Shown: positions 1 through 64,000 of the stretch, piece by piece | How the letters are laid out: the number at the start of each line of letters is the position of its first letter | Position numbering within the stretch: the stretch's first letter is position 1 | Assembly: GCF_050320075.1 (NCBI RefSeq) | Contig: NZ_CP190018.1 | Direction: 5' to 3' (one strand) | DNA length: 64,000 bases | Source of the DNA: Escherichia coli | GTDB taxonomy: Bacteria; Pseudomonadota; Gammaproteobacteria; Enterobacterales; Enterobacteriaceae | Program-made: the position numbers and the translations under genes | The notes under the pieces: generated by a model | What the model was told of the DNA's origin: nothing | Seen by the model: only the letters and a program-made list of their open reading frames with translations | Databases searched by the model: none

Positions 1-311
1 TGAGCGGCTGGCAGGTTTTGCCAGCGGTTTGGACCCAGATGGTCACCACCCAGAATCAACGCATCCTGCGGGAAATTCAACGAGTCGGCGAGCTGACAAA
101 CAAAGCCGCGAAAATCGGCGGGCGTCATTCCGGTATAGCCGCCGAACTGGTCTACCTGATTGGAGGTTGCTTCAATCAGTAACGGCGTTTGGTTTGCACT
201 GGCGTAGCGGATTGCAGCCTCCAGCACCAGCGGATGTGCGGAACAAACGGCATAAATTCCATTTGTTTTGCCCGCTTTGTGCTGTCTCACCATTTCTGTC
301 AGATGTTTCAC
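1..311 (-). CDS. kbaZ: D-tagatose-1,6-bisphosphate aldolase subunit KbaZ, N-terminal part only (gene continues beyond window start)
   Basis: Minus-strand translation from GTG at 309-311 reads [52 protein letters not shown]..., recognised as KbaZ N-terminus; GGAGAGG RBS upstream; divergent from agaR as in the aga locus. Confidence 0.8.
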
Positions 312-559
312 TTTCCTCTCCAGTTCAGATTACTGCGATATTAATCTTTCGTTTTGTTTCAGTTGATACTGCGCCATGGTGAGATAAAAATAAAACGAAA
401 GATAATGGTTTTCTGATCTGATTCACAAAAGAAACATAATGAAAGCCACTGAAACGAGAGTAGCTTGCGCCAATGGGTAAGGTGGGCTTGCATTTGCTTA
501 ATAGAAAGGCGTTAATAGGCAAAACGAAATGAAACGAAAGTTTTACGAAAGGACTTACT

Positions 560-1369
560 ATGAGTAATACCGACGCTTCAGGCGAGAAGCGAGTGACAGG
601 CACCAGTGAGCGACGAGAGCAGATCATTCAACGCCTGCGCCAGCAAGGAAGTGTGCAGGTTAACGATCTGTCGGCATTGTATGGCGTATCTACTGTGACG
701 ATCCGCAACGATCTGGCGTTTCTGGAAAAGCAGGGGATCGCTGTGCGTGCCTATGGCGGCGCGTTGATCTGCGATAGCACGACGCCGTCAGTCGAGCCAT
801 CAGTGGAAGATAAAAGCGCGCTGAACACCGCAATGAAACGCAGCGTTGCGAAAGCTGCCGTTGAGTTGATTCAGCCAGGTCATCGGGTGATCCTCGATTC
901 CGGGACCACCACTTTTGAGATTGCTCGTCTGATGCGCAAGCACACTGACGTAATTGCGATGACCAACGGTATGAACGTGGCTAATGCGTTGCTGGAAGCG
1001 GAAGGCGTTGAGCTGCTGATGACCGGCGGGCATTTGCGCCGTCAGTCGCAATCTTTTTACGGCGATCAGGCTGAACAATCGCTGCAAAATTACCACTTCG
1101 ATATGCTGTTTCTTGGCGTAGATGCGATCGATCTGGAGCGCGGCGTCAGCACGCATAATGAAGATGAAGCCCGTTTAAACCGTCGGATGTGCGAAGTTGC
1201 GGAACGGATCATCGTGGTCACCGATTCCAGTAAGTTTAACCGTTCCAGTTTACATAAGATCATTGATACTCAACGTATCGACATGATCATTGTTGATGAA
1301 GGCATTCCTGCGGATAGTCTGGAAGGCCTGCGAAAGGCTGGGGTTGAAGTGATTCTGGTCGGGGAGTGA
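560..1369 (+). CDS. agaR: DeoR-family transcriptional repressor of the aga (N-acetylgalactosamine) regulon
   Basis: 269-aa ORF with ATG at 560 and AAAGGA RBS; N-terminal HTH plus DeoR C-terminal sugar-binding region; position next to kbaZ. Confidence 0.9.
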
Positions 1370-1517
1370 GAAAGGGTGCCCGCTGGTCAACACGAATGCG
1401 TTCGGCGGGCATTGTGAACACCATCAATGGGCTTCTTCTGTCTCTCGGGTGAGGGTTTCCCAGTCGGCAGGAGGATGTCCTCTTTTTAACATTTTGCTGA
1501 ATACGGTATAGGCATCT

Positions 1518-1525
1518 GTTTTTTT
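1518..1525. repeat. IS1 target-site duplication, left copy (GTTTTTTT)
   Basis: 8-bp direct repeat immediately outside the IS1 terminal inverted repeat; identical to 2294-2301. Confidence 0.85.
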
Positions 1526-1540
1526 GGTAATGACTCCAAC

Positions 1541-2044
1541 TTATTGATAGTGTTTTATGTTCAGATAATGCCCGATGACTTTGTCATGCAGCTCCACCGA
1601 TTTTGAGAACGACAGCGACTTCCGTCCCAGCCGTGCCAGGTGCTGCCTCAGATTCAGGTTATGCCGCTCAATTCGCTGCGTATATCGCTTGCTGATTACG
1701 TGCAGCTTTCCCTTCAGGCGGGATTCATACAGCGGCCAGCCATCCGTCATCCATATCACCACGTCAAAGGGTGACAGCAGGCTCATAAGACGCCCCAGCG
1801 TCGCCATAGTGCGTTCACCGAATACGTGCGCAACAACCGTCTTCCGGAGCCTGTCATACGCGTAAAACAGCCAGCGCTGGCGCGATTTAGCCCCGACGTA
1901 TCCCCACTGTTCGTCCATTTCCGCGCAGACGATGACGTCACTGCCCGGCTGTATGCGCGAGGTTACCGACTGCGGCCTGAGTTTTTTAAATGGCGGAAAA
2001 TCGTGTTGAGGCCAACGCCCATAATGCGGGCAGTTGCCCGGCAT
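1541..2044 (-). CDS. insB: IS1 InsB reading frame (expressed as InsAB' transposase by -1 frameshift)
   Basis: 167-aa [53 protein letters not shown]... recognised as IS1 InsB. Confidence 0.95.
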
Positions 2045-2238
2045 CCAACGCCATTCATGGCCATATCAATGATTTTCTGGTGCGTACCGGGTTGAGAAGC
2101 GGTGTAAGTGAACTGCAGTTGCCATGTTTTACGGCAGTGAGAGCAGAGATAGCGCTGATGTCCGGCGGTGCTTTTGCCGTTACGCACCACCCCGTCAGTA
2201 GCTGAACAGGAGGGACAGCTGATAGAAACAGAAGCCAC
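1963..2238 (-). CDS. insA: IS1 InsA transcriptional repressor / transposase N-terminal part
   Basis: 91-aa [45 protein letters not shown]... recognised as IS1 InsA. Confidence 0.95.
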
Positions 2239-2293
2239 TGGAGCACCTCAAAAACACCATCATACACTAAATCAGTAAGTTGGCAGCATCACC

Positions 2294-2301
2294 GTTTTTT
2301 T
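2294..2301. repeat. IS1 target-site duplication, right copy (GTTTTTTT)
   Basis: Identical 8-mer to 1518-1525, directly abutting the other IS1 end. Confidence 0.85.
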
Positions 2302-2663
2302 ACCGTAGGTGCGCAGCGTGTTTTCATCGTTCATCCATCCCAGAATGATGACTTTCTCTTTTTCGCTGTAACGAAAGAAGAGACGATAACGACCAGCACC
2401 AAATTTTACCCGTGACCAGTCTTTATTTTTCCCAGAGCCTAACGACTTGCCATGACGGAATGCCGGTGATGATGGATTGACCGTGATATGCTCCTCAATC
2501 ACTTTATGGACTACCGCCAATAACTTTGTGGCGGCTTTTCTCTGATAATTTTCAGGATCTTTTCCCTTTAATGTCTCGACTTCGGCAACTAAAGCGTCGT
2601 AGGTTTCCTGAAAACAGGGATGAGCATATAGCGCCCAACCATTAACCCTTTGTGGAAAATCCA

Positions 2664-2999
2664 TTATTCGTCGTCGCCAATCTCATCATCAATGTTGACG
2701 TCCATGCCAGCGACAAGTTTCTTTCCTTGTTGAGTGTCGAATGGACGAGTTTTTTGCGGGTTGTTCTGGATATCTGCATCCAGAAAACGCAAAAATGCAT
2801 TCATAGTATGATCCTCCTGTTCATCTCCCAGTCGGCACATAAATACTTGCCCACCAGGCAGAATTTCGTAATGAATGCTGTCCTGGCCTGGCTTCAGTTT
2901 TAAGGCCTCACGCACTGGCGCGGGGATAGTTGTTTGTCCGCGTATCGTGACCTTTGATTCAGTGGTCAGTACAGCGTGAGAGCGAGCATTAGCGGGCAT
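2664..2999 (-). CDS. prlF: Antitoxin PrlF (SohA) of the PrlF-YhaV toxin-antitoxin pair
   Basis: 111-aa ORF MPANARSHAVLTTESKVTIRGQTTIPAPVREALKLKPGQD... with acidic C-terminus; stop overlaps yhaV start by 1 nt (TAATG). Confidence 0.9.
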   Translation of the reverse strand: MPANARSHAVLTTESKVTIRGQTTIPAPVREALKLKPGQDSIHYEILPGGQVFMCRLGDEQEDHTMNAFLRFLDADIQNNPQKTRPFDTQQGKKLVAGMDVNIDDEIGDDE

Positions 3000-3098
3000 G
3001 ATTCACTGTCCTTTTACAGCCTGTTTTCTGCTCAAATTATAAGCTTGAACTAAGGTAATGCAAATGCATTATTAATGTACGTGGGGGCTTTAAACAAT

Positions 3099-3126
3099 AA
3101 AAACATGGCACTAAGGCCATGTTTTG
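3099..3126 (-). terminator. Putative rho-independent terminator downstream of garD
   Basis: Hairpin CATGGCC-TTAGT-GCCATG followed by a T-run on the minus strand, just 3' of the garD stop. Confidence 0.55.
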
Positions 3127-3147
3127 CGAGGGACGTTCCAAAAGAAA

Positions 3148-4719
3148 TCAGGTCACCGGTGCCGGGTTAAACACCGCCAGCTGGTTATGCAGTCCCCATT
3201 GATCTGAGAAGGTTTTCTTCTTCCCGCTGGCGACGTCGAGAATAAAGTGGAACAACTTCCAGCCCACCTCTTCAATAGTTTCTTCGCCGGTAGCGATGGT
3301 GCCCGCATTAATATCCATTAAATCAAACCAGCGGTTCGCCAGCTCGGTGCGGGTCGCCATTTTAATGACGGGTACCGCCATCAGGCCGTACGGCGTACCG
3401 CGACCGGTCGTAAACACTTGCACGGTGATACCCGAAGCCACCTGTTGCGTGCCACAGACAAAATCGCTGGCTGGCGTCGCGGCGTAAATTAATCCGCGTT
3501 TAGTCGGGCGTTGACCAGGCGACAGCACTTCAACAATTGCACTTTTACCCGATTTAGCAATGGAGCCGAGCGCTTTCTCCACCACGTTTGCCAGACCGCC
3601 TTTCTTGTTGCCCGGCGAAGGGTTGGCGCTGCGGTCGGTTTTTCCCATATTGAGATAGTTATCGTACCACTCCATCTCCTCCAGCAGCCGTTTACCGACC
3701 TCTTCGTTCACTGCGCGTGGTGTCAGCAGATGGATCGCGTCACGCACTTCCGTGACTTCTGAAAACATCACCGTTGCGCCGCAGCGCACCAGTAGATCAG
3801 ACGCATACCCAACCGCCGGGTTTGCCGTTACGCCAGAAAACGCATCGCTACCGCCGCACTGCATGCCGACAACCAGTTCTGAAGCCGGACAGGTTTCTCG
3901 CTGCCGTTGATTCAGTTTGTGCAAATGGCGTTCGGCGACCTGCAAAATATCCTCGACCATGGACTGAAAACCGACATGCTTTTCATCCTGCAAACTGACA
4001 ATGCTGGCGCTTTCTACTGGAATAGCTTGCACATCATCCGTTCCAGTCAGCAGGCGTTCAGGCTGCAACTTTTCACAACCCAGACCAATCACCATTACTT
4101 CGCCGCCAAAGTTAGGGTTCAGCGAAATATTGTGAATGGTACGAATAGGCACAACTGCCGCCGGTGCGTTAATCGCCACGCCACAACCGTACAAATGATT
4201 CAGCCCCACCACGCCATCGACGTTCGGGTATTTCGGTAGCAGATCGCGTTCAATGATTTTTACTACATAGTCCACCACGCCTGCCACACAGTGGACGCTG
4301 GTGGTGATGCCGAGCAGGTTTTTAGTGCCCACGCTGCCATCGGCATTGCGATAGCCCTCAAAGGTGTATCCTTCCAGTGGCGGTAAGGGTGCCGGGACTT
4401 TGGTTGCCAGTGGCAGCGTGTGTAACGGCGGCGCTTCCGGTAGTACAACCATTGATTCGTCGATCCAGCTTCCGCGTGGGATTGCGCGCACGGCGTAACC
4501 AATCACTTCGCCATAACGAATAATTTCACCATTAGCCGGAATGTCCAGCAATGCGACTTTATGCCCCTGGGGAATATGTTCAATTAATTCCAGCCCATCC
4601 GGAAAACGCGTTCCTGCTTTCAGGCCATTATCATTAACAATAATTGCCACATTATCTGTGTCGTGAACTTTTATATAAAACGCAGTTGGCGTTTCTTGTC
4701 TGATTTCGATGTTGGCCAT
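3148..4719 (-). CDS. garD: Galactarate dehydratase
   Basis: 523-aa [42 protein letters not shown]...; divergent from garPLRK. Confidence 0.92.
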
Positions 4720-5093
4720 TGTGCAATATTCTCCAGCCAGGGGTTATTAAAATGAGGACCTGGTCTCATTTAAAAATAAATGACTTCATTGGGTGAAATA
4801 AGAATGTCAGGAGTTTAAACGCAGAAATGTGATCAATGTCAATCATTTCAGGGATTGCAGTGCCGCACGGTAAGGTAAAGCGCAAATCTGTGCTTTAGCG
4901 CGCAACCTTATGTGCATATGCTCAAAATAATATTTAAATAGTATTAATTAAATTAGCATTTGCACAATGATTATTATTCTCGCGCTGCTTATACTAATTC
5001 CCGAGTTCATTGCCGTAACGGCATAAATAAAACTCATAAATAACACCTTCCCCATAATAATAAAAATCAGCATAAGTACCCGAGGTAAATAAA

Positions 5094-6428
5094 ATGATTC
5101 TGGACACCGTTGACGTAAAAAAGAAAGGCGTGCATACCCGCTATTTAATATTACTGATTATTTTTATTGTTACCGCCGTTAACTACGCCGATCGTGCAAC
5201 GCTGTCTATTGCTGGTACCGAAGTGGCAAAAGAGTTGCAGTTAAGTGCGGTTTCGATGGGTTACATCTTCTCCGCTTTTGGCTGGGCCTACCTGCTGATG
5301 CAAATCCCCGGCGGCTGGTTGCTTGATAAGTTTGGCTCGAAAAAAGTTTACACCTACAGCCTCTTTTTCTGGTCGCTGTTCACTTTCCTGCAAGGCTTTG
5401 TTGATATGTTCCCGCTGGCCTGGGCAGGGATCTCCATGTTCTTTATGCGCTTTATGCTCGGCTTCTCGGAAGCGCCATCATTCCCGGCGAACGCCCGTAT
5501 TGTCGCCGCCTGGTTTCCGACAAAAGAACGTGGTACTGCCTCCGCCATCTTTAACTCGGCGCAATATTTCTCGCTGGCGCTCTTTTCGCCGCTGCTTGGC
5601 TGGCTGACTTTCGCCTGGGGCTGGGAGCACGTCTTCACCGTTATGGGGGTGATTGGTTTTGTGCTGACGGCGCTGTGGATCAAGTTGATTCATAACCCGA
5701 CAGATCACCCACGTATGTCTGCGGAAGAGCTGAAGTTTATCTCAGAAAATGGCGCGGTGGTCGATATGGACCACAAAAAGCCGGGCAGTGCGGCAGCAAG
5801 CGGTCCCAAACTGCATTACATCAAGCAATTGCTCTCTAACCGCATGATGCTGGGCGTATTTTTCGGACAATATTTTATCAACACCATCACCTGGTTCTTC
5901 CTCACCTGGTTCCCAATTTATCTGGTGCAGGAAAAAGGCATGTCGATTCTGAAAGTGGGTCTGGTCGCCTCGATTCCGGCACTGTGTGGCTTTGCGGGCG
6001 GCGTGCTGGGAGGTGTCTTCTCGGATTATCTGATCAAACGCGGTTTGTCCCTGACCCTGGCACGTAAGCTACCGATTGTGCTGGGAATGTTGCTGGCTTC
6101 CACCATCATCTTATGTAACTACACCAACAACACCACGCTGGTGGTCATGCTGATGGCGCTGGCTTTCTTTGGCAAAGGATTTGGTGCGCTGGGCTGGCCA
6201 GTGATTTCTGACACCGCGCCGAAAGAGATTGTTGGTCTCTGCGGCGGCGTCTTTAACGTCTTTGGCAATGTTGCCTCCATTGTCACTCCACTGGTGATTG
6301 GCTATCTGGTAAGTGAACTGCACTCCTTCAATGCAGCACTGGTTTTCGTGGGATGTTCAGCGCTGATGGCGATGGTCTGCTACCTCTTCGTAGTTGGCGA
6401 CATTAAACGTATGGAATTGCAGAAATAA
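5094..6428 (+). CDS. garP: Galactarate/glucarate/glycerate MFS transporter
   Basis: 444-aa polytopic membrane ORF; first gene of garPLRK. Confidence 0.9.
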   Translation: MILDTVDVKKKGVHTRYLILLIIFIVTAVNYADRATLSIAGTEVAKELQLSAVSMGYIFSAFGWAYLLMQIPGGWLLDKFGSKKVYTYSLFFWSLFTFLQGFVDMFPLAWAGISMFFMRFMLGFSEAPSFPANARIVAAWFPTKERGTASAIFNSAQYFSLALFSPLLGWLTFAWGWEHVFTVMGVIGFVLTALWIKLIHNPTDHPRMSAEELKFISENGAVVDMDHKKPGSAAASGPKLHYIKQLLSNRMMLGVFFGQYFINTITWFFLTWFPIYLVQEKGMSILKVGLVASIPALCGFAGGVLGGVFSDYLIKRGLSLTLARKLPIVLGMLLASTIILCNYTNNTTLVVMLMALAFFGKGFGALGWPVISDTAPKEIVGLCGGVFNVFGNVASIVTPLVIGYLVSELHSFNAALVFVGCSALMAMVCYLFVVGDIKRMELQK

Positions 6429-6443
6429 GCAAAGGTATAAGCG

Positions 6444-7214
6444 ATGAATAACAATGTTTTCCCGAATAAATTCAAAGCCGCACTGGCTGCGAAACAGGTA
6501 CAAATTGGTTGCTGGTCAGCACTCTCTAACCCGATTAGCACTGAAGTTCTTGGTTTGGCTGGGTTTGACTGGCTGGTGCTGGATGGCGAACATGCGCCAA
6601 ACGATATCTCCACGTTTATTCCGCAGTTAATGGCCCTGAAAGGCAGCGCCAGCGCGCCAGTAGTGCGAGTGCCGACCAACGAGCCGGTAATTATTAAGCG
6701 TCTTCTGGATATCGGTTTTTATAACTTCCTGATTCCTTTTGTAGAAACAAAAGAGGAAGCAGAGCAGGCGGTGGCATCAACCCGTTACCCACCGGAAGGC
6801 ATTCGCGGCGTCTCCGTTTCTCACCGCGCCAATATGTTTGGCACCGTGGCGGATTATTTCGCTCAGTCGAACAAGAACATCACCATTCTGGTCCAGATAG
6901 AAAGTCAGCAGGGCGTAGATAACGTCGATGCCATTGCCGCTACCGAAGGCGTAGACGGTATCTTCGTCGGCCCCAGCGATCTGGCTGCGGCATTAGGCCA
7001 TCTCGGCAATGCCTCGCACCCGGATGTACAAAAAGCAATCCAGCATATTTTTAACCGTGCCAGTGCGCACGGCAAACCCAGCGGTATCCTCGCACCGGTC
7101 GAAGCCGATGCGCGTCGTTATCTGGAATGGGGCGCGACGTTTGTGGCTGTCGGCAGCGATCTCGGCGTCTTCCGCTCTGCCACTCAGAAACTGGCTGATA
7201 CCTTTAAAAAATAA
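6444..7214 (+). CDS. garL: 5-keto-4-deoxy-D-glucarate (2-dehydro-3-deoxyglucarate) aldolase
   Basis: 256-aa [33 protein letters not shown]...; HpcH/HpaI aldolase family; operon position. Confidence 0.9.
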
Positions 7215-7243
7215 CCACCACCGCAACAAGAGAGATGATTGAT

Positions 7244-8134
7244 ATGACTATGAAAGTTGGTTTTATTGGCCTGGGGATTATGGGTAAACCAATGAGTAAA
7301 AACCTTCTGAAAGCAGGTTACTCGCTGGTGGTTGCTGACCGTAACCCAGAAGCTATTGCTGAAGTGATTGCTGCAGGTGCAGAAACAGCTTCTACGGCTA
7401 AAGCGATCGCTGAACAGTGCGACGTCATCATAACCATGCTGCCAAACTCCCCTCATGTGAAAGAGGTGGCGCTGGGTGAGAATGGCATTATTGAAGGCGC
7501 GAAGCCAGGTACGGTATTGATCGATATGAGTTCTATCGCACCGCTGGCAAGCCGTGAAATCAGCGAAGCGCTGAAAGCGAAAGGCATTGATATGCTGGAT
7601 GCTCCGGTGAGCGGCGGTGAACCGAAAGCTATCGACGGTACGCTGTCAGTGATGGTGGGCGGCGACAAGGCTATTTTCGACAAATACTATGATTTGATGA
7701 AAGCAATGGCGGGTTCCGTGGTGCATACCGGGGAAATTGGTGCAGGTAACGTTACCAAACTGGCAAATCAGGTCATTGTGGCGCTGAATATTGCCGCGAT
7801 GTCAGAAGCGTTAACGCTGGCAACCAAAGCGGGCGTTAACCCGGATCTGGTGTATCAGGCAATTCGCGGTGGGCTGGCGGGCAGTACCGTGCTGGATGCC
7901 AAAGCGCCGATGGTGATGGACCGCAACTTCAAGCCGGGCTTCCGTATTGATCTGCATATTAAGGATCTGGCAAATGCGCTGGATACTTCCCACGGCGTCG
8001 GCGCGCAACTGCCGCTCACAGCTGCGGTTATGGAGATGATGCAGGCACTGCGAGCAGATGGTTTAGGAACGGCAGATCATAGCGCCCTGGCGTGCTACTA
8101 CGAAAAACTGGCGAAAGTCGAAGTTACTCGTTAA
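7244..8134 (+). CDS. garR: Tartronate semialdehyde (2-hydroxy-3-oxopropionate) reductase
   Basis: ORF with NAD-binding GxGxxG motif (MTMKVGFIGLGIMGKPM...); start chosen at ATG 7244, an in-frame ATG at 7235 is also possible. Confidence 0.88.
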   Translation: MTMKVGFIGLGIMGKPMSKNLLKAGYSLVVADRNPEAIAEVIAAGAETASTAKAIAEQCDVIITMLPNSPHVKEVALGENGIIEGAKPGTVLIDMSSIAPLASREISEALKAKGIDMLDAPVSGGEPKAIDGTLSVMVGGDKAIFDKYYDLMKAMAGSVVHTGEIGAGNVTKLANQVIVALNIAAMSEALTLATKAGVNPDLVYQAIRGGLAGSTVLDAKAPMVMDRNFKPGFRIDLHIKDLANALDTSHGVGAQLPLTAAVMEMMQALRADGLGTADHSALACYYEKLAKVEVTR

Positions 8135-8230
8135 TGACGTCGTGCCCGGATGGCGTATTGCAATCCGGGCCTGGAATCCAGGCCGAATAAGAGAAACGCC
8201 CTCCGGCGTCATGTGGTAACAGGCATAGGT

Positions 8231-9376
8231 ATGAAAATCGTAATCGCCCCAGACTCTTATAAAGAAAGTTTATCTGCCAGCGAGGTTGCGCAGGCGATAG
8301 AAAAAGGATTTCGGGAAATTTTTCCTGATGCACAGTACGTTTCTGTTCCTGTTGCCGACGGTGGCGAAGGAACGGTGGAAGCGATGATTGCAGCCACCCA
8401 GGGTTCCGAACGTCACGCCTGGGTTACAGGGCCGCTGGGCGAGAAAGTGAATGCCAGTTGGGGGATCTCCGGCGATGGCAAAACCGCGTTTATTGAAATG
8501 GCGGCGGCCAGTGGGCTGGAGCTGGTACCTGCGGAAAAACGTGATCCACTCGTGACCACTTCACGCGGCACAGGCGAGTTAATTCTGCAGGCGCTGGAGA
8601 GCGGCGCGACAAACATTATTATCGGCATTGGCGGTAGCGCTACAAATGATGGCGGTGCAGGCATGGTACAGGCGCTGGGGGCGAAATTATGCGACGCCAA
8701 CGGCAATGAAATTGGTTTTGGCGGCGGTAGTCTTAATACTCTGAATGATATTGATATTTCCGGCCTCGATCCGCGCTTAAAAGATTGCGTCATTCGCGTC
8801 GCTTGTGATGTCACCAATCCGCTGGTGGGCGATAACGGCGCATCGCGCATCTTTGGCCCACAAAAGGGAGCCAGTGAAGCGATGATTGTTGAGCTGGACA
8901 ATAACCTCTCTCACTATGCCGATGTCATTAAAAAAGCGCTGCATGTTGATGTGAAAGATGTCCCCGGCGCAGGAGCTGCGGGAGGTATGGGCGCGGCGCT
9001 GATGGCGTTTCTTGGTGCGGAACTGAAAAGTGGTATTGAAATCGTCACGACGGCGCTGAATCTGGAGGAACATATTCACGATTGTACGCTGGTGATCACC
9101 GGTGAAGGGCGTATTGACAGCCAGAGTATTCACGGCAAGGTTCCGATTGGCGTCGCAAACGTGGCGAAAAAGTACCATAAACCGGTGATTGGCATTGCGG
9201 GTAGCCTGACCAATGATGTTGGCGTTGTACATCAGCATGGCATTGATGCGGTCTTCAGCGTATTGACCAGCATTGGTACGTTGGACGAAGCATTCCGCGG
9301 GGCTTATGACAATATTTACCGTGCTTCACGTAATATCGCCGCGACACTGGCTATTGGAATGCGCAACGTGGGGTGA
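8231..9376 (+). CDS. garK: Glycerate 2-kinase
   Basis: 381 aa from ATG 8231 (MKIVIAPDSYKESLSA...); the ORF track's longer form starts upstream at 8150. Confidence 0.9.
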   Translation: MKIVIAPDSYKESLSASEVAQAIEKGFREIFPDAQYVSVPVADGGEGTVEAMIAATQGSERHAWVTGPLGEKVNASWGISGDGKTAFIEMAAASGLELVPAEKRDPLVTTSRGTGELILQALESGATNIIIGIGGSATNDGGAGMVQALGAKLCDANGNEIGFGGGSLNTLNDIDISGLDPRLKDCVIRVACDVTNPLVGDNGASRIFGPQKGASEAMIVELDNNLSHYADVIKKALHVDVKDVPGAGAAGGMGAALMAFLGAELKSGIEIVTTALNLEEHIHDCTLVITGEGRIDSQSIHGKVPIGVANVAKKYHKPVIGIAGSLTNDVGVVHQHGIDAVFSVLTSIGTLDEAFRGAYDNIYRASRNIAATLAIGMRNVG

Positions 9377-9401
9377 CAAGGGCGCGCAAACCCTCTATAC
9401 T
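9373..9401 (+). promoter_or_regulatory. rnpB promoter (-35 GTGACA, 17-bp spacer, -10 TATACT)
   Basis: Hexamers correctly spaced with -10 ending 7 bp before the mature M1 RNA 5' end at 9409; overlaps the garK stop codon. Confidence 0.65.
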
Positions 9402-9408
9402 GCGCGCC

Positions 9409-9785
<377 letters not shown>

Positions 9786-9794
9786 GATTTACGT

Positions 9795-9826
9795 AAAAAC
9801 CCGCTTCGGCGGGTTTTTGCTTTTGG
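9795..9826 (+). terminator. rnpB rho-independent terminator
   Basis: AAAAACCCGCTTCGGCGGGTTTTTGCTTTTGG: GC-rich hairpin with flanking A and T runs. Confidence 0.85.
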
Positions 9827-9906
9827 AGGGGCAGAAAGATGAATGACTGTCCACGACACTATACCCAAAAGAAAGCGGCTTATCGGTCAGTTTCACCTGG
9901 TTTAAC

Positions 9907-9946
9907 GAAAACCCGCCAGCGTAAACTGGCGGGTTTTTGCTTTTTG
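9907..9946 (+). terminator. Second terminator-like hairpin in the duplicated unit
   Basis: AAAACCCGCCAGCGTAAACTGGCGGGTTTTTGCTTTTTGG. Confidence 0.75.
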
Positions 9947-10012
9947 GAGCATAGTGTAAGATGAATAAATATCTACGGTATTAATAATAGACTTTGTAAG
10001 AAATTATTAAGT

Positions 10013-11200
10013 CTATATTGCATTTAAAAGGTCGTAATCATACGTATAGTCCTCTCTGGTAAAATATTGCTTCTCTGAATTATATGCTTCATATGTGTTA
10101 TATTTTACAACCTCAAAGCAATTGTCAGGAGAATTTTCGTCTTTCTCGAGTGTATTATCTGAAAGGAATTCCTCTGAGCTAGAATCCTCTATGTTTAAAT
10201 CTGTATTGTAATTATTTTTTGGATCGATAAGATAAGCATTTTCTTTGACGCTTTCATAATCTTTAATGATTATATCGATGTAATAATCTATTTTTTCTGA
10301 TGAGAATGCTTTCATCTCTGGTAATCTAATTCTGTTCAAGTAATTGTTAATTTTCGATGAGCTTTTATATATTTCTTTTGTTAATTCATTTTCTAATTCA
10401 TCTGTTAGAGTTGCTCTTGGTATAGATTCTATAATTGCAAGTCTCATAATTTTTAATTGTTCTTCGGTAATATCTCCAAGCGCATTTAAACAACTTTCGA
10501 CAAGCTTAATTTTTTCTTCAGAATACATATCGCTAATGCTTGTTATAACAGGCGTTATTTTTAGTAAATAATCCCAGGAGATTGTGGCGTTTTGTGTTGA
10601 ACTAACGAAATTTACCTGAAACATGTTGGCATTAGTAAAATCTGTGTCATCCAATTTAAAAGGATTTAAAATTGTATTGGCCATATGTTTATCTGTAAAA
10701 TCATAAAGTTCTAAATCGACATTCCGTAAGTCCAGAGAGGATAGATCAACTATACCTCCAGTCCCACAACTAAAGATTACGTTCAACCTCCTGATTTCAT
10801 TGTAAATGTCTTTCAATGGGCAATTAACATTGATATTGCCTGTGGATATTTCCTGGTTTTTTAACGGTTCATTAATGGTAAGTTCACAGGTATTGTCTGA
10901 TCGTTGAATAATTCGGGCGTTATAACCAAAAAAATCCATACGAAGAGACGAATCATTATAAAGAATTACATTTTGTAAGTACGCTAATTCTTTTTGAAAA
11001 TCACCAGTGATAATGCATTTCCCACCTGGTTGTAGCGCGTTAAGTAAAGTGACCATTTCAATAGAGGTCTGTTTTAGTTTTTCTATACCTGGTGCTAGTG
11101 CTTCGAGGTTATTAACTATGGGGCTTTCAGGAAGATCATTTATTTTTCGACGGGCTAAATCACTACTAATATCATTACCAATTGATGAAACAGGGGACAT
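10013..11200 (-). CDS. yhaC: Uncharacterised protein YhaC
   Basis: 395-aa ORF in strongly AT-rich DNA; recognised as the K-12 yhaC product by sequence and position between rnpB and tdcR. Confidence 0.8.
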   Translation of the reverse strand: MSPVSSIGNDISSDLARRKINDLPESPIVNNLEALAPGIEKLKQTSIEMVTLLNALQPGGKCIITGDFQKELAYLQNVILYNDSSLRMDFFGYNARIIQRSDNTCELTINEPLKNQEISTGNINVNCPLKDIYNEIRRLNVIFSCGTGGIVDLSSLDLRNVDLELYDFTDKHMANTILNPFKLDDTDFTNANMFQVNFVSSTQNATISWDYLLKITPVITSISDMYSEEKIKLVESCLNALGDITEEQLKIMRLAIIESIPRATLTDELENELTKEIYKSSSKINNYLNRIRLPEMKAFSSEKIDYYIDIIIKDYESVKENAYLIDPKNNYNTDLNIEDSSSEEFLSDNTLEKDENSPDNCFEVVKYNTYEAYNSEKQYFTREDYTYDYDLLNAI

Positions 11201-11221
11201 TATTTTATCCTTTATAAATAA

Positions 11222-11791
11222 TCAATAAAAATCATTATTAAAATGATCGGGTGAAAAAAAGAGAATTTGCCAACAATCTGAAGGAATGGAGGTTTTATTA
11301 AAGTACGTAGGGGGGGTTAAGATGGCTTCTTTTCGGGTGAATTTTGCACAATACTTAGAAATCGTCTCCTTAATACACTCCAGCTCTTTTTTATTGACGG
11401 CTGAGCAAGTACATTGTTCGCCAAAAGGTGCAAAAGTGCCTACATCTAATGTTTGTATGATATAATCGTCATGTTCTCCTGTAGAAATATCTATGATGAA
11501 TGGACTCATATTTTCCGGTTGGATTCGGATCATGACAGAAGGAACATCGCCTTGATAGAAATTCAATGCAGTAATTGCAGATAATACTCTCCGCAGTTCA
11601 TTACTTATACTGTATATTTTATTAACGTCATTGGTGGAGACAATTTCTGCAAACTTTCTTTTTACCGTCCAATAATCAATATTTCTGTTGTGATTGTTAA
11701 CCACTGCGTGCATTGGCGGGATTGAAGGGTGAAAAATATGTGCAATTGGGAAGCCTTTCATTGATGCCTGCCTTGTCATCATGACAAACAA
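11222..11791 (-). CDS. yhaB: Uncharacterised protein YhaB
   Basis: 189-codon ORF (true start may be a few codons in); AT-rich; position next to yhaC. Confidence 0.75.
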   Translation of the reverse strand: MFVMMTRQASMKGFPIAHIFHPSIPPMHAVVNNHNRNIDYWTVKRKFAEIVSTNDVNKIYSISNELRRVLSAITALNFYQGDVPSVMIRIQPENMSPFIIDISTGEHDDYIIQTLDVGTFAPFGEQCTCSAVNKKELECIKETISKYCAKFTRKEAILTPPTYFNKTSIPSDCWQILFFSPDHFNNDFY

Positions 11792-12016
11792 TAATAGATG
11801 CTTATTTTCCTCGCAGGGTTCTTTCGCACTATCAAAAAACGCTCATTTACCCGGCGTTACAGTAAACGAAGCAACATTCTGTGGCCTACGCCGATCAAAA
11901 GCTCTGTGAAAATTTCCCTTGTTGTCTTTGTCTGACCTTATCGCGGCGACCAGCAATTATTCGTTTTGTGATCCTCAACACAAAATGCTATTCGTCGCCT
12001 ATGAGGGGAGAGGAAT

Positions 12017-12235
12017 TTATGGAAAACGATTGCATTCACAAAATGACATCCTGTCAGAAGAGAAAAAGTTGACGTTAATCAATTGTTCGAGATGATCAAT
12101 ACCTGTATTCGAAATTTTAAAATATTGATAAAATAAATGTTTGTTCTTCAACAAATAACGTGAAAAAATGTGACGTGCCGCATTATTTATCGCTGAAAAT
12201 GGTTTATTTATAATAAAATTTGAGAACTTGCTCAT
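12017..12235 (-). CDS. tdcR: Threonine dehydratase operon activator TdcR
   Basis: 72 aa from ATG 12235 (MSKFSNFIINKPFSAINNAARHIFSRYLLKNK...); in-frame upstream extension to 12373 exists; divergent from tdcA. Confidence 0.7.
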   Translation of the reverse strand: MSKFSNFIINKPFSAINNAARHIFSRYLLKNKHLFYQYFKISNTGIDHLEQLINVNFFSSDRMSFCECNRFP

Positions 12236-12470
12236 TAAATTTAACTCAAATTTTGCCTGGTAATTATCCGGTAATTGCTTGAAATATGGTCTCAGCCCCT
12301 TTTTTGTATTAACCACATAACGAATGATGTTATCGCCATAAAATATGGTTATCCCCGTCATTTTTTTTGACAAAAATCAGGGTTTATGCTGATTTTTATA
12401 CTTTAACTTATTGATATGTAAAGATATTTAATTGGAATAACGATACCATGGAAAGTATTGAAAGTTAATT

Positions 12471-12486
12471 TGTGAGTGGTCGCACA
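12471..12486. promoter_or_regulatory. Candidate CRP site in the tdc promoter (TGTGAGTGGTCGCACA)
   Basis: Matches TGTGA-N6-TCACA at 9 of 10 half-site positions, about 65-80 bp upstream of the tdcA ATG; the tdc operon is known to be CRP-dependent. Confidence 0.55.
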
Positions 12487-12549
12487 TATCCTGTTCATTT
12501 CATTTTGATACACTTCATGCCGTCACTGAGGTAATTAACGTAGGTCGTT

Positions 12550-13488
12550 ATGAGCACTATTCTTCTTCCGAAAACGCAGCACCTGGTAGTCTTTCAGGAA
12601 GTCATTAGAAGTGGCTCTATCGGCTCGGCTGCAAAAGAATTAGGGTTAACTCAACCGGCCGTCAGTAAAATCATTAACGATATTGAAGATTATTTTGGCG
12701 TGGAATTAGTGGTGCGGAAAAATACCGGTGTAACACTAACACCTGCCGGTCAATTGTTACTCTCCCGTTCTGAATCCATTACCCGTGAAATGAAAAATAT
12801 GGTTAATGAGATAAGCGGTATGTCTTCTGAGGCGGTGGTGGAAGTCTCATTTGGTTTTCCTTCATTGATTGGTTTTACTTTTATGTCCGGGATGATCAAC
12901 AAGTTCAAAGAGGTGTTCCCGAAAGCGCAGGTTTCTATGTATGAAGCGCAACTGTCTTCGTTCTTACCGGCAATCCGCGACGGTCGACTGGATTTTGCGA
13001 TTGGTACGTTAAGCGCAGAAATGAAGCTTCAGGATTTACATGTTGAGCCGCTGTTCGAGTCCGAGTTTGTGCTGGTAGCCAGTAAGTCCCGAACATGCAC
13101 CGGCACCACCACGCTGGAGTCGTTGAAGAACGAACAGTGGGTGTTGCCACAAACCAATATGGGGTACTACAGCGAGCTACTTACTACGTTACAAAGAAAT
13201 GGCATCAGTATTGAAAACATCGTTAAAACCGACTCAGTCGTGACAATTTATAATCTTGTTCTCAATGCTGATTTCTTAACTGTAATTCCTTGTGATATGA
13301 CATCACCTTTTGGTTCAAATCAATTTATTACTATTCCGGTTGAAGAAACATTACCTGTGGCACAATATGCCGCGGTATGGTCGAAAAATTATCGTATTAA
13401 AAAAGCAGCATCGGTTTTGGTGGAATTAGCCAAAGAGTATTCATCTTATAATGGGTGTAGACGAAGGCAATTAATTGAAGTTGGTTAG
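12550..13488 (+). CDS. tdcA: LysR-type transcriptional activator of the tdc operon
   Basis: 312-aa ORF with N-terminal HTH (LTQPAVSKIINDIEDYFG). Confidence 0.92.
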   Translation: MSTILLPKTQHLVVFQEVIRSGSIGSAAKELGLTQPAVSKIINDIEDYFGVELVVRKNTGVTLTPAGQLLLSRSESITREMKNMVNEISGMSSEAVVEVSFGFPSLIGFTFMSGMINKFKEVFPKAQVSMYEAQLSSFLPAIRDGRLDFAIGTLSAEMKLQDLHVEPLFESEFVLVASKSRTCTGTTTLESLKNEQWVLPQTNMGYYSELLTTLQRNGISIENIVKTDSVVTIYNLVLNADFLTVIPCDMTSPFGSNQFITIPVEETLPVAQYAAVWSKNYRIKKAASVLVELAKEYSSYNGCRRRQLIEVG

Positions 13489-13586
13489 TTATTTGTTTTT
13501 ATTTAAACATAAATAATCCACCTGTCTGTTTTGCAGGTGTCGGTTACGGTTACCTACATATTTAATTCAGGCTAAGAGGTTTTATA

Positions 13587-14576
13587 ATGCATATTACATA
13601 CGATCTCCCGGTTGCTATTGATGACATCATTGAAGCGAAACAACGACTGGCTGGGCGAATTTATAAAACAGGCATGCCTCGCTCCAACTATTTTAGTGAA
13701 CGTTGCAAAGGTGAAATATTCCTCAAATTCGAAAACATGCAGCGTACCGGTTCATTTAAAATTCGTGGCGCATTTAATAAATTAAGTTCACTGACCGATG
13801 CGGAAAAACGTAAAGGTGTAGTGGCCTGCTCTGCGGGCAACCATGCGCAAGGGGTTTCCCTCTCCTGCGCGATGCTGGGTATCGACGGTAAAGTGGTGAT
13901 GCCAAAAGGCGCGCCGAAATCCAAAGTAGCGGCAACGTGCGACTACTCTGCAGAAGTCGTTCTGCATGGTGATAACTTCAACGACACTATCGCTAAAGTG
14001 AGCGAAATTGTCGAAATGGAAGGCCGTATTTTTATCCCACCTTATGATGATCCGAAAGTGATTGCTGGCCAGGGAACGATTGGCCTGGAAATTATGGAAG
14101 ATCTCTATGATGTCGATAATGTGATTGTGCCAATTGGTGGTGGCGGTTTAATTGCTGGTATTGCGGTGGCAATAAAATCTATTAACCCGACCATTCGTGT
14201 TATTGGCGTACAGTCAGAAAACGTTCACGGCATGGCGGCTTCTTTCCACTCCGGAGAAATAACCACGCACCGAACTACCGGCACCCTGGCGGATGGTTGT
14301 GATGTCTCCCGCCCGGGTAATTTAACTTACGAAATCGTTCGTGAATTAGTCGATGACATCGTGCTGGTCAGCGAAGACGAAATCAGAAACAGTATGATTG
14401 CCTTAATTCAGCGCAATAAAGTCGTCACCGAAGGCGCAGGCGCTCTGGCATGTGCTGCATTATTAAGCGGTAAATTAGACCAATATATTCAAAACAGAAA
14501 AACCGTCAGTATTATTTCCGGCGGCAATATCGATCTTTCTCGCGTCTCTCAAATCACCGGTTTCGTTGACGCTTAA
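13587..14576 (+). CDS. tdcB: Catabolic threonine dehydratase (PLP-dependent)
   Basis: 329-aa ORF with PLP lysine motif SFKIRGA. Confidence 0.93.
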
Positions 14577-14594
14577 TTAATTCGTTGAGGATAG

Positions 14595-15929
<1,335 letters not shown>

Positions 15930-15954
15930 TCCGTAACTCAGGATGAGAAAAGAG

Positions 15955-17163
15955 ATGAATGAATTTCCGGTTGTTTTGGTTATTAACTGTGGTTCGTCTT
16001 CGATTAAGTTTTCCGTACTCGACGCCAGCGACTGTGAAGTATTAATGTCAGGTATTGCCGACGGTATTAACTCGGAAAATGCATTCTTATCCGTAAATGG
16101 GGGAGAGCCAGCACCGCTGGCTCACCACAGCTACGAAGGTGCATTGAAGGCAATTGCATTTGAACTGGAAAAACGGAATTTAAATGACAGTGTGGCCTTA
16201 ATTGGCCACCGCATCGCTCACGGCGGCAGTATTTTTACCGAGTCCGCCATTATTACCGATGAAGTCATTGATAATATCCGTCGCGTTTCTCCACTGGCAC
16301 CCCTGCATAATTACGCCAATTTAAGTGGTATTGAATCGGCGCAGCAATTATTTCCTGGCGTAACTCAGGTGGCGGTATTTGATACCAGTTTCCACCAGAC
16401 GATGGCTCCGGAAGCTTATTTATACGGCCTGCCGTGGAAATATTATGAAGAGTTAGGTGTACGCCGTTATGGTTTCCACGGCACGTCGCACCGCTATGTT
16501 TCCCAGCGCGCGCATTCTTTGCTGAATCTGGCGGAAGATGACTCCGGCCTGGTTGTGGCGCATCTTGGCAATGGCGCGTCAATCTGCGCAGTTTGCAACG
16601 GTCAGAGTGTTGACACTTCAATGGGAATGACGCCGCTGGAAGGCTTGATGATGGGTACCCGCAGTGGTGATGTCGACTTTGGTGCGATGTCCTGGGTCGC
16701 CAGCCAAACCAACCAGAGCCTGGGTGACCTGGAACGCGTAGTGAATAAAGAGTCGGGATTATTAGGTATTTCCGGTCTTTCTTCGGATTTACGTGTTCTG
16801 GAAAAAGCCTGGCATGAAGGTCACGAACGCGCGCAACTGGCAATTAAAACCTTTGTTCACCGAATTGCCCGTCATATTGCCGGACACGCAGCCTCATTAC
16901 GTCGCCTGGATGGAATTATATTCACCGGCGGAATAGGAGAAAATTCAAGTTTAATTCGTCGTCTGGTCATGGAACATTTGGCTGTATTAGGCGTAGAGAT
17001 TGATACAGAAATGAATAATCGCTCTAACTCCTGTGGAGAGCGAATTGTTTCCAGTGAAAATGCCCGTGTCATTTGCGCCGTTATCCCAACCAACGAAGAA
17101 AAAATGATTGCTTTGGATGCCATTCATTTAGGCAAAGTGAACGCGTCCGCAGAATTTGCATAA
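15955..17163 (+). CDS. tdcD: Propionate kinase / acetate kinase homolog
   Basis: 402 aa from ATG 15955 ([23 protein letters not shown]...), acetate-kinase family. Confidence 0.92.
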
Positions 17164-17196
17164 TTTAGTTGAAGTATTGTAGAGAGATTATTTTTC

Positions 17197-19491
17197 ATGA
17201 AGGTAGATATTGATACCAGCGATAAGCTGTACGCCGACGCATGGCTTGGCTTTAAAGGTACGGACTGGAAAAACGAAATTAATGTCCGCGATTTTATTCA
17301 ACATAACTATACACCGTATGAAGGCGATGAATCTTTCCTCGCTGAAGCGACGCCAGCCACCACGGAATTGTGGGAAAAGGTGATGGAAGGCATTCGTATT
17401 GAAAACGCAACCCACGCGCCGGTTGATTTCGATACCAATATTGCCACCACCATTACCGCTCATGATGCGGGATATATTAACCAGCCGCTGGAAAAAATTG
17501 TTGGCCTGCAAACGGATGCGCCGTTGAAACGTGCGTTACACCCGTTCGGTGGCATTAATATGATTAAAAGTTCATTCCACGCCTATGGTCGTGAAATGGA
17601 CAGTGAATTTGAATATCTGTTTACCGATCTGCGTAAAACCCATAACCAGGGCGTATTTGATGTTTACTCACCGGATATGCTGTGCTGCCGTAAATCTGGC
17701 GTGCTGACCGGTTTACCAGATGGCTATGGTCGTGGGCGCATTATCGGTGACTATCGCCGCGTAGCGCTGTATGGCATCAGTTATCTGGTGCGTGAACGCG
17801 AACTGCAATTTGCCGATCTCCAGTCTCGTCTGGAAAAAGGCGAGGATCTGGAAGCCACCATCCGTCTGCGTGAGGAGCTGGCAGAGCATCGTCATGCGCT
17901 GTTGCAGATTCAGGAAATGGCGGCGAAATATGGCTTTGATATCTCTCGCCCGGCGCAGAATGCGCAGGAAGCGGTGCAGTGGCTCTACTTCGCTTACCTG
18001 GCGGCAGTGAAATCACAGAACGGCGGCGCGATGTCGCTGGGTCGCACGGCATCGTTCCTCGATATCTACATTGAGCGCGACTTTAAAGCTGGCGTACTCA
18101 ATGAGCAGCAGGCACAGGAACTGATCGACCACTTCATTATGAAGATCCGTATGGTGCGCTTCTTGCGTACACCGGAATTTGATTCGCTGTTCTCCGGCGA
18201 CCCAATCTGGGCGACGGAAGTGATCGGCGGGATGGGGCTGGACGGTCGTACGCTGGTGACCAAAAACTCCTTCCGCTATTTGCACACCCTGCACACTATG
18301 GGGCCTGCACCGGAACCTAACCTGACCATTCTTTGGTCGGAAGAATTACCGATTGCCTTCAAAAAATATGCCGCGCAGGTGTCGATCGTCACCTCTTCCT
18401 TGCAGTATGAAAACGACGATCTGATGCGTACTGACTTCAACAGCGACGATTACGCGATTGCCTGCTGCGTCAGCCCAATGGTGATTGGTAAGCAAATGCA
18501 GTTCTTTGGTGCACGCGCTAACCTGGCGAAAACACTGCTGTACGCAATTAACGGCGGGGTGGACGAGAAGCTGAAGATTCAGGTCGGGCCGAAAACAGCA
18601 CCGTTGATGGACGACGTGCTGGATTACGACAAAGTGATGGACAGTCTCGATCACTTCATGGACTGGCTGGCGGTGCAGTACATCAGTGCGCTGAATATCA
18701 TTCACTACATGCACGACAAGTACAGCTACGAAGCTTCGCTGATGGCGCTGCACGATCGTGATGTCTATCGCACTATGGCATGCGGCATCGCGGGCCTGTC
18801 GGTGGCGACGGACTCCCTGTCTGCCATCAAATATGCCCGCGTGAAACCAATCCGTGACGAAAACGGCCTGGCGGTGGACTTTGAAATCGACGGCGAATAT
18901 CCGCAGTACGGTAACAACGACGAGCGCGTAGACAGCATTGCCTGCGATCTGGTTGAACGCTTTATGAAGAAAATTAAAGCGCTGCCAACCTATCGCAACG
19001 CCGTCCCTACCCAGTCGATTCTGACTATCACTTCTAACGTGGTGTACGGCCAGAAAACCGGTAATACGCCGGACGGTCGTCGCGCCGGAACACCGTTCGC
19101 GCCGGGCGCTAACCCGATGCATGGTCGTGATCGCAAAGGTGCCGTGGCCTCATTGACGTCGGTGGCGAAACTGCCGTTCACCTACGCCAAAGACGGGATC
19201 TCGTACACCTTCTCGATTGTGCCTGCGGCGCTGGGCAAAGAAGATCCAGTACGTAAAACCAACCTTGTCGGCCTGCTGGATGGGTATTTCCACCACGAAG
19301 CGGATGTCGAAGGCGGTCAACACCTCAACGTCAACGTAATGAATCGGGAAATGCTGCTGGATGCCATCGAGCACCCGGAAAAATATCCTAACCTGACAAT
19401 CCGTGTCTCTGGCTACGCCGTGCGCTTCAACGCACTGACCCGTGAACAGCAACAGGATGTTATTTCACGTACTTTTACCCAGGCGCTCTGA
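17197..19491 (+). CDS. tdcE: 2-ketobutyrate formate-lyase / pyruvate formate-lyase 4 (glycyl radical enzyme)
   Basis: 764-aa ORF with C-terminal glycyl-radical motif RVSGYAV. Confidence 0.93.
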
Positions 19492-19504
19492 CGCCGGAGG
19501 ATGT

Positions 19505-19894
19505 ATGAAAAAGATTATCGAAACGCAACGTGCCCCAGGCGCAATCGGCCCTTATGTTCAGGGCGTTGATTTAGGCAGCATGGTCTTCACCTCCGGGCAA
19601 ATTCCGGTTTGCCCACAAACCGGTGAGATCCCGGCTGATGTGCAAGATCAGGCGCGTTTAAGCCTCGAAAACGTCAAAGCGATCGTGGTTGCTGCCGGGC
19701 TGAGCGTGGGCGATATCATCAAGATGACCGTGTTCATCACCGATCTGAATGATTTTGCCACCATCAACGAAGTCTATAAGCAGTTCTTCGATGAGCATCA
19801 GGCGACCTATCCGACCCGGAGCTGTGTACAGGTCGCGCGTTTGCCGAAAGATGTGAAGCTGGAAATTGAAGCCATCGCAGTACGTAGTGCGTAA
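19505..19894 (+). CDS. tdcF: RidA-family enamine/imine deaminase
   Basis: 129 aa from ATG 19505 (MKKIIETQRAPGAIGPYVQG...), YjgF/RidA family. Confidence 0.9.
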   Translation: MKKIIETQRAPGAIGPYVQGVDLGSMVFTSGQIPVCPQTGEIPADVQDQARLSLENVKAIVVAAGLSVGDIIKMTVFITDLNDFATINEVYKQFFDEHQATYPTRSCVQVARLPKDVKLEIEAIAVRSA

Positions 19895-19965
19895 AGCCTC
19901 GTGAGCGGGACGGTCGCAAGGTCGTTCCGCTCCACTTCACTGAACGGCAATCCGAGGGTGTGGAT

Positions 19966-21330
19966 ATGATTAGTGCATTCGATATTTTCAAAATTGGGAT
20001 TGGTCCCTCCAGTTCGCATACCGTGGGGCCAATGAATGCCGGAAAAAGTTTTATTGATCGGCTGGAAAGTAGCGGCTTATTAACCGCGACGAGCCATATT
20101 GTGGTCGATCTGTACGGGTCGTTGTCACTGACGGGCAAAGGCCATGCCACGGATGTCGCCATTATCATGGGACTGGCAGGAAACAGTCCGCAGGATGTTG
20201 TCATTGATGAGATCCCTGCATTTATAGAGTTAGTAACGCGCAGCGGGCGGCTGCCAGTGGCATCTGGTGCGCATATTGTTGATTTTCCTGTAGCAAAGAA
20301 CATTATCTTCCATCCCGAAATGTTGCCTCGCCATGAGAACGGAATGCGGATCACTGCCTGGAAGGGACAGGAAGCGCTATTAAGTAAAACCTATTACTCT
20401 GTCGGCGGCGGGTTTATTGTCGAAGAAGAACACTTCGGCCTGTCGCACGATGTCGAAACGTCCGTACCTTACGATTTCCACTCAGCAGGTGAACTGCTGA
20501 AAATGTGTGATTACAACGGCCTGTCTATATCTGGTCTGATGATGCACAACGAGCTGGCGCTGCGTAGCAAAGCGGAAATTGACGCCGGTTTTGCCCGTAT
20601 CTGGCAAGTGATGCATGACGGTATTGAACGCGGGATGAACACTGAAGGCGTGCTGCCTGGTCCGCTCAATGTGCCGCGTCGTGCCGTAGCGCTGCGTCGT
20701 CAGCTGGTTTCCAGCGATAACATCTCTAACGATCCGATGAATGTCATCGACTGGATCAATATGTACGCGCTGGCGGTTAGTGAAGAAAACGCAGCTGGCG
20801 GGCGCGTGGTAACGGCACCGACTAACGGTGCGTGCGGCATTATTCCGGCAGTGCTGGCTTATTACGATAAGTTCCGTCGTCCGGTAAACGAGCGGTCAAT
20901 TGCCCGCTATTTTCTGGCCGCGGGGGCTATTGGCGCGCTGTATAAAATGAACGCCTCCATCTCCGGCGCGGAAGTCGGCTGTCAGGGGGAAATTGGCGTG
21001 GCCTGTTCAATGGCGGCGGCAGGGTTAACTGAACTCCTGGGCGGCAGTCCGGCGCAGGTATGCAATGCGGCGGAAATCGCGATGGAGCATAACCTTGGGC
21101 TGACCTGCGATCCGGTTGCCGGACAGGTACAAATCCCGTGCATTGAACGTAATGCCATTAATGCCGTGAAAGCAGTAAACGCCGCGCGGATGGCGATGCG
21201 CCGCACCTCGGCACCGCGTGTTTCACTCGATAAAGTGATCGAGACGATGTATGAAACCGGCAAAGATATGAACGATAAATACCGCGAAACATCACGCGGA
21301 GGACTGGCCATTAAAGTGGTCTGCGGCTGA
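19966..21330 (+). CDS. tdcG: L-serine dehydratase (iron-sulfur)
   Basis: 454 aa from ATG 19966 ([23 protein letters not shown]...). Confidence 0.9.
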
Positions 21331-21353
21331 CATTGCTGTCAGCTTTCATCCTT

Positions 21354-21381
21354 GGGTGCACAAATGTGCACCTTTTTTTTT
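21354..21381 (+). terminator. Rho-independent terminator after tdcG
   Basis: GGGTGCACAAATGTGCACC followed by a 9-T run. Confidence 0.8.
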
Positions 21382-21605
21382 GTGATCTGCCGCAAATAGA
21401 GAATGAATATTCTCTTGTGATTAATTTAGTAGAAAATTCTTATCCATCTCCGTTATTTCAAAGTCTTGATTGTGAAGATTTTCTCTGACCTCGCGCGTAT
21501 CATTTCTTTATTCTAATAACTCGCCTGCAAAAACGTAGACCGCATATCGCCTTGATGCGGCTCGGAAAAAAATAATAAGCCCTACAAAATATTGAGCGAG
21601 AAATT

Positions 21606-22937
21606 ATGGAAATTGTATCGAATAAAGGCGTCATTGCAGACGCTTCGACCCCGGCGGGTCGTGCTGGAATGAGTGAGAGCGAGTGGCGAGAAGCGATCAA
21701 ATTCGACAGTACTGACACCGGCTGGGTGATTATGAGTATCGGGATGGCGATTGGCGCGGGGATTGTTTTTCTCCCGGTGCAGGTCGGTTTGATGGGATTG
21801 TGGGTATTTTTGCTCTCATCGGTGATTGGTTACCCGGCAATGTATCTGTTTCAGCGGTTGTTTATTAATACGCTGGCAGAATCACCAGAATGTAAAGATT
21901 ACCCGAGCGTCATTAGCGGTTATTTAGGTAAAAACTGGGGCATCCTGTTAGGTGCACTCTATTTCGTAATGCTGGTGATTTGGATGTTCGTCTATTCCAC
22001 CGCCATCACCAACGATAGTGCTTCCTACCTGCATACCTTCGGCGTGACGGAAGGGTTGCTGTCAGACAGTCCCTTTTATGGTCTGGTACTGATTTGCATT
22101 CTGGTGGCGATCTCCTCACGCGGCGAGAAATTGTTATTCAAAATTTCGACGGGGATGGTGCTGACCAAGCTGCTGGTGGTCGCGGCGCTGGGCGTGTCGA
22201 TGGTGGGAATGTGGCATCTGTATAACGTCGGTTCGCTACCGCCGCTGGGGCTGCTGGTGAAAAACGCCATTATTACGCTGCCGTTTACCCTGACGTCGAT
22301 TCTGTTTATCCAGACGTTAAGCCCGATGGTGATTTCTTATCGCTCGCGGGAAAAATCGATTGAAGTAGCGCGGCATAAAGCATTGCGGGCAATGAATATC
22401 GCGTTTGGCATTTTGTTTGTCACCGTCTTTTTCTACGCCGTGTCGTTCACGCTGGCGATGGGACATGACGAAGCGGTAAAAGCCTACGAGCAGAATATTT
22501 CCGCGCTGGCGATTGCCGCACAGTTTATTAGCGGTGACGGCGCAGCGTGGGTGAAAGTGGTCAGCGTCATTCTCAATATCTTTGCTGTAATGACTGCATT
22601 CTTTGGCGTCTATTTAGGCTTTCGCGAAGCAACGCAAGGGATCGTAATGAACATCCTGCGTCGCAAGATACCTGCCGAGAAGATTAACGAAAATCTCGTT
22701 CAGCGCGGCATCATGATTTTCGCCATTTTGCTGGCCTGGAGCGCCATCGTACTGAACGCCCCGGTGTTGAGCTTCACCTCTATCTGTAGCCCGATTTTCG
22801 GCATGGTAGGGTGCCTGATCCCGGCGTGGCTGGTTTACAAAGTACCGGCATTGCACAAATACAAAGGGATGTCTCTGTACCTGATTATCGTCACTGGTTT
22901 GTTGCTTTGTGTTTCTCCGTTCCTGGCATTTTCTTGA
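21606..22937 (+). CDS. yhaO: Putative L-cysteine/serine transporter
   Basis: 443-aa polytopic membrane ORF; paired with yhaM (cyuPA). Confidence 0.88.
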   Translation: MEIVSNKGVIADASTPAGRAGMSESEWREAIKFDSTDTGWVIMSIGMAIGAGIVFLPVQVGLMGLWVFLLSSVIGYPAMYLFQRLFINTLAESPECKDYPSVISGYLGKNWGILLGALYFVMLVIWMFVYSTAITNDSASYLHTFGVTEGLLSDSPFYGLVLICILVAISSRGEKLLFKISTGMVLTKLLVVAALGVSMVGMWHLYNVGSLPPLGLLVKNAIITLPFTLTSILFIQTLSPMVISYRSREKSIEVARHKALRAMNIAFGILFVTVFFYAVSFTLAMGHDEAVKAYEQNISALAIAAQFISGDGAAWVKVVSVILNIFAVMTAFFGVYLGFREATQGIVMNILRRKIPAEKINENLVQRGIMIFAILLAWSAIVLNAPVLSFTSICSPIFGMVGCLIPAWLVYKVPALHKYKGMSLYLIIVTGLLLCVSPFLAFS

Positions 22938-22964
22938 TTTACCTGAAATTTTAAGGTTTTTAAT

Positions 22965-24275
22965 ATGTTTGATTCGACTTTAAATCCGTTATGGCAGCGT
23001 TACATCCTCGCCGTTCAGGAGGAGGTAAAACCGGCGCTGGGGTGTACTGAACCGATTTCACTGGCGCTGGCGGCGGCGGTTGCTGCGGCTGAACTGGAAG
23101 GTCCGGTTGAACGTGTAGAAGCCTGGGTTTCGCCAAATCTGATGAAGAACGGTCTGGGTGTCACCGTTCCCGGTACAGGAATGGTGGGGCTGCCGATTGC
23201 GGCGGCGCTTGGGGCGTTAGGTGGAAATGCTAACGCCGGGCTGGAAGTGCTGAAAGACGCAACTGCGCAGGCAATTGCCGATGCCAAAGCACTGCTGGCG
23301 GCGGGGAAAGTCTCAGTTAAGATCCAGGAACCTTGCGATGAAATCCTCTTCTCACGCGCCAAAGTCTGGAACGGTGAGAAGTGGGCGTGTGTCACCATCG
23401 TCGGCGGGCATACCAACATTGTGCATATTGAGACGCACAATGGTGTGGTGTTTACTCAGCAGGCGTGTGTGACAGAGGGCGAGCAAGAGTCGCCGCTGAC
23501 GGTGCTTTCCAGGACGACGCTGGCTGAGATCCTGAAGTTCGTCAATGAAGTCCCGTTTGCGGCGATCCGCTTTATTCTCGATTCTGCGAAGTTAAATTGC
23601 GCGTTATCACAGGAAGGTTTGAGCGGTAACTGGGGGCTGCATATTGGTGCGACGCTGGAAAAACAGTGCGCGCGCGGTTTGCTGGCGAAAGATCTCTCTT
23701 CATCCATTGTGATTCGTACCAGCGCGGCATCCGATGCGCGTATGGGCGGCGCTACGCTTCCGGCAATGAGTAACTCCGGCTCGGGTAACCAGGGGATCAC
23801 CGCAACAATGCCTGTGGTGGTGGTAGCAGAACACTTCGGAGCGGATGATGAACGGCTGGCGCGTGCGCTGATGCTTTCGCATTTGAGCGCGATTTACATC
23901 CATAACCAGTTACCGCGTTTGTCTGCGCTTTGTGCCGCAACGACCGCAGCAATGGGGGCCGCCGCCGGGATGGCATGGCTGGTGGATGGGCGTTATGAAA
24001 CCATTTCGATGGCGATCAGCAGTATGATCGGCGATGTCAGCGGCATGATTTGCGATGGAGCGTCGAACAGCTGCGCGATGAAGGTTTCGACCAGTGCTTC
24101 GGCTGCGTGGAAAGCGGTGTTAATGGCGCTGGATGATACCGCCGTGACCGGCAATGAAGGGATTGTGGCGCATGATGTTGAGCAGTCGATTGCCAACCTG
24201 TGTGCGTTAGCAAGCCATTCGATGCAGCAAACGGATCGGCAGATTATCGAGATTATGGCGAGCAAGGCCAGATAA
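22965..24275 (+). CDS. yhaM: L-cysteine desulfidase
   Basis: 436-aa [42 protein letters not shown]... Confidence 0.88.
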
Positions 24276-24296
24276 TCGCCAGGTTTTGGGTATCGT

Positions 24297-24328
24297 GCCG
24301 GATAAGGCGTTTACGCCGCATCCGGCAC
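24297..24328. repeat. REP (repetitive extragenic palindrome)
   Basis: TGCCGGATAAGGCGTTTACGCCGCATCCGGCA. Confidence 0.8.
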
Positions 24329-24334
24329 CTGTCT

Positions 24335-24499
24335 TTACGCAGTAGCTTCATCCTCGGCTAAACGCGTTTCAGCATCCGCGACGATGGCTTCCAGCTCGCT
24401 CAACATCTCTTCATAGCCAAAATTATTGGCGGTGCGAGCAGGTTCTTTCGCCACCACGGGCTTCACTGGCTGACGCTTTTTGGCCGATTTTTTACTCAT
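24335..24499 (-). CDS. yhaL: Small protein YhaL (54 aa)
   Basis: Not in the ORF track (<60 aa); minus-strand translation MSKKSAKKRQPVKPVVAKEPARTANNFGYEEMLSELEAIVADAETRLAEDEATA. Confidence 0.75.
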   Translation of the reverse strand: MSKKSAKKRQPVKPVVAKEPARTANNFGYEEMLSELEAIVADAETRLAEDEATA

Positions 24500-24521
24500 C
24501 ATCATCTCCCTGTTAAAACAA

Positions 24522-25223
24522 CTAGACAGGCAAATCTATCAGCAAAGCGCGCAGTGGGGAATCGGCAACCAGCGTAATGTTAGCCTCGTCACGAATAAAC
24601 GCCCCATCACCGCAGGTCAGCGCCGCTTTCTCTTCATGATGCGTAAGTGCATGAAATTTCCCGTGAATCGATTGCAAATACGCGCGTGGCCCATGCAACT
24701 GGAAATTCGCACTTTCGCCTTTGTCGAGCACAATATGATGCAGCCACACTTGCTGGCGCAATTGCAGGCTTCCCATCGCACCCTCTGGCGAGGCGATTAA
24801 TTGCTGCTTGTCCATATTAAGCGCCAGCTTTTGAATCAGTGGATTCTCTCGCTGCGGGCAGGCATCCAGCCAAAGCTGCATTCGCGTTAACGGTTTGTCT
24901 TTGCTGAGATTGTGTTCGCTATAGCTGACACCCGGCTGGGTAGAGAGCAGCAACACCTCACCAGCGCTGGCCTGAACATGATTGCCTTCGCTGTCGCGAT
25001 ACTCTGCTTCTCCATCCAGAATCACATTTAAAATATCGACTTTGGGATAGGTTCGCGGCTGAAAGGCGGCACCTGGGGCCAGCACTTCCTGGTTAAGCAC
25101 GCGCAGGGAGGCATAGCCTAACAATTTCGGGTCGAAGTAGTGTCCAAAGGAAAAAGTATACCGGGCCTGCAACCATCCGTAGTCTGCTTGTCCACACTGC
25201 CTGGCAGTTCGGGTAGTAATCAT
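24522..25223 (-). CDS. yhaK: Pirin-like cupin protein
   Basis: 233-aa ORF; bicupin/pirin family. Confidence 0.88.
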   Translation of the reverse strand: MITTRTARQCGQADYGWLQARYTFSFGHYFDPKLLGYASLRVLNQEVLAPGAAFQPRTYPKVDILNVILDGEAEYRDSEGNHVQASAGEVLLLSTQPGVSYSEHNLSKDKPLTRMQLWLDACPQRENPLIQKLALNMDKQQLIASPEGAMGSLQLRQQVWLHHIVLDKGESANFQLHGPRAYLQSIHGKFHALTHHEEKAALTCGDGAFIRDEANITLVADSPLRALLIDLPV

Positions 25224-25327
25224 AATTCTTGACCTCTCTTTACTTCCTTTTATGGTAAGGGGCTGGACGCTACATTGTTAGCCAGATATTCTGCCCGGTA
25301 TGTTCAAATTTCCTGAATGAGAACGAA

Positions 25328-26224
25328 ATGGCCAAAGAAAGGGCATTAACGCTGGAAGCACTACGGGTTATGGATGCGATCGATCGCCGGGGCAGTTTTG
25401 CGGCGGCGGCGGATGAGCTGGGACGCGTGCCTTCCGCACTTAGCTACACCATGCAAAAACTGGAAGAAGAGCTGGATGTGGTGCTGTTTGACCGCTCGGG
25501 CCATCGCACCAAATTCACCAATGTCGGGAGGATGTTGCTGGAGCGAGGGCGCGTTTTGCTGGAAGCCGCAGATAAACTGACTACCGATGCGGAAGCTCTC
25601 GCGCGCGGTTGGGAAACGCATCTCACCATTGTGACCGAAGCGCTGGTACCGACACCTGCCTTTTTCCCGTTAATTGACAAACTGGCGGCAAAAGCGAATA
25701 CCCAACTGGCAATCATCACCGAAGTGCTGGCGGGGGCATGGGAACGGCTGGAGCAGGGGCGGGCGGATATCGTTATCGCGCCGGATATGCATTTTCGTTC
25801 CTCGTCGGAGATCAACTCGCGCAAACTCTATACCTTAATGAACGTCTATGTTGCCGCGCCTGATCACCCGATTCATCAGGAGCCAGAACCGTTATCTGAA
25901 GTGACGCGCGTGAAATATCGTGGAATTGCGGTAGCGGATACCGCTCGTGAGCGCCCGGTGTTGACCGTACAGCTGCTGGACAAACAGCCGCGCTTAACGG
26001 TGAGCACGATTGAAGATAAACGTCAGGCGTTACTGGCGGGGCTTGGCGTGGCGACGATGCCGTATCCGATGGTCGAAAAAGATATTGCGGAAGGGCGGTT
26101 GCGTGTCGTCAGCCCAGAATCGACCAGCGAGATCGATATTATTATGGCCTGGCGTCGTGACAGTATGGGGGAAGCGAAATCCTGGTGTTTGCGGGAAATT
26201 CCCAAACTTTTTAGCGGAAAATAA
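25328..26224 (+). CDS. yhaJ: LysR-family transcriptional regulator
   Basis: 298-aa ORF with N-terminal HTH, divergent from yhaK. Confidence 0.88.
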   Translation: MAKERALTLEALRVMDAIDRRGSFAAAADELGRVPSALSYTMQKLEEELDVVLFDRSGHRTKFTNVGRMLLERGRVLLEAADKLTTDAEALARGWETHLTIVTEALVPTPAFFPLIDKLAAKANTQLAIITEVLAGAWERLEQGRADIVIAPDMHFRSSSEINSRKLYTLMNVYVAAPDHPIHQEPEPLSEVTRVKYRGIAVADTARERPVLTVQLLDKQPRLTVSTIEDKRQALLAGLGVATMPYPMVEKDIAEGRLRVVSPESTSEIDIIMAWRRDSMGEAKSWCLREIPKLFSGK

Positions 26225-26274
26225 TATTTGTTATTGTTAATAAAAAGGGGCGAAATATCGCCCCAATTCTAAGA

Positions 26275-26631
26275 TTAATTTGAACCAAACTTCGGATCGT
26301 TTCCGTAACGATTGCTGCCAGAATTGCCTTCTAAACAGGCAAATACAAACAGAACTAACCAGCCAATGACCGGTACCAGATAGAGAAGCGCCCACGCACC
26401 TGAACGGTCAGTATCGTGCAGACGACGAACGCACAGAGCAATGACCGGAATGATTGTTGCTGCCAGGTAAATGAGAGAAAGGAATGGAAACTCTAAACCT
26501 AAAATCAATTGAATGACATTGATAATAGCGCCGACGATGGCGTTAATCAGAGTAAACATCCAGTACTCTTTACGACGTGCGCGACCAGAGAAACCAACAT
26601 AATTTTTTAATACGGCTAAATACCACTGCAT
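26275..26631 (-). CDS. yhaI: DUF805 inner-membrane protein
   Basis: 118-aa ORF, paralogous to adjacent yhaH (shared MQWYL/MDWYL...VLKNYVGF...RRKEYWMF motifs). Confidence 0.85.
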   Translation of the reverse strand: MQWYLAVLKNYVGFSGRARRKEYWMFTLINAIVGAIINVIQLILGLEFPFLSLIYLAATIIPVIALCVRRLHDTDRSGAWALLYLVPVIGWLVLFVFACLEGNSGSNRYGNDPKFGSN

Positions 26632-26872
26632 AAAAACATCCCTTTAATTAAAAGTGACGAAAGTCTATTCCGGGTATTGTGTAAATGCTATTCGTATCTT
26701 TCTTTTTCGGATGTTATAAAGGTTTTGATATTTAAGATAAATACATGGTTATTTTTTATATGTAATTTATATAACGACATTGAAATATTTTAAATAAACA
26801 TTAGTAAATTATTCATTCATCAACATGATGATAAAAGCCGGATGAGTCAGACATCCGGCGAGTAGATTTGTT

Positions 26873-27238
26873 TTAAGGTTCCAGTTTTGGATCAGGTCCA
26901 AAGCGGTTTTCGCCTGGCGTACCCGCCTGGCAGTTAAAGACGATGATAATAAGCCAGCCGATAAACGGGATTAAGAATAGCAGTGCCCACCACGCCGAGC
27001 GGTCGGTGTCGTGCAGGCGGCGGAACTGAACTGCCCACCATGGTAAAAACACCAGAATACCGTAGATTGTCGTCAGGATGCCTTCGCCACCGGCACGTTG
27101 CCAGCCTAACATTTTATCCAGTAGCCCCAGCACGAACGTAAAGATGATGTTGACCAGAATAAACATCCAGTACTCTTTGCGCCGCGCACGACCCCGGAAA
27201 CCGACATAATTTTTTAGTACTTTCAGATACCAGTCCAT
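26873..27238 (-). CDS. yhaH: DUF805 inner-membrane protein
   Basis: 121 aa from ATG 27238 (MDWYLKVLKNYVGFRGRARRKEYWMF...). Confidence 0.85.
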   Translation of the reverse strand: MDWYLKVLKNYVGFRGRARRKEYWMFILVNIIFTFVLGLLDKMLGWQRAGGEGILTTIYGILVFLPWWAVQFRRLHDTDRSAWWALLFLIPFIGWLIIIVFNCQAGTPGENRFGPDPKLEP

Positions 27239-27378
27239 TTTTGCCTCAATTTTGCTCAATCACTTGTTTTTAAAGCAGCAAATTAAGAATAGACGTGAAT
27301 GAAATGGCAGTAAATATTCGTTCAAGGAATTAATAAAGTGCCGTGAAGGCGCGCTAAGACTGATGACAAGCGCAAAAT

Positions 27379-27475
27379 CGCCAGATGCGCTACGCTTATC
27401 TGGCCTACGCGGCATTGTAACATATTGAATATAAACGTTTTGTAGGTTGGAGAAGACGTTCACGCCGCATCCGAC
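27379..27475. repeat. REP cluster (BIME-like)
   Basis: CGCCAGATGCGCTACGCTTATCTGGCCTAC plus GACGTTCACGCCGCATCCGAC. Confidence 0.75.
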
Positions 27476-27504
27476 ATAAATAACACGCACTTAGCTAATA
27501 ATCA

Positions 27505-27531
27505 GAGGCACCCCGTAAGGTGCCTTTTTTT
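27505..27531 (-). terminator. Hairpin at the yqjG 3' end, possible bidirectional terminator
   Basis: GGCACC-CCGTAA-GGTGCC with a T-run on the plus strand and an A-run then U-rich tail on the minus strand. Confidence 0.45.
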
Positions 27532-28516
27532 AACCGAAGCGAACATCTCGTCCATGCGGTTCATCGAGATCCTGCCACGGACCAATTGAAATAATCCCCG
27601 TAGGGTTGATGGTCTTATGACTGCGGAAGTAATGATTACGGATGTGATCGAAATTGACGGTTTCGGCAATCCCCGGCATCTGGTAGATATCTCGCAGGAA
27701 ACCATACAGGTTCAGGTAATCGCTGATGCGGTGCTTATCACACTTGAAGTGGGTGACATACACCGGATCAAAACGCACCAGCGTGGTCCACAGGCGAATA
27801 TCGGCTTCGGTTAGCTGGTTGCCGGTCAGGTAACGATGCTGGCCTAAAATCTGCTCCAGTCGCGCCAGCGATTCAAACACTTTCACTACCGCCTCGTCGT
27901 AGGCTTGCTGGCTGGTGGCAAAACCGGCTTTATACACGCCATTGTTAACGGTGTCATAAATCCAGCCGTTAAGTTCGTCAATTTTCGTTTGCAGGGCTGA
28001 TGGGTAGTAATCACCCGCTTTCGCGCCCAGCGCATCAAACGCGGTATTGAACATGCGGATGATTTCTGCTGATTCGTTGCTGACGATGGTGTGGTTCTTT
28101 TTGTCCCACAGCACGGGAACAGTAACTCGTCCGCTGTAGTGTGGATCGGCGTGGAGATAAAGCTGATACAGAAATTCATGTTGATAGAGCGTATCTCCGG
28201 TTGCACCCGGAAAACTGTCATCAAATGTCCAGCCGTTTTCCAGCATCAGCGGGTTCACTACGGAAACGGAAATAAACGGTTCCAGTCCTTTGAGTTTACG
28301 CATGATCAGCGTGCGGTGCGCCCACGGGCAGGCGAGTGAAACATAGAGATGATAACGATCTTTCTCTGCGATAAAACCGCCTGTGCCAGTGGGGCCTGGC
28401 GCGCCATCGGCAGTGAGCCAGTTACGAAATGCGGAAGCTGAACGTTGAAATTTACCGCCGGTAGATTTGGTATCGTACCAGGTGTCATGCCAGACGCCGT
28501 CAATCAGTTGACCCAT
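27530..28516 (-). CDS. yqjG: Glutathionyl-hydroquinone reductase (Xi-class GST)
   Basis: 328 aa from ATG 28516 (MGQLIDGVWHDTWYDTKSTGGKFQRSASAFRNW...), GGAGG RBS. Confidence 0.9.
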   Translation of the reverse strand: MGQLIDGVWHDTWYDTKSTGGKFQRSASAFRNWLTADGAPGPTGTGGFIAEKDRYHLYVSLACPWAHRTLIMRKLKGLEPFISVSVVNPLMLENGWTFDDSFPGATGDTLYQHEFLYQLYLHADPHYSGRVTVPVLWDKKNHTIVSNESAEIIRMFNTAFDALGAKAGDYYPSALQTKIDELNGWIYDTVNNGVYKAGFATSQQAYDEAVVKVFESLARLEQILGQHRYLTGNQLTEADIRLWTTLVRFDPVYVTHFKCDKHRISDYLNLYGFLRDIYQMPGIAETVNFDHIRNHYFRSHKTINPTGIISIGPWQDLDEPHGRDVRFG

Positions 28517-28535
28517 ATTTCTCTCCTCCAATAGC

Positions 28536-28565
28536 AAAAACGAGGAGCTTCCTCCTCGTTTTTTA
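28536..28565 (-). terminator. Rho-independent terminator after yqjF
   Basis: AAAAACGAGGAGCTTCCTCCTCGTTTTTT, symmetric hairpin with flanking A and T runs. Confidence 0.7.
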
Positions 28566-28585
28566 TCGTTAAGTATAGCTCGTGC

Positions 28586-28978
28586 TTACCACTTTTTATT
28601 CAGCAGGCGGTCGATGCTATACGCGCCCGGACCGGTAATTGCCAGCAGCAGGAATCCGCCAGAAATTGTCAGGTTTTTCATGAACATCAGCGAGTTGACG
28701 CCTTCAGCAAAGTTGCTGTGAAATAAAAATGCCGTCAGCAGCGTAAAGCCCGCAGTAAACAGGGCTGTGGTGCGAGTCAGGAAACCGAACAGGATTGCTA
28801 GACCACCACCAAACTCAAGCAGAATCACCAGCGGCAGCATAAAGCCTGGGACACCCATCGCTTCCATATATTGTTGGGTACCCGCGTAGCCAGTAATTTT
28901 TCCCCAGCCTGCGGTAATAAACAGAATCGGCATTAAAATGCGCGCTACCAGTACACCAACATCTTCTAATTTTTTCAT
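28586..28978 (-). CDS. yqjF: DoxX-family inner-membrane protein
   Basis: 130 aa from ATG 28978 (MKKLEDVGVLVARILMPILFITAGWGK...). Confidence 0.85.
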   Translation of the reverse strand: MKKLEDVGVLVARILMPILFITAGWGKITGYAGTQQYMEAMGVPGFMLPLVILLEFGGGLAILFGFLTRTTALFTAGFTLLTAFLFHSNFAEGVNSLMFMKNLTISGGFLLLAITGPGAYSIDRLLNKKW

Positions 28979-29163
28979 CATACTCTCCACTGCGCCACTC
29001 AGGCTGCTGATTGTTTTTTTGTGCAAGGGCGCGGTATTAGCGTCGTTGCTGTCGATGGAGAGAATCATAAACGTGGTGAATGATGAATGTTAGCAAGGAA
29101 AACTGTCAAAAATCTTCAAAAAATTTGAGGGATAAGGCCGGAATGGCTCCGGCCAGAGGGAAG

Positions 29164-29463
29164 TTAACCGCGAAGTTGTTGCTGCTTGAGGGTCGTTTTC
29201 ACCAGACGCCAGGCGCTCCATACGCCAAAACCGCGTCTGGCCCAGCGGACCAGCATATTAGGATGGCGAATCGTCCAGATCGCCATCACGCTACTGCCTA
29301 CCAGCGCCCAGGAGCGCAGACTTAGCAGCATATTCCAGCGACGATCGTAAGCGCCTGTTGCCTCCAGCCATTCACGACGACTGGCGGAAAGATCCAGCCG
29401 TTGTTGCTGGATCTGGCTCAGCAGTTGCGCCTTACGTCGTTCACGTTCGACTTTACTGCTCAC
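29164..29463 (-). CDS. yqjK: Uncharacterised protein YqjK
   Basis: 99 aa from GTG at 29461-29463 preceded by AGGAG; overlaps the yqjE 3' end by 11 bp. Confidence 0.75.
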   Translation of the reverse strand: MSSKVERERRKAQLLSQIQQQRLDLSASRREWLEATGAYDRRWNMLLSLRSWALVGSSVMAIWTIRHPNMLVRWARRGFGVWSAWRLVKTTLKQQQLRG

Positions 29464-29857
29464 GGGACTCCTCCTCGAGCAGCTGCCGATCGTTTGCCAG
29501 CTCATGGCGTGTATGGCGCAGCAGGGTGGATTTACGCGATTTACGTAACGTCCAGATACCGCCAATCAGTGCCAGTAGCAGCAACACCACGGTGGTGGCA
29601 ATCATCGCATTCAGGCGATATTGCGGATCAACCGCCCAAATAATCAGCACCATCAGGCTCATAAGACCAAATGCAGCGAAAAGCATCGTCAGGCCCAGCA
29701 TCAGTAAAAGTTGAAAGAGATTCGCTTTTTCCTCTTCCAGCTCCACCACCGCCAGCCGCAGACGTGTTTCCACCATTTCAACCATGATGGAAACAATTCG
29801 CTGCCCGATGCCCAGAACGCTTTTACCGGGCCCTTGCGCGTGATGAGTGTCCGCCAT
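29453..29857 (-). CDS. yqjE: Inner-membrane protein YqjE (DUF1469)
   Basis: 134 aa from ATG 29857 (MADTHHAQGPGKSVLGIGQRIVSIMVEMVE...). Confidence 0.85.
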   Translation of the reverse strand: MADTHHAQGPGKSVLGIGQRIVSIMVEMVETRLRLAVVELEEEKANLFQLLLMLGLTMLFAAFGLMSLMVLIIWAVDPQYRLNAMIATTVVLLLLALIGGIWTLRKSRKSTLLRHTRHELANDRQLLEEESREQ

Positions 29858-29859
29858 AA

Positions 29860-30165
29860 TTAACGACGCGACAGCAGAACGCCGAGCACTACACCGATTG
29901 CAGCGCCAATGCCCACGCCCGTCCACGGGTTTTCACGCACATACTCATCGGCACGCGCCGCCGCGACACGGGTTTGTTTGGCGATGGCATCACCGGTTTC
30001 ACCCAGGCGATAACGGCTCTGTTTCAGTGCCTGCTCCGCTTTGCTACGAATCTTACTCAACTCTTCTTTCGACTTCTCGCCAGATGAGCTAAGTACCTCT
30101 TCCAGCGTATCGGAAAGGGATTTCAACTCAGCACGCAGATGTTCCGTAGTGTGTTCTTTCGACAT
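29860..30165 (-). CDS. yqjD: Ribosome-associated membrane protein (ElaB/YgaM/YqjD family)
   Basis: 101-aa ORF with C-terminal TM anchor. Confidence 0.88.
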   Translation of the reverse strand: MSKEHTTEHLRAELKSLSDTLEEVLSSSGEKSKEELSKIRSKAEQALKQSRYRLGETGDAIAKQTRVAAARADEYVRENPWTGVGIGAAIGVVLGVLLSRR

Positions 30166-30202
30166 AGTTTTCTCCAGGTGAGTAAGTAGTGACTATTGTG
30201 AG

Positions 30203-30571
30203 TTAGTAGTCGCGCGCTTCCAGCTTTTTCAGCTCTTCCTGCGCTTCTGCCAGTTTCCGTTCGCGTTTGGCAATCTTATCGGCATCGCCTTTTTGCTTCG
30301 CCTCGGTTAAATCTTGCTGGCGTTCCGCCACCTCATCTTTCTGCTTTGCGATTTTCTTCTGATGATCGGCACGCAGCTGGCTATCTGAACAGTTGGCCCG
30401 GACTTCACTCAGGGCTTTATTCAGACCGTCAATACGATTCTGGTTTTGGTGTTTTTCGGCATAGCTGATCTCCTTAAGGATATTTTGCTCCTTTTCCTGA
30501 CACAGGGTAGTGGCATAACTACCGGCACTAAGAGCAAAGAGAGAAACAGCTAAAGCGATGCGGTATTTCAT
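30203..30571 (-). CDS. yqjC: DUF1090 periplasmic protein
   Basis: 122 aa from ATG 30571 (MKYRIALAVSLFALSAGSYA... signal peptide). Confidence 0.85.
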   Translation of the reverse strand: MKYRIALAVSLFALSAGSYATTLCQEKEQNILKEISYAEKHQNQNRIDGLNKALSEVRANCSDSQLRADHQKKIAKQKDEVAERQQDLTEAKQKGDADKIAKRERKLAEAQEELKKLEARDY

Positions 30572-30717
30572 TCTTGAACCTTCCATTGTGATTCGGACCT
30601 ATTACAAAGGAACGATTGTCCAGACAACGAAGCGGTAGTGTTAACCACCGCCTCATTAATCATAGACAGTTACGGTGAAATCACCAAAGTCAGTGATATG
30701 TTTCGGATAACAGGAAG

Positions 30718-31101
30718 TTATCCGAAGCGATGAGAGTTATCCCGCAACCGGGTCAGCCACTGCATAGCCTGACTATTATTGTCCTGCTGCGCGATGATGT
30801 AGCCATGGGGCAATGTTCTGTCGAGGACCGCTTTTGCGGCGGCACTCTGGTCGCTGGAGTCAAAGGTAATTAACAGAGTGTCATTTTTGGGGGTGATACT
30901 TTTGAAAGGAATGCCGTGAGCGTCAAGGTGATGCCAGATTGAAAAACCGTCTGGCATCGTTGTCCCTTGATGAACGGCACGAATCGCCAGCGTAGACTCT
31001 TGCTGGCGAACCGCGGACCAGGCCAGCAACAGTGTGCCGACCAGAAGTAAAACAGCGCCGGACCAGGCTAGCTGGCGAAGCGACATGCGAGGTATTTGCA
31101 T
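30718..31101 (-). CDS. mzrA: Modulator of EnvZ/OmpR
   Basis: 127-aa [37 protein letters not shown]... Confidence 0.88.
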
Positions 31102-31104
31102 CCC

Positions 31105-31767
31105 TTACCCCCGATTTCCATATTTCTTTTTCCATAACACGACCAGAGAACCTGCCAGGCCAAACACCAGCAGCACCACCGGGAGCAGCATCAGGCATGA
31201 CATCAGCTGGTCCTCGTACTTTAAAAATACCGGCGTTTTGCCGAGCATGTAACCCAGAGTTGTCAGGATCAATACCCACAGCAGACCGCTCATCCAGTTG
31301 AAGAACTGAAAGCGCGCGTTATTCAGCCCTGATAATCCGGCAATCGTCGGCAGCAGTGTTCTGACAAATGCAATAAAGCGACCAATTAACAGCGCCGATA
31401 AACCGTGTTTATGAAAAAGATGGTGTGCGCGTTGATGATAATGCGCGGGTAAATGAGATAGCCAGTTTTGTACAGTGCGGGTATTGCCCAACCATCGCCC
31501 CTGAATATAGCTGACCCAGCAACCGAGGCTGGCGGCAACGGTCAGCAGCAGAATCGTTTGCGGATAGCCCATCGCGCCTTTCGCAATCAATACGCCGACC
31601 AACACCAGTAAACTGTCGCCCGGTAAAAAGGCCGCCGGAAGCAAGCCGTTTTCAAGGAACAAAATTACAAACAAGACAAAATACAACATGCCAATCATCG
31701 ACGGATTGGCCAGGGTTTCAAAATCCTGCGCCCACAGGGCTTGCAGCAATTGGGTCAAAAGTTCCAT
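31105..31767 (-). CDS. yqjA: DedA-family inner-membrane protein
   Basis: 220-aa polytopic ORF. Confidence 0.88.
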
Positions 31768-32111
31768 TCATTATTCCTGGTGAATCGGTTAACGCCACGC
31801 TGGTTTTAAAAGATGCACTACCGCAATGTTATTGCTGTTTTGGTATGTTTTGCGGGTTTGATACATCAACACAGCCTGAACTATTCCCTGTTAAATCGTG
31901 AGATAAGAAAGCATTCAAAAGCATAAATTCAAATTGAATCTAATTGTAACAAAGGTCAACGTTGTTCGTTATCAAAATTACATGTCCGTAGAGTCTGATT
32001 TTGCTGATTGCAGGGGAGGGTGGCGAGAGGATTTACACAGGCTGACACTTTATACTTTTCGCTTACCGACGAAGCAAACAGGCGCATTGCAGCGCCTGTC
32101 GGATGGAAATT

Positions 32112-32888
32112 TCATTTGCTGCCGCTGGTGGCCGTATCGAGATGCACTACCGGGTTTTCTGCGAACAGATAGCGGTCGGCATTGAACTCGAAATCGTCGC
32201 TGGTTTCGTTAAATAACATGATTTTGGTGTTTTCCAGATGCTGCCACATTGCCAGCTTAGCAGCATGAGGATCTTTGCGAATTAACGCCTTGAGGATTTG
32301 ATCGTGGTCATCACACCAGTTATCGACGGTACGGGCATCAATGTGTTCGTGCAGTTTTTTCCAGTACGGGTTATGACTACGCTGGGTCCACATTTTTTCC
32401 ACGATAGCCGCCAGGGCGGAGTTCTGCGTCGCCAGGGCTACCTGAATGTGGAACTGCAAATCCCACTCGGAATCACGGAAGCATTGTTCGCCGCGCGCCT
32501 GCTCCTGGATGGCCATCAGTTTCATGATGTCCTGTTTCGTTACCTGAGTTGCCGCGAATTCGGCAATATTACTTTCGATGAGCTGGCGAGCCTGAAGCAA
32601 CTCAAACGGACCGTAATTGGCGAATTCCATATTATTGTCAGCCGCCTGCTGATGGCGCGGCTGGTTGGAAACCACATGAATACCTGAACCTTTACGCACT
32701 TCGACATAGCCTTCAACTTCCAGCATGATGATGGCTTCACGAACCACGGTGCGGCTGACGTTTTTTTCATCGGCAATAAATCGTTCGGCAGGCAGTTTAT
32801 CACCCACCAGATAGACGCCCTGTTCGATGCGCTCTTTCAGATCAGCGGCAAGTTGTTGATACAAACGGCGTGGTTCAGTGATTTCCAT
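32112..32888 (-). CDS. exuR: Hexuronate regulon repressor (GntR family)
   Basis: 258 aa from ATG 32888 ([36 protein letters not shown]...). Confidence 0.9.
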
Positions 32889-32963
32889 ATGCGCTCCAGG
32901 CATGATACGGCAGACTATATTTGTTATACCACTTTTGCGAGTTTAGCTCTACTCACAGTGATG

Positions 32964-32990
32964 AAAAAGCCGCCTGAGAAGGCGGCTTTG
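32964..32990 (-). terminator. Rho-independent terminator after exuT
   Basis: Minus strand AAAGCCGCCTTCTCAGGCGGCTTTTTCAT. Confidence 0.75.
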
Positions 32991-33017
32991 AAGGGAAACT
33001 AAAACTTACACGAAGCC

Positions 33018-34316
33018 TTAATGTTGCGGTGCAGGATCGTTATGTGTTTCCTGCGCCACCTCAATCGCCGGTTTGTTCTGCAACACCGTCCAGATAACCA
33101 GTGCACCCAGCAGGTCGAATACTGCCAGAACTGCGAACAGCGGGCTGAAGCCGATGGTGTCAGCCAGTGCACCGACAACCAGCGCAAACAGCGTACTTGC
33201 CAGCCATGCGGACATCCCGGTTAAACCGTTTGCCGTTGCCACTTCGTTACGACCAAACACGTCAGAAGAGAGCGTAATCAGCGCGCCAGACAGTGCCTGG
33301 TGAGCAAAACCACCGATACACAGCAGCATAATCGCGACATACGGGTTGGTGAACAGACCGATCATACCCGGGCCAATCATCAGCACAGCACCCAGCGTTA
33401 CGACCATCTTACGGGAAACGATCAGGTTCACACCAAACCAACGCTGGAACAGCGGCGGCAGGTAACCACCGAGGATACAACCGAGGTCAGCAAACAGCAT
33501 CGGCATCCAGGCAAACATCGCGATCTCTTTCAGGTTAAAGCCGTAAACTTTAAACATGAACAGCGGGATCCACGCGTTAAAAGTACCCCATGCCGGTTCT
33601 GCCAGGAAGCGCGGCAGCGCGATACCCCAGAACTGACGGTTACGCAGGATCTGACCAACGGACATTTTCTTCGCTGTGTCAACCTGGTGCTGGGCTTCCT
33701 GACCATTAATAATGTAGTCGCGTTCTTCATCGGTCAGATGCTTCTGGTCGCGCGGATGTTTATAGAAAATCAGCCATGCCATTGCCCAGATAAAGCTCAA
33801 CGCACCGGAGATGATAAATGCCATCTGCCAGCTGTGCATTACGATTGCCCATACCACCAGCGGCGGTGCAATCATCGCACCAATAGAAGAACCTACGTTA
33901 AAGTAACCTACCGCGATGGAACGCTCTTTCGCCGGGAACCATTCGGAGCTGGCTTTCAGACCCGCCGGGATCATCGCTGCTTCCGCGGCACCGACCGCAC
34001 CACGAGCAACAGCCAGGCCGCCCCAGCTACCTGCCAGCGCGGTTGCACCACAGAACACGGCCCACAGCACAGCAAACATTGCATAACCGATTTTCGTACC
34101 CAGCACATCCAGTACATAACCTGCTACCGGTTGCATGACCGTATAAGCAGCAGAATAGGCTGCGATGATATAGGAATACTGTTGGGTGGAGATGTTTAAC
34201 TCTTCCATCAGAGTTGGCGCAGCTGCCGCCACAGTGTTACGCGTCAGGTAACCAAGCACGGTGCCGAGCGTCACCAGTGCGATCATATACCAACGTAACC
34301 CTTTAATTTTACGCAT
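33018..34316 (-). CDS. exuT: Hexuronate (glucuronate/galacturonate) MFS transporter
   Basis: 432 aa from ATG 34316 (MRKIKGLRWYMIALVTLGTVLGY...); the ORF track's 472-aa form uses an upstream start. Confidence 0.9.
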   Translation of the reverse strand: MRKIKGLRWYMIALVTLGTVLGYLTRNTVAAAAPTLMEELNISTQQYSYIIAAYSAAYTVMQPVAGYVLDVLGTKIGYAMFAVLWAVFCGATALAGSWGGLAVARGAVGAAEAAMIPAGLKASSEWFPAKERSIAVGYFNVGSSIGAMIAPPLVVWAIVMHSWQMAFIISGALSFIWAMAWLIFYKHPRDQKHLTDEERDYIINGQEAQHQVDTAKKMSVGQILRNRQFWGIALPRFLAEPAWGTFNAWIPLFMFKVYGFNLKEIAMFAWMPMLFADLGCILGGYLPPLFQRWFGVNLIVSRKMVVTLGAVLMIGPGMIGLFTNPYVAIMLLCIGGFAHQALSGALITLSSDVFGRNEVATANGLTGMSAWLASTLFALVVGALADTIGFSPLFAVLAVFDLLGALVIWTVLQNKPAIEVAQETHNDPAPQH

Positions 34317-34696
34317 GTAAAACCTCATCGTTTTGTTATATCCGCAGGAAGCGCGGCCATCATCCCGCCAGAGGCTGAAGATGTTAGTTACGACCGGGTA
34401 ACCGAAAAAAAACCGGCACGCCCCGAACGTTGCCATGAAAGTTTCGTGCTAATTCGGCTTCCGTACCGGTTAACCCGATTCATCTAACAAATGAATGAAT
34501 CGGCAATTTGCATTCCGTCGACTTATGATTTGCGACGGCAGAAAGATAACTTGTCATACAACTTTAAAAGGTGAGAGCCATCACAAATGTGGGAATATTT
34601 GTAGGGACATTACCTGACGACAGCGAGGCCAGTACTGGCGCGGCCTGCAGCGAGATTTACCACTTTGAGAGTAATTTTTTTAACTACGTTTATTGA

Positions 34697-36211
<1,515 letters not shown>

Positions 36212-36225
36212 GGTCTGGGGTTGAT

Positions 36226-37713
36226 ATGCAATACATCAAGATCCATGCGCTGGATAACGTCGCGGTCGCTTTAGCAGATTTGGCGGAAGGCACAGAAGTC
36301 AGTGTCGACAACCAGACTGTTACGCTGCGCCAGGATGTTGCTCGTGGACATAAATTTGCGTTAACGGATATCGCAAAAGGGGCCAACGTCATCAAATATG
36401 GCCTGCCGATTGGTTATGCATTGGCGGATATTGCGGCGGGGGAACACGTTCACGCCCACAATACGCGCACGAATCTGAGCGATCTGGATCAGTATCGCTA
36501 TCAACCTGATTTTCAGGATCTGCCTGCGCAAGCGGCAGATCGTGAAGTGCAGATCTATCGTCGCGCTAACGGCGATGTCGGGGTGCGCAATGAGCTGTGG
36601 ATCCTGCCAACCGTGGGCTGTGTCAACGGCATCGCGCGGCAGATCCAAAATCGTTTCCTGAAAGAGACCAACAACGCCGAAGGTACCGACGGCGTGTTCC
36701 TCTTCAGCCACACCTACGGCTGCTCACAGCTGGGCGACGATCACATTAATACCCGCACCATGCTGCAAAACATGGTGCGCCACCCGAACGCAGGCGCAGT
36801 GCTGGTGATTGGTCTGGGCTGTGAAAACAACCAGGTTGCCGCATTCCGTGAAACGCTGGGCGATATCGATCCTGAACGCGTTCATTTCATGATCTGCCAA
36901 CAGCAGGATGATGAGATCGAGGCCGGGATCGAGCATTTGCATCAGCTGTATAACGTGATGCGCAACGATAAACGCGAGCCAGGCAAACTCAGCGAACTGA
37001 AGTTTGGTCTGGAGTGCGGTGGTTCTGACGGTCTTTCTGGTATTACTGCTAACCCGATGCTGGGGCGTTTCTCTGACTACGTGATTGCTAACGGCGGTAC
37101 TACCGTACTGACCGAAGTGCCGGAGATGTTTGGCGCAGAGCAGTTGCTGATGGACCATTGCCGCGACGAAGCAACGTTTGAAAAACTGGTCACCATGGTC
37201 AATGACTTCAAGCAGTACTTTATTGCCCATGACCAGCCGATCTATGAAAACCCATCGCCGGGGAACAAAGCGGGCGGTATCACCACGCTGGAAGACAAAT
37301 CACTTGGCTGTACCCAGAAAGCGGGTTCCAGCGTCGTGGTTGACGTGCTGCGTTACGGTGAGCGTCTGAAAACACCGGGGCTGAACTTGTTAAGTGCGCC
37401 GGGTAACGATGCCGTAGCGACCAGCGCCCTGGCGGGTGCGGGCTGCCATATGGTGCTGTTCAGTACTGGTCGCGGCACGCCATACGGCGGCTTTGTACCG
37501 ACGGTGAAAATCGCCACCAACAGCGAACTGGCGGCGAAGAAAAAACACTGGATCGACTTTGACGCGGGTCAGCTGATCCACGGTAAAGCGATGCCGCAGT
37601 TGCTGGAAGAATTCATCGATACCATCGTTGAGTTTGCCAACGGTAAGCAAACCTGTAACGAGCGTAACGACTTCCGCGAACTGGCGATCTTCAAAAGCGG
37701 CGTAACGCTATAA
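36226..37713 (+). CDS. uxaA: Altronate dehydratase
   Basis: 495-aa ORF MQYIKIHALDNVAVALADLAEGTEV... Confidence 0.92.
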   Translation: MQYIKIHALDNVAVALADLAEGTEVSVDNQTVTLRQDVARGHKFALTDIAKGANVIKYGLPIGYALADIAAGEHVHAHNTRTNLSDLDQYRYQPDFQDLPAQAADREVQIYRRANGDVGVRNELWILPTVGCVNGIARQIQNRFLKETNNAEGTDGVFLFSHTYGCSQLGDDHINTRTMLQNMVRHPNAGAVLVIGLGCENNQVAAFRETLGDIDPERVHFMICQQQDDEIEAGIEHLHQLYNVMRNDKREPGKLSELKFGLECGGSDGLSGITANPMLGRFSDYVIANGGTTVLTEVPEMFGAEQLLMDHCRDEATFEKLVTMVNDFKQYFIAHDQPIYENPSPGNKAGGITTLEDKSLGCTQKAGSSVVVDVLRYGERLKTPGLNLLSAPGNDAVATSALAGAGCHMVLFSTGRGTPYGGFVPTVKIATNSELAAKKKHWIDFDAGQLIHGKAMPQLLEEFIDTIVEFANGKQTCNERNDFRELAIFKSGVTL

Positions 37714-37734
37714 AGTCGAAATGAGTTGTTAATA

Positions 37735-37776
37735 AAAAACGGCGTTTCATAATGTGAAGCGCCGTTTGCTTTTCCA
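37735..37776 (+). terminator. Rho-independent terminator after uxaA
   Basis: AAAAAACGGCGTTTCATAATGTGAAGCGCCGTTTGCTTTTCC. Confidence 0.8.
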
Positions 37777-37795
37777 GACCTGCTAAGGATTTATC

Positions 37796-38347
37796 ATGAC
37801 CGCGTATTGGCTGGCCCAGGGCGTGGGTGTCATCGCCTTTCTGATTGGTATCACAACATTTTTCAACCGTGACGAACGCCGCTTTAAAAAGCAGCTTTCG
37901 GTCTATAGCGCCGTTATTGGCGTACATTTTTTTCTTCTGGGCACCTATCCCGCCGGTGCCAGTGCCATCCTTAATGCCATTCGTACGCTGATTACTTTAC
38001 GCACGCGCAGCTTATGGGTAATGGCGATTTTTATTGTGCTGACTGGCGGAATTGGCCTCGCGAAGTTCCATCATCCTGTCGAACTATTGCCGGTAATCGG
38101 CACGATTGTCAGTACCTGGGCGCTGTTCCGCTGTAAAGGGCTGACCATGCGCTGCGTAATGTGGTTTTCAACGTGTTGCTGGGTGATTCACAACTTCTGG
38201 GCGGGGTCGATAGGCGGCACGATGATTGAGGGGAGTTTTCTGCTCATGAATGGCCTGAATATCATTCGTTTCTGGCGGATGCAGAAAAGGGGAATTGATC
38301 CGTTTAAAGTCGAGAAAACCCCTTCCGCCGTGGACGAAAGGGGTTAA
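37796..38347 (+). CDS. ygjV: Inner-membrane protein YgjV
   Basis: 183-aa hydrophobic ORF; convergent with sstT. Confidence 0.85.
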   Translation: MTAYWLAQGVGVIAFLIGITTFFNRDERRFKKQLSVYSAVIGVHFFLLGTYPAGASAILNAIRTLITLRTRSLWVMAIFIVLTGGIGLAKFHHPVELLPVIGTIVSTWALFRCKGLTMRCVMWFSTCCWVIHNFWAGSIGGTMIEGSFLLMNGLNIIRFWRMQKRGIDPFKVEKTPSAVDERG

Positions 38348-38350
38348 ACA

Positions 38351-39595
38351 TTAATTACGTAGGGCGCTATTTGCCAGACGATCGTCTTCCGCCTGGCAAG
38401 CTGCCGCAGTGAACAGCACGTCAGTTGAAGAGTTCAGCGCGGTTTCGCAAGAGTCCTGCAATACGCCGATGATAAAGCCGACGGCAACCACCTGCATGGC
38501 GATATCGTTCGAAATACCGAACATATTACAGGCCAGTGGGATCAGCAGCAGAGAACCCCCCGCCACGCCGGATGCGCCACAGGCACACAGAGAAGCCACT
38601 ACGCTCAACAGCAGCGCTGTGGGCAGATCGACCGGAATACCCAGCGTATTAACCGCAGCCAGCGTCAACACGGTAATGGTGATTGCTGCGCCCGCCATAT
38701 TGATGGTGGCACCCAGCGGAATAGAAACGGAATAGGTATCGCGATCCAGATTCAGCTTTTCACACAGCGCCATATTCACCGGAATGTTCGCCGCAGAGCT
38801 GCGGGTGAAGAAGGCGTACACGCCGCTTTCGCGCAGGCACAGCAGCACCAGCGGGAACGGGTTACGACGAATTTTCCACCACACCAGCAATGGGTTAACC
38901 ACCAGCGCCACCAGTAACATACAGCCAACCAGCACGACCAGCAGTTGCGCGTAGCCCCACAGTGTGGAGAAACCGGTGGTTGCCAGGGTAGAAGAAACCA
39001 GACCAAAAATACCGATCGGTGCGAAGCGAATGACCAGTTTCACCATAAAGGTGACGGCATTCGACATATCGTTGACCAGGTTTTTGGTGGTCTCGTTACC
39101 GTGACGCAGTGCGAAACCGAGGCCAATTGCCCACACCAGGATCCCGATGTAGTTACCTTTCAGCAGCGCATCGATGGGGTTGGAAACCATGCTCATTACC
39201 AGCCCGCGCATCACTTCCACAATACCAGACGGCGGCGAAATATCACCCGCGCTACTGGACAAGTGCAGGGTAGAAGGGAAGGCAAAACTGAAGATTACTG
39301 CGGCCAGAGCAGCAGAGAAGGTGCCCAGCAGATAGAGGAACAAAATAGGGCGGATATTGGTTTTCTGCCCGTGCTGGTGGTTAGCAATAGATGCCATCAC
39401 CAGCATCAGCACCAGAATTGGCGCTACAGCTTTCAGTGCGCCGACGAACAAAGTGCCTAACAGACCAACAGCTTCTGCCGCGGGTTTTGAGATCCATGCC
39501 AGAAGAATCCCCAGAACAAGGCCGACCAGGATTTGTTTTACCAGGCTGCCATGAGCCAGACGCCGGAATAGCCCCGGTGAACGTTGCGTAGTCAT
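38351..39595 (-). CDS. sstT: Serine/threonine:Na+ symporter
   Basis: 414-aa [37 protein letters not shown]... Confidence 0.92.
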
Positions 39596-39887
39596 TTTTC
39601 GATCCTTTCATTGTGTTGTCGCACATCCCTGGTGCGTTCTGTCGACGCATCTTTCAGGATGTAACAAAGTGTTTGCAAGGTCGAGTATAAGGAAAGTTAC
39701 AGCTTCGGGAAGCGAAAAATGCTGGATTTTAAAGAGAGGTCATATTTTGCAACTTAATGGTTACATTTATTTGACATAAACAGAGGGAAGGACTGGCTAC
39801 TAAGGCTGATTAGATAACATATGGGCAAAACTATTTGGAATATGAGAACGGTTGCGCTCCTTTAATGTGCTATGCCATATAAAGTCA

Positions 39888-40113
39888 CTGGCGCAGGGAG
39901 CGCGCAGGGGGCGGCCAATCGCCGCCGCCCCCTGCACCCCCAGGCTCTGGCGAACAAAATCGCCGCTGCGCGGTTCCCTCAGCTTATCCCTTGCGGCTAC
40001 CGGGTCGGGCGCAAGGGAACGTCCCTGTAAGATGCGCCCTCGCCGCGCATCCATGCGCGTCGCCCCGGCCTCCAGGGAACGCTTCGGCGATTTTGACGCC
40101 ACCAACACCCGTG
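39888..40113. repeat. GC-rich, inverted-repeat-dense intergenic element of unknown identity
   Basis: About 75 percent GC block in otherwise AT-rich spacer; perfect 11-bp stem GCAGGGGGCGG/CCGCCCCCTGC (39904-39914 / 39925-39935); 10-bp stem TTCCCTTGCG/CGCAAGGGAA; inverted ~28-bp arms GGCGAACAAAATCGCCGCTGCGCGGTTCCCT (39949-39979) and AGGGAACGCTTCGGCGATTTTGACGCC (40073-40099); ends in a T-run. Confidence 0.5.
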
Positions 40114-40210
40114 CGGTCTTTTTGTAAAGAGCTATAAGCCGATTACATAATTAATAGCTCACCTTTGTCTGGAATGAGTTATCTCTAGGAATGGCTTAAT
40201 ATACAGCGAA

Positions 40211-41176
40211 TCATTCTCCCCGCTGCTTATCATGCCGATAATTCACCCAGGCGTTGATAATAAATGTCATCACCAGAATGCCAAACACCACGCCCAGCGA
40301 GACGGCGATTGGAATATGGTAGAAGTCGACAATCAGCATCTTGATACCGATAAACACCAGAATCACCGCCAGGCCATATTTGAGCATCGAGAAACGTTCT
40401 GCTACGCCCGCCAGCAGGAAATACATCGCACGCAGGCCGAGGATCGCAAACAGGTTTGAGGTCAGCACAATAAACGGATCGGTGGTCACGGCGAAGATAG
40501 CCGGGATGCTATCCACGGCGAAAATCACGTCGCTCAATTCCACCAGAATCAGCACCAGCATCAGCGGCGTGGCATACAGCAAGCCATTCTTACGCACAAA
40601 GAAATGCTCGTTGTCGATGGTGTCGGTCATGCGCAAATGACCGCGTAGCCAGCGCACCAGCGGCTTGTCGCCAATGCCTGATTCATCTTCATGGGCGAGC
40701 GCCATCTTCACGCCGGTAAACAACAGGAAGGCACCGAAGATATACAGGATCCAGTCGAACTGCGAAATCAGCCAGCTGCCAGTGAAGATCATGATGGTAC
40801 GCAGAACAATCGCCCCGAGCACGCCATACACCAGCACGCGGCGTTGTAATGCCGCCGGAACAGAGAAATAGCTGAACAACATCAGCCAGACAAAGACGTT
40901 ATCGACCGCCAGCGATTTCTCAATCAGATAACCCGTGAGAAAGGCCAGTGCCTGTGGATCGGCAACGGCGCGACCTTCGGTTTGCACCAGATACCACCAG
41001 AAAGCGGCGTTAAACAGTAACGACAGCGTCACCCAGACCAGCGACCAGGCCGCAGCCTGTTTCATGGTCATGGCATGTGCCCCACGACGCCCCTGCAACA
41101 ACAGGTCGATAGCCAGCATAATGGCGACAACAACAGCGAATCCGCCCCATAGCAACGGCGTGCCGACAGTATTCAT
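40211..41176 (-). CDS. alx: TerC-family inner-membrane protein Alx
   Basis: 321-aa polytopic [39 protein letters not shown]... Confidence 0.92.
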
Positions 41177-41400
41177 AGAAGTTCCTTACACATAAAAAAA
41201 ACGGCCAACGTCGGAAGACGTCAGCCGCTGCTTTTTATGCATAGACCTCGCCTTCCGGCAAGGTCTCACTTACAACAAAAAAGGAATACGTCTGCGTATT
41301 CCTTTCGGGTTGCCCGGTGACCGGATGTGGTTTTTCACACATCGTAATGACGATCGACCGGCAATGAAGTTACTCCCCTTTGCAGGTAACAAAGTATGAC
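41177..41400 (-). ncRNA. alx 5' leader (yybP-ykoY-type riboswitch region; also described as sRNA SraF); boundaries approximate
   Basis: Long structured untranslated region upstream of alx; assignment from established knowledge of the alx leader and its position, motif not verified base by base. Confidence 0.5.
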
Positions 41401-41459
41401 AGACCATTCAGTCAGTCAATGGTCTGTTACATGCCTTTTACACTGCTTTACTTTGGCAA

Positions 41460-42446
41460 TTATAGTTTTACGCTATCTGCCGGAAAAATCACCCCAGTCT
41501 GGCGGCGGATCTCGGTCAGCAGTTTGGCGGTGATGCGACTGACCGCCAGCCCAGGATGATCCACCAGATGTTCATCCACCAGTTCAGCAAACAGCTCTGC
41601 TTCGTAGAGCATGGTATTAATATGCTGCGGTTGGGTGAGATCCTGCATCTGGCTGCCACGCGGAACAAAGCAAACTTTCTGGCATTCAGACAGTTTTTCA
41701 ATCACCAGCGATCCTGCTTCGCCCTGAATCTCGCTTGCCAGGACAGAATCGCTCACTTTTGAGTGCTGCAACGTAACGCTGAAATCACCGTAATCCATCA
41801 CCACCACGCCGTGGGCATCCACACCGCTTGCCAGCAAACTGGCGGTTGCCTGCACGCTTTTCGGTTCACCGAATAATGCCACCGCCGACGCCAGGCAGTA
41901 AAAGCCGATATCCATAATTGAACCGTTAGAGAATGCCGGATTAAAGGTGTTGGGATTCTCACCATCCAGGTAACGTTGATACCGCGAGGAATACTGGCAA
42001 TAGTTGAAAAAGACTTTACGCAGTTTGCCGACTTTCGGCAGTGCCTGGCGTAACAGATGAAAGTTCGGCAGGCTGGCGGTTTTAAATGCCTCAAACAGCA
42101 CCACCTGATTTTCCCGCGCACAGGCAATGGCGGCATCCACTTCCGCCAGATTCGATGCCAGCGGCTTCTCGCAAATCACATGAATTTTGTGGCTAAGGAA
42201 AAGTTGTGTCTGGGAAAAGTGCAGGGCATTCGGGCTGGCAATATACACCGCGTCAATGGCATCGCTTTCTGCCATCGCTTCCAGCGAGGTAAACAGATGC
42301 TCGACAGAAAAATCATTGGCGAAGTGCTGGGCCTGCTCAAGGCTGCGGGAATAAACGGCGGTTAACTTGTATTTACCGCTCTCATGGGCGGCCTCGACGA
42401 ACTGGCGAGTGATCCAGTTCGTACCAATCACAGCGAAACGTATCAT
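41460..42446 (-). CDS. ygjR: Gfo/Idh/MocA-family NAD(P)-dependent oxidoreductase
   Basis: 328 aa from ATG 42446 (MIRFAVIGTNWITRQFVEAAHESGKY...). Confidence 0.88.
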   Translation of the reverse strand: MIRFAVIGTNWITRQFVEAAHESGKYKLTAVYSRSLEQAQHFANDFSVEHLFTSLEAMAESDAIDAVYIASPNALHFSQTQLFLSHKIHVICEKPLASNLAEVDAAIACARENQVVLFEAFKTASLPNFHLLRQALPKVGKLRKVFFNYCQYSSRYQRYLDGENPNTFNPAFSNGSIMDIGFYCLASAVALFGEPKSVQATASLLASGVDAHGVVVMDYGDFSVTLQHSKVSDSVLASEIQGEAGSLVIEKLSECQKVCFVPRGSQMQDLTQPQHINTMLYEAELFAELVDEHLVDHPGLAVSRITAKLLTEIRRQTGVIFPADSVKL

Positions 42447-42524
42447 AACGCGTGGATACTCCATAAAGGGATTCTGTCGTCAATGTAGCACGCCTTTTTC
42501 ATCTTCGACGTGCGCAGATACGCA

Positions 42525-43217
42525 TTATTCTTTCGCCGGACAGCCATGCTCACTAAACGGCCCAATCATGACCGATGGCCCGAGATATTTCGGCTGGCGA
42601 TGGAGGATTTTTGCGTCAATCACCGCGCTGACGCGAGCGAGTTTCTCCCGCAGTTGAGTATAAAAACCGTGCTTCATATTGAGGTCTGGCGCGTTAAAAC
42701 CGATAGCGTCGATGCCGTACTGTTTTGCCAGCCAGATGGCGCGTTGGTTATGAAATTCTTGCGAGATAATGGTGATATGGTTTTCCCCAAACACCTTTTT
42801 GGCACGCACTACCGAATCCAGCGTTGAGAATCCGGCATAGTCGCAGAAGATCACTTTCGCCGGTACGCCTTTAGCGATCAAAGCCTGCTGCATACCTGAT
42901 GCTTCATCGTAATTTTTACGTCCGTTATCGCCACTGACTAACAGCCATTTCACTTTTCCGGCGTGGTACAATGCTGCTGCGGTATCAATACGTCGGGTAA
43001 AGTAGCGATTACCCGGCCTGGCTCCCAGCAATAAACCCACGTTACGCGCCGGAACTGCGTTGACATCGCTCCAGGTCAGCTGCTTGCTGGTGTTGACCAT
43101 AACGCGATCGGCAATAAAAATGGTCGCTCCTGCTATAAGCAACAATAAACAGCCAATCTTAAGAGTCCGGCGAGAAAAACAAATACGGAGAAGAAGGCGG
43201 GCAAAGGCGCGCAGCAT
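42525..43217 (-). CDS. ygjQ: DUF218 (SanA-like) membrane-anchored protein
   Basis: 230-aa ORF with N-terminal TM segment. Confidence 0.85.
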
Positions 43218-43293
43218 GGTCGTTATCCTTAACGAAAGGGGGGAGGTCGATTTTAGGCGCTAAAGGAAGAAAAGATAACGCCTGACATCATTT

Positions 43294-43797
43294 TCAGATT
43301 TTGTCCTGCCCAAGTGACAACTGCGTTAGCCACAGACGAGTGTCGAATTCAAGCTGGTGGTACTGCTGCTCCATATGACAGCACAATTGATAGAACGCTT
43401 TGTTATGCTCTTTCTCCTTCAGGTGCGCCAACTCGTGCACCACGATCATGCGCAAAAACGGTTCCGGCGCGTTGCGAAACACGGTAGCGACGCGGATCTC
43501 CGCCTTTGCTTTCAGCTTGCCGCCCTGCACACGCGAAACAGCGGTATGTAACCCGAGCGCGTTTTTCAGCACATGGATCTTGTTGTCATACATCACTTTA
43601 GTGATCGGCGGGGCATTGCGCAGAAACTGATTTTTCAGATCCTGGGTATATTGCCAGAGGGCTTTATCGGTGGCGTAGTCGTGTGTTCCCGGATAACGTT
43701 TTGCCAGCACATCGCCCAGACGCTGTTCGTTAATCAGCGTTCGCACCTGGGAAAGTAGCTGCTCGGGATAACCCTGAAGATAAGTAAGATTGCTCAT
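43294..43797 (-). CDS. ygjP: Predicted zinc-dependent hydrolase (WLM/DUF45 family, HExxH)
   Basis: 167 aa from ATG 43797 ([15 protein letters not shown]...); contains [11 protein letters not shown]. Confidence 0.85.
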
Positions 43798-43881
43798 AAC
43801 CGCCCACGAAAAAGAGAAAAAGGGTATACTCACGCACCCTTTTCAGGGGCAACGTCGAAATTTTATCATCCAGGAGGGCCG

Positions 43882-45018
43882 ATGAGCCACTTAGACAACG
43901 GTTTCCGTTCACTGACACTACAACGTTTTCCGGCGACGGATGACGTTAACCCGCTACAGGCGTGGGAAGCGGCGGATGAATATTTGCTGCAACAGTTGGA
44001 CGACACAGAAATCCGCGGCCCGGTGTTGATCCTGAATGATGCCTTTGGTGCGTTAAGTTGTGCGCTGGCGGAACATAAGCCATACAGCATTGGCGACTCA
44101 TACATCAGCGAACTGGCGACGCGCGAGAATTTACGCCTCAACGGGATTGATGAATCGAGCGTGAAGTTTCTCGACAGCACCGCTGACTACCCGCAACAGC
44201 CGGGAGTGGTGCTGATCAAAGTACCGAAAACACTGGCATTGCTGGAACAGCAACTGCGTGCGCTGCGCAAAGTGGTCACGCCAGATACGCGTATTATTGC
44301 CGGTGCCAAAGCCCGTGACATCCACACTTCCACGCTGGAACTGTTCGAAAAAGTGCTCGGCCCGACCACCACCACGCTGGCATGGAAGAAGGCACGCTTA
44401 ATTAACTGTACTTTCAACGAGCCGCCGCTGGCCGATGCGCCGCAGACCGTTAGCTGGAAACTGGAAGGTACTGACTGGACTATCCACAACCATGCGAATG
44501 TCTTCTCCCGCACCGGGCTGGATATTGGCGCGCGCTTCTTTATGCAGCATCTGCCAGAGAATCTCGAAGGTGAGATTGTCGATCTCGGTTGTGGTAATGG
44601 CGTTATTGGTCTGACGCTGCTTGATAAAAACCCGCAGGCGAAAGTGGTGTTTGTCGATGAATCGCCGATGGCGGTTGCTTCCAGCCGTTTGAACGTTGAA
44701 ACCAACATGCCCGAGGCATTGGATCGCTGCGAATTTATGATCAACAACGCGCTCTCCGGCGTTGAGCCTTTCCGCTTTAATGCTGTGCTCTGCAACCCGC
44801 CGTTTCATCAGCAACATGCGCTGACCGATAACGTCGCCTGGGAGATGTTCCACCACGCCCGCCGCTGTCTGAAAATCAACGGCGAGCTGTATATCGTTGC
44901 CAACCGTCACCTGGATTACTTCCATAAACTGAAGAAGATTTTCGGCAACTGCACCACCATCGCCACGAATAATAAATTTGTGGTGCTGAAAGCAGTGAAG
45001 CTGGGGCGTCGTCGGTAA
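43882..45018 (+). CDS. rlmG: 23S rRNA m2G1835 methyltransferase
   Basis: 378-aa ORF with SAM-binding motif VDLGCGNG and NPPFH. Confidence 0.9.
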
Positions 45019-45033
45019 GATTGGCAGCTACCT

Positions 45034-45121
45034 GCCAGATAAGGCGTAAACGCCTTATCTGGCATACGTTCAGCACATTACCCCCAGGTCGGATAAGACG
45101 CGGCAAGCGTCGCATCCGGCA
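45034..45121. repeat. REP pair (BIME) filling the rlmG-fadH convergent spacer
   Basis: GCCAGATAAGGCGTAAACGCCTTATCTGGC (perfect palindrome) and GGTCGGATAAGACGCGGCAAGCGTCGCATCCGGCA. Confidence 0.8.
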
Positions 45122-45135
45122 CTTCAATGCACGAT

Positions 45136-47181
<2,046 letters not shown>

Positions 47182-47183
47182 TT

Positions 47184-47200
47184 ATGTGGTCGGATGAGTT
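47184..47200. promoter_or_regulatory. Candidate FadR operator upstream of fadH
   Basis: Minus-strand AACTCATCCGACCACAT resembles the FadR consensus AACTGGTCnGACCTGTT; 30-46 bp upstream of the fadH ATG; fadH is a known FadR target. Confidence 0.4.
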
Positions 47201-47284
47201 CTAATTTAGCCGTCGCCAGAGAAAAGGGAAAAAGGGAGTGCGGGGTTTGTGATGGGATTCAAAAAGAATACGCCCATTGGAAAT

Positions 47285-47345
<61 letters not shown>

Positions 47346-47346
47346 G

Positions 47347-47400
<54 letters not shown>

Positions 47401-47403
47401 CGG

Positions 47404-47455
<52 letters not shown>

Positions 47456-47458
47456 ATT

Positions 47459-49028
<1,570 letters not shown>

Positions 49029-49054
49029 AGATAGTGCCGTGTTTGCTCACTGGC

Positions 49055-59116
<10,062 letters not shown>

Positions 59117-59124
59117 TTATCGGA

Positions 59125-59184
<60 letters not shown>

Positions 59185-59186
59185 TG

Positions 59187-59616
<430 letters not shown>

Positions 59617-59618
59617 AA

Positions 59619-59656
59619 AGATCGGATGGCGACGTCGTATCGCCATCCGATTTGAT
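59619..59656. terminator. Bidirectional terminator-like hairpin between convergent ygjH and patA
   Basis: AAAAAGATCGGATGGCGACGTCGTATCGCCATCCGATTTGAT. Confidence 0.7.
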
Positions 59657-59657
59657 A

Positions 59658-61172
<1,515 letters not shown>

Positions 61173-61454
61173 TTAACATATGTTGTTATTTTGCACGGTT
61201 TTTGTCGGGTATGGATTTGGCGATTGCTTCACAAATGCACACTTTCAGGGCAACAACTGCCTGATTTTTGGGCAAGATAATTAACGTTTTCGTATAGTAA
61301 CAGAGTGAAAGCATTTTAAATCAAGGGATTAGATTTATGCTTTAATCACAAATTGCGATCTAAATCAAATTAATCAGTTAAAGATAACCGCAGCGGGGCC
61401 GACATAAACTCTGACAAGAAGTTAACAACCATATAACCTGCACAGGACGCGAAC

Positions 61455-62975
61455 ATGTCTTCTCATCCGTATGTCACCCAGCAAAATACCCCGCTGGCGG
61501 ACGATACCACTCTGATGTCCACTACCGATCTGCAAAGCTATATCACTCATGCTAATGACACTTTTGTGCAGGTGAGCGGCTTTACCTTGCAAGAGTTACA
61601 AGGGCAGCCGCACAACATGGTGCGTCACCCGGATATGCCAAAAGCGGCGTTTGCAGATATGTGGTTCACCCTGAAAAAAGGGGAGCCCTGGAGCGGCATC
61701 GTGAAAAATCGCCGCAAAAATGGCGACCATTATTGGGTGCGGGCCAATGCGGTACCGATGGTGCGCGAGGGAAAAATCAGTGGCTATATGTCGATTCGTA
61801 CCCGGGCGACGGATGAAGAGATCGCGGCGGTGGAGCCGCTGTACAAAGCGTTGAACGCCGGACGTACCAGTAAGCGTATTCATAAAGGCCTGGTGGTGCG
61901 TAAAGGCTGGCTGGGTAAACTGCCTTCATTACCGCTTCGCTGGCGGGCGCGTGGCGTGATGACCCTGATGTTTATCTTGCTGGCGGTCATGCTTTGGTTT
62001 GTTGCTGCCCCGGTGGTGACGTATATCCTCTGTGCGTTAGTGGTATTGTTGGCAAGCGCCTGTTTTGAATGGCAGATTGTCCGCCCGATAGAAAATGTCG
62101 CCCGTCAGGCACTGAAGGTGGCGACCGGAGAGCGTAATAGTGTTGAGCATCTGAATCGCAGCGATGAGCTGGGGCTGACATTACGCGCGGTAGGGCAGCT
62201 TGGCCTGATGTGCCGTTGGCTAATTAACGATGTCTCAAGCCAGGTGTCCAGTGTCAGAAACGGCAGTGAGACGCTGGCGAAAGGTACCGATGAACTGAAC
62301 GAACATACCCAGCAGACAGTTGATAACGTTCAGCAAACGGTGGCGACCATGAACCAAATGGCGGCGTCGGTGAAACAGAACTCTGCCACGGCGTCGGCTG
62401 CCGATAAACTTTCTATCACTGCCAGTAATGCGGCAGTGCAGGGCGGGGAGGCGATGACCACGGTGATCAAGACAATGGACGATATCGCCGACAGTACCCA
62501 GCGCATTGGCACCATTACTTCGCTGATTAACGATATTGCGTTTCAGACCAATATTCTGGCCCTGAATGCGGCGGTGGAAGCGGCGCGTGCCGGCGAACAA
62601 GGCAAAGGTTTTGCAGTGGTGGCAGGGGAAGTGCGTCATTTAGCCAGCCGCAGCGCCAATGCTGCCAACGATATTCGCAAGCTGATTGATGCCAGTGCTG
62701 ATAAGGTGCAATCCGGTTCGCAGCAGGTACACGCAGCCGGACGGACGATGGAAGATATTGTTGCACAGGTGAAAAACGTCACCCAGTTGATAGCTCAGAT
62801 TAGCCATTCAACGCTGGAACAGGCCGATGGGCTTTCCAGCCTGACCCGTGCAGTGGATGAGCTTAACCTCATCACCCAGAAAAATGCCGAGCTGGTGGAA
62901 GAGAGTGCGCAGGTGTCGGCGATGGTGAAACACCGCGCCAGCCGACTGGAAGACGCGGTGACGGTGCTGCATTAA
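61455..62975 (+). CDS. aer: Aerotaxis receptor (PAS-FAD plus MCP signalling domain)
   Basis: 506-aa [46 protein letters not shown]... Confidence 0.92.
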
Positions 62976-63003
62976 TCGATATGCCGCATCCGGCAATCGG
63001 TGA

Positions 63004-63627
63004 TTAATCCAGTTGCGTAATATCAAAAGCGGCGCGGTCGATCACCGCAATGATCTTTTTTATCTGCGCATCAGTGATATCGCTCTGGTTGACGCGTAAA
63101 TCCAGCACCGCTTTAAAATTATCCAGTGCCCGCTTCATTTGCGGGTTCTGGCGGAGTGCAGCGCCAACGCAACGCGCTTTGATGCGTTCTTCGATCATCT
63201 CCACCTGTTCGCGGTTTTCTTCCAGCCACTGCGCGCCCTGTTCGGTCAGCGCAATCTGCTTCTTACCACCTTCCTCTTCGCGGATGGTAATCAGCGACTG
63301 CTCCTGGAGAAAATCCAGCGTCGGGTAGATGACGCCCGGGCTTGGGGTGTAATTCCCCTGGGTTAGATTCTCAATCGCTTTAATCAACTCGTAACCGTGG
63401 CTGTCATCGCGCGAGAGAATATCCAGAATCACCAGACGCAATTCACCGTGACCAAAGAAACGCTGCCGACGACCGCCGCCGCGACCGTGGCGACCACCGC
63501 AGCATTGACCGTGTTCATGCTGGTGACCGTGTCCGCAGTGCTCATGTTCTGACTTCTCACCTTTGCAGCAGCCTTCATGGCGTGGCTGGCCTTCATGTTT
63601 ACAACACCCTTCGTGATGATGGCTCAT
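63004..63627 (-). CDS. yqjI: PadR-family transcriptional repressor with His/Cys-rich N-terminus
   Basis: 207 aa from ATG 63627 (MSHHHEGCCKHEGQPRHEGCCKGEKSEHEHCGHGHQHEH...). Confidence 0.88.
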   Translation of the reverse strand: MSHHHEGCCKHEGQPRHEGCCKGEKSEHEHCGHGHQHEHGQCCGGRHGRGGGRRQRFFGHGELRLVILDILSRDDSHGYELIKAIENLTQGNYTPSPGVIYPTLDFLQEQSLITIREEEGGKKQIALTEQGAQWLEENREQVEMIEERIKARCVGAALRQNPQMKRALDNFKAVLDLRVNQSDITDAQIKKIIAVIDRAAFDITQLD

Positions 63628-63833
63628 ATCAGTCTCCTTTTGCTTGATTAGATATATCTTATTTATATCTGATATGAGCGCTCTTGCAAGTATAAAAATG
63701 ATTTTTAAACGTGGATGCACCTCACATCCAGGCCGGATAATGCGTTCACGCCGCATCCGAAAGCCTTGCTACGACGCTGAATGTCTTCTCATACTTCAGA
63801 TATATCAGTTCTACAAATCGCTTGCATTTATCA

Positions 63834-63852
63834 TGATTAACAATCATTATCA
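63834..63852. promoter_or_regulatory. Candidate Fur box upstream of yqjH
   Basis: TGATTAACAATCATTATCA resembles the Fur consensus GATAATGATAATCATTATC; about 55 bp upstream of the yqjH ATG. Confidence 0.55.
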
Positions 63853-63904
63853 TTTGCGAAATTTTATTTAGATATATCTGATTACCATCATGAAGGCGAT
63901 AACA

Positions 63905-64000
63905 ATGAATAACTCCCCCCGCTACCCGCAGCGCGTTCGCAATGATCTGCGCTTCCGTGAACTGACTGTATTGCACGTTGAGCGCATCAGCGCCGGTTTT
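63905..64000 (+). CDS. yqjH: NADPH-dependent ferric-siderophore reductase, N-terminal part only (runs off window end)
   Basis: ATG at 63905, translation MNNSPRYPQRVRNDLRFRELTVLHVERISAGF...; divergent from yqjI. Confidence 0.75.
   Translation, partial: MNNSPRYPQRVRNDLRFRELTVLHVERISAGF

Follow-up and report, generated by a model that had tools for sequence, protein, structure and literature searches.

In E. coli K-12, the toxin YhaV cleaves mRNA in a ribosome-dependent manner and causes a growth arrest that is neutralized by PrlF (PMC7781912, PMC11980606). The two proteins also form PrlF2-YhaV4 complexes that bind to a palindrome in the prlF promoter (review PMC7781912). Loss of the toxin has been observed under laboratory selection, where alleles that abolish yhaV function, insertions of IS1, IS2 and IS5 among them, spread repeatedly in nitrogen- and magnesium-limited chemostats (Warsi et al. 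2018, PMC5960147). A yhaV knockout on its own, however, carried a fitness cost of ~8% (PMC5960147). Insertions of IS1 are known to generate duplications of either 8 or 9 bp, with AT-rich sequences as the preferred targets (Lee et al. 2016, PMC5009759).

Our analysis of a 64-kb stretch of E. coli DNA (hereafter the window, meaning the whole stretch analysed) has shown that a complete IS1 interrupts yhaV after codon 124 and leaves prlF intact. Based on domain, conservation and structure predictions, we estimate a probability of roughly 85% that the YhaV toxin is inactivated, i.e. that this is a null allele. The features of the locus are as follows.

560 to 1369, plus strand: agaR, a 269-amino acid ORF convergent with yhaV, intact and outside the event (PGAP annotation of an identical genome).
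1424 to 1525, minus strand: 3′ fragment of yhaV, codons 122-154 plus stop, with the translation KKTDAYTVFSKMLKRGHPPADWETLTRETEEAH followed by the stop; a PGAP pseudogene 'missing N-terminus'.
1517 to 1525, minus strand: part of the 3′ fragment corresponding to codons 122-124, which contains the left repeat copy.
1518 to 1525, no strand: left copy of the target-site duplication, GTTTTTTT (repeat comparison).
1526 to 2293, minus strand: complete IS1 (IS1B type), 768 bp, with 23-bp imperfect inverted repeats at 1526-1548 and 2271-2293 (NF033558; PGAP).
1541 to 2044, minus strand: insB′ frame, joined to insA through a -1 frameshift at the A6C motif (TTAAAAAACTC, 1979-1989) (ORF list, NCBIfam).
1963 to 2238, minus strand: insA, 91 amino acids (ORF list, NCBIfam).
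2272 to 2664, minus strand: truncated yhaV, 130 amino acids, its 124 native codons at 2293-2664 (ORF list; a PGAP pseudogene 'missing C-terminus'; product P0151).
2294 to 2301, no strand: right copy of the target-site duplication, GTTTTTTT (repeat comparison).
2664 to 2999, minus strand: prlF antitoxin gene, intact, 111 amino acids (NF007429; same protein accession as in strain WR3-3).
3036 to 3071, minus strand: prlF promoter-like site, with a -35 hexamer TTTGCA at 3064-3059 and a -10 hexamer TATAAT at 3041-3036 (from the sequence).
3148 to 4719, minus strand: garD, at the same end of the window.

The element is a canonical IS1, and the possibility that it represents an unusual variant was rejected. 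Its length of ~768 bp, ~23-bp imperfect terminal repeats, insA/insB′ arrangement with an A6C -1 frameshift, duplication in the 8-9 bp range and AT-rich target are all those of IS1. The terminal inverted repeats (GGTAATGACTCC... and GGTGATGCTGCC...) match at 18 of 23 positions, and the ends of the element read GGTAATGACTCCAACTTATTGAT and GGTGATGCTGCCAACTTACTGAT. Both ORFs, the 91-residue InsA and the 167-residue InsB frame, lie on the minus strand, so that the transposase has the same orientation as yhaV. When compared to the NCBIfam IS1 family transposase model NF033558, the InsB part scored 143.7 bits (cutoff 100) and InsA alone scored 90 bits. Since there are transposase matches for both ORFs as well as the frameshift motif and the inverted repeats, this IS1 looks intact. 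It is the only copy of IS1 in the window. The direct repeat found on both of its sides cannot be extended, as the corresponding 9-mers are unequal (TGTTTTTTT versus GTTTTTTTA), and the duplication is therefore exactly 8 bp. An insertion pattern of this kind is not due to chance. The first-pass annotation had described a complete IS1 with an 8-bp duplication at codons K-K-T, and its coordinates and repeats proved correct throughout; its remark that 8 bp is atypical of IS1 was overstated, given the documented range of 8 or 9 bp (PMC5009759). The target is an A7 tract (yhaV nucleotides 364-370), the longest homopolymer run of the gene, and the junction between yhaV and the element reads AAAAAAAC followed by GGTGATGCTGCC.

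On the upstream side of IS1, the yhaV ORF encodes 124 native residues plus the six-residue tail VMLPTY; both the tail and its TGA stop come from the left end of IS1, which also supplies the last base of codon 124, a synonymous change. Codons 125-154 and the native stop lie beyond the element at 1424-1516. The split after codon 124, the position of the last 30 codons and the 130-residue product with its VMLPTY tail had been read from the sequence beforehand, and all of these points hold. Removing IS1 and one repeat copy in silico restored an uninterrupted yhaV ORF of 154 amino acids. The restored protein differs from K-12 YhaV only by T153A and is identical to the YhaV of WR3-3, the closest intact relative.

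The empty site was then sought in other genomes. A 763-bp reconstruction of it is contiguous in 5,117 of 5,426 complete E. coli genomes (at ≥80% coverage), and WR3-3 matches it in a single piece with one mismatch, located inside agaR. The target sequence CATCTGTTTTTTTACCGTAGG is identical in WR3-3. The flanks of IS1 are thus contiguous yhaV sequence, and the refuting condition named in the first-pass annotation, flanks that do not join into one yhaV gene, does not hold. The insertion itself was present in only two complete genomes, those of YZLc1-3 (chicken faeces, China) and Ec-U3 (human urine, Burkina Faso), which show 0 differences from the window and from each other in the 50 kb compared. 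In addition, the exact 130-residue product (P0151) was found on 67 public contigs (103 index blocks), and the contigs that were read share one genomic context. For this reason, the available sequences indicate that the yhaV::IS1 allele marks one very recent clone. The allele is not new, since RefSeq/PGAP already labels both parts of yhaV as pseudogenes, separated by an "IS1-like element IS1B family transposase" with a programmed frameshift.

A survey of IS1 copy number had also been suggested, and it can be answered approximately. With IS1 plus the adjoining yhaV, agaR and prlF sequence as the query, 22 matching places were counted on one carrier chromosome and 26 on the other, nearly all of which are copies of IS1; the median across genomes was 11. 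Two carriers identical over 50 kb thus differ in this count (22 versus 26), which suggests that IS1 is still active in a clone that has spread recently. Separately, a single Logan contig encodes a 130-residue protein (P0152) with the tail VMTPTY rather than VMLPTY, which reflects either a read error or an IS1 variant with a different left end, inserted at the same site.

With respect to the toxin, the segment that has been lost belongs to the family domain rather than to a variable tail, because the match of Pfam Toxin_YhaV (PF11663) to the restored 154 residues extends to residue 150 (residues 12-150, E = 8.9e-54, model positions 1-137 of 138). The native part of the 130-residue product ends at 124, and the product therefore lacks residues 125-150 of this match. 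NCBIfam contained no model matching YhaV, either full-length or truncated. In an alignment of 72 homologs that are 34-56% identical to the query, P64, R94, F96, W110, N112 and R118 are invariant. D125, Y127, F130, P140 and L146, all within the lost segment, are conserved in ≥90% of the homologs, and five of the 19 best-conserved family positions fall in residues 125-154.

An AlphaFold model of YhaV built on the same alignment (pLDDT 96.4, pTM 0.91) predicts strands at residues 5-7, 10-14, 84-88, 93-100 and 105-111 and helices at 16-35, 44-60, 126-135 and 143-153. According to this model, the truncation deletes both C-terminal helices (126-135 and 143-153), which are predicted with a pLDDT of about 95-97. 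The top Foldseek matches of the model in the PDB are PfiT, HigB2, E. coli RelE, YoeB and ParE, which places the predicted structure in the RelE/ParE (BECR) fold. No solved structure of YhaV was found by sequence or profile search of the PDB. In this group of toxins, Y87 of RelE and H83/Y84 of YoeB are placed similarly to the C-terminal residues of HigB. For HigB, the C-terminal residues Asp90, Tyr91 and His92 have been shown to be critical for cleavage (PMC7781912). Aligning YhaV with RelE by hhalign gave a weak 19-column alignment (YhaV 90-109 with RelE 57-75, probability 0.89%) that pairs R94 with R61. We make no claim that Y127 corresponds to RelE Y87, as the hhalign alignment reached only YhaV 90-109. 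Taken together, the span of the Pfam domain, the conservation of the lost residues and the predicted helices support the earlier suggestion that the toxin is probably inactivated.

The antitoxin gene, which had been described as intact with its own promoter, is indeed so, and its operator is unchanged as well. PrlF is full-length and matches the NCBIfam PrlF equivalog NF007429 over residues 1-111 (168.6 bits, cutoff 125). The prlF stop overlaps the yhaV start by one nucleotide at 2664 (TAATG). A putative operator palindrome (TAATGCA-AA-TGCATTA, 3056-3071) shares bases with the -35 hexamer and has the same sequence in K-12, and the single base by which the prlF-garD intergenic region differs from K-12 (3078) lies outside the palindrome. 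Two residues of PrlF differ from K-12, N88D and I89T (codons 88-89). Since both are also present in the yhaV-intact WR3-3, they represent a lineage allele rather than a response to the loss of the toxin, and a compensatory change in prlF was accordingly rejected. Repression of the operon may weaken if the truncated YhaV cannot join the PrlF-YhaV complex.

Based upon these observations, we predict the following course of events. IS1 would have transposed into the A7 tract of yhaV (GGT AAA AAA ACA, codons 121-124) with a normal 8-bp duplication. The prlF-yhaV operon would still be transcribed from its own promoter and PrlF would be made normally, while translation of yhaV would enter the left end of IS1 and stop after six codons. 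Because residues 125-154, with their two helices and near-invariant residues, are missing, the resulting protein of 130 residues would most likely be misfolded or catalytically dead, and the cell would retain PrlF as a solo antitoxin and repressor. The PrlF2-YhaV4 repressor complex probably cannot form under these circumstances, and autoregulation of prlF may therefore be altered. The allele appears to have been inherited in one recent clone, where it is most likely neutral or mildly beneficial.

Several other explanations of the locus were weighed against this one. Assemblies are often confused by copies of insertion sequences, and the arrangement could in principle be an artefact of this kind; however, identical junctions occur in two independent complete assemblies and in dozens of independent NCBI, ENA and Logan contigs, and the target-site duplication is clean. 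We consider the chance of an artefact negligible and rejected it on the strength of the many independent assemblies. A more serious alternative is that the truncated protein, YhaV(1-124) plus VMLPTY, is partly functional, being weakly toxic or acting as a PrlF-binding co-repressor, so that the module would be attenuated rather than dead. The truncated product retains the whole beta-sheet together with the invariant R94, F96, W110, N112 and R118, and the 5′ part of yhaV shows no additional changes when compared with the intact relative. The latter observation is uninformative, however, because the clone is so recent (0 differences in 50 kb), and the two helices and five positions conserved at ≥90% are gone from a domain that runs to residue 150; in characterised relatives such as HigB, moreover, residues near the C-terminus serve in catalysis. 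Partial function thus seems unlikely to us. It is more improbable still that the main consequence is regulatory, whether through read-through from the prlF promoter that alters expression of insA and the transposase, or through transcription that exits IS1 and affects agaR. IS1 is indeed oriented as the operon, the stop of the truncated yhaV lies only 33 nt ahead of the insA start, and the carriers have more matches to the IS1 query than the median genome. Nevertheless, the hairpin that separates agaR from yhaV has not changed, and E. coli genomes frequently contain many IS1 copies, which calls for no particular explanation. Inactivation of YhaV therefore stays our preferred reading.

Disruptions of yhaV by IS elements are rare in nature. 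Of 5,426 complete genomes, 5,152 carry the gene; its structure is intact in 5,121 of these, and only the other 31 have a split or truncated form. Elsewhere in the gene, P0019 has an IS1 after codon 62, P0005 carries a frameshift, and in P0003 codon 94 is followed by a tail that we take to be IS2-like. Deletions bounded by IS1 run from within yhaV into the aga/yra clusters in F829 (L003), MB50 (L004), 2017-02-1CC and JP538 (L017), and a similar IS1-bounded deletion in PSJ-07 (L002) starts at the 3′ end of agaR. The ends within yhaV are at nucleotide 88, at about nucleotide 291 and at nucleotide 326, and the far ends are in agaB, yraJ and yraI. These deletions remove agaR and much of the N-acetylgalactosamine/galactosamine cluster, and IS1 is oriented in every case as it is in the window.

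The A7 tract itself has been hit more than once. Many near-identical truncated forms of YhaV are present in a representative protein library. Among them, P0009 runs ...YGKKT and then continues into a translation of the other end of IS1. The junction in its DNA (L008, 3180-3335) reads AAAAAAACA followed by GGTAATGACTCC, meaning that IS1 is reversed and displaced by 1 bp from the junction in the window; the opposite orientation and the shift identify it as an independent event. In P0153 (123 amino acids), an IS66-family element is joined to yhaV at GGTAAAAA followed by GTAAGCGG, which gives G-K-K-stop (L009/L010, 2860-2900). The element has IS66-type transposase domains in its genes, and the allele was found in three complete genomes as well as in many drafts. 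From these junction sequences, we infer at least three independent insertions within 5 bp in the A7 tract. A simulation with uniform placement gave p ~0.015 for three of eight events falling within 5 bp; this clustering statistic is only suggestive, because two of the three alleles came via a length-biased protein cluster. Both a target preference for A runs and selection for the loss of YhaV are possible. We also noted a public 153-residue variant of YhaV, P0164, in which one frameshift in the A7 tract is compensated by another in the A5 run that follows (...YGKNRCLYRIQQNVKRGHPP...). These may reflect either homopolymer sequencing error or real slippage, and the tract is thus also indel-prone in assemblies.

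Whether the insertion was positively selected, with loss of YhaV being beneficial in this lineage rather than merely drifting to fixation in the clone, is a related question that we answer with a doubtful perhaps. Losses of yhaV repeatedly reached high frequency in chemostats (PMC5960147), there are independent natural disruptions, three of them in the A7 tract, and the clone has been recovered on two continents and on 67 contigs. On the other hand, with only 31 of 5,152 genes disrupted, natural selection mostly keeps yhaV, and a single knockout alone was costly (~8%; PMC5960147). A preference of the elements for such targets would account for the hits in the A7 tract just as well, and hitchhiking can also yield clonal spread. 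The broader proposal, that the A7 run at codons 122-124 is a true hotspot for multiple elements at which natural lineages repeatedly lose YhaV under selection, is similarly tentative and in our opinion probably not correct. If it were true, natural populations would mirror the chemostats, and yhaV would be a recurrent target of adaptive loss and not an occasional neutral casualty. Inactivation of the toxin by a neutral or mildly beneficial insertion is the account that we retain.

Two further observations concern the remainder of the window. The gap between rlmG and fadH (45019-45135) consists of 117 bp of REP-like palindromic sequence, and higB/higA are not annotated there; this is the position at which K-12 has its higBA toxin-antitoxin pair. 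A tblastn search with a K-12 HigB sequence gave no match. Between fadH and ygjK (47459-49000) there is a gene for a 513-residue 'hypothetical protein'.

In general terms, this is a textbook case of a chromosomal type II toxin gene being knocked out by IS1, with a solo antitoxin left behind, and as such it is ordinary and already known; the only slightly novel part is that different insertion sequences have repeatedly used the A7 tract. On its own the locus matters little and changes no open question. It nonetheless shows, in a clean and recent case, how a toxin-antitoxin module of the chromosome is eroded by an insertion sequence, and it is a natural counterpart of the yhaV knockouts selected in chemostats. 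In addition, yhaV::IS1 is a convenient marker by which one clonal E. coli lineage can be recognized. The recurrence at the A7 tract could be used in studies of how insertion sequences choose their targets, or in asking about the phenotype of a solo PrlF.

When compared to insertional inactivation by IS1A/IS1B-type elements of E. coli, the present case is alike in length, terminal repeats, A6C frameshift and AT-rich target. Nothing about it is unusual, and its 8-bp instead of 9-bp duplication is inside the documented range. As in other chromosomal type II toxin-antitoxin modules that have decayed to a solo antitoxin, an interrupted toxin gene stands next to an intact antitoxin gene with its promoter and operator; here, however, the decay is very recent, and both toxin fragments still equal the intact allele. 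With the natural disruptions in L008 and L009/L010 it has the tract in common, whereas the elements, orientations, positions or host lineages differ. The knockouts of Warsi et al. 2018 (PMC5960147) affected the same gene, involved IS elements including IS1 and likewise left prlF in place, but they arose in K-12 chemostats, whereas the present allele belongs to a natural clone from chicken faeces and human urine.

Follow-up and report, generated by a model that had tools for sequence, protein, structure and literature searches.

What kind of DNA separates rnpB from the tdc operon of Escherichia coli, and was all of it acquired from elsewhere? The window analysed here, a 64-kb stretch of E. coli DNA that is 100% identical to the corresponding sequence of strain CFSAN061763, contains at positions 10013–12373 a strongly AT-rich block, which the original prediction had attributed to horizontally acquired, H-NS-silenced DNA. 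We find that this block is real but composite: it consists of a yhaB-yhaC cassette and of the adjoining, ancestral control region of the tdc operon. An accessory cassette of 2.0 kb, orphan and old, lying beside ancestral AT-rich regulatory DNA that includes tdcR, is in our view the probable explanation of the locus.

Gene content and base composition

The proposed gene names yhaC, yhaB and tdcR were right: in the identical sequence, the RefSeq annotation lists a YhaC family protein together with yhaB and tdcR, and NCBIfam models recognize both YhaC and TdcR. The left anchor of the region is rnpB, the gene for the RNase P RNA (9409–9785, plus strand; full-length match to Rfam RF00010 with 318.6 bits, and RefSeq), and the right anchor is tdcA (12550–13488, plus strand; RefSeq and 64 orthologous loci). 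Between them, all on the minus strand, lie yhaC (10013–11200; 395 amino acids; NCBIfam NF007262, 858 bits at a cutoff of 765), yhaB (11222–11761; 179 amino acids; RefSeq annotation) and tdcR (12017–12235; 72 amino acids; NCBIfam NF008507, 173.6 bits at a cutoff of 100). yhaB precedes yhaC by 21 bp and points the same way, the arrangement of an operon. The right edge originally assigned to the block (12373) corresponds to the start of a longer open reading frame of 118 amino acids beginning with TTG and not to the RefSeq tdcR gene, and the AT-rich stretch continues past it up to tdcA (12549). Weak Rfam matches to the rnk leader, OmrA-B and RsmY were set aside as occurring by chance or as stemming from the terminator repeats of rnpB.

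That the block is much more AT-rich than its surroundings was borne out: its GC content is 34.0%, against 50.8% for the whole window. Sliding segments of 2361 bp across the 64 kb have a mean GC content of 0.508 (sd 0.039) and a minimum of 0.336 at position 9951; the block is thus the deepest 2.4-kb GC trough in the 64 kb, and its base composition lies more than 4 sd under the window mean, as expected of a xenogeneic island. The individual genes are similarly poor in GC (yhaC 0.322, yhaB 0.368, tdcR 0.303, versus 0.532 for garK and 0.464 for tdcB), and yhaC departs from 38 long open reading frames of the same window in its GC3 (0.27 versus 0.58 ± 0.076) and in its share of rare codons (8.6% versus 2.9 ± 1.9%). 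The encoded proteins are, as had been noted, rich in residues such as Asn, Ile, Lys and Tyr; the combined share of F/Y/M/I/N/K is 0.37–0.50, compared with 0.23–0.28 in GarK, TdcA and TdcB.

A cassette beside ancestral tdc control DNA

The gene order garK-rnpB-tdcA is kept across dozens of species, and comparison of this site across Enterobacteriaceae separates the AT-rich block into its two parts. The yhaB-yhaC cassette is missing there in Citrobacter, Salmonella, Enterobacter, Kluyvera and every other genus sampled, and also in several Escherichia species (E. fergusonii is not part of the species sample). Homology to such empty sites ends at about 9977 on the left and restarts at 11944–11964 on the right, edges that delimit an Escherichia-restricted cassette at 9978–11953 with a GC content of 0.341. 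Spacers between rnpB and tdcA that lack yhaBC mostly measure about 650–850 bp (range 644–1118 bp), with a GC content of 0.32–0.40. Other genera fill the slot with PTS, MCP or DeoR regulator genes, or with a PAAR-pyocin DNase and its immunity gene; when compared with YhaB and YhaC, these cargo reading frames bore no resemblance to either.

The remaining part of the block, positions 11954–12549 (about 0.6 kb, or about a quarter of the AT-rich block; GC content 0.319), has a nucleotide identity of 65–67% to Citrobacter and Enterobacter and of 75–86% to other Escherichia species. Since genera without yhaBC have homologues of this control region that are just as rich in AT, it is ancestral regulatory DNA and not an import. 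The proposed horizontal acquisition is therefore supported for the cassette, which is an orphan and absent from the site elsewhere, and not supported for 11954–12549. As an open reading frame, tdcR is restricted to Escherichia; it is intact in most species of the genus, and broken at loci L011 and L012 and in Citrobacter (locus L018). The ancestral region carries at its distal edge a CRP-type palindrome, TGTGTTGAGGATCACA (11967–11982, minus strand), an exact match to the published K-12 'yhaB' CRP footprint site (PMC12871828). A role as a yhaB-specific regulatory site was rejected, since genera devoid of yhaBC conserve the palindrome as well.

Immediately to the left of the cassette, two tandem 113-bp repeats (9745–9970, plus strand; 79% identity in a repeat search) each comprise the last 41 nucleotides of rnpB and a terminator hairpin, a terminator-like hairpin being located at 9906–9939. 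Their copy number differs among strains (four to five in a K-12 derivative, and varied in other Escherichia species), and they are present in species without yhaBC as well. A repeat copy at the opposite edge of the cassette, which would be an att-type signature, was sought and is absent; nor did the cassette yield an integrase, a pair of flanking att repeats, a tRNA or a recognizable donor, so that it is from distribution and composition that we infer acquisition.

A word-indexed search of 5.8 billion proteins retrieved no homologues of YhaB or YhaC outside E. coli/Shigella, and an exhaustive HMMER search covering 1.84 billion representatives retrieved none of YhaC. The E. coli/Shigella homologues of YhaB are uniformly tagged PF27690/UCP004546. 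A tblastn search of phages for yhaBC returned nothing, and none were found on true plasmids, the apparent plasmid matches being mislabelled chromosomes (records of 4.8–4.9 Mb) and, in one case, a 354-kb record whose origin is unclear. Scans against Pfam, NCBIfam, PADLOC and PHROGs contributed no functional domain except for a sub-threshold pentapeptide match. With their narrow clade and their coding constraint, yhaB and yhaC qualify as orphan genes.

Age and distribution of the cassette

Sequence comparisons within the genus indicate that the cassette is old, not recent, and that it was probably present before E. coli and E. albertii split. It is carried by 4319 of the 5426 complete E. coli genomes, and most of the others keep only a 103-bp remnant of yhaB; 20% of the complete genomes (B2-type) have nothing but deletion scars, which correspond to YhaB residues 1–34, YhaC residues 91–111 and YhaC residues 383–395. 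A yhaB remnant also occurs in E. albertii (YhaB residues 8–46, E 3e-8), which implies that the cassette predates E. coli itself, and in this species cassette and flanks have diverged in step (nucleotide identities of 73% and 75%, respectively). Clean empty sites, with edges that coincide with those in Citrobacter, are found in E. whittamii and in Escherichia E1V33, 8794 and E69; they are compatible with the cassette never having been present as well as with its precise loss. A yhaC fragment in Escherichia sp. MOD1-EC7003 was not relied on (nucleotide E 4e-7, protein E only 0.09–0.24).

Coding status and allelic diversity

Both yhaB and yhaC look like real coding sequences under moderate purifying selection, as judged from their substitution patterns. 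yhaC has dN/dS ratios of 0.27–0.36 and yhaB one of 0.25, the reading frames are uninterrupted across about 25% nucleotide divergence, and Shine-Dalgarno sequences are conserved for both genes (in yhaC AAGGA, 8 nt ahead of the ATG). Within E. coli, the dS between allele classes of yhaBC amounts to 0.49–0.63, versus 0.06–0.12 in the flanks, and equals the dS that separates E. coli from the other species of its genus at garK and tdcA. One chimeric allele, reflecting recombination between the classes, was found, and truncated or fused alleles occur.

A pentapeptide-repeat module in YhaC

YhaC had been described as a protein without assignable motif. This proved incorrect: residues 151–200 (10601–10750, minus strand) appear to form a short pentapeptide-repeat module, as register score, allele conservation and profile searches all suggest, with sub-threshold Pfam scores (PF13599, 14.7 bits at a gathering cutoff of 38; PF00805, 12.4 bits at a cutoff of 20.2). 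The segment reads as ten consecutive pentads (VDLSS LDLRN VDLEL YDFTD KHMAN TILNP FKLDD TDFTN ANMFQ VNFVS) whose register score is 17, a value that no other frame approaches beyond 10. Every pentad has L, F or M at its centre, with D or N in front of it in seven of them; these ten central residues are all invariant across alleles, versus 17 of the 40 other positions (Fisher p 0.0008). A YhaC profile retrieves true pentapeptide-repeat proteins with E-values of 1e-9 to 8e-4, in every case via residues 151–200, and a sequence profile search of the PDB gave marginal matches to Np275/Np276. A PDB match to 5,10-methylenetetrahydrofolate dehydrogenase (E 0.004) is likely spurious.

Structure prediction did not succeed for either protein: the AlphaFold2 models are unusable (mean pLDDT of 34 for YhaC with a 15-sequence alignment, and of 36 for YhaB with eight sequences). 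YhaC is acidic (pI 4.4) and has no membrane segment. We picture YhaC as a cytoplasmic protein with a predicted pentapeptide-repeat β-helix of about 2.5 turns; this short helix being its sole recognizable element, protein-protein contacts or mimicry would most likely be its business, rather than catalysis.

H-NS and the origin of yhaBC

In K-12, yhaC is bound by H-NS in all ChIP-chip studies and predicted to be foreign, the spacer between tdcA and tdcR is bound in two such studies, and both are listed as promoter islands with foreign-gene predictions (PMC3661553, Table 1). In our sequence, H-NS motifs number 3.5 per kb versus 1.4, a 2.5-fold enrichment that AT content alone would predict, and there are 17 promoter-like sites where 11.1 ± 2.8 are expected. 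Going by the K-12 literature, the AT-rich DNA would be coated by H-NS and yhaBC would be essentially silent during laboratory growth. We suggest that the cassette came into, or originated in, an early Escherichia ancestor in the slot directly downstream of the rnpB terminator repeats, and that it has since kept its GC content of 34% and been lost repeatedly through deletion.

Among the other explanations, yhaBC might be a conflict module (a toxin/immunity pair, an anti-phage defence or a secreted effector pair) under diversifying or balancing selection, a reading that we regard as unlikely. It draws on the presence/absence polymorphism, on the deep and recombining allele classes, on the PAAR-pyocin toxin/immunity pairs that occupy the same slot in Citrobacter, on a C-terminal tail of YhaC that has a dN/dS of about 1 and yet ends in an invariant motif (YTYxYDLLNxI), and on the reported rank of yhaC among the top positively selected genes of wastewater E. 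coli (PMC9110714). However, recombination among old alleles can mimic positive selection, dN/dS over the whole gene is well below 1, and the divergent haplotype is so rare (19 of 5426 genomes) that introgression fits better than balancing selection. Moreover, yhaBC have no PADLOC match, PHROGs E-values are 0.011 or worse, and Pfam contains no toxin or immunity domain for either protein. Equally speculative is a broader version of this idea, in which yhaBC would be a module for conflict or interaction, ancient and specific to the genus, in which YhaC as a pentapeptide-repeat scaffold acts together with a small partner, with alleles under selection and AT-richness maintained for the sake of H-NS control. 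If this were true, species-level allele classes would be kept in E. coli, or re-imported into it, by selection and not by drift, and the YhaC scaffold would pair a fast-evolving acidic tail with an invariant C-terminal motif.

A birth of both genes de novo from AT-rich non-coding DNA of an Escherichia ancestor, without any transfer, would agree with the lack of homologues among the 1.84 billion representatives, the AT-rich, low-complexity sequence, the failure of AlphaFold2 to fold either protein and the placement of the operon, homogeneous in age, in a young phylostratum (PMC12218254). We nevertheless consider it distinctly improbable. The ancestral spacer, about 650–850 bp long, contains nothing that corresponds to the roughly 2 kb of cassette DNA, which must hence have had some source; that 395 codons should stay open by chance at 34% GC has a probability of about 1e-13 in a base-composition calculation, and in its period-5 module YhaC matches genuine pentapeptide-repeat proteins.

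The entire 2.4-kb block, tdcR included, could also have been regarded as a single, recent genomic island silenced by H-NS, given the uniformly low GC content over 9978–12549 and the shared H-NS binding and foreign-gene predictions of yhaC and the tdcA/tdcR spacer in K-12. We judge this very improbable, as the synteny comparison has already largely refuted it: the control region with tdcR has equally AT-rich homologues in genera without yhaBC, the E. albertii cassette diverged in step with its flanks, and integrase, flanking direct repeat and donor are all absent. That the two reading frames are decaying, non-functional relics, as their dispensability, their deletion in 20% of genomes, the truncated or fused alleles and the missing AlphaFold2 fold might suggest, is barely credible in view of dN/dS ratios of 0.25–0.36, frames open across a dS of about 0.6, invariant period-5 residues and conserved Shine-Dalgarno sites.

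Relation to known systems and significance

An accessory cassette next to ancestral control DNA has much in common with the H-NS-silenced, AT-rich accessory loci of E. coli such as the bgl operon (PMC2646131) and the 'promoter islands' (PMC3661553, PMC7054387). They share with yhaBC a very low GC content, reported H-NS occupancy in K-12, a surplus of promoter-like sites, lineage-linked presence, absence or deletion, a silence in the laboratory that is presumed for yhaBC, and dispensability, which for yhaBC is shown by its deletion from strain DGF-298 with its reduced genome (PMC10652928). The bgl operon differs in that its catabolic function is known and that other genera have homologues of it, neither of which applies to yhaBC, and the part of the present block with tdcR and the tdc control DNA is ancestral and not accessory.

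The E. coli ORFans, or taxonomically restricted genes (Daubin and Ochman, 2004; phylostrata in PMC12218254), likewise resemble yhaBC: they are AT-rich and fast-evolving, with a dN/dS above that of core genes and homologues only within the genus. yhaBC are a two-gene operon of uniform age, and yhaC stands apart from the ORFans by its unusual length of 395 amino acids, its repeat module and its apparent persistence since before the split of E. coli and E. albertii. With pentapeptide-repeat proteins (PF00805/PF13599; Qnr, MfpA, Np275/Np276), YhaC shares in-register pentads with a central L, F or M that is mostly preceded by D or N. Its module, however, would have only about 2.5 turns, while Qnr and MfpA have at least eight, scores below the Pfam thresholds and has unique N- and C-terminal regions on either side; nothing points to gyrase protection or DNA mimicry. 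Finally, as in integrative islands that sit where genes for stable RNAs (tRNA, tmRNA) have their 3' ends, the slot lies downstream of an RNA gene with a duplicated 3' end and its cargo differs by genus, but the rnpB repeats are tandem, lie on one side only and occur also in species that lack yhaBC, and there is no integrase.

The locus as such was already known, since H-NS binding and foreign-gene predictions have been published for K-12, and our analysis adds some new detail; it is a textbook-style AT-rich orphan cassette whose significance is mainly one of annotation. AT-richness alone over-calls foreign DNA here, because regulatory DNA of ancestral origin makes up a quarter of the block, and an old cassette that has not drifted toward the GC content of its host bears on models of amelioration. 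Across Enterobacteriaceae, accessory genes recurrently occupy the slot between rnpB and tdcA.

A composite low-GC block between rnpB and tdcA

Positions 9800-12549 of the window are 100% identical to E. coli strain CFSAN061763, in which RefSeq annotates the gene order garK, rnpB, YhaC family protein, yhaB, tdcR, tdcA. This annotation places yhaC (10013-11200), yhaB (11222-11761) and tdcR (12017-12235) on the minus strand and tdcA (12550-13488) on the plus strand, as is rnpB (9409-9785; Rfam, 318.6 bits), and it confirms the names yhaC, yhaB and tdcR given in the original prediction. The AT-richness claimed there for 10013-12373 was borne out by computation: the GC content of this segment is 0.340 versus 0.508 for the whole window, and no other 2.36-kb stretch in the 64 kb has a lower GC content than the one it includes, which lies more than 4 standard deviations under the mean. 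The codon profile agrees, with a GC3 of 0.27 in yhaC versus 0.58 ± 0.076 in 38 long ORFs; the share of rare codons in yhaC is three times the usual one, and the proteins of the block are enriched in F, Y, M, I, N and K. GC is lower than the window average in tdcA (0.426) and tdcB (0.464) as well (12550-14576), so that the AT-rich zone fades gradually into the tdc operon and has no sharp end at tdcR. A second, milder trough (about 0.41) lies at about 26300-27600 and coincides with a pair of DUF805 membrane-protein genes, yhaH and the gene beside it, adjoining yhaJ.

Through a TdcA-anchored retrieval, 64 loci from species-representative genomes were compared. The order garK-rnpB-spacer-tdcA is kept in Escherichia, Citrobacter, Enterobacter, Kluyvera, Lelliottia, Trabulsiella, Silvania, Pseudocitrobacter, Yokenella and others, and the short rnpB-tdcA spacers mostly measure about 650-850 bp (range 644-1118) and are themselves AT-rich (GC 0.32-0.40). 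In nucleotide alignments, 11944/11964-12547 is homologous to the spacer of Citrobacter and Enterobacter (65-67% identity), and no counterpart of about 9978-11953 was found in it. The part with tdcR and the tdc control region (GC 0.319) is therefore old regulatory DNA, and the lineage-specific part of the block is the yhaB-yhaC cassette only (1976 bp, GC 0.341). The proposal of horizontally acquired, H-NS-silenced DNA is thus partly supported: it holds in kind for the cassette, which lacks a counterpart in other genera, and fails for the tdcR/control segment, which has a homologous spacer there. Three public contigs (loci L007, L041 and L066) are apparently mislabelled: a MAG contig labelled 'uncultured Bacteroides sp.' is E. 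coli (TdcA 100%, yhaBC present), as opposed to the 'Chryseobacterium sp. 18061' and 'uncultured Clostridium sp.' contigs, which have an enterobacterial tdcA.

Distribution, age and loss of the cassette

When 5.8 billion proteins were searched with a word index, homologues of YhaC and YhaB were confined to E. coli/Shigella, and for YhaC an exhaustive scan with HMMER over 1.84 billion representatives returned the YhaC cluster, its fragments and weak repeat-only matches, and nothing else. No phage homologues were found; the plasmid matches were mislabelled chromosomes, apart from a single 354-kb record whose origin is unclear. At least 80% of yhaB-yhaC is present in 4319 of 5426 complete E. coli genomes (79.6%), and most of the remaining ones retain just a 103-bp remnant of the yhaB 5' end. 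Scars in one B2-type strain (YhaB residues 1-34, YhaC 91-111 and YhaC 383-395) record two internal deletions in a formerly complete cassette. What E. albertii retains of YhaB is a diverged stretch covering residues 8-46 (73% nucleotide identity; tblastn E values of 3e-8 to 8e-9), adjoined by spacer DNA of 75% identity. The cassette therefore predates the split of E. coli and E. albertii. Clean empty sites in four other Escherichia lineages would fit precise loss and an original absence equally. The operon has been assigned to a young phylostratum (PMC12218254); the reduced-genome strain DGF-298 lacks it, and its deletion there is harmless (PMC10652928). The cassette is ancient and without a traceable donor, and its GC content has not drifted toward that of the host.

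The rnpB-tdcA slot

No integrase was found at the cassette. Tandem repeats of 113 bp that copy the rnpB 3' end occur on one flank only and are also present in cassette-free species; at 9745-9970, the final 41 nt of rnpB and the terminator stand in two copies. A K-12 derivative has 4-5 copies (L002 1220-1808), and other Escherichia species and Enterobacter likewise differ in copy number. The repeats were already described in the 1980s.

The slot itself is an accessory-gene hotspot, and its cargo in other genera is unrelated (L020 868-2773; L026 5347-7249; L067 5178-6440; L016/L017; L052; L042/L068): in Citrobacter, PAAR-pyocin-S DNase toxins together with immunity genes of colicin type; in Leclercia, a PAAR-pyocin-S protein in which a DNase domain was not detected; and elsewhere DeoR regulators, a chemoreceptor and a PTS of the mannose family. 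In strain 2013C-4974 (NZ_CP027587.1), an IS3-family transposase is inserted in the rnpB-tdcA block.

Coding status and deep alleles

Compared between allele classes, yhaC has a dN/dS of 0.27-0.36 and yhaB one of 0.25; the flanking garK, tdcA and tdcB have 0-0.03. Both reading frames stay open despite about 25% nucleotide divergence, each is preceded by a Shine-Dalgarno sequence, and the genes are 21 bp apart. By these sequence criteria, yhaB and yhaC appear to be coding, under a constraint that is relaxed but real. In YhaC, the acidic C-terminal tail has a dN/dS of about 1, yet its terminal motif is invariant. Truncated forms of yhaC are numerous in the protein database, and the allele P0020 is a yhaB-yhaC fusion ORF of 547 amino acids.

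A rare divergent haplotype (L004 type) occupies the same locus in 19 of 5426 genomes. Its YhaC is 63% identical, and its nucleotide identity to the window drops to 62-85% exactly between about 9700 and about 12400, with flanks at 97-100%. Its dS (0.49-0.63) is on par with that of garK and tdcA between E. coli and other Escherichia species (0.12-0.79). The YhaC allele P0028 is a clean recombinant: it is window-type over the first 245 alignment columns, and its remainder matches the rare divergent allele at 100% identity. These deep alleles are consistent with introgression from another Escherichia lineage or with an old polymorphism common to it. In view of the divergent alleles and the chimera, the positive-selection signal published for yhaC (PMC9110714) should not be taken at face value.

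The YhaC and YhaB proteins

YhaC is acidic (pI 4.4), and no membrane segment was found in it. Although it had been described as having no assignable motif, its residues 151-200 form ten pentads in register, whose central L/F/M is invariant across alleles in 10 of 10 cases, versus 17 of 40 other positions (Fisher p 0.0008). Matches to the Pfam pentapeptide models fall under threshold and PDB matches of the YhaC profile are marginal; the profile reaches true pentapeptide-repeat proteins (E values of 1e-9 to 8e-4) solely via residues 151-200. This segment is most probably a short pentapeptide-repeat module of about 2.5 turns, and YhaC is not Qnr-like. YhaB has no recognisable feature; AlphaFold2 gave no usable fold for YhaC or YhaB (pLDDT 34 and 36), and PADLOC and PHROGs scans returned no match.

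The CRP-type palindrome and tdcR

A CRP-type palindrome at 11967-11982 coincides with a K-12 CRP footprint 'upstream of yhaB' (PMC12871828, a 2026 footprinting preprint). Since it is also conserved in genera that lack yhaBC (Citrobacter, Enterobacter, Kluyvera and others), we reject it as a regulator of yhaB; it is instead an ancestral element at the distal end of the tdc control DNA.

The tdcR ORF occurs in Escherichia only and is broken in some species though the surrounding DNA is conserved (loci L011, L012 and L018): a stop codon interrupts it in 'E. coli' SCPM-O-B-8794, its ATG is missing in E. albertii, and the corresponding region of Citrobacter sedlakii contains many stops, the DNA being conserved nonetheless. 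Between the window and K-12, its dN/dS is about 1.1, calculated from few changes. The status of tdcR as a protein regulator could merit re-examination.

H-NS and a possible role of the operon

In published compilations for K-12, a 706-bp 'promoter island' within yhaC is listed as bound by H-NS in every ChIP-chip study and the spacer between tdcA and tdcR in two of them, and earlier methods had predicted both to be foreign (PMC3661553, Table 1). The block has somewhat more promoter-like sites than expected (17 versus 11.1 ± 2.8), and the H-NS motif is enriched 2.5-fold, which equals the expectation from AT content alone. The locus has already been described in the literature, as have its H-NS binding and its foreign-gene predictions in K-12, so that little of this is new. 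Our best guess is that yhaBC forms a dispensable orphan operon silenced by H-NS, and that its larger product, YhaC, would act via a short pentapeptide-repeat interaction surface.

Follow-up and report, generated by a model that had tools for sequence, protein, structure and literature searches.

The GTG start of yqjK, its overlap with yqjE, and a possible coupled series yqjD-yqjE-yqjK in Escherichia coli

Described coupled gene pairs and the yqj cluster

The overlaps trpE/trpD and trpB/trpA are classical examples of translationally coupled gene pairs in enterobacteria, and their genes meet at ATGA or TGATG junctions. Another established concept is that of termination-reinitiation junctions devoid of a Shine-Dalgarno (SD) sequence, in which the downstream ATG is found 1 to 2 nt beyond the upstream stop. 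Like trpE/trpD and trpB/trpA, the yqjE and yqjK genes of Escherichia coli lie on the same strand, with the start codon and the SD of the downstream gene placed inside the coding end of the upstream one, and the upstream stop following within a few nucleotides. Most yqjE/yqjK orthologs carry the canonical 4-nt NTGA or 1-nt TAATG overlap, as do the classical coupled pairs. Unlike in these pairs, the yqjE stop of Escherichia has moved 7 nt downstream, which results in an 11-nt overlap and goes together with a GTG start, and coupling of yqjE and yqjK is a prediction. The junction just upstream, yqjD/yqjE, resembles the SD-less reinitiation type: it reads TAA-TT-ATG, and a purine-rich SD before the yqjE ATG was found in none of the 81 sequences compared (81/81 without).

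The window, by which we mean the whole stretch of 64,000 nucleotides that was analysed, is a segment of an E. coli chromosome running from kbaZ to nfeF. Gene coordinates in the window are those of the RefSeq/PGAP annotation of strain CFSAN061763, which were transferred. The window and CFSAN061763 are collinear and differ by few substitutions, except that the window has an IS1 inserted towards its left end. Several strains, including CFSAN061763, show 100% identity over a 1.7 kb yqj query (window 29000-30700), and a match search found the yqj region in 5,422/5,426 complete E. coli genomes.

The genes follow one another on the minus strand in the order yqjC, yqjD, yqjE, yqjK, then yqjF and yqjG. 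The first of these, yqjC (30203..30571), encodes a DUF1090 protein of 122 aa, and yqjD (29860..30165) a DUF883 protein of 101 aa associated with ribosomes and with the membrane. Next, yqjE (29453..29857), which has an ATG start, encodes a membrane protein of the Phage_holin_3_6/DUF1469 type, 134 aa in length; its Pfam match to Phage_holin_3_6 (E=3.5e-21) is a family resemblance only, and no holin function is claimed. Finally, yqjK (29164..29463) has a GTG start in the RefSeq/PGAP and K-12 annotations alike and encodes 99 aa of the YqjK-like family, residues 14-86 matching Pfam PF13997 with E=4.5e-25 and 88.3 bits (gathering cut-off, 28.1).

YqjE and YqjK have been described as proteins of the inner membrane whose function is unknown, and they are predicted to interact or to form a complex. 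YqjD appears in the literature as a ribosome-inactivating, C-tail-anchored membrane protein, and the yqjD-yqjE-yqjK synteny has already been noted there; more generally, the proximity of yqjE-like and yqjK-like genes to DUF883 genes is conserved. A scan of positions 28900-30800 for promoters and terminators gave nothing above shuffle expectation.

The yqjK start codon and its ribosome-binding site

Read on the minus strand, the region of the yqjK start is ...CTCGAGGAGGAGTCCC GTG AGC AGT AAA..., where the GTG occupies positions 29461..29463. It is preceded by the SD-like sequence GAGGAGGAG (29468..29476, minus strand), which also codes for Glu-Glu-Glu in the C-terminal tail of YqjE. The first AGGAG of this sequence ends 8 nt ahead of the first base of the GTG, and the spacer counted from GGAGG is 6 nt. 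The duplex formed with the anti-Shine-Dalgarno has an energy of -11.8 kcal/mol at this GTG, while 0.2% of random positions in the window (n=2000) reach -10 kcal/mol.

A first-pass annotation of the window had placed the yqjK start at GTG 29461-29463, with AGGAG 8 nt upstream and an 11-bp overlap with the 3' end of yqjE. All three points are borne out. The motif is present within GAGGAGGAG; the overlap extends over 29453..29463 on the minus strand, from the start of yqjK to the yqjE stop TAA (29455..29453); and the start is the same in the sequence, in the PGAP annotation of CFSAN061763 and in the K-12 MG1655 record. In K-12 MG1655 (NC_000913.3), yqjK (b3100, NP_417571.1) lies at 3250077-3250376 and yqjE (b3099) at 3249683-3250087; the GTG, the 11-nt overlap and the junction sequence do not differ from those of the window. 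Over the 1408-nt yqjC-yqjK stretch, 23 substitutions separate K-12 MG1655 from the window, none of them at the junction.

An alignment of orthologs for start conservation, a check proposed in the first-pass annotation, strongly favours this GTG. The ortholog set comprises 80 loci, one per species, across Enterobacteriaceae, obtained with YqjE as query, and the yqjK homolog was located in each. All informative loci (79/79) have a start codon at the position that aligns with the yqjK GTG: 45 have GTG, 33 ATG and 1 TTG. The motif S-x-K-x-E-R-x-x-R-K-A is conserved right after it. In the DNA alignment of the yqjE/yqjK junctions, the 'TGA' of NTGA is invariant, and GGAGGA is kept in most of them.

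The sole locus outside the 79 informative ones is that of Trabulsiella odontotermitis strain 01 (L028), where approximately the first 22 yqjK codons, which hold the conserved SSKxERxxRKAxLL segment, are deleted (L028:1890-1960). What remains of the yqjK frame resumes just past the end of yqjE, and three codons into it lies a possible ATG. A yqjE-yqjK fusion was considered for this locus and ruled out, as the translation shows a deletion in yqjK and a retained yqjE stop. Another strain of T. odontotermitis (L038) has a normal 4-nt yqjE/yqjK overlap.

Annotation, ribosome-binding site and orthologs are thus three independent lines that agree, and they support GTG 29463..29461 as the codon where yqjK would be initiated. 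As for published experimental data, the N-terminus or initiation peak of YqjK has no entry in TRAINSPOTTER Table S1 (N-terminomics), in Tables S2-S5 of tetracycline-inhibited ribosome profiling (TetRP) or in the INRI-seq supplements, an absence probably explained by the shortness of its tryptic N-terminal peptide, (M)SSK.

Coupling of yqjD, yqjE and yqjK, and its alternatives

Among the 79 informative loci, yqjE and yqjK overlap by 4 nt in 44, by 11 nt in 11, by 8 nt in 11 and by 1 nt in 10, and are separated by a 2-nt gap in 3. The junction therefore stays within -2 to +11 nt in 79/79, despite indels that shift the relative frame of the two genes between lineages (Escherichia has an offset of +1, most other species one of +2). 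The 11-nt class is a lineage variant, made up of 11 loci from Escherichia and from the Citrobacter amalonaticus/sedlakii group, and in these lineages the tail of YqjE is extended to ...EEESREQ.

The yqjD/yqjE junction is an abutting one (29855..29862, minus strand): the yqjD stop TAA (29862..29860) is followed by TT and by the yqjE ATG (29857..29855). Of 81 sequences, 79 have this ATG 1-2 nt past the end of yqjD, and the other 2 have a 1-nt overlap. The sequence upstream of yqjE, ctgtcgcgtcgttaatt, is without any SD. Such an SD-less gene with its ATG 2 nt past the yqjD stop suggests termination-reinitiation, and the yqjD/yqjE junction would be a better candidate for obligate termination-reinitiation than the yqjE/yqjK junction. 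The ATG itself is confirmed by K-12 N-terminomics, in which the YqjE N-terminal peptide MADTHHAQGPGK... was seen (TRAINSPOTTER Table S1). For the yqjD N-terminus MSKEHTTEHLR, Ribo-RET/INRI support is entered in that table as well, and for yqjE the Ribo-RET/INRI field is blank.

The first-pass annotation had taken the overlap to suggest translational coupling in the yqjCDEK cluster as a whole. For the part that goes from yqjD through yqjE to yqjK, the geometry of the junctions fits this proposal. For the step from yqjC to yqjD it does not: yqjC is outside any coupling, because a 37-nt gap separates it from yqjD, and yqjD has an SD of its own (GGAG) as well as its own promoter, a sigma-S promoter reported inside yqjC.

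For the three remaining genes, translational coupling is plausible. Ribosomes terminating at yqjD would initiate yqjE by termination-reinitiation. Those finishing yqjE would stop 8-10 nt past the yqjK GTG and cover its SD/start region, and termination at this place would favour either re-initiation or the unmasking of the yqjK start. The yqjD, yqjE and yqjK genes would then be translated as a coupled series. Taken together, we are confident of an ordinary yqjCDEK structure, as annotated, with the GTG start of yqjK (and, further away in the window, the TTG start of patA and the GTG start of kbaZ), in which yqjD, yqjE and yqjK probably form a coupled series. Given the tight junctions between these three genes, conserved across Enterobacteriaceae, work on YqjD can reasonably start from the hypothesis of matched and coupled synthesis, which is simple to test.

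A structure in the messenger was also considered. In the minimum free energy (MFE) fold of a 121-nt context of the yqjK start (z=-2.08), a hairpin with arms CUGCUCG / UGAGCAG is predicted at 29455..29483 (minus strand). The SD would be in its loop and the UG of the yqjK GUG in its stem, and the yqjE stop UAA begins at the last paired base. Over 80 species, 68% of cells can form the pairs of this hairpin, versus 25-37% for slid controls, a comparison that is biased by the origin of the structure, taken from E. coli itself. Coding constraint acts on both arms. Covariation in the 80-species alignment was not above shuffles (double-change pairs, 210/500; covariation score, 64/500). The hairpin was not counted as evidence for coupling.

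Alternatively, the starts may be as annotated and yqjK initiated independently, by de novo binding of 30S subunits, possibly on an internal transcript, in which case the overlap would correspond to compact packing of genes without coupling. We consider this possible, if on balance doubtful. The very strong SD of yqjK, at -11.8 kcal/mol, would be enough for initiation without help from yqjE; transcription start sites upstream of yqjE and of yqjK have been reported from RNA-seq; the hairpin that would mask the start lacks covariation; and in three species the two genes are 2 nt apart instead of overlapping. Against it stands a junction held at -2 to +11 nt in all 79 informative species in spite of frame-shifting indels. 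Moreover, the predicted YqjE-YqjK complex would favour matched synthesis, and the start-burying hairpin is more often pairable than its slid controls, with the E. coli bias of that comparison in mind.

A stricter form of coupling can also be envisaged, as an obligate relay: yqjD would be followed by reinitiation at the SD-less yqjE, and the ribosome terminating yqjE would open a hairpin-masked yqjK, so that stoichiometry is fixed. We regard such a relay as unlikely. The blank Ribo-RET/INRI entry for yqjE fits it weakly. If true, the relay would set the proportions in which the members of a membrane complex centred on YqjD, the ribosome-hibernation factor, are made.

A different start of yqjK was considered as well, either at the in-frame ATG 29505 (29503..29505, minus strand), 14 codons upstream, for a protein of 113 aa, or at TTG 29565 (29563..29565, minus strand), 34 codons upstream, which is the longest-ORF start and would give 133 aa; the GTG would then be an internal Val codon. 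In the window, as in a small number of close relatives (Escherichia and the Citrobacter amalonaticus group), both candidates are in frame and open. However, neither has an SD (duplex energies of +1.9 kcal/mol for the ATG and -1.5 kcal/mol for the TTG). In 57/81 sequences, and hence in most related species, an in-frame stop occurs at most 13 codons upstream of the conserved yqjK start, so that codons corresponding to the upstream ATG and TTG of E. coli are unusable there, and 59/81 lack any start candidate upstream. Moreover, the Pfam YqjK domain begins at residue 14 of the 99-aa form, and GTG is used by all reference annotations. Both upstream starts were rejected, and we hold this explanation to be very improbable. 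Where a protein is taken to begin bears on its cloning and tagging, on proteomics databases and on structure prediction, and the membrane proteins concerned here are poorly characterised.

Lastly, the idea that the overlap is a programmed frameshift site producing a YqjE-YqjK fusion, to which only the overlap of two frames points, was rejected as next to inconceivable, given that the relative frame of yqjE and yqjK varies between species, three species have a gap, GAGGAGGAGTCCCGTGAGCAGTAA contains no slippery heptamer, and a start codon is kept at the junction in every species.

patA, kbaZ and other features of the window

Besides the GTG of yqjK, the first-pass annotation had proposed two non-ATG starts elsewhere in the window, for patA and kbaZ, and both agree with the reference records. 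The patA (ygjG) gene, at 59658..61037 on the minus strand (459 aa), starts at TTG 61037..61035, which is preceded by GGAG with a 6-nt spacer. This is the start found in the PGAP annotation of CFSAN061763, in K-12 (TTG 3219494) and in published TetRP, where depth is 65.2/64.5/68.1 at the TTG versus 0/0/0 at the start annotated in 2006, 27 nt upstream (Nakahigashi et al. 2016, PMC4909307 Table S2, row 48). In the window, this older start is a GTG 9 codons upstream. The case is that of the described patA/ygjG re-annotation between the 2006 and 2014 K-12 records (PMC4909307), with the same TTG, the same N-terminus and no difference.

As to kbaZ, of which the window edge leaves the 5' part (1..311, minus strand), the GTG start at 311..309 is preceded by GGAGAGGAAA and matches the PGAP annotation of CFSAN061763 as well as K-12 (GTG 3278914). 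It is the first possible start after an upstream stop at -7 codons, with no upstream in-frame candidate, and the SD energy is -6.4 kcal/mol at this GTG versus -1.5 at an ATG six codons downstream. The starts of yqjK, patA and kbaZ are all present in the reference annotation, in which they are already right, so that nothing in them is new and the annotation needs no change.

It had also been pointed out that the longest ORF starts elsewhere than the gene in seven cases, and in all seven it begins upstream of the annotated start, with an excess of 27 codons for garK, 4 for tdcD, 21 for tdcF, 40 for exuT, 51 for ebgA, 37 for patA and 21 for uxaC. The same situation is found in 24 of the 56 complete annotated CDS of the window; it is therefore an expected property of a mechanical track and not peculiar to the named genes. 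The longer ORFs are artefacts of a track that extends each frame mechanically to whichever start codon comes first behind a stop.

In ygjR (41460-42446, minus strand), the annotated ATG lies 6 codons downstream of the longest-ORF ATG, and this downstream ATG is backed by published TetRP (reads 63/89/63 versus 0). A fourth non-ATG start in the window is the GTG of yqiM (31789-31872, minus strand), a gene for a small protein of 27 aa.

Between fadH and ygjK, at 47459-49000 on the minus strand, the window carries a gene for a hypothetical protein of 513 aa (WP_049067546.1) with an unremarkable G+C content and with no Pfam or PADLOC match. K-12 presumably has different genes at this place.

There are three same-strand overlaps in the window: yqjE/yqjK, which at 11 nt is the longest, ebgA/ebgC (4 nt, 54806-54809) and prlF/yhaV (1 nt, 2664). 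The toxin gene yhaV contains, in its 3' part, the IS1 insertion (768 bp, 1526-2293), flanked by an 8-bp target duplication, GTTTTTTT, at 1518-1525 and 2294-2301. YhaV is cut after residue 123/154 and acquires the new tail VMLPTY*, and the antitoxin gene prlF (2664-2999) is intact beside it. The exact IS1/yhaV junction is present in only 2/5,426 complete E. coli genomes, those of strains YZLc1-3 (chicken) and Ec-U3 (human).

Follow-up and report, generated by a model that had tools for sequence, protein, structure and literature searches.

What is the GC-rich block that lies in the spacer between alx and sstT? The window analysed here, one strand of 64,000 nucleotides from an Escherichia coli genome (RefSeq GCF_050320075.1, contig NZ_CP190018.1), runs opposite to the K-12 orientation and contains sstT (38351-39595, minus) and alx (40211-41176, minus) with a spacer of 615 bp, in which the block is located. 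The original prediction had described an element of about 230 bp and about 75% GC at 39888-40113, and had offered a non-REP repeat family, a MITE-like relic or a structured RNA as explanations. A GC-rich block is indeed present at these coordinates in an AT-rich spacer, with a GC content of 70.4% instead of about 75%; the value is 66.3% for 39851-40114, 36-40% for the other spacer DNA and 50.8% for the whole window.

Identity of the alx-sstT block

We conclude, with a probability of about 0.9, that the block is the TRIP1d copy of the TRIP1/RRS family, which is found in Escherichia and a few related enterobacteria. TRIP1 repeats were first named by Rudd (1999) and surveyed by Li et al. (2024, Genes 15:236; PMC10888264), who defined five locus-specific types. 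According to these authors, TRIP1d is 264 bp long and is separated by 96 bp from the preceding alx and by 255 bp from the following sstT, and these distances place its limits at 39851-40114 in the window. With alx ending at 40211 and sstT starting at 39595, the fit is exact to the base. Over ~267-285 bp, the unit showed 86-90% identity to the copies located at aqpZ-lysO, yohP-dusC and putP-efeU (together the types a, b and c of TRIP1; TRIP1e at copA-ybaP was left out of this comparison), with 88.0% to the K-12 lysO copy, 90.3% to O157 lysO and 87.8% to K-12 dusC (267-287 bp). The published homology of TRIP1 to TRIP1a is 84-94% over the ~264-bp unit (PMC10888264). Homology among the copies begins abruptly at 39851 (GTTGCGCTCC) and fades out at 40116-40135, which gives an element of 264-285 bp (39851-40114/40135) with 64-70% GC; the span of about 230 bp proposed before was too short, as the real unit starts at 39851. 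Family, locus, distances and the 264-bp length are shared with TRIP1d of Li et al., and GC content, predicted stability and prevalence are similar. Nothing of substance differs: the right end here is at most 21 bp farther (40135), and GC was 62-65% for TRIP1 in their survey versus the 66.3% measured here.

The same family has been studied as RRS, the "replication risk sequence" (Pham et al., 2023, PMC10287960; Pham et al., 2024, PMC11194060). RRS are 222-bp GC-rich repeats whose G-rich strand bears the G-quadruplex (G4) sequence GGGGGTGCAGGGGGCGGCGG. This 20-mer has a single exact match in the window, on one strand, where 0.01 would be expected by chance. In common with RRS (Pham et al.; Kusi-Appauh et al., 2026, preprint), TRIP1d has the GC-rich core of 222 bp, the G4 20-mer without a mismatch and a G strand with the potential to fold. 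Those RRS that have been characterised lie at lysO and dusC, whereas TRIP1d is absent from K-12 and from ~70% of strains. The features of the locus are as follows (window coordinates).

39791-40190, no strand: allele-specific spacer segment, TRIP1d plus unique flanks of ~60 bp and ~55-75 bp (alignments, allele counts)
39851-40114, no strand: TRIP1d repeat, 264 bp, limits of Li et al. (2024) (published distances and copy identity)
39904-39935, no strand: GC hairpin with a perfect 12-bp stem (39904-39915 with 39924-39935) and an 8-nt loop, overlapping the G4 motif
39922-39941, minus strand: G-quadruplex-forming 20-mer, 5'-GGGGGTGCAGGGGGCGGCGG-3', exact match to the RRS G4 of Pham et al. (2024)
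39947-40105, minus strand: structured core, probably of the TwoAYGGAY class (Rfam RF01731; covariance model R1, 175.6 bits; covariation)
39948-39978, no strand: low-coordinate arm of closing stem P1 (plus-strand numbering), partner 40075-40101
39987-40018, no strand: copy-specific alternative 9-bp stem, pairing broken in other copies
40007-40039, minus strand: hairpin 2, outer stem GGGCGCA with TGCGCCC, apex ACAGGGACGU at 40019-40028
40041-40062, minus strand: hairpin 1, stem 40041-40048 with 40055-40062, loop AUGGAU (plus-strand ATCCAT, 40049-40054)
40075-40101, no strand: high-coordinate arm of closing stem P1 (plus-strand numbering), partner 39948-39978

The block is real and already described, and it is not a new element. 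The original prediction had itself named a known repeat family among the findings that would speak against it, and for novelty this is what was found: the family is TRIP1/RRS and the exact locus has been published as TRIP1d. Its option of a non-REP repeat family was right. A megablast search of 5,426 complete E. coli genomes placed the element at 16,039 sites in 5,425 of them, as expected of a dispersed repeat, and no REP-type Rfam match was found inside it. The reported mismatch to the REP consensus also stood: there was no naRNA4 or other REP-type match at 39000-42000 with E up to 1, and identity with REP/BIME was rejected for this lack of a REP-derived match. REP-type matches were present elsewhere in the comparison loci. 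REP/BIME and BoxC are likewise GC-rich palindromes of intergenic DNA that lie downstream of genes and vary among strains, but their sequences are unrelated to TRIP1d, whose unit is much longer and whose copy number is much lower.

The open reading frames called across the block on both strands had been regarded as artefacts of GC composition, and our results agree: neither the 102-aa frame (minus) nor the 91-aa frame (plus) matched a protein family, and the copies differ by 1-nt indels. The chance that one of these frames encodes a protein is negligible. Long stop-free stretches do occur on both strands in most copies, and a hypothetical protein is annotated there in one RefSeq record. However, stop-free stretches on both strands are expected at 64-70% GC, no NCBIfam family was matched at E up to 1, single-base indels shift the frames between copies, the substitutions in the stems are compensatory, and almost all listed RefSeq records leave the region unannotated. 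The protein-coding reading was rejected on account of the indels, the missing NCBIfam match and the GC-driven nature of the stop-free stretches.

Polymorphism, distribution and transcription of the locus

In the megablast search, the copy number per E. coli genome had a median of 3 and a range of 1-5. A match of at least 99% identity was found in 1,552 of the 5,426 genomes (~29-30%), the best match elsewhere being a paralogue at 80-95%; Li et al. (2024; PMC10888264) reported a prevalence of 23% for TRIP1d. The paralogues were located at yohP/dusC, aqpZ/lysO and putP/efeU. The lysO and dusC copies of the source genome fall outside the window, in which neither blastn nor model R1 revealed a second TRIP1 copy, the only match being an insignificant one of 11 bits at 20995-21170.

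Comparison of the alx-sstT spacer between strains, which had been proposed as a check, showed that the block is polymorphic and that K-12 MG1655 has no TRIP1d there. Its spacer is 398 bp long and carries unrelated sequence where the block would be. With the K-12 spacer as query, this type of allele was found at 80% coverage or more in 3,667 genomes, and some of its variants lack one 75-bp repeat unit. Genomes that match the query only in the sstT-proximal 185 bp, of which there were many among the matches listed, we take to be carriers of the TRIP1d allele. K-12-type alleles carry a multicopy, BoxC-like repeat together with a hairpin plus T6 terminator after alx. In the alignments, the TRIP1d allele replaces the whole 39791-40190 segment relative to the K-12-type allele, and simple insertion into a K-12-like spacer was rejected because this entire segment is allele-specific. 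Cryptic-clade Escherichia MOD1-EC7003 has the TRIP1d allele at 95.5% identity, and E. whittamii has a TRIP1 copy in the alx-sstT spacer in the reverse orientation. In-place differences in orientation were also seen at lysO (K-12 versus O157) and at dusC (K-12 versus strain M70), and these variants agree with the survey of Li et al. (2024; PMC10888264), in which forward and reverse copies were counted.

Outside E. coli, one genome per species was scanned for the exact G4 20-mer, and 92 stretches were returned. Full-length homologues (78-95% identity) were obtained only from Escherichia, Kluyvera, Pseudocitrobacter, Enterobacter sp. ENT03 and a gut enterobacterium; since the probe was an exact 20-mer, this taxonomic range is a lower bound and the conservation of the G4 among the collected homologues arises by construction. 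Enterobacter sp. ENT03 carries 7 full-length copies, and there were 6 matches to the 20-mer in Kluyvera cryocrescens and 7 in K. intermedia, several of them at contig ends. The remaining matches were due to chance in GC-rich genomes or to contaminant contigs. No exact match to the G4 20-mer was found in the representative genomes of Salmonella, Klebsiella and Citrobacter.

These data bear on the proposal of a MITE-like relic, that is, a selfish or decayed repeat with no host function at alx-sstT, whose structure would be due to the requirements of a mobilising enzyme or to the way in which palindromes mutate. We regard this as possible though on balance doubtful. It would fit the presence/absence polymorphism, the 1-5 copies per E. 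coli genome, the multicopy expansions in Enterobacter and Kluyvera, the patchy distribution among genera, the opposite orientations at the same intergenic sites in different lineages and the location of every copy directly downstream of genes. The copies also share the abrupt left end GTTGCGCTCC, and some of them have an inverted right end of the AGCGCAAC type. However, these inverted ends (GTTGCGCT... with ...AGCGCAAC) are short where they occur and degenerate in TRIP1d, no target-site duplication was seen, and a 70-nt junction query for the precise empty site had no match in the 5,426 genomes. As the whole ~400-bp segment differs between the alleles, their replacement by recombination explains the polymorphism as well as transposition does. 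Moreover, the K-12 copies have a demonstrated phenotype (PMC11194060).

The replacement of the K-12-type hairpin and T6 raises the possibility that TRIP1d itself is a terminator or insulator between alx and sstT. The terminal T-run that had been noted is present at 40116-40125; it lies on the plus strand only, antisense to alx and sstT, is outside any terminator-like site and is not conserved among the copies. One consensus scan of 39500-40300 returned no terminator-like site on either strand, no GC-rich hairpin followed by a T-run was found on the transcribed strand, and the reading as an intrinsic terminator was rejected for want of such a site. That TRIP1d replaces a segment with a canonical terminator, and that its extremely stable structure lies upstream of the conserved sstT-proximal 185 bp, would suit a role in termination or insulation; with the only T-run antisense, and with other copies placed in both orientations relative to the upstream genes, we consider such a role very unlikely. 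TRIP1d is probably transcribed by read-through from alx, given that its G strand has the sense of the alx transcript and that the consensus scan detected no terminator-like site ahead of the element.

A covarying fold and its probable link to TwoAYGGAY

Folded as RNA, the minus strand of the element reached -148.1 kcal/mol (z -5.0), and the plus strand folded as DNA reached -82.8 kcal/mol (z -6.8), each against 200 dinucleotide shuffles, none of which (0/200 on either strand) folded as well as the element. The ensemble energy over 285 nt was -152.2 kcal/mol with a multi-branched structure, in keeping with the GC-rich, stable folds of TRIP1. Li et al. (2024; PMC10888264) described a "double-Y" fold for TRIP1 and an ensemble energy of -145 kcal/mol for TRIP1d.

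The stems listed in the original prediction were recovered with some corrections. Its perfect 11-bp stem exists and is 12 bp long (39904-39915 with 39924-39935), and in three copies CGGC/GCCG is changed to AGGA/TCCT in a compensatory manner. Its 10-bp stem also exists, with 9 perfect pairs (39987-39995 with 40010-40018), the preceding base being A and not T; other copies keep GGGCGCR...YGCGCCC (40007-40013 with 40033-40039) instead of this stem. The long inverted arms were borne out, since ~39948-39978 with 40075-40101 form the covarying closing stem P1 of about 25 pairs, made of interrupted helices with compensatory changes; a large closing stem is also a feature of TwoAYGGAY. Hairpin 1 was absent from the earlier list. 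It differs from the K-12 dusC copy (88% identical overall) by four compensatory changes with the loop unchanged, and across genera the loop is kept as A-N-GGA-U. Overall, the core at 39947-40105 is a multi-branched fold in which the long P1 stem encloses two hairpins with hexaloops and a small one at the side.

The consensus from an alignment of 38 copies (A5) comprises 62 pairs, and compensatory double changes were present in 14. A second set (A9; the 159-nt core, 34 distinct sequences) had standard pairs in 98.8% of cells against a shuffled mean of 94.8%, and both sides were changed in 13 of 50 pairs compared with at most 4 when the 3' partners were slid by 1-3 columns. The observed value was reached by 0 of 500 shuffles; the consensus structure was derived from the same related sequences as those scored. 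The G strand folded more stably than the C strand in all 38 copies, and the helices as predicted on the G strand contained 62 G-U cells versus 4 A-C cells. These counts favour folding of the G strand, either as RNA or as single-stranded DNA. They are not decisive: the helices had been predicted on the G strand, G-rich RNA folds better by composition, and G-T wobbles form in DNA as well.

An Rfam search, which had been suggested as a check, gave one match, below threshold, to the TwoAYGGAY motif (RF01731). It covers 39942-40107 on the minus (G) strand over the full length of the model, with 33.1 bits (E 0.012 when 3 kb were searched). TRIP1d thereby stays below the gathering threshold of 43 bits, and other TRIP1 copies scored 26-31 bits. 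TwoAYGGAY is defined by two terminal loops with AYGGAY and a closing stem that is often very long (Rfam RF01731; Weinberg et al., 2010), and binding of CsrA was predicted for it later. TRIP1d resembles this motif in its long closing stem and in a pair of neighbouring hairpins whose hexaloops read A-Y/R-GGA-Y. Its hairpin 1 loop, AUGGAU, fits AYGGAY, and its hairpin 2 loop, AGGGAC, has G in place of Y; across the 38 copies the loops read A-N-GGA-Y. The Weinberg alignment includes at least 5 dispersed copies from Psychromonas ingrahamii with ACAUGGAUGU and ACAGGGACGU and similar GGA spacing. These two 10-mers are common to TRIP1d and the Psychromonas copies, ACAGGGACGU being present in one Psychromonas copy of that alignment, and the GGA-to-GGA spacing is 28 nt in TRIP1d versus 31 nt in Psychromonas. 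Like TRIP1, TwoAYGGAY in P. ingrahamii is a multicopy, dispersed element. On the other hand, TRIP1d scores below threshold and is much more GC-rich, besides the G for Y in the hairpin 2 loop, and TRIP1 has an additional G4 hairpin module and a side hairpin.

Further evidence came from related genera. In Pseudocitrobacter, a TwoAYGGAY match above the threshold (49.2 bits) lies ~65 nt from a TRIP1 copy on the opposite strand, and most of the TRIP1 copies that were searched in Kluyvera, Enterobacter sp. ENT03, Pseudocitrobacter and the gut enterobacterium had a second, inverted core next to them, which none of the Escherichia TRIP1 copies had. Model R1, built from TRIP1 cores only, matched such elements over the full length of the model with 46-62 bits (E 1e-9 to 1e-15, values that are rough for this model). 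Among them are two stretches of the comparison loci (L028:2181-2334 and L096:5633-5786), matched over the full length with 54 and 53 bits (E about 1e-10, equally rough). Both stretches contain Rfam TwoAYGGAY hits of 49.2 bits, against the threshold of 43, so that homology between the two families is detectable. The TRIP1/RRS core is therefore likely to be a diverged member of the TwoAYGGAY class, which would make the orphan motif and RRS one kind of element, and the Escherichia TRIP1 unit is very probably one half of a larger composite found in related genera. The structured-element option of the original prediction is thus upheld through the covariation and the TwoAYGGAY link, and this support concerns the structure and not its action as RNA or as single-stranded DNA.

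The apexes of the two hairpins in TRIP1 have the forms xCA-N-GGA-U-Gx and xCA-N-GGA-Y-Gx, the outer pair covarying between A-U and G-C across genera, and in most copies they are CCACAUGGAUGU and UUACAGGGAUGU. The latter are close to the SELEX consensus of CsrA, RUACARGGAUGU, which has ACA and GGA as invariant parts and the GGA in a hairpin loop. With the odds clearly against it, we tentatively suggest that the two A-N-GGA-Y hexaloops are putative protein-recognition sites, either for CsrA on transcripts of the G strand, such as RNA read through from alx, or for a hairpin-binding protein on unwound DNA. If true, part of the action or spread of RRS would be independent of the G-quadruplex. TRIP1d resembles the CsrA-sequestering RNAs CsrB, CsrC and RsmZ in presenting GGA in hairpin loops that match the SELEX consensus; it differs from them in having two sites only, and no promoter or terminator of its own was identified.

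A stronger version would hold that TRIP1d is mainly a structured RNA, namely the G strand read through from alx with two putative CsrA-type hairpins (ACA-N-GGA-UGU, ~28 nt apart). Bound by a CsrA dimer or by a different RNA-binding protein, these hairpins would modulate the fate of the alx or sstT mRNA or titrate CsrA. This is unlikely in our view. The TwoAYGGAY matches on the G strand (33.1 bits here, 26-31 bits in other copies), the reciprocal link from R1 to elements above the threshold (49.2 versus 43), loops that are conserved while their closing pairs covary, the resemblance to the SELEX consensus of a motif predicted to bind CsrA, the G-U excess (62 versus 4) with greater G-strand stability in 38/38 copies and a stretch from the alx stop to the element in which the scan detected no terminator-like site would all be consistent with such a role. 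However, the orientation to neighbouring genes is not constant, the C strand being the sense strand after aqpZ (K-12) and putP, which argues against a simple cis-acting RNA. Hairpin 1 of TRIP1d has GCA and not the invariant ACA, the Rfam score is below the gathering threshold, G-rich strands fold better by composition, and G-T wobbles stabilise single-stranded DNA too. Literature searches for CsrA together with dusC or TRIP1 returned nothing relevant, and no paper tying TRIP1 or dusC to CsrA was found among their results.

Replication orientation and the gap model

For TRIP1d as a member of the RRS family, the experimental work offers a replication-based mechanism. The G-rich strand of RRS stops Pol I, II and IV and triggers gaps on the lagging strand, which measure up to 2 kb and are occupied by RecA and SSB; deletion of both RRS copies was impossible without compensation, and deletion or inversion of RRS alters genome supercoiling (PMC10287960; PMC11194060). 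Polymerase block and gap formation were shown experimentally for the K-12 copies only (PMC11194060; bioRxiv 10.64898/2026.06.16.732529). As shown for K-12 lysO and dusC, unwinding of the duplex allows the G-rich strand to fold into a G-quadruplex and hairpin structure that blocks DNA polymerases; single-stranded gaps with SSB and RecA then remain on the lagging strand, and chromosome supercoiling is affected.

In TRIP1d, the G4 strand is the minus strand of the window and the sense strand of alx and sstT. A 100% match to the element was located at 672,805 on the plus strand of NZ_CP042899.1, a record that opens with dnaA-dnaN-recF-gyrB on the plus strand. Since this record starts at dnaA and the match is on the plus strand, the fork runs in the plus direction of the window, and the minus-strand G4 lies on the leading-strand template. 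The same reasoning applied to lysO and dusC of K-12 returned the published lagging-template orientation, which checks the logic, and the GC skew of the window is weakly consistent with the G4 on the leading-strand template. TRIP1d thus departs from RRS in two respects. Its G4 strand is not the lagging-strand template, and it is not one of the paired copies that flank Ter at ~650 kb on each side of dif; at ~3.24 Mb on the K-12 map, it lies on the opposite side of the replichore map, with about 715 kb between it and oriC.

TRIP1d is a natural "inverted" RRS, in the weaker gap-forming orientation. In vivo, neither a RecA nor an SSB peak was seen with inverted RRS, which were nevertheless able to replace the native copies (PMC11194060). 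In vitro, lagging-strand gaps still form with the G4 on the leading strand, at ~66% frequency and ~330 nt in length, versus a gap of ~700 nt at essentially every passage in the native orientation (bioRxiv 10.64898/2026.06.16.732529). From this orientation we infer that TRIP1d is at most a weaker gap trigger, which at alx-sstT would be mediated by the C strand, and it may also be a recombination substrate for other TRIP1 copies. Against a function of TRIP1d stands that it is dispensable, being missing from ~70% of E. coli, and against a role as RRS that its location is not the Ter-flanking position considered functional. The occurrence of both orientations at lysO, dusC and alx-sstT across strains and species sits uneasily with a strict requirement for the G4 on the lagging template, and a pure G4 or polymerase-block model does not explain the conserved A-N-GGA-Y loops.

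As a documented repeat, the block should not be reported as a new element. Its value lies elsewhere: TRIP1d is a natural extra RRS copy in the orientation that is called "inverted" in laboratory constructs. It is carried by ~30% of E. coli including sequenced reference strains, E24377A (NC_009801.1, 99.6% match) being one example of a carrier, so that the gap and topology model of RRS could readily be examined in nature at a site remote from the Ter flanks. The link to TwoAYGGAY is not made in the TRIP1/RRS papers of Li et al. (2024; PMC10888264) and Pham et al. (2024; PMC11194060), in which there is no mention of Rfam, CsrA or TwoAYGGAY. Through this probable link, an orphan motif with more than 200 representatives would gain its first experimentally studied relatives, and the RRS field would be handed conserved GGA hexaloops that the G4 model leaves unexplained.

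Repeat families and orientation at the alx-sstT spacer

TRIP1d, the GC-rich TRIP1/RRS repeat copy between alx and sstT, is adjoined at its fading right end, on the alx side, by an AT-rich inverted repeat (GAGCTAT ... ATAGCTC, window 40129-40160), which is followed by UUUAC when read on the minus strand. It was the sole hairpin found between the alx stop codon and TRIP1d and did not qualify as a terminator. The alx 5' leader (window 41177-41459), which has been described as belonging to the yybP-ykoY riboswitch class, gave no yybP-ykoY (manganese) match in Rfam at E-values up to 10. Across the whole window, only one family reached its Rfam gathering score:

9409-9785, plus strand: RNase P RNA (rnpB), Rfam, 318.6 bits

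In K-12, the counterpart of window 39791-40190 is L003:3547-3944 (L-numbers denote comparison loci from other genomes, with their own coordinates). This K-12-type allele has a hairpin and T6 terminator 3' of alx and carries another multicopy repeat, found at a median of 6 places per genome; the spacer is thus occupied by two unrelated repeat families, depending on the strain. The K-12-type repeat, CCCTCTCCC...GGGAGAGGG...GGGTGAGGG, is presumably BoxC-like, and some variants of this spacer lack a 75-bp unit.

Opposite TRIP1 orientations were observed at one and the same intergenic site between strains or species, and this was the case at three sites, where the oppositely oriented copies had unrelated immediate flanks. 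They may have arisen by inversion in place, by separate insertion events or through replacement of one allele by another.

TRIP1 copies in opposite orientations at shared sites
lysO: K-12, L008:2516-2782; O157, L004:2472-2736
dusC: K-12, L002:3123-3407; strain M70, L006:2466-2732
alx-sstT: E. coli, window 39851-40135; E. whittamii, L057:5175-5460

Occurrences outside E. coli chromosomes

Plasmids held 10 of the 16,039 megablast matches of the GC-rich block in complete E. coli genomes. The plasmid match listed (H70, NZ_CP194962.1:204484-204530; 47 bp, 97.9%) is confined to query positions 10-56, the part with the G4 hairpin. In the assembly of Bacillus sp. EB106-08-02-XG196, a 583-bp contig with a very low coverage of 0.7 (L075) carries a sequence 95.5% identical to TRIP1d; this has the appearance of contamination by E. 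coli DNA, not of a genuine occurrence.

Deletion derivative and second core

The K-12 copy at putP-efeU, TRIP1b (L009:2856-3005), is an internal-deletion derivative which lost about 125 bp. Strain 2011C_4247 (L005) has a full-length copy at this site. The deletion joins two imperfect direct repeats within the element, CCCC.GG.CT..GG.GAAC, equivalent to window positions ~39938-39955 and ~40064-40081.

A second core of the TwoAYGGAY class, inverted on the opposite strand and ~60-110 bp away, accompanied the majority of TRIP1 copies searched in Pseudocitrobacter, Kluyvera, Enterobacter sp. ENT03 and a gut enterobacterium. In Pseudocitrobacter it scored 49.2 bits, above the Rfam threshold.

Second cores beside TRIP1
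L028:2181-2334
L096:5633-5786
L092:4067-4219
L085:910-1063
Further Kluyvera and ENT03 loci

Since the Escherichia TRIP1 copies have no second TwoAYGGAY-class core alongside, the E. coli TRIP1 unit appears to correspond to half of a more extensive composite.

What the first reader, a model, noticed from the sequence alone, without database searches (positions are those of the whole stretch)
45019..45135. No higBA toxin-antitoxin pair between rlmG and fadH; only a REP pair
From established K-12 gene order as I recall it (ygjK, fadH/ygjL, higA/ygjM, higB/ygjN, rlmG/ygjO), higBA should sit between fadH and rlmG. Here the two genes converge with a 117-bp spacer made entirely of two REP palindromes. 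Together with the IS1-split yhaV, both toxin genes expected in this stretch are absent or inactive. REP/BIME sites are known hot spots for gain and loss of small modules.
Basis: partly seen in the sequence, partly recalled or inferred. Interest (0 to 1): 0.4.

Follow-up and report, generated by a model that had tools for sequence, protein, structure and literature searches.

The report
Empty higBA site with REP pair
This E. coli strain lacks the HigB/HigA toxin-antitoxin pair that K-12 carries between rlmG and fadH and has only a pair of REP palindromes there, a common and already documented allele found in about one in five complete E. coli genomes.

Summary
rlmG (43882-45018, +) and fadH (45136-47154, -) converge on a 117-bp spacer made of two inverted REP hairpins (a BIME). 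There is no higB, higA or cassette remnant in the window. K-12 does carry higB-higA at this exact site.

The allele is ordinary. Among 5,426 complete E. coli genomes there are three states:
- about 2,825 have intact higBA;
- about 1,550 have a 324-bp deletion that removes the promoter and 5' part of higB and leaves an orphan higA;
- 1,049 have no higBA DNA at all, and 1,014 carry the same empty junction as the window.

In occupied genomes the 15 bases 45107-45121 (gcgtYgcatccggca, the 3' arm of REP2) lie on both sides of the cassette. In E. whittamii almost the whole BIME is duplicated on both sides. The window's junction is exactly what recombination across these repeats would produce.

I favour secondary deletion over an ancestral empty site, but direction is inferred, not proven. 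Across other Enterobacteriaceae genera the empty state is the norm, and the gap repeatedly holds REP arrays or other small two-gene cassettes.

The variable higBA content at this locus is published. Interest is low.

The parts
43882..45018 (+). rlmG, 23S rRNA (guanine1835-N2)-methyltransferase, intact, 378 aa
   Evidence: ORF list. NCBIfam NF011577 at 888.8 bits, full length. Annotated rlmG in the identical record.
45019..45135 (.). 117-bp convergent spacer, the empty higBA site. It consists of one BIME (two inverted REPs) plus short flanks.
   Evidence: Sequence. Fold z = -6.3. The same junction occurs in 1,014 of 5,426 complete E. coli genomes.
45034..45063 (.). REP1: perfect 14-bp stem with a 2-nt loop (gccagataaggcgt aa acgccttatctggc), followed by the 'catac' tail
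   Evidence: The ccagataagg/ccttatctgg variant is shared with occupied alleles of O157 and GmF046.
45088..45120 (.). REP2: imperfect palindrome gtcggataagacgcggcaagcgtcgcatccggc, in opposite orientation to REP1
   Evidence: Sub-threshold naRNA4 (REP-derived) match.
45107..45121 (.). 15-nt segment gcgtcgcatccggca, present on both sides of the higBA cassette in occupied genomes. It is the recombination junction of the empty allele.
   Evidence: Left homology of occupied genomes ends at query position 422, which is 45121. Right homology starts at query position 47, which is 45107. Direct sequence comparison.
45136..47154 (-). fadH, NADPH-dependent 2,4-dienoyl-CoA reductase, intact, 672 aa
   Evidence: ORF list. 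Annotated fadH in the identical record. 98-99% aa identity to K-12 and O157 FadH.

Best explanation
The spacer is the unoccupied allele of the E. coli higBA locus. The 3' ends of rlmG and fadH are separated by a single BIME, that is, two inverted REP hairpins.

In occupied alleles the 938-bp cassette (promoter/operator, higB, higA, plus a collapsed BIME remnant) sits immediately after REP2. The 15-nt 3' arm of REP2 is repeated at the far end of the cassette.

The window's allele most likely arose by recombination or replication slippage between these direct repeats, or earlier between two full BIME copies like those still present in E. whittamii. That event removed the cassette cleanly and restored a single BIME. 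The strain therefore makes neither the ribosome-dependent mRNA interferase HigB nor the HTH repressor/antitoxin HigA.

The remaining REP pair presumably acts as ordinary REPs do, forming 3'-end stem-loops that protect the two convergent mRNAs. It is not a canonical intrinsic terminator.

Shown: the anatomy, the repeat structure, the allele frequencies and the absence of higBA. Inferred: the direction of the event (loss rather than never gained) and the function of the REPs.
For: Junction anatomy:
- In every sampled occupied genome, left homology to the window stops at 45121 (rows H20-H39) and right homology starts at 45107 (rows H49-H79). The 15-nt overlap is the flanking direct repeat.
- The O157 allele (L004) has the same REP1 variant and the same right flank 'acttcaatgcacgat' as the window. 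Apart from three base substitutions in the BIME, the window equals that allele minus the cassette.
- E. whittamii has 42-nt (100%) and 34-nt (91%) direct repeats, that is, almost the whole BIME, on both sides of higBA.

Evidence for decay and loss:
- An intermediate decay allele exists: a 324-bp deletion of the promoter and 5' part of higB. It has the same breakpoint in all 13 sampled rows and occurs in about 1,550 genomes.
- Empty junctions occur on two different REP1 haplotypes, each shared with occupied alleles.
- Flanks within about 300 bp are nearly identical between alleles A, B and C.
- higBA sits at the same site in E. whittamii, Pseudocitrobacter faecalis, Citrobacter sp. 18056 and Enterobacteriaceae bacterium RIT691. 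Its divergence ranks like that of the flanking genes.

Literature:
- K-12 and HS have the complete pair at fadH-rlmG, while CFT073 and NRG857c have an orphan higA (PMC7232551).
- Chromosomal TA loci keep conserved positions and decay by deletion (PMC7167474).
- There is precedent for precise loss of a BIME-flanked gene, tnpA_REP, in phylogroup B2 (PMC3333891).
Against: - The junction sequence is symmetric. Integration of a BIME-carrying circle into a single resident BIME would give exactly the same pair of alleles, so direction cannot be read from the junction.
- The empty state is by far the commonest in other Enterobacteriaceae genera (about 70 of 80 species).
- The empty state is also present in two non-coli-like Escherichia representatives (L007 and L009, with 94-95% rlmG identity to E. 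coli). An old empty allele could therefore have persisted.
- Sharing of flank haplotypes between allele classes could reflect recombination rather than repeated deletion.
- No experiment here addresses what the REP pair does.
Confidence: 0.72

Rival explanations
1. Ancestral empty site. This lineage never had higBA. The single BIME is the original rlmG-fadH spacer, and the cassette entered other E. coli lineages later, for example by Campbell-type recombination of a BIME-bearing circle with the resident BIME, which would duplicate the BIME.
For: - rlmG and fadH are adjacent with 0-150 bp between them and no higBA in about 70 of 80 Enterobacteriaceae species.
- Empty junctions of the same form occur in the divergent Escherichia representatives L007 and L009.
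- The E. whittamii cassette is flanked by a duplicated BIME, as an integration would produce.
Against: - The window's flanks, both within about 100 bp to the left and 15 bp to the right, match those of occupied O157-type and orphan-higA alleles. An import by flanking homology would have brought donor flanks with it.
- Empty alleles sit on at least two haplotypes.
- About 81% of E. coli genomes and E. whittamii carry the cassette or its remnant, always at this one site.
- The cassette has no mobility gene.
Confidence: 0.23
2. higBA is not lost but relocated to another chromosomal site or a plasmid in this strain.
For: Only the 64-kb window was available, so the rest of this strain's genome was not searched directly. 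One of 4,382 higBA places in the collection is on a plasmid.
Against: - higBA is single-copy in 4,372 of the 4,377 genomes that have it.
- 1,049 genomes have no higBA DNA and 1,014 have the empty junction, so the two sets nearly coincide.
- All 60 listed genomes with the window's identical 513-aa neighbour gene show one place only, that is, no higBA.
Confidence: 0.02
3. Assembly artefact: the cassette was collapsed out between the REP repeats during assembly.
For: Repeats flank the cassette, and repeats can in principle mislead assemblers.
Against: The identical junction is present in 1,014 independently finished genomes, including UTI89. The repeat is only 15 nt, far shorter than sequencing reads.
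Confidence: 0.01

Closest known systems
E. coli K-12 higBA (ygjN-ygjM) locus between rlmG and fadH
   Same: Same chromosomal site, same flanking genes and same REP1-linker-REP2 BIME downstream of rlmG.
   Different: The 938 bp holding the promoter/operator, higB (104 aa, PF09907), higA (138 aa, HTH_3) and the short hybrid hairpin are missing here. The spacer is 117 bp instead of 1,055 bp.
Empty allele of UTI89 and about 1,000 other complete E. coli genomes
   Same: Same 117-bp spacer. UTI89 differs from the window at one base of the spacer.
   Different: Nothing of substance. The window is one more member of this allele class.
Orphan-higA allele (CFT073 and NRG857c in PMC7232551; GmF046 here)
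   Same: Same site, same left BIME haplotype as the window, and also toxin-less.
   Different: It retains an intact higA and 78 nt of higB, because a 324-bp internal deletion, rather than whole-cassette loss, removed the toxin.
REP/BIME elements of E. coli (Gilson, Bachellier, Hofnung; Ton-Hoang et al. 2012, PMC3333891)
   Same: Extragenic GC-rich imperfect palindromes, paired in inverted orientation with a short linker, multi-copy, and a known source of intergenic polymorphism and of precise loss of the genes they flank.
   Different: No tnpA_REP is nearby. Whether that enzyme or plain homologous recombination or slippage acted here is unknown.

Membership tests
REP / BIME | GC-rich imperfect palindrome of about 30-40 nt that forms a stable stem-loop | tested here: met
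   Two hairpins. MFE -51.1 kcal/mol against -30.0 for shuffles, z = -6.3, with 0 of 200 shuffles as stable.
REP / BIME | Member of a dispersed multi-copy sequence family located outside genes | tested here: met
   The arm motif CGCCTTATCYGGC occurs 5 times in the window against 0.21 expected, including other sites such as 24297, 49250 and 63732; I did not check each site against the annotation. The second arm motif occurs 5 times against 0.84 expected. BLAST of the spacer hits several places per genome. Sub-threshold match to the REP-derived Rfam family naRNA4.
REP / BIME | BIME: two REPs in inverted orientation separated by a short linker | tested here: met
   REP1 carries its 'CATAC/CTAC' tail at the 3' side. 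REP2 carries the corresponding 'CCAG/GTAG' head at the 5' side. A 24-nt linker lies between them.
HigBA type II toxin-antitoxin (K-12 YgjN/YgjM) | A HigB_toxin (PF09907) gene followed by an HTH antitoxin gene | tested here: not met
   No significant tblastn hit to K-12 HigB or HigA in the 64-kb window (best E 0.06) and no cassette DNA. The K-12 proteins themselves match PF09907 and PF01381.
Intrinsic (rho-independent) terminator | GC-rich hairpin followed by a T-run | tested here: not met
   0 terminator-like sites in 44700-45500 on either strand. The REP hairpins lack a T tract.
Transposon or IS-type mobile cassette (for higBA in occupied alleles) | Terminal inverted repeats, a short fixed-length target duplication and a transposase gene | tested here: not met
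   The cassette encodes only higB and higA. The flanking repeat is a REP arm or a whole BIME of variable length, 15 nt to about 90 nt.

The most novel reading that the evidence does not exclude
The BIME between rlmG and fadH could be a recurrent docking and exchange site where small toxin-type cassettes are swapped in and out by REP/BIME-mediated recombination, possibly catalysed by the REP-associated Y1 transposase. The cassettes seen here are higBA, a DUF1266 gene paired with higA in Escherichia sp. MOD1-EC7003 (its start also present in E. albertii), and DUF3289 + DUF943 in an Enterobacter. On this reading the empty allele in the window is the reusable 'attB-like' state, not merely a scar.
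Probability: 0.12. Interest if true: 0.5.

Novelty: already known. Interest (0 to 1): 0.12.

Why it matters
It matters little beyond strain description. The strain lacks HigB, and its YhaV toxin gene is disrupted by IS1, so two of the K-12 mRNA-interferase toxins are missing.

This adds to the published picture that chromosomal type II TA loci in E. coli are dispensable, vary between strains and decay.

The useful by-products are a quantitative census of the three alleles in 5,426 complete genomes and the precise repeat-bounded junction. The junction gives a simple PCR or in-silico marker: a spacer of 117, 731 or 1,055 bp. It also gives a testable deletion mechanism.

Tried and rejected
- **Relocation inside the window.** tblastn at E up to 10 and blastn with 7-nt words found nothing.
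- **Direct test of the nearest complete genome.** The tools cannot search one genome for higBA. I used a chimeric query instead (513-aa neighbour gene plus higBA) and read the places-per-record column. 60 of 60 records had a single place, but CFSAN061763 itself was not among the listed ties.
- **Small RNA or terminator in the spacer.** Only sub-threshold REP-derived naRNA4 hits and no terminator or promoter consensus.
- **Reading direction from the base after the repeat.** I first thought the 'a' versus 'g' after the repeat and the 'tgca' versus 'ataa' right flank separated empty from occupied alleles. The O157 occupied allele has the 'empty-type' flank, so this marker does not discriminate.
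- **Sliding mismatch profiles of rlmG and fadH.** The whole region is unusually diverse, with 94-98% identity among E. coli alleles, and the profiles give no clean recombination boundary.
- **E. albertii as outgroup.** The contig ends in an IS10 about 300 nt past rlmG, so it is uninformative.
- **Fiedoruk et al. 2015** (phylogroup distribution of TA loci) is not held in the library.
- **Phylogroup or ST of the window strain** was not determined, because the marker genes lie outside the window.

Full report
**1. The observation**

The window is E. coli. Over 61.7 kb it differs by 7 substitutions from strain CFSAN061763 (NZ_CP042899.1), apart from one IS1 insertion.

- rlmG is the ORF at 43882-45018 (+). 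It matches the RlmG equivalog NF011577 full length at 889 bits.
- fadH is the ORF at 45136-47154 (-).
- Between the two stop codons lie exactly 117 bp, 45019-45135.

The spacer contains two hairpins. REP1 (45034-45063) has a perfect 14-bp stem. REP2 (about 45088-45120) is an imperfect palindrome in the opposite orientation. A 24-nt linker separates them, so together they form a BIME.

- The spacer folds at -51.1 kcal/mol against -30.0 +/- 3.3 for dinucleotide shuffles, z = -6.3.
- The REP arm motif occurs 5 times in the window against 0.21 expected.
- The only Rfam signal is a sub-threshold match to the REP-derived family naRNA4.
- There is no terminator-like or promoter-like consensus.
- No HigB or HigA homologue and no fragment of the K-12 cassette exists anywhere in the 64 kb.

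**2. The K-12 comparison**

The K-12-type record CV601 has rlmG, 283 bp, higB (315 nt), higA (417 nt, overlapping higB by 4 nt), 44 bp, fadH. These spacings are the ones tabulated for MG1655 in PMC5120126.

**3. How common the allele is**

Three searches of 5,426 complete E. coli genomes define three alleles.

| Allele | State | Spacer | Genomes |
|---|---|---|---|
| A | intact higBA | 1,055 bp | 2,825 cover at least 80% of the higBA query |
| B | 324-bp deletion removing the operator/promoter and the first 237 nt of higB; intact orphan higA | 731 bp | about 1,550 |
| C | empty, as in the window | 117 bp | 1,014 contain the 140-bp junction query in one piece |

The allele B estimate is 4,377 genomes with any higBA match minus the 2,825 of allele A. 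Its breakpoint is the same in all 13 sampled rows. In total 1,049 genomes have no higBA DNA at all.

higBA is single-copy and chromosomal: 4,382 places in 4,377 genomes, with one place on a plasmid.

A chimeric query joined the window's 513-aa neighbour gene to higBA. All 60 listed genomes that carry this neighbour gene at 100% identity had a single matching place, which means no higBA anywhere in them. Relocation in the window strain is therefore very unlikely. Its own complete genome could not be searched.

UTI89 carries allele C with one base difference in the spacer. That TA repertoires differ among MG1655, W, EDL933 and UTI89, and that chromosomal TA loci decay by deletion at conserved positions, is reviewed in PMC7167474.

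**4. Anatomy of the indel**

In every sampled occupied genome, homology to the window coming from the rlmG side ends at 45121 (query position 422). Homology coming from the fadH side begins at 45107 (query position 47). The overlapping 15 nt, gcgtYgcatccggca, are the 3' arm of REP2. They are present on both sides of the cassette.

- In K-12 and O157 the right-hand copy belongs to a short hybrid hairpin, gccggatgcgtYgcatccggc.
- In E. whittamii the right-hand copy is still an almost complete BIME, giving direct repeats of 42 nt (100%) and 34 nt (91%) about 1 kb apart. The E. coli hairpin therefore looks like a collapsed second BIME.
- The O157 occupied allele has the same REP1 variant (ccagataagg...ccttatctgg) and the same right flank (acttcaatgcacgat) as the window. 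The window is that allele minus the cassette, plus three substitutions in the BIME.

**5. Direction of the event**

The junction is symmetric, so sequence alone cannot distinguish excision from integration.

For loss:
- 81% of E. coli genomes and E. whittamii carry the cassette or a remnant, always at this site.
- A decay intermediate, allele B, exists.
- Empty junctions lie on two REP1 haplotypes, each shared with occupied alleles.
- The flanks within about 300 bp are nearly identical among alleles A, B and C.
- HigBA homologues occupy the same gap in Pseudocitrobacter faecalis (69% and 83% aa identity for HigB and HigA), Citrobacter sp. 18056 (64% and 72%) and Enterobacteriaceae bacterium RIT691 (69% and 72%). 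This ranking parallels that of RlmG and FadH.

For an ancestral empty site:
- About 70 of 80 Enterobacteriaceae species have rlmG and fadH 0-150 bp apart with no cassette.
- Two divergent Escherichia representatives, L007 and L009 (94-95% rlmG identity), are empty.

I put about 0.72 on secondary deletion across the repeats and about 0.23 on an inherited never-occupied allele.

**6. Function**

This allele encodes neither HigB, a translation-dependent mRNA interferase (PMC2814082), nor HigA, the autorepressor.

The REP pair itself probably does what REPs are reported to do: stabilise mRNA 3' ends, attenuate transcription and bind gyrase or IHF (introduction of PMC3333891). This was not tested here.

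**7. Context**

The rlmG/fadH gap is variable across the family.
- Several Citrobacter and Enterobacter genomes hold 4-5 tandem BIME-like units there.
- Escherichia sp. MOD1-EC7003 has a DUF1266 gene in place of higB, directly upstream of an intact higA. E. albertii shares the left end of that arrangement.
- Enterobacter sp. kpr-6 has a low-GC DUF3289 + DUF943 pair.

PMC3333891 describes an analogous case: precise loss of BIME-flanked tnpA_REP in phylogroup B2, or its replacement by hicAB in B1.

**8. Verdict**

The feature is a frequent allele of a locus whose higBA content is already documented as variable. Novelty: already known. Interest: 0.12.

Noticed in passing
window 1424-2664 (IS1 at 1526-2293): A 768-bp IS1 with an 8-bp target duplication (gttttttt at 1518-1525 and 2294-2301) interrupts yhaV near codon 124 of 154; prlF is annotated intact at the corresponding position (2664-2999) in CFSAN061763 but was not checked in the window. 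The nearest complete genome, CFSAN061763, has yhaV intact, so the insertion is recent and strain-specific.
   Followed up: partly
window 47459-49000 (-): A 513-aa ORF lies between fadH and ygjK and is annotated 'hypothetical protein'. It has no Pfam, NCBIfam or PADLOC match. By eye it contains three internal repeats of about 150 aa (motifs INLIN.DTD...[12 protein letters not shown]...[11 protein letters not shown]). By arithmetic it is present in about 266 of 5,426 complete E. coli genomes, about 202 of which lack higBA.
   Followed up: partly
L006 5270-6568 (Escherichia sp. MOD1-EC7003); L005 1633-1930 (E. albertii): A DUF1266 gene (AT-rich, 265-286 aa) replaces higB and the left BIME, directly upstream of an intact higA (96% identical to K-12 HigA). 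This may be a swap of toxin partner. E. albertii has the same left end, then an IS10 at the contig edge.
   Followed up: partly
L057 5297-6681 (Enterobacter sp. kpr-6): A low-GC (0.35) two-gene cassette, DUF3289 (286 aa) plus DUF943 (175 aa), occupies the same rlmG-fadH gap.
   Followed up: partly
L003 1820-2550 (GmF046) and about 1,550 other E. coli genomes: Allele B is an identical 324-bp deletion that removes the higBA operator/promoter and the first 237 nt of higB. It leaves a full-length higA with no mapped promoter. It is widespread and occurs in distant lineages (O103:H2 here; CFT073 and NRG857c according to PMC7232551). This suggests spread by recombination or retention of an orphan antitoxin.
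   Followed up: partly
L028 5135-5597, L029 5135-5512, L059 5135-5586: In Citrobacter youngae and two other genomes the rlmG-fadH gap holds 4-5 tandem copies of a BIME-like unit of about 90 bp.
   Followed up: no
window 43882-47154: rlmG and fadH are unusually diverse among E. coli strains, with 94-98% nucleotide identity between the sampled alleles. The window's fadH allele is at most 95.7% identical, over the 3' 1,400 nt compared, to any other sampled allele.
   Followed up: no

What the first reader, a model, noticed from the sequence alone, without database searches (positions are those of the whole stretch)
63640..63890. Three copies of an AGATATATC palindrome plus a Fur box in the yqjI-yqjH divergent control region
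TTAGATATATCTTATT (63648-63663), TTCAGATATATCAGTT (63796-63811) and TTAGATATATCTGATT (63868-63883) share the core AGATATATC; the third copy contains the 10-bp palindrome AGATATATCT. A Fur-like box lies at 63834-63852. This fits known dual control of yqjH by Fur and by the His/Cys-rich PadR-family repressor YqjI, with the palindromes as candidate YqjI operators.
Basis: partly seen in the sequence, partly recalled or inferred. Interest (0 to 1): 0.25.

Follow-up and report, generated by a model that had tools for sequence, protein, structure and literature searches.

The report
Known NfeR/Fur control region of nfeF
This is the well-studied E. coli control region between the nickel-responsive repressor gene nfeR (yqjI) and the ferric-reductase gene nfeF (yqjH): the two outer palindromes and the Fur box are real, conserved operators, and the middle copy is only a variable, weaker look-alike.

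Summary
All five strand-hits of AGATATATC in the 64-kb window lie in this 277-bp intergenic region, against 0.23 expected. The second copy is really at 63795-63810, one base off, and copy 1 also contains the 10-bp palindrome.

The locus is E. coli aer / nfeR(yqjI) / nfeF(yqjH). NfeR is a PadR-family protein with a His/Cys-rich N-terminal tail.

I compared 31 orthologous loci from Escherichia, Citrobacter, Enterobacter, Lelliottia, Superficieibacter and Raoultella.
- **Outer palindromes and Fur box:** both palindromes (consensus TTAGATATATCTAA) and the Fur box/-10 block are nearly invariant, while the rest of the spacer is not conserved.
- **Missed fourth copy:** TTATTTATATCTGA at 63659-63672, 11 bp from copy 1, is equally conserved and covers the predicted nfeR -10.
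- **Middle copy:** it is polymorphic within E. coli. K-12 and O157 carry AGACATATC, which scores at background level. Other genera keep only TATC plus an A-tract at that place.

This fits my memory of the published K-12 model: two YqjI sites about 200 bp apart, a Fur box and a REP element between them. I could not retrieve those papers.

Verdict: already known and of low interest. The only open point is whether the middle element is an auxiliary NfeR half-site.

The parts
63004..63627 (-). nfeR (yqjI) coding sequence, 207 aa. PadR-family repressor with a His/Cys-rich N-terminal tail.
   Evidence: ORF. RefSeq annotation of the identical record. Pfam PadR E=2.5e-15. 12 His and 7 Cys in the first 56 aa.
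63634..63639 (-). Ribosome-binding site of nfeR (AAGGAG on the minus strand), 6 nt before the ATG at 63627-63625.
   Evidence: Read from the sequence. Inference.
63648..63661 (.). Site II-a: NfeR operator palindrome TTAGATATATCTTA. Most E. coli carry the perfect TTAGATATATCTAA. It overlaps the predicted nfeR transcription start.
   Evidence: Ranks 1 of 63,987 positions with a matrix trained only on non-Escherichia orthologous sites. Present in all 31 orthologous loci. 1 of 14 positions variable among 14 E. coli alleles.
63659..63672 (.). Site II-b: degenerate fourth copy TTATTTATATCTGA, centred 11 bp from II-a. It carries one good half-site (TATATCTGA) and covers the nfeR -10.
   Evidence: Matrix rank 5 of 63,987. 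The TATATCTAA block is conserved in the orthologous loci. No variable position among the 11 outside II-a.
63662..63667 (-). Predicted nfeR -10 hexamer TATAAA (TTTATA on the plus strand).
   Evidence: TTGCAA-16-TATAAA read from the sequence. Shimada et al. 2014 list the same hexamers and spacing for yqjI (PMC3946193). The spacing is kept in Citrobacter. Inference, not a mapped start.
63684..63689 (-). Predicted nfeR -35 hexamer TTGCAA.
   Evidence: Sequence, PMC3946193, and TTGCAA-like hexamers at the same distance from II-b in other genera.
63714..63765 (.). REP (repetitive extragenic palindromic) element. Specific to Escherichia at this locus and the most variable part of the spacer.
   Evidence: 63732-63761 matches a 30-nt REP pattern that has two other copies in the window and none in shuffles. 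Sub-threshold hit to the REP-derived naRNA4. IS1397 is inserted here in strain IAI39. 47% of columns are variable. Absent from Citrobacter, Raoultella and Enterobacter.
63795..63810 (.). Middle copy TTCAGATATATCAGTT: one good half-site (TCAGATA) and one poor one (TATCAGT), 12 nt upstream of the nfeF -35 hexamer. Status uncertain: a possible auxiliary NfeR half-site, or a promoter-upstream (UP-like or IHF-like) element.
   Evidence: Matrix score 15.2 bits, rank 3 in the window, against 22 bits for sites I and II-a. Three E. coli forms were found; the K-12/O157 form ATAGACATATCAGT scores 9.5, which is background level. 4 of 16 positions variable. Only TATC plus an A-tract is conserved in 18 non-Escherichia spacers.
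63822..63827 (+). Predicted nfeF -35 hexamer TTGCAT.
   Evidence: CTTGCA is an unbiased conserved block across genera and invariant in E. coli. Its role as a -35 hexamer is inferred.
63830..63857 (.). Fur box array (ATCATGATTAACAATCATTATCATTTGC), overlapping the spacer and -10 of the nfeF promoter.
   Evidence: 14/19 and 13/19 matches to the Fur consensus, among the top 5 positions in the window. CAATCATTATCATTT is conserved in all orthologous loci. yqjH is described as part of the Fur regulon (PMC9501238).
63845..63850 (+). Predicted nfeF -10 hexamer CATTAT, 17 nt after TTGCAT. Alternative promoter: TTAACA (63837-63842) then TTTTAT (63862-63867).
   Evidence: The conserved hexamers and spacing are read from the sequence. 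The alternative comes from PMC3946193. The default promoter scan found nothing at its threshold. The start site is not mapped here.
63868..63881 (.). Site I: NfeR operator palindrome TTAGATATATCTGA, 14 nt downstream of the conserved AATCATTATCAT block (Fur box right half / -10). It lies at about +11 to +24, or across the start site if the alternative promoter is used.
   Evidence: Matrix rank 2 of 63,987. TTTAGATATATC is a conserved block across genera. 1 of 14 positions variable in E. coli.
63905..64000 (+). Start of nfeF (yqjH), NADPH-dependent ferric-chelate reductase, cut by the window end. Its ribosome-binding site GAAGG is at 63892-63896.
   Evidence: RefSeq annotation of the identical record. 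Divergent nfeF is found next to nfeR in 31 of 32 related loci; in the other, the contig ends before it.

Best explanation
The 277-bp spacer between nfeR (yqjI) and nfeF (yqjH) is a divergent promoter region under two repressors.

**NfeR.** Dimers of this PadR-family winged-helix protein bind the 14-bp palindrome TTAGATA|TATCTAA at two places.
- Site II (63648-63672) is a full palindrome plus a half-site one helical turn (11 bp) further on. It covers the -10 hexamer and start of the nfeR promoter (TTGCAA-16-TATAAA), giving autorepression.
- Site I (63868-63881) lies just downstream of the nfeF -10, inside the region RNA polymerase must occupy, and blocks nfeF.

**Fur.** Fur-Fe2+ binds the Fur box array (63830-63857) over the spacer and -10 of the nfeF promoter. 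nfeF is therefore expressed only when iron is low and NfeR has been released by nickel or iron binding to its His/Cys-rich tail.

**REP element.** The Escherichia-specific REP element lies between the two NfeR sites.

**Middle copy.** The copy at 63795-63810 is not an equivalent third operator. It is a polymorphic, half-palindromic relative of a conserved TATC plus A-tract element just upstream of the nfeF -35. At most it is an auxiliary half-site.

**Shown here:** identity of the genes, the motif statistics, and conservation or polymorphism of each element.

**Inferred:** promoter hexamers and start sites, steric mechanism of repression, and who binds where. Binding was shown experimentally for K-12 in Wang et al. 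2011 and 2014. I know those papers from memory only and could not read them here.
For: - **Locus identity:** 100% match to E. coli records annotated aer/nfeR/nfeF.
- **Protein family:** PadR domain above the Pfam cut-off. The nearest solved structures are PadR regulators.
- **Motif statistics:** AGATATATC is confined to this spacer, 5 hits against 0.23 expected. A matrix trained only on non-Escherichia orthologous sites ranks II-a, I, the middle copy and II-b as 1, 2, 3 and 5 of 63,987 window positions.
- **Conservation across genera:** in 31 loci from six genera, II-a plus II-b, site I, CTTGCA and the Fur/-10 block are kept while the surrounding sequence is not alignable. The unbiased conserved blocks are GATATATCTAAT, TATATCTAAA, AAAAA, CTTGCA, CAATCATTATCATTT and TTTAGATATATC.
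- **Polymorphism within E. coli:** sites I and II and the Fur box vary at 0-7% of positions, against 47-60% in neighbouring spacer and REP sequence.
- **Fur consensus:** 14/19 match, among the top 5 in the window.
- **Promoter:** TTGCAA-16-TATAAA for yqjI is listed independently in PMC3946193.
- **Literature:** NfeR represses nfeF and nickel relieves this. Deleting nfeR in K. pneumoniae raised nfeF 85-fold (PMC7981267). yqjH is in the Fur regulon (PMC9501238). The title of Wang et al. [quoted passage not shown]
Against: - PMC3019823 and PMC4135662 are not held, so the match between my sites and the published footprints rests on memory of the abstracts.
- Transcription starts are not mapped here. 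The consensus promoter scan found no promoter at its threshold. Two nfeF promoter candidates exist (against the conserved TTGCAT-17-CATTAT).
- The middle copy scores clearly above background in this allele (15.2 bits; next best background hit 11.2). A TATC core at that position is invariant in 18 non-Escherichia spacers. Real NfeR binding there cannot be excluded.
Confidence: 0.85

Rival explanations
1. All three copies are NfeR operators. The middle copy is a third site that takes part in cooperative binding or looping with sites I and II.
For: - In this allele the middle copy is the third-best match in 64 kb (15.2 bits) and shares the perfect half-site TCAGATA with site I (inverted repeat I5).
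- A TATATC or TATC core is conserved at the equivalent place upstream of the nfeF -35 in Citrobacter, Raoultella, Superficieibacter and Enterobacter sp. kpr-6.
- Enterobacter has a third phased repeat there.
Against: - It is polymorphic inside E. coli, with 4 of 16 positions variable.
- K-12-like and O157 alleles carry AGACATATC, which scores 9.5 bits. About nine sites per 64 kb score at least that well.
- One Escherichia strain has AGATGTTTC.
- The second half-site is poor in every allele.
- As I recall, the published K-12 work describes two sites, not three.
Confidence: 0.25
2. The middle element is not an NfeR site. It is a promoter-upstream element for nfeF: an A/T-rich UP-like element or a binding site for a DNA-bending protein such as IHF.
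For: - In other genera the conserved part is TATC followed by 5-8 A residues directly upstream of the -35 hexamer.
- TATCAAAAAAGTG matches the IHF consensus WATCAANNNNTTR with one mismatch in several Citrobacter species.
- A perfect IHF consensus sits at a fixed place further upstream in Citrobacter and Raoultella.
Against: - E. coli has no A-tract here (CAGTTCTACAAATCG), and no IHF match with one mismatch or fewer anywhere in the spacer.
- The invariant TATC is also the core of the NfeR half-site TATCTAA.
Confidence: 0.3
3. The repeated palindromes are chance products of an AT-rich spacer, or belong to another regulator, and NfeR binds elsewhere.
For: Nothing positive.
Against: - 0.23 hits expected against 5 observed.
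- The palindromes are nearly invariant across six genera at fixed positions relative to both promoters, always next to nfeR.
- The literature titles speak of YqjI binding sites in this spacer.
Confidence: 0.03

Closest known systems
[quoted passage not shown] 2014, J Bacteriol)
   Same: Same genes, same divergent arrangement, same Fur box. The palindromes at the two promoters are the same, about 220-230 bp apart centre to centre, with a REP element between them. The site I 14-mer (TTAGATATATCTGA) is identical to the K-12-like allele; site II differs from it only at 63660.
   Different: - The window carries a minority allele of the spacer. It is 89.6% identical to K-12-like strains over 401 bp, with an 11-bp indel next to the REP element.
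- Site II-a has one outer substitution (TTAGATATATCTTA instead of ...CTAA).
- The middle copy is a better match (AGATATATC) than in K-12 (AGACATATC).
- The published footprint coordinates could not be checked here.
PadR-family repressors binding inverted repeats at their own and a neighbouring promoter (for example PadR of Bacillus subtilis, LmrR of Lactococcus lactis)
   Same: Winged-helix PadR domain. PadR regulators are the closest solved structures. Palindromic operators, autoregulation, divergent target gene.
   Different: - NfeR carries a His/Cys-rich N-terminal metal-binding tail and responds to nickel and iron rather than to organic ligands.
- The operator sequence is unrelated to that of B. 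subtilis PadR (ATGT-N8-ACAT, from memory).
- No NfeR structure was found.
Classical Fur-repressed promoters (Fur box GATAATGATAATCATTATC over the -35/-10 region)
   Same: A 13-14/19 match with a perfect right half, overlapping the predicted -10 and spacer, and conserved across genera.
   Different: A second, metal-specific repressor site follows 14 nt downstream of the conserved Fur box/-10 block, so the promoter integrates two metal signals.

Membership tests
PadR-family regulator NfeR (YqjI) | PadR winged-helix DNA-binding domain | tested here: met
   PF03551, 56.6 bits against a cut-off of 27, residues 67-136. The best PDB relatives are PadR regulators.
PadR-family regulator NfeR (YqjI) | His/Cys-rich N-terminal extension | tested here: met
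   12 His and 7 Cys in the first 56 residues. The tail is much reduced in the Enterobacter orthologues.
PadR-family regulator NfeR (YqjI) | Divergently transcribed from the ferric reductase gene nfeF | tested here: met
   RefSeq annotation of the identical record. nfeF is on the opposite strand next to nfeR in 31 of 32 related loci; in the other, the contig ends before it.
NfeR operator (outer copies: site I, and site II-a plus II-b) | Inverted repeat at the nfeF and nfeR promoters, conserved with the regulator | tested here: met
   14-bp palindrome TTAGATATATCTAA or a near-match at both ends of the spacer in 31 loci from six genera. Ranks 1 and 2 in the window.
NfeR operator (outer copies: site I, and site II-a plus II-b) | Direct binding by purified NfeR (footprint or EMSA), released by nickel | not testable with these tools
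   Reported for K-12 in Wang 2011 and 2014 (from memory). Neither paper is held in the library.
NfeR operator (middle copy 63795-63810) | Conserved two-half-site palindrome comparable to sites I and II | tested here: not met
   One half-site is poor (TATCAGT). Score is 15.2 bits against 22. It is polymorphic in E. coli, with AGACATATC in K-12 and O157. Only TATC plus an A-tract is conserved elsewhere.
Fur box | Match to the 19-bp consensus GATAATGATAATCATTATC overlapping the promoter | tested here: met
   14/19 on the minus strand at 63839-63857 and 13/19 on the plus strand at 63833-63851. Only 5 window positions reach 14/19 or better. It overlaps the predicted -10 and spacer.
Fur box | Fur binding and iron-dependent repression | not testable with these tools
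   yqjH is described as part of the Fur regulon (PMC9501238), and the title of Wang 2011 says the same. Conservation in all orthologous loci agrees.
REP element | Member of the repeated GC-rich extragenic palindrome family | tested here: met
   63732-63761 matches a 30-nt REP pattern with 3 mismatches. Two further copies lie in the window and none in shuffles. The REP-targeting IS1397 is inserted here in IAI39 (the target preference is from memory).

The most novel reading that the evidence does not exclude
The middle element could be a true auxiliary NfeR half-site. On this reading it is conserved as TATC or TATATC upstream of the nfeF -35 across Enterobacteriaceae. Some E. coli alleles, including this window's, have strengthened it to a near-palindrome, while K-12 and O157 have weakened it. 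Natural alleles would then differ in the strength of NfeR repression, or in communication between sites I and II. The K-12-based two-site model would be incomplete for a large part of the species.
Probability: 0.25. Interest if true: 0.25.

Novelty: already known. Interest (0 to 1): 0.1.

Why it matters
It matters little as a discovery: the dual Fur/NfeR control of nfeF and the two NfeR sites are textbook-level for E. coli K-12. That footprint defines the operator as TTAGATA|TATCTAA with an 11-bp-phased extra half-site at the nfeR promoter. It also shows that the 'third copy' seen in this strain is an allele-specific improvement of a weakly conserved element. That point is useful only to someone studying natural variation in, or looping at, this promoter pair.

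Tried and rejected
- **Primary papers.** I tried to read the papers with the footprints (PubMed 21097627, PMC3019823, PMC4135662, and the DOI of the 2018 J Inorg Biochem paper). None is held. Full-text searches for YqjI/NfeR operator data returned only secondary mentions.
- **Promoter scan.** The consensus promoter and terminator scan of 63560-63960 found nothing at its threshold. Promoters were therefore inferred from conserved hexamers and from PMC3946193.
- **Rfam.** The only hit was sub-threshold, to REP-derived naRNA4 (20 bits against 59.5). No RNA element is indicated.
- **Inverted repeat at the nfeR start codon.** The perfect 11-nt repeat 63622-63632 / 63669-63679 could in principle sequester the ATG in an mRNA hairpin. 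I rejected this. The fold is not unusual (z = -1.76). The right arm is polymorphic without compensating changes. It also lies upstream of the predicted start.
- **Helical phasing between sites II-a and I as a test of looping.** Distances taken are 217-220 bp in the window and the three other Escherichia loci, and 230 bp by my count for the K-12-like allele (220 + 11 - 1, from the alignment). They are 172-185 bp in Citrobacter, 174 in Enterobacter sp. kpr-6, 183 in Raoultella, 166 in Superficieibacter and 96-97 in Enterobacter and Lelliottia. There is no common phase, so this is uninformative. Within E. coli the 11-bp indel changes the distance by about one turn.
- **IHF consensus.** No match with one mismatch or fewer in the Escherichia spacers.

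Full report
**1. Observation**

Reading the sequence confirms the three 16-mers.
- TTAGATATATCTTATT is at 63648-63663.
- TTCAGATATATCAGTT is at 63795-63810.
- TTAGATATATCTGATT is at 63868-63883.

The 9-mer AGATATATC has five strand-hits in the 64-kb window. All fall within this one intergenic region, against 0.23 expected from shuffles. Copies 1 and 3 both contain the 10-bp palindrome AGATATATCT, not only copy 3.

The Fur-like box is real. It matches GATAATGATAATCATTATC at 14/19 on the minus strand (63839-63857) and 13/19 on the plus strand (63833-63851). Only five of about 128,000 positions in the window reach 14/19.

**2. What the locus is**

The stretch 62900-64000 is 100% identical to E. 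coli chromosomes annotated aer / nfeR / nfeF, and it is present in 5,423 of 5,426 complete genomes.
- nfeR (= yqjI) is 63004-63627 on the minus strand.
- nfeF (= yqjH) starts at 63905 and is cut by the window end.

NfeR has a PadR domain (56.6 bits against a cut-off of 27), and PadR regulators are its nearest solved relatives. Its first 56 residues hold 12 His and 7 Cys.

Accessible papers state the following.
- NfeR represses nfeF and nickel relieves this. Deleting nfeR in K. pneumoniae raised nfeF 85-fold (PMC7981267).
- yqjH belongs to the Fur regulon (PMC9501238).

The two primary papers, Wang et al. 2011 and 2014, are not held. I cite their content only from memory of the abstracts:
- two YqjI sites, I at yqjH and II at yqjI, nearly 200 bp apart;
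- an extended footprint at site II;
- a REP element and IHF between the sites.

**3. Comparison across genera**

A scan of one genome per species found 32 loci encoding NfeR relatives. In 31 of them nfeF is the divergent neighbour; in the other, the contig ends before it. The loci come from Escherichia, Citrobacter, Enterobacter, Lelliottia, Superficieibacter and Raoultella.

I extracted the spacers and scanned them. Every one has the same four features.
- A full palindrome, TT[A/T/C]GATATATCTAA, next to nfeR (site II-a).
- A second element, TATATCTAA, exactly 11 bp further on (site II-b).
- CTTGCA, then a spacer, then CAATCATTATCATTT. This is the -35 hexamer and the Fur box/-10 of nfeF.
- TTTAGATATATC starting 12-14 nt after that block (site I).

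An unbiased search for conserved blocks in 18 non-Escherichia spacers returned exactly these elements plus an A-tract. Mean column identity over the whole spacer was only 68%.

I trained a position matrix solely on the non-Escherichia sites and scanned the window. It ranks II-a, I, the middle copy and II-b as 1, 2, 3 and 5 of 63,987 positions. Their scores are 22.1, 22.1, 15.2 and 11.1 bits. The best unrelated hit scores 11.2.

**4. Variation within E. coli**

This spacer is unusually variable for E. coli. Only 109 of 5,422 genomes are 99% or more identical to the window over 63560-63960, and 3,638 are 80-90% identical.

The share of variable positions among 14 sampled alleles:

| Element | Variable positions |
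|---|---|
| Site II-a | 1 of 14 |
| Rest of site II-b | 0 of 11 |
| nfeF -35 hexamer | 0 of 6 |
| Fur box/-10 | 2 of 30 |
| Site I | 1 of 14 |
| Adjacent promoter spacers | 55-60% |
| REP region | 47% |
| Middle copy | 4 of 16 |

The middle copy, including its core, comes in three forms.
- TTCAGATATATCAGT: this window and 6 other sampled alleles.
- TACAGATATATCAGT: the EcN-like and IAI39 alleles.
- TATAGACATATCAGT: the K-12-like and O157 alleles, and all four alleles I checked in the 89.4-89.9% identity class. That class makes up 16 of the 40 evenly spaced sample rows.

The K-12 form scores 9.5 bits, the level of ordinary background sites. One Escherichia genome has AGATGTTTC.

Outside Escherichia, only TATC (often TATATC) followed by 5-8 A residues is kept at the equivalent position just upstream of the nfeF -35. 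Enterobacter has a compact spacer of 130-144 bp, and there a third 11-bp-phased repeat occupies that place.

**5. How it most likely works**

*nfeR promoter.* It reads TTGCAA (63689-63684), 16 nt, TATAAA (63667-63662) on the minus strand. Shimada et al. list the same hexamers and spacing for yqjI (PMC3946193), and the spacing is kept in Citrobacter. Site II-b therefore covers the -10 hexamer and site II-a covers the start site. This gives autorepression by occlusion.

*nfeF promoter.* The conserved hexamers are TTGCAT (63822-63827), 17 nt, CATTAT (63845-63850). The Fur box array (63830-63857) covers the spacer and -10, and site I lies at about +11 to +24. With the alternative promoter TTAACA-18/19-TTTTAT, site I would sit on the start site instead. 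Either way, both repressors compete with RNA polymerase.

*Status of these steps.* The promoter hexamers and start sites are inferred. The default scan found no promoter at its threshold.

*REP element.* The Escherichia-specific REP element separates the two NfeR sites. In Citrobacter and Raoultella, which lack REP, a perfect IHF consensus sits at a fixed central position. That would fit a bent or looped complex, but I did not test this.

**6. The middle copy**

I treat it as a non-equivalent element. It may be an auxiliary NfeR half-site, since its conserved TATC is the core of the half-site TATCTAA. It may instead be a promoter-upstream element: an A-tract, and in Citrobacter an IHF-like match with one mismatch. 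The data here cannot separate these two readings. They do exclude a conserved full operator.

**7. Comparison with what is known, and verdict**

Everything essential matches the published K-12 system. That system has Fur plus YqjI/NfeR control of yqjH/nfeF, with two NfeR sites and REP between them. The finding is correct, already known and of low interest.

- the operator consensus from six genera;
- the conserved 11-bp-phased extra half-site at site II;
- evidence that the 'third copy' is allele-dependent.

The most novel reading still open is that the middle element is an auxiliary operator whose strength differs among natural E. coli alleles. I put this at about 0.25.

Things tried that led nowhere are listed separately: literature retrieval, Rfam, an mRNA hairpin over the nfeR start codon, and helical phasing between the sites.

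Noticed in passing
window 63560-63960: The nfeR-nfeF spacer of this strain is a minority allele. Only 109 of 5,422 complete E. coli genomes are 99% or more identical, and 3,638 are only 80-90% identical. The differences cluster in the REP element, its flanks and the promoter spacers, with an 11-bp indel after 63764. That is very high divergence for an E. coli intergenic region.
   Followed up: partly
L005 (E. coli IAI39, NC_011750.1) 1-700, equivalent to window ~63730: In strain IAI39 an IS3-family IS1397 element is inserted at the REP element of this spacer. It separates nfeR and site II from the Fur box, site I and nfeF. The effect on regulation is unknown.
   Followed up: no
NfeR N-termini in L010-L041; window 63460-63627: The metal-binding N-terminal tail of NfeR varies strongly between genera. 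It is Cys- and His-rich in Escherichia and Citrobacter, His-rich without Cys in Raoultella, and almost absent in Enterobacter and Lelliottia (MRHEHEGGGRRPRFFGHG...). The operators are conserved all the same. Nickel sensing may therefore differ or be absent in some genera.
   Followed up: no
L014, L018, L020, L021, L023, L038-L041: spacer positions ~81-84 from the nfeR start: The REP-less spacers of Citrobacter and Raoultella carry a perfect IHF consensus (for example AATCAATTAATTA) at a fixed central position between the two NfeR sites. The Escherichia spacers have no match with one mismatch or fewer.
   Followed up: partly
L022, L024-L030, L032, L034 (Enterobacter, Lelliottia): The spacer is compact, 130-144 bp, and site II consists of three repeats phased at 11 bp (for example TTTGATATATCTAAACTATATCTAAGATATATTCAG). 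The third repeat lies in the nfeR promoter spacer, 16 nt upstream of the nfeF -35.
   Followed up: partly
window 4963-4981: The best match to the Fur consensus in the whole window (15/19, GAGAATAATAATCATTGTG on the minus strand) lies in the garD-garP intergenic region. I know of no Fur control of these genes, so it may be chance.
   Followed up: no
window 63622-63632 and 63669-63679: A perfect 11-nt inverted repeat (GCTCATATCAG / CTGATATGAGC) brackets site II and includes the nfeR start codon. The RNA fold is not unusual (z = -1.76). The right arm is polymorphic without compensation, and it lies upstream of the predicted start. It is probably incidental.
   Followed up: yes
window 63660: This allele has T where the other 14 sampled E. 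coli site II sequences have A (TTAGATATATCTTA instead of the perfect palindrome TTAGATATATCTAA). This slightly weakens the outer pair of site II-a.
   Followed up: partly
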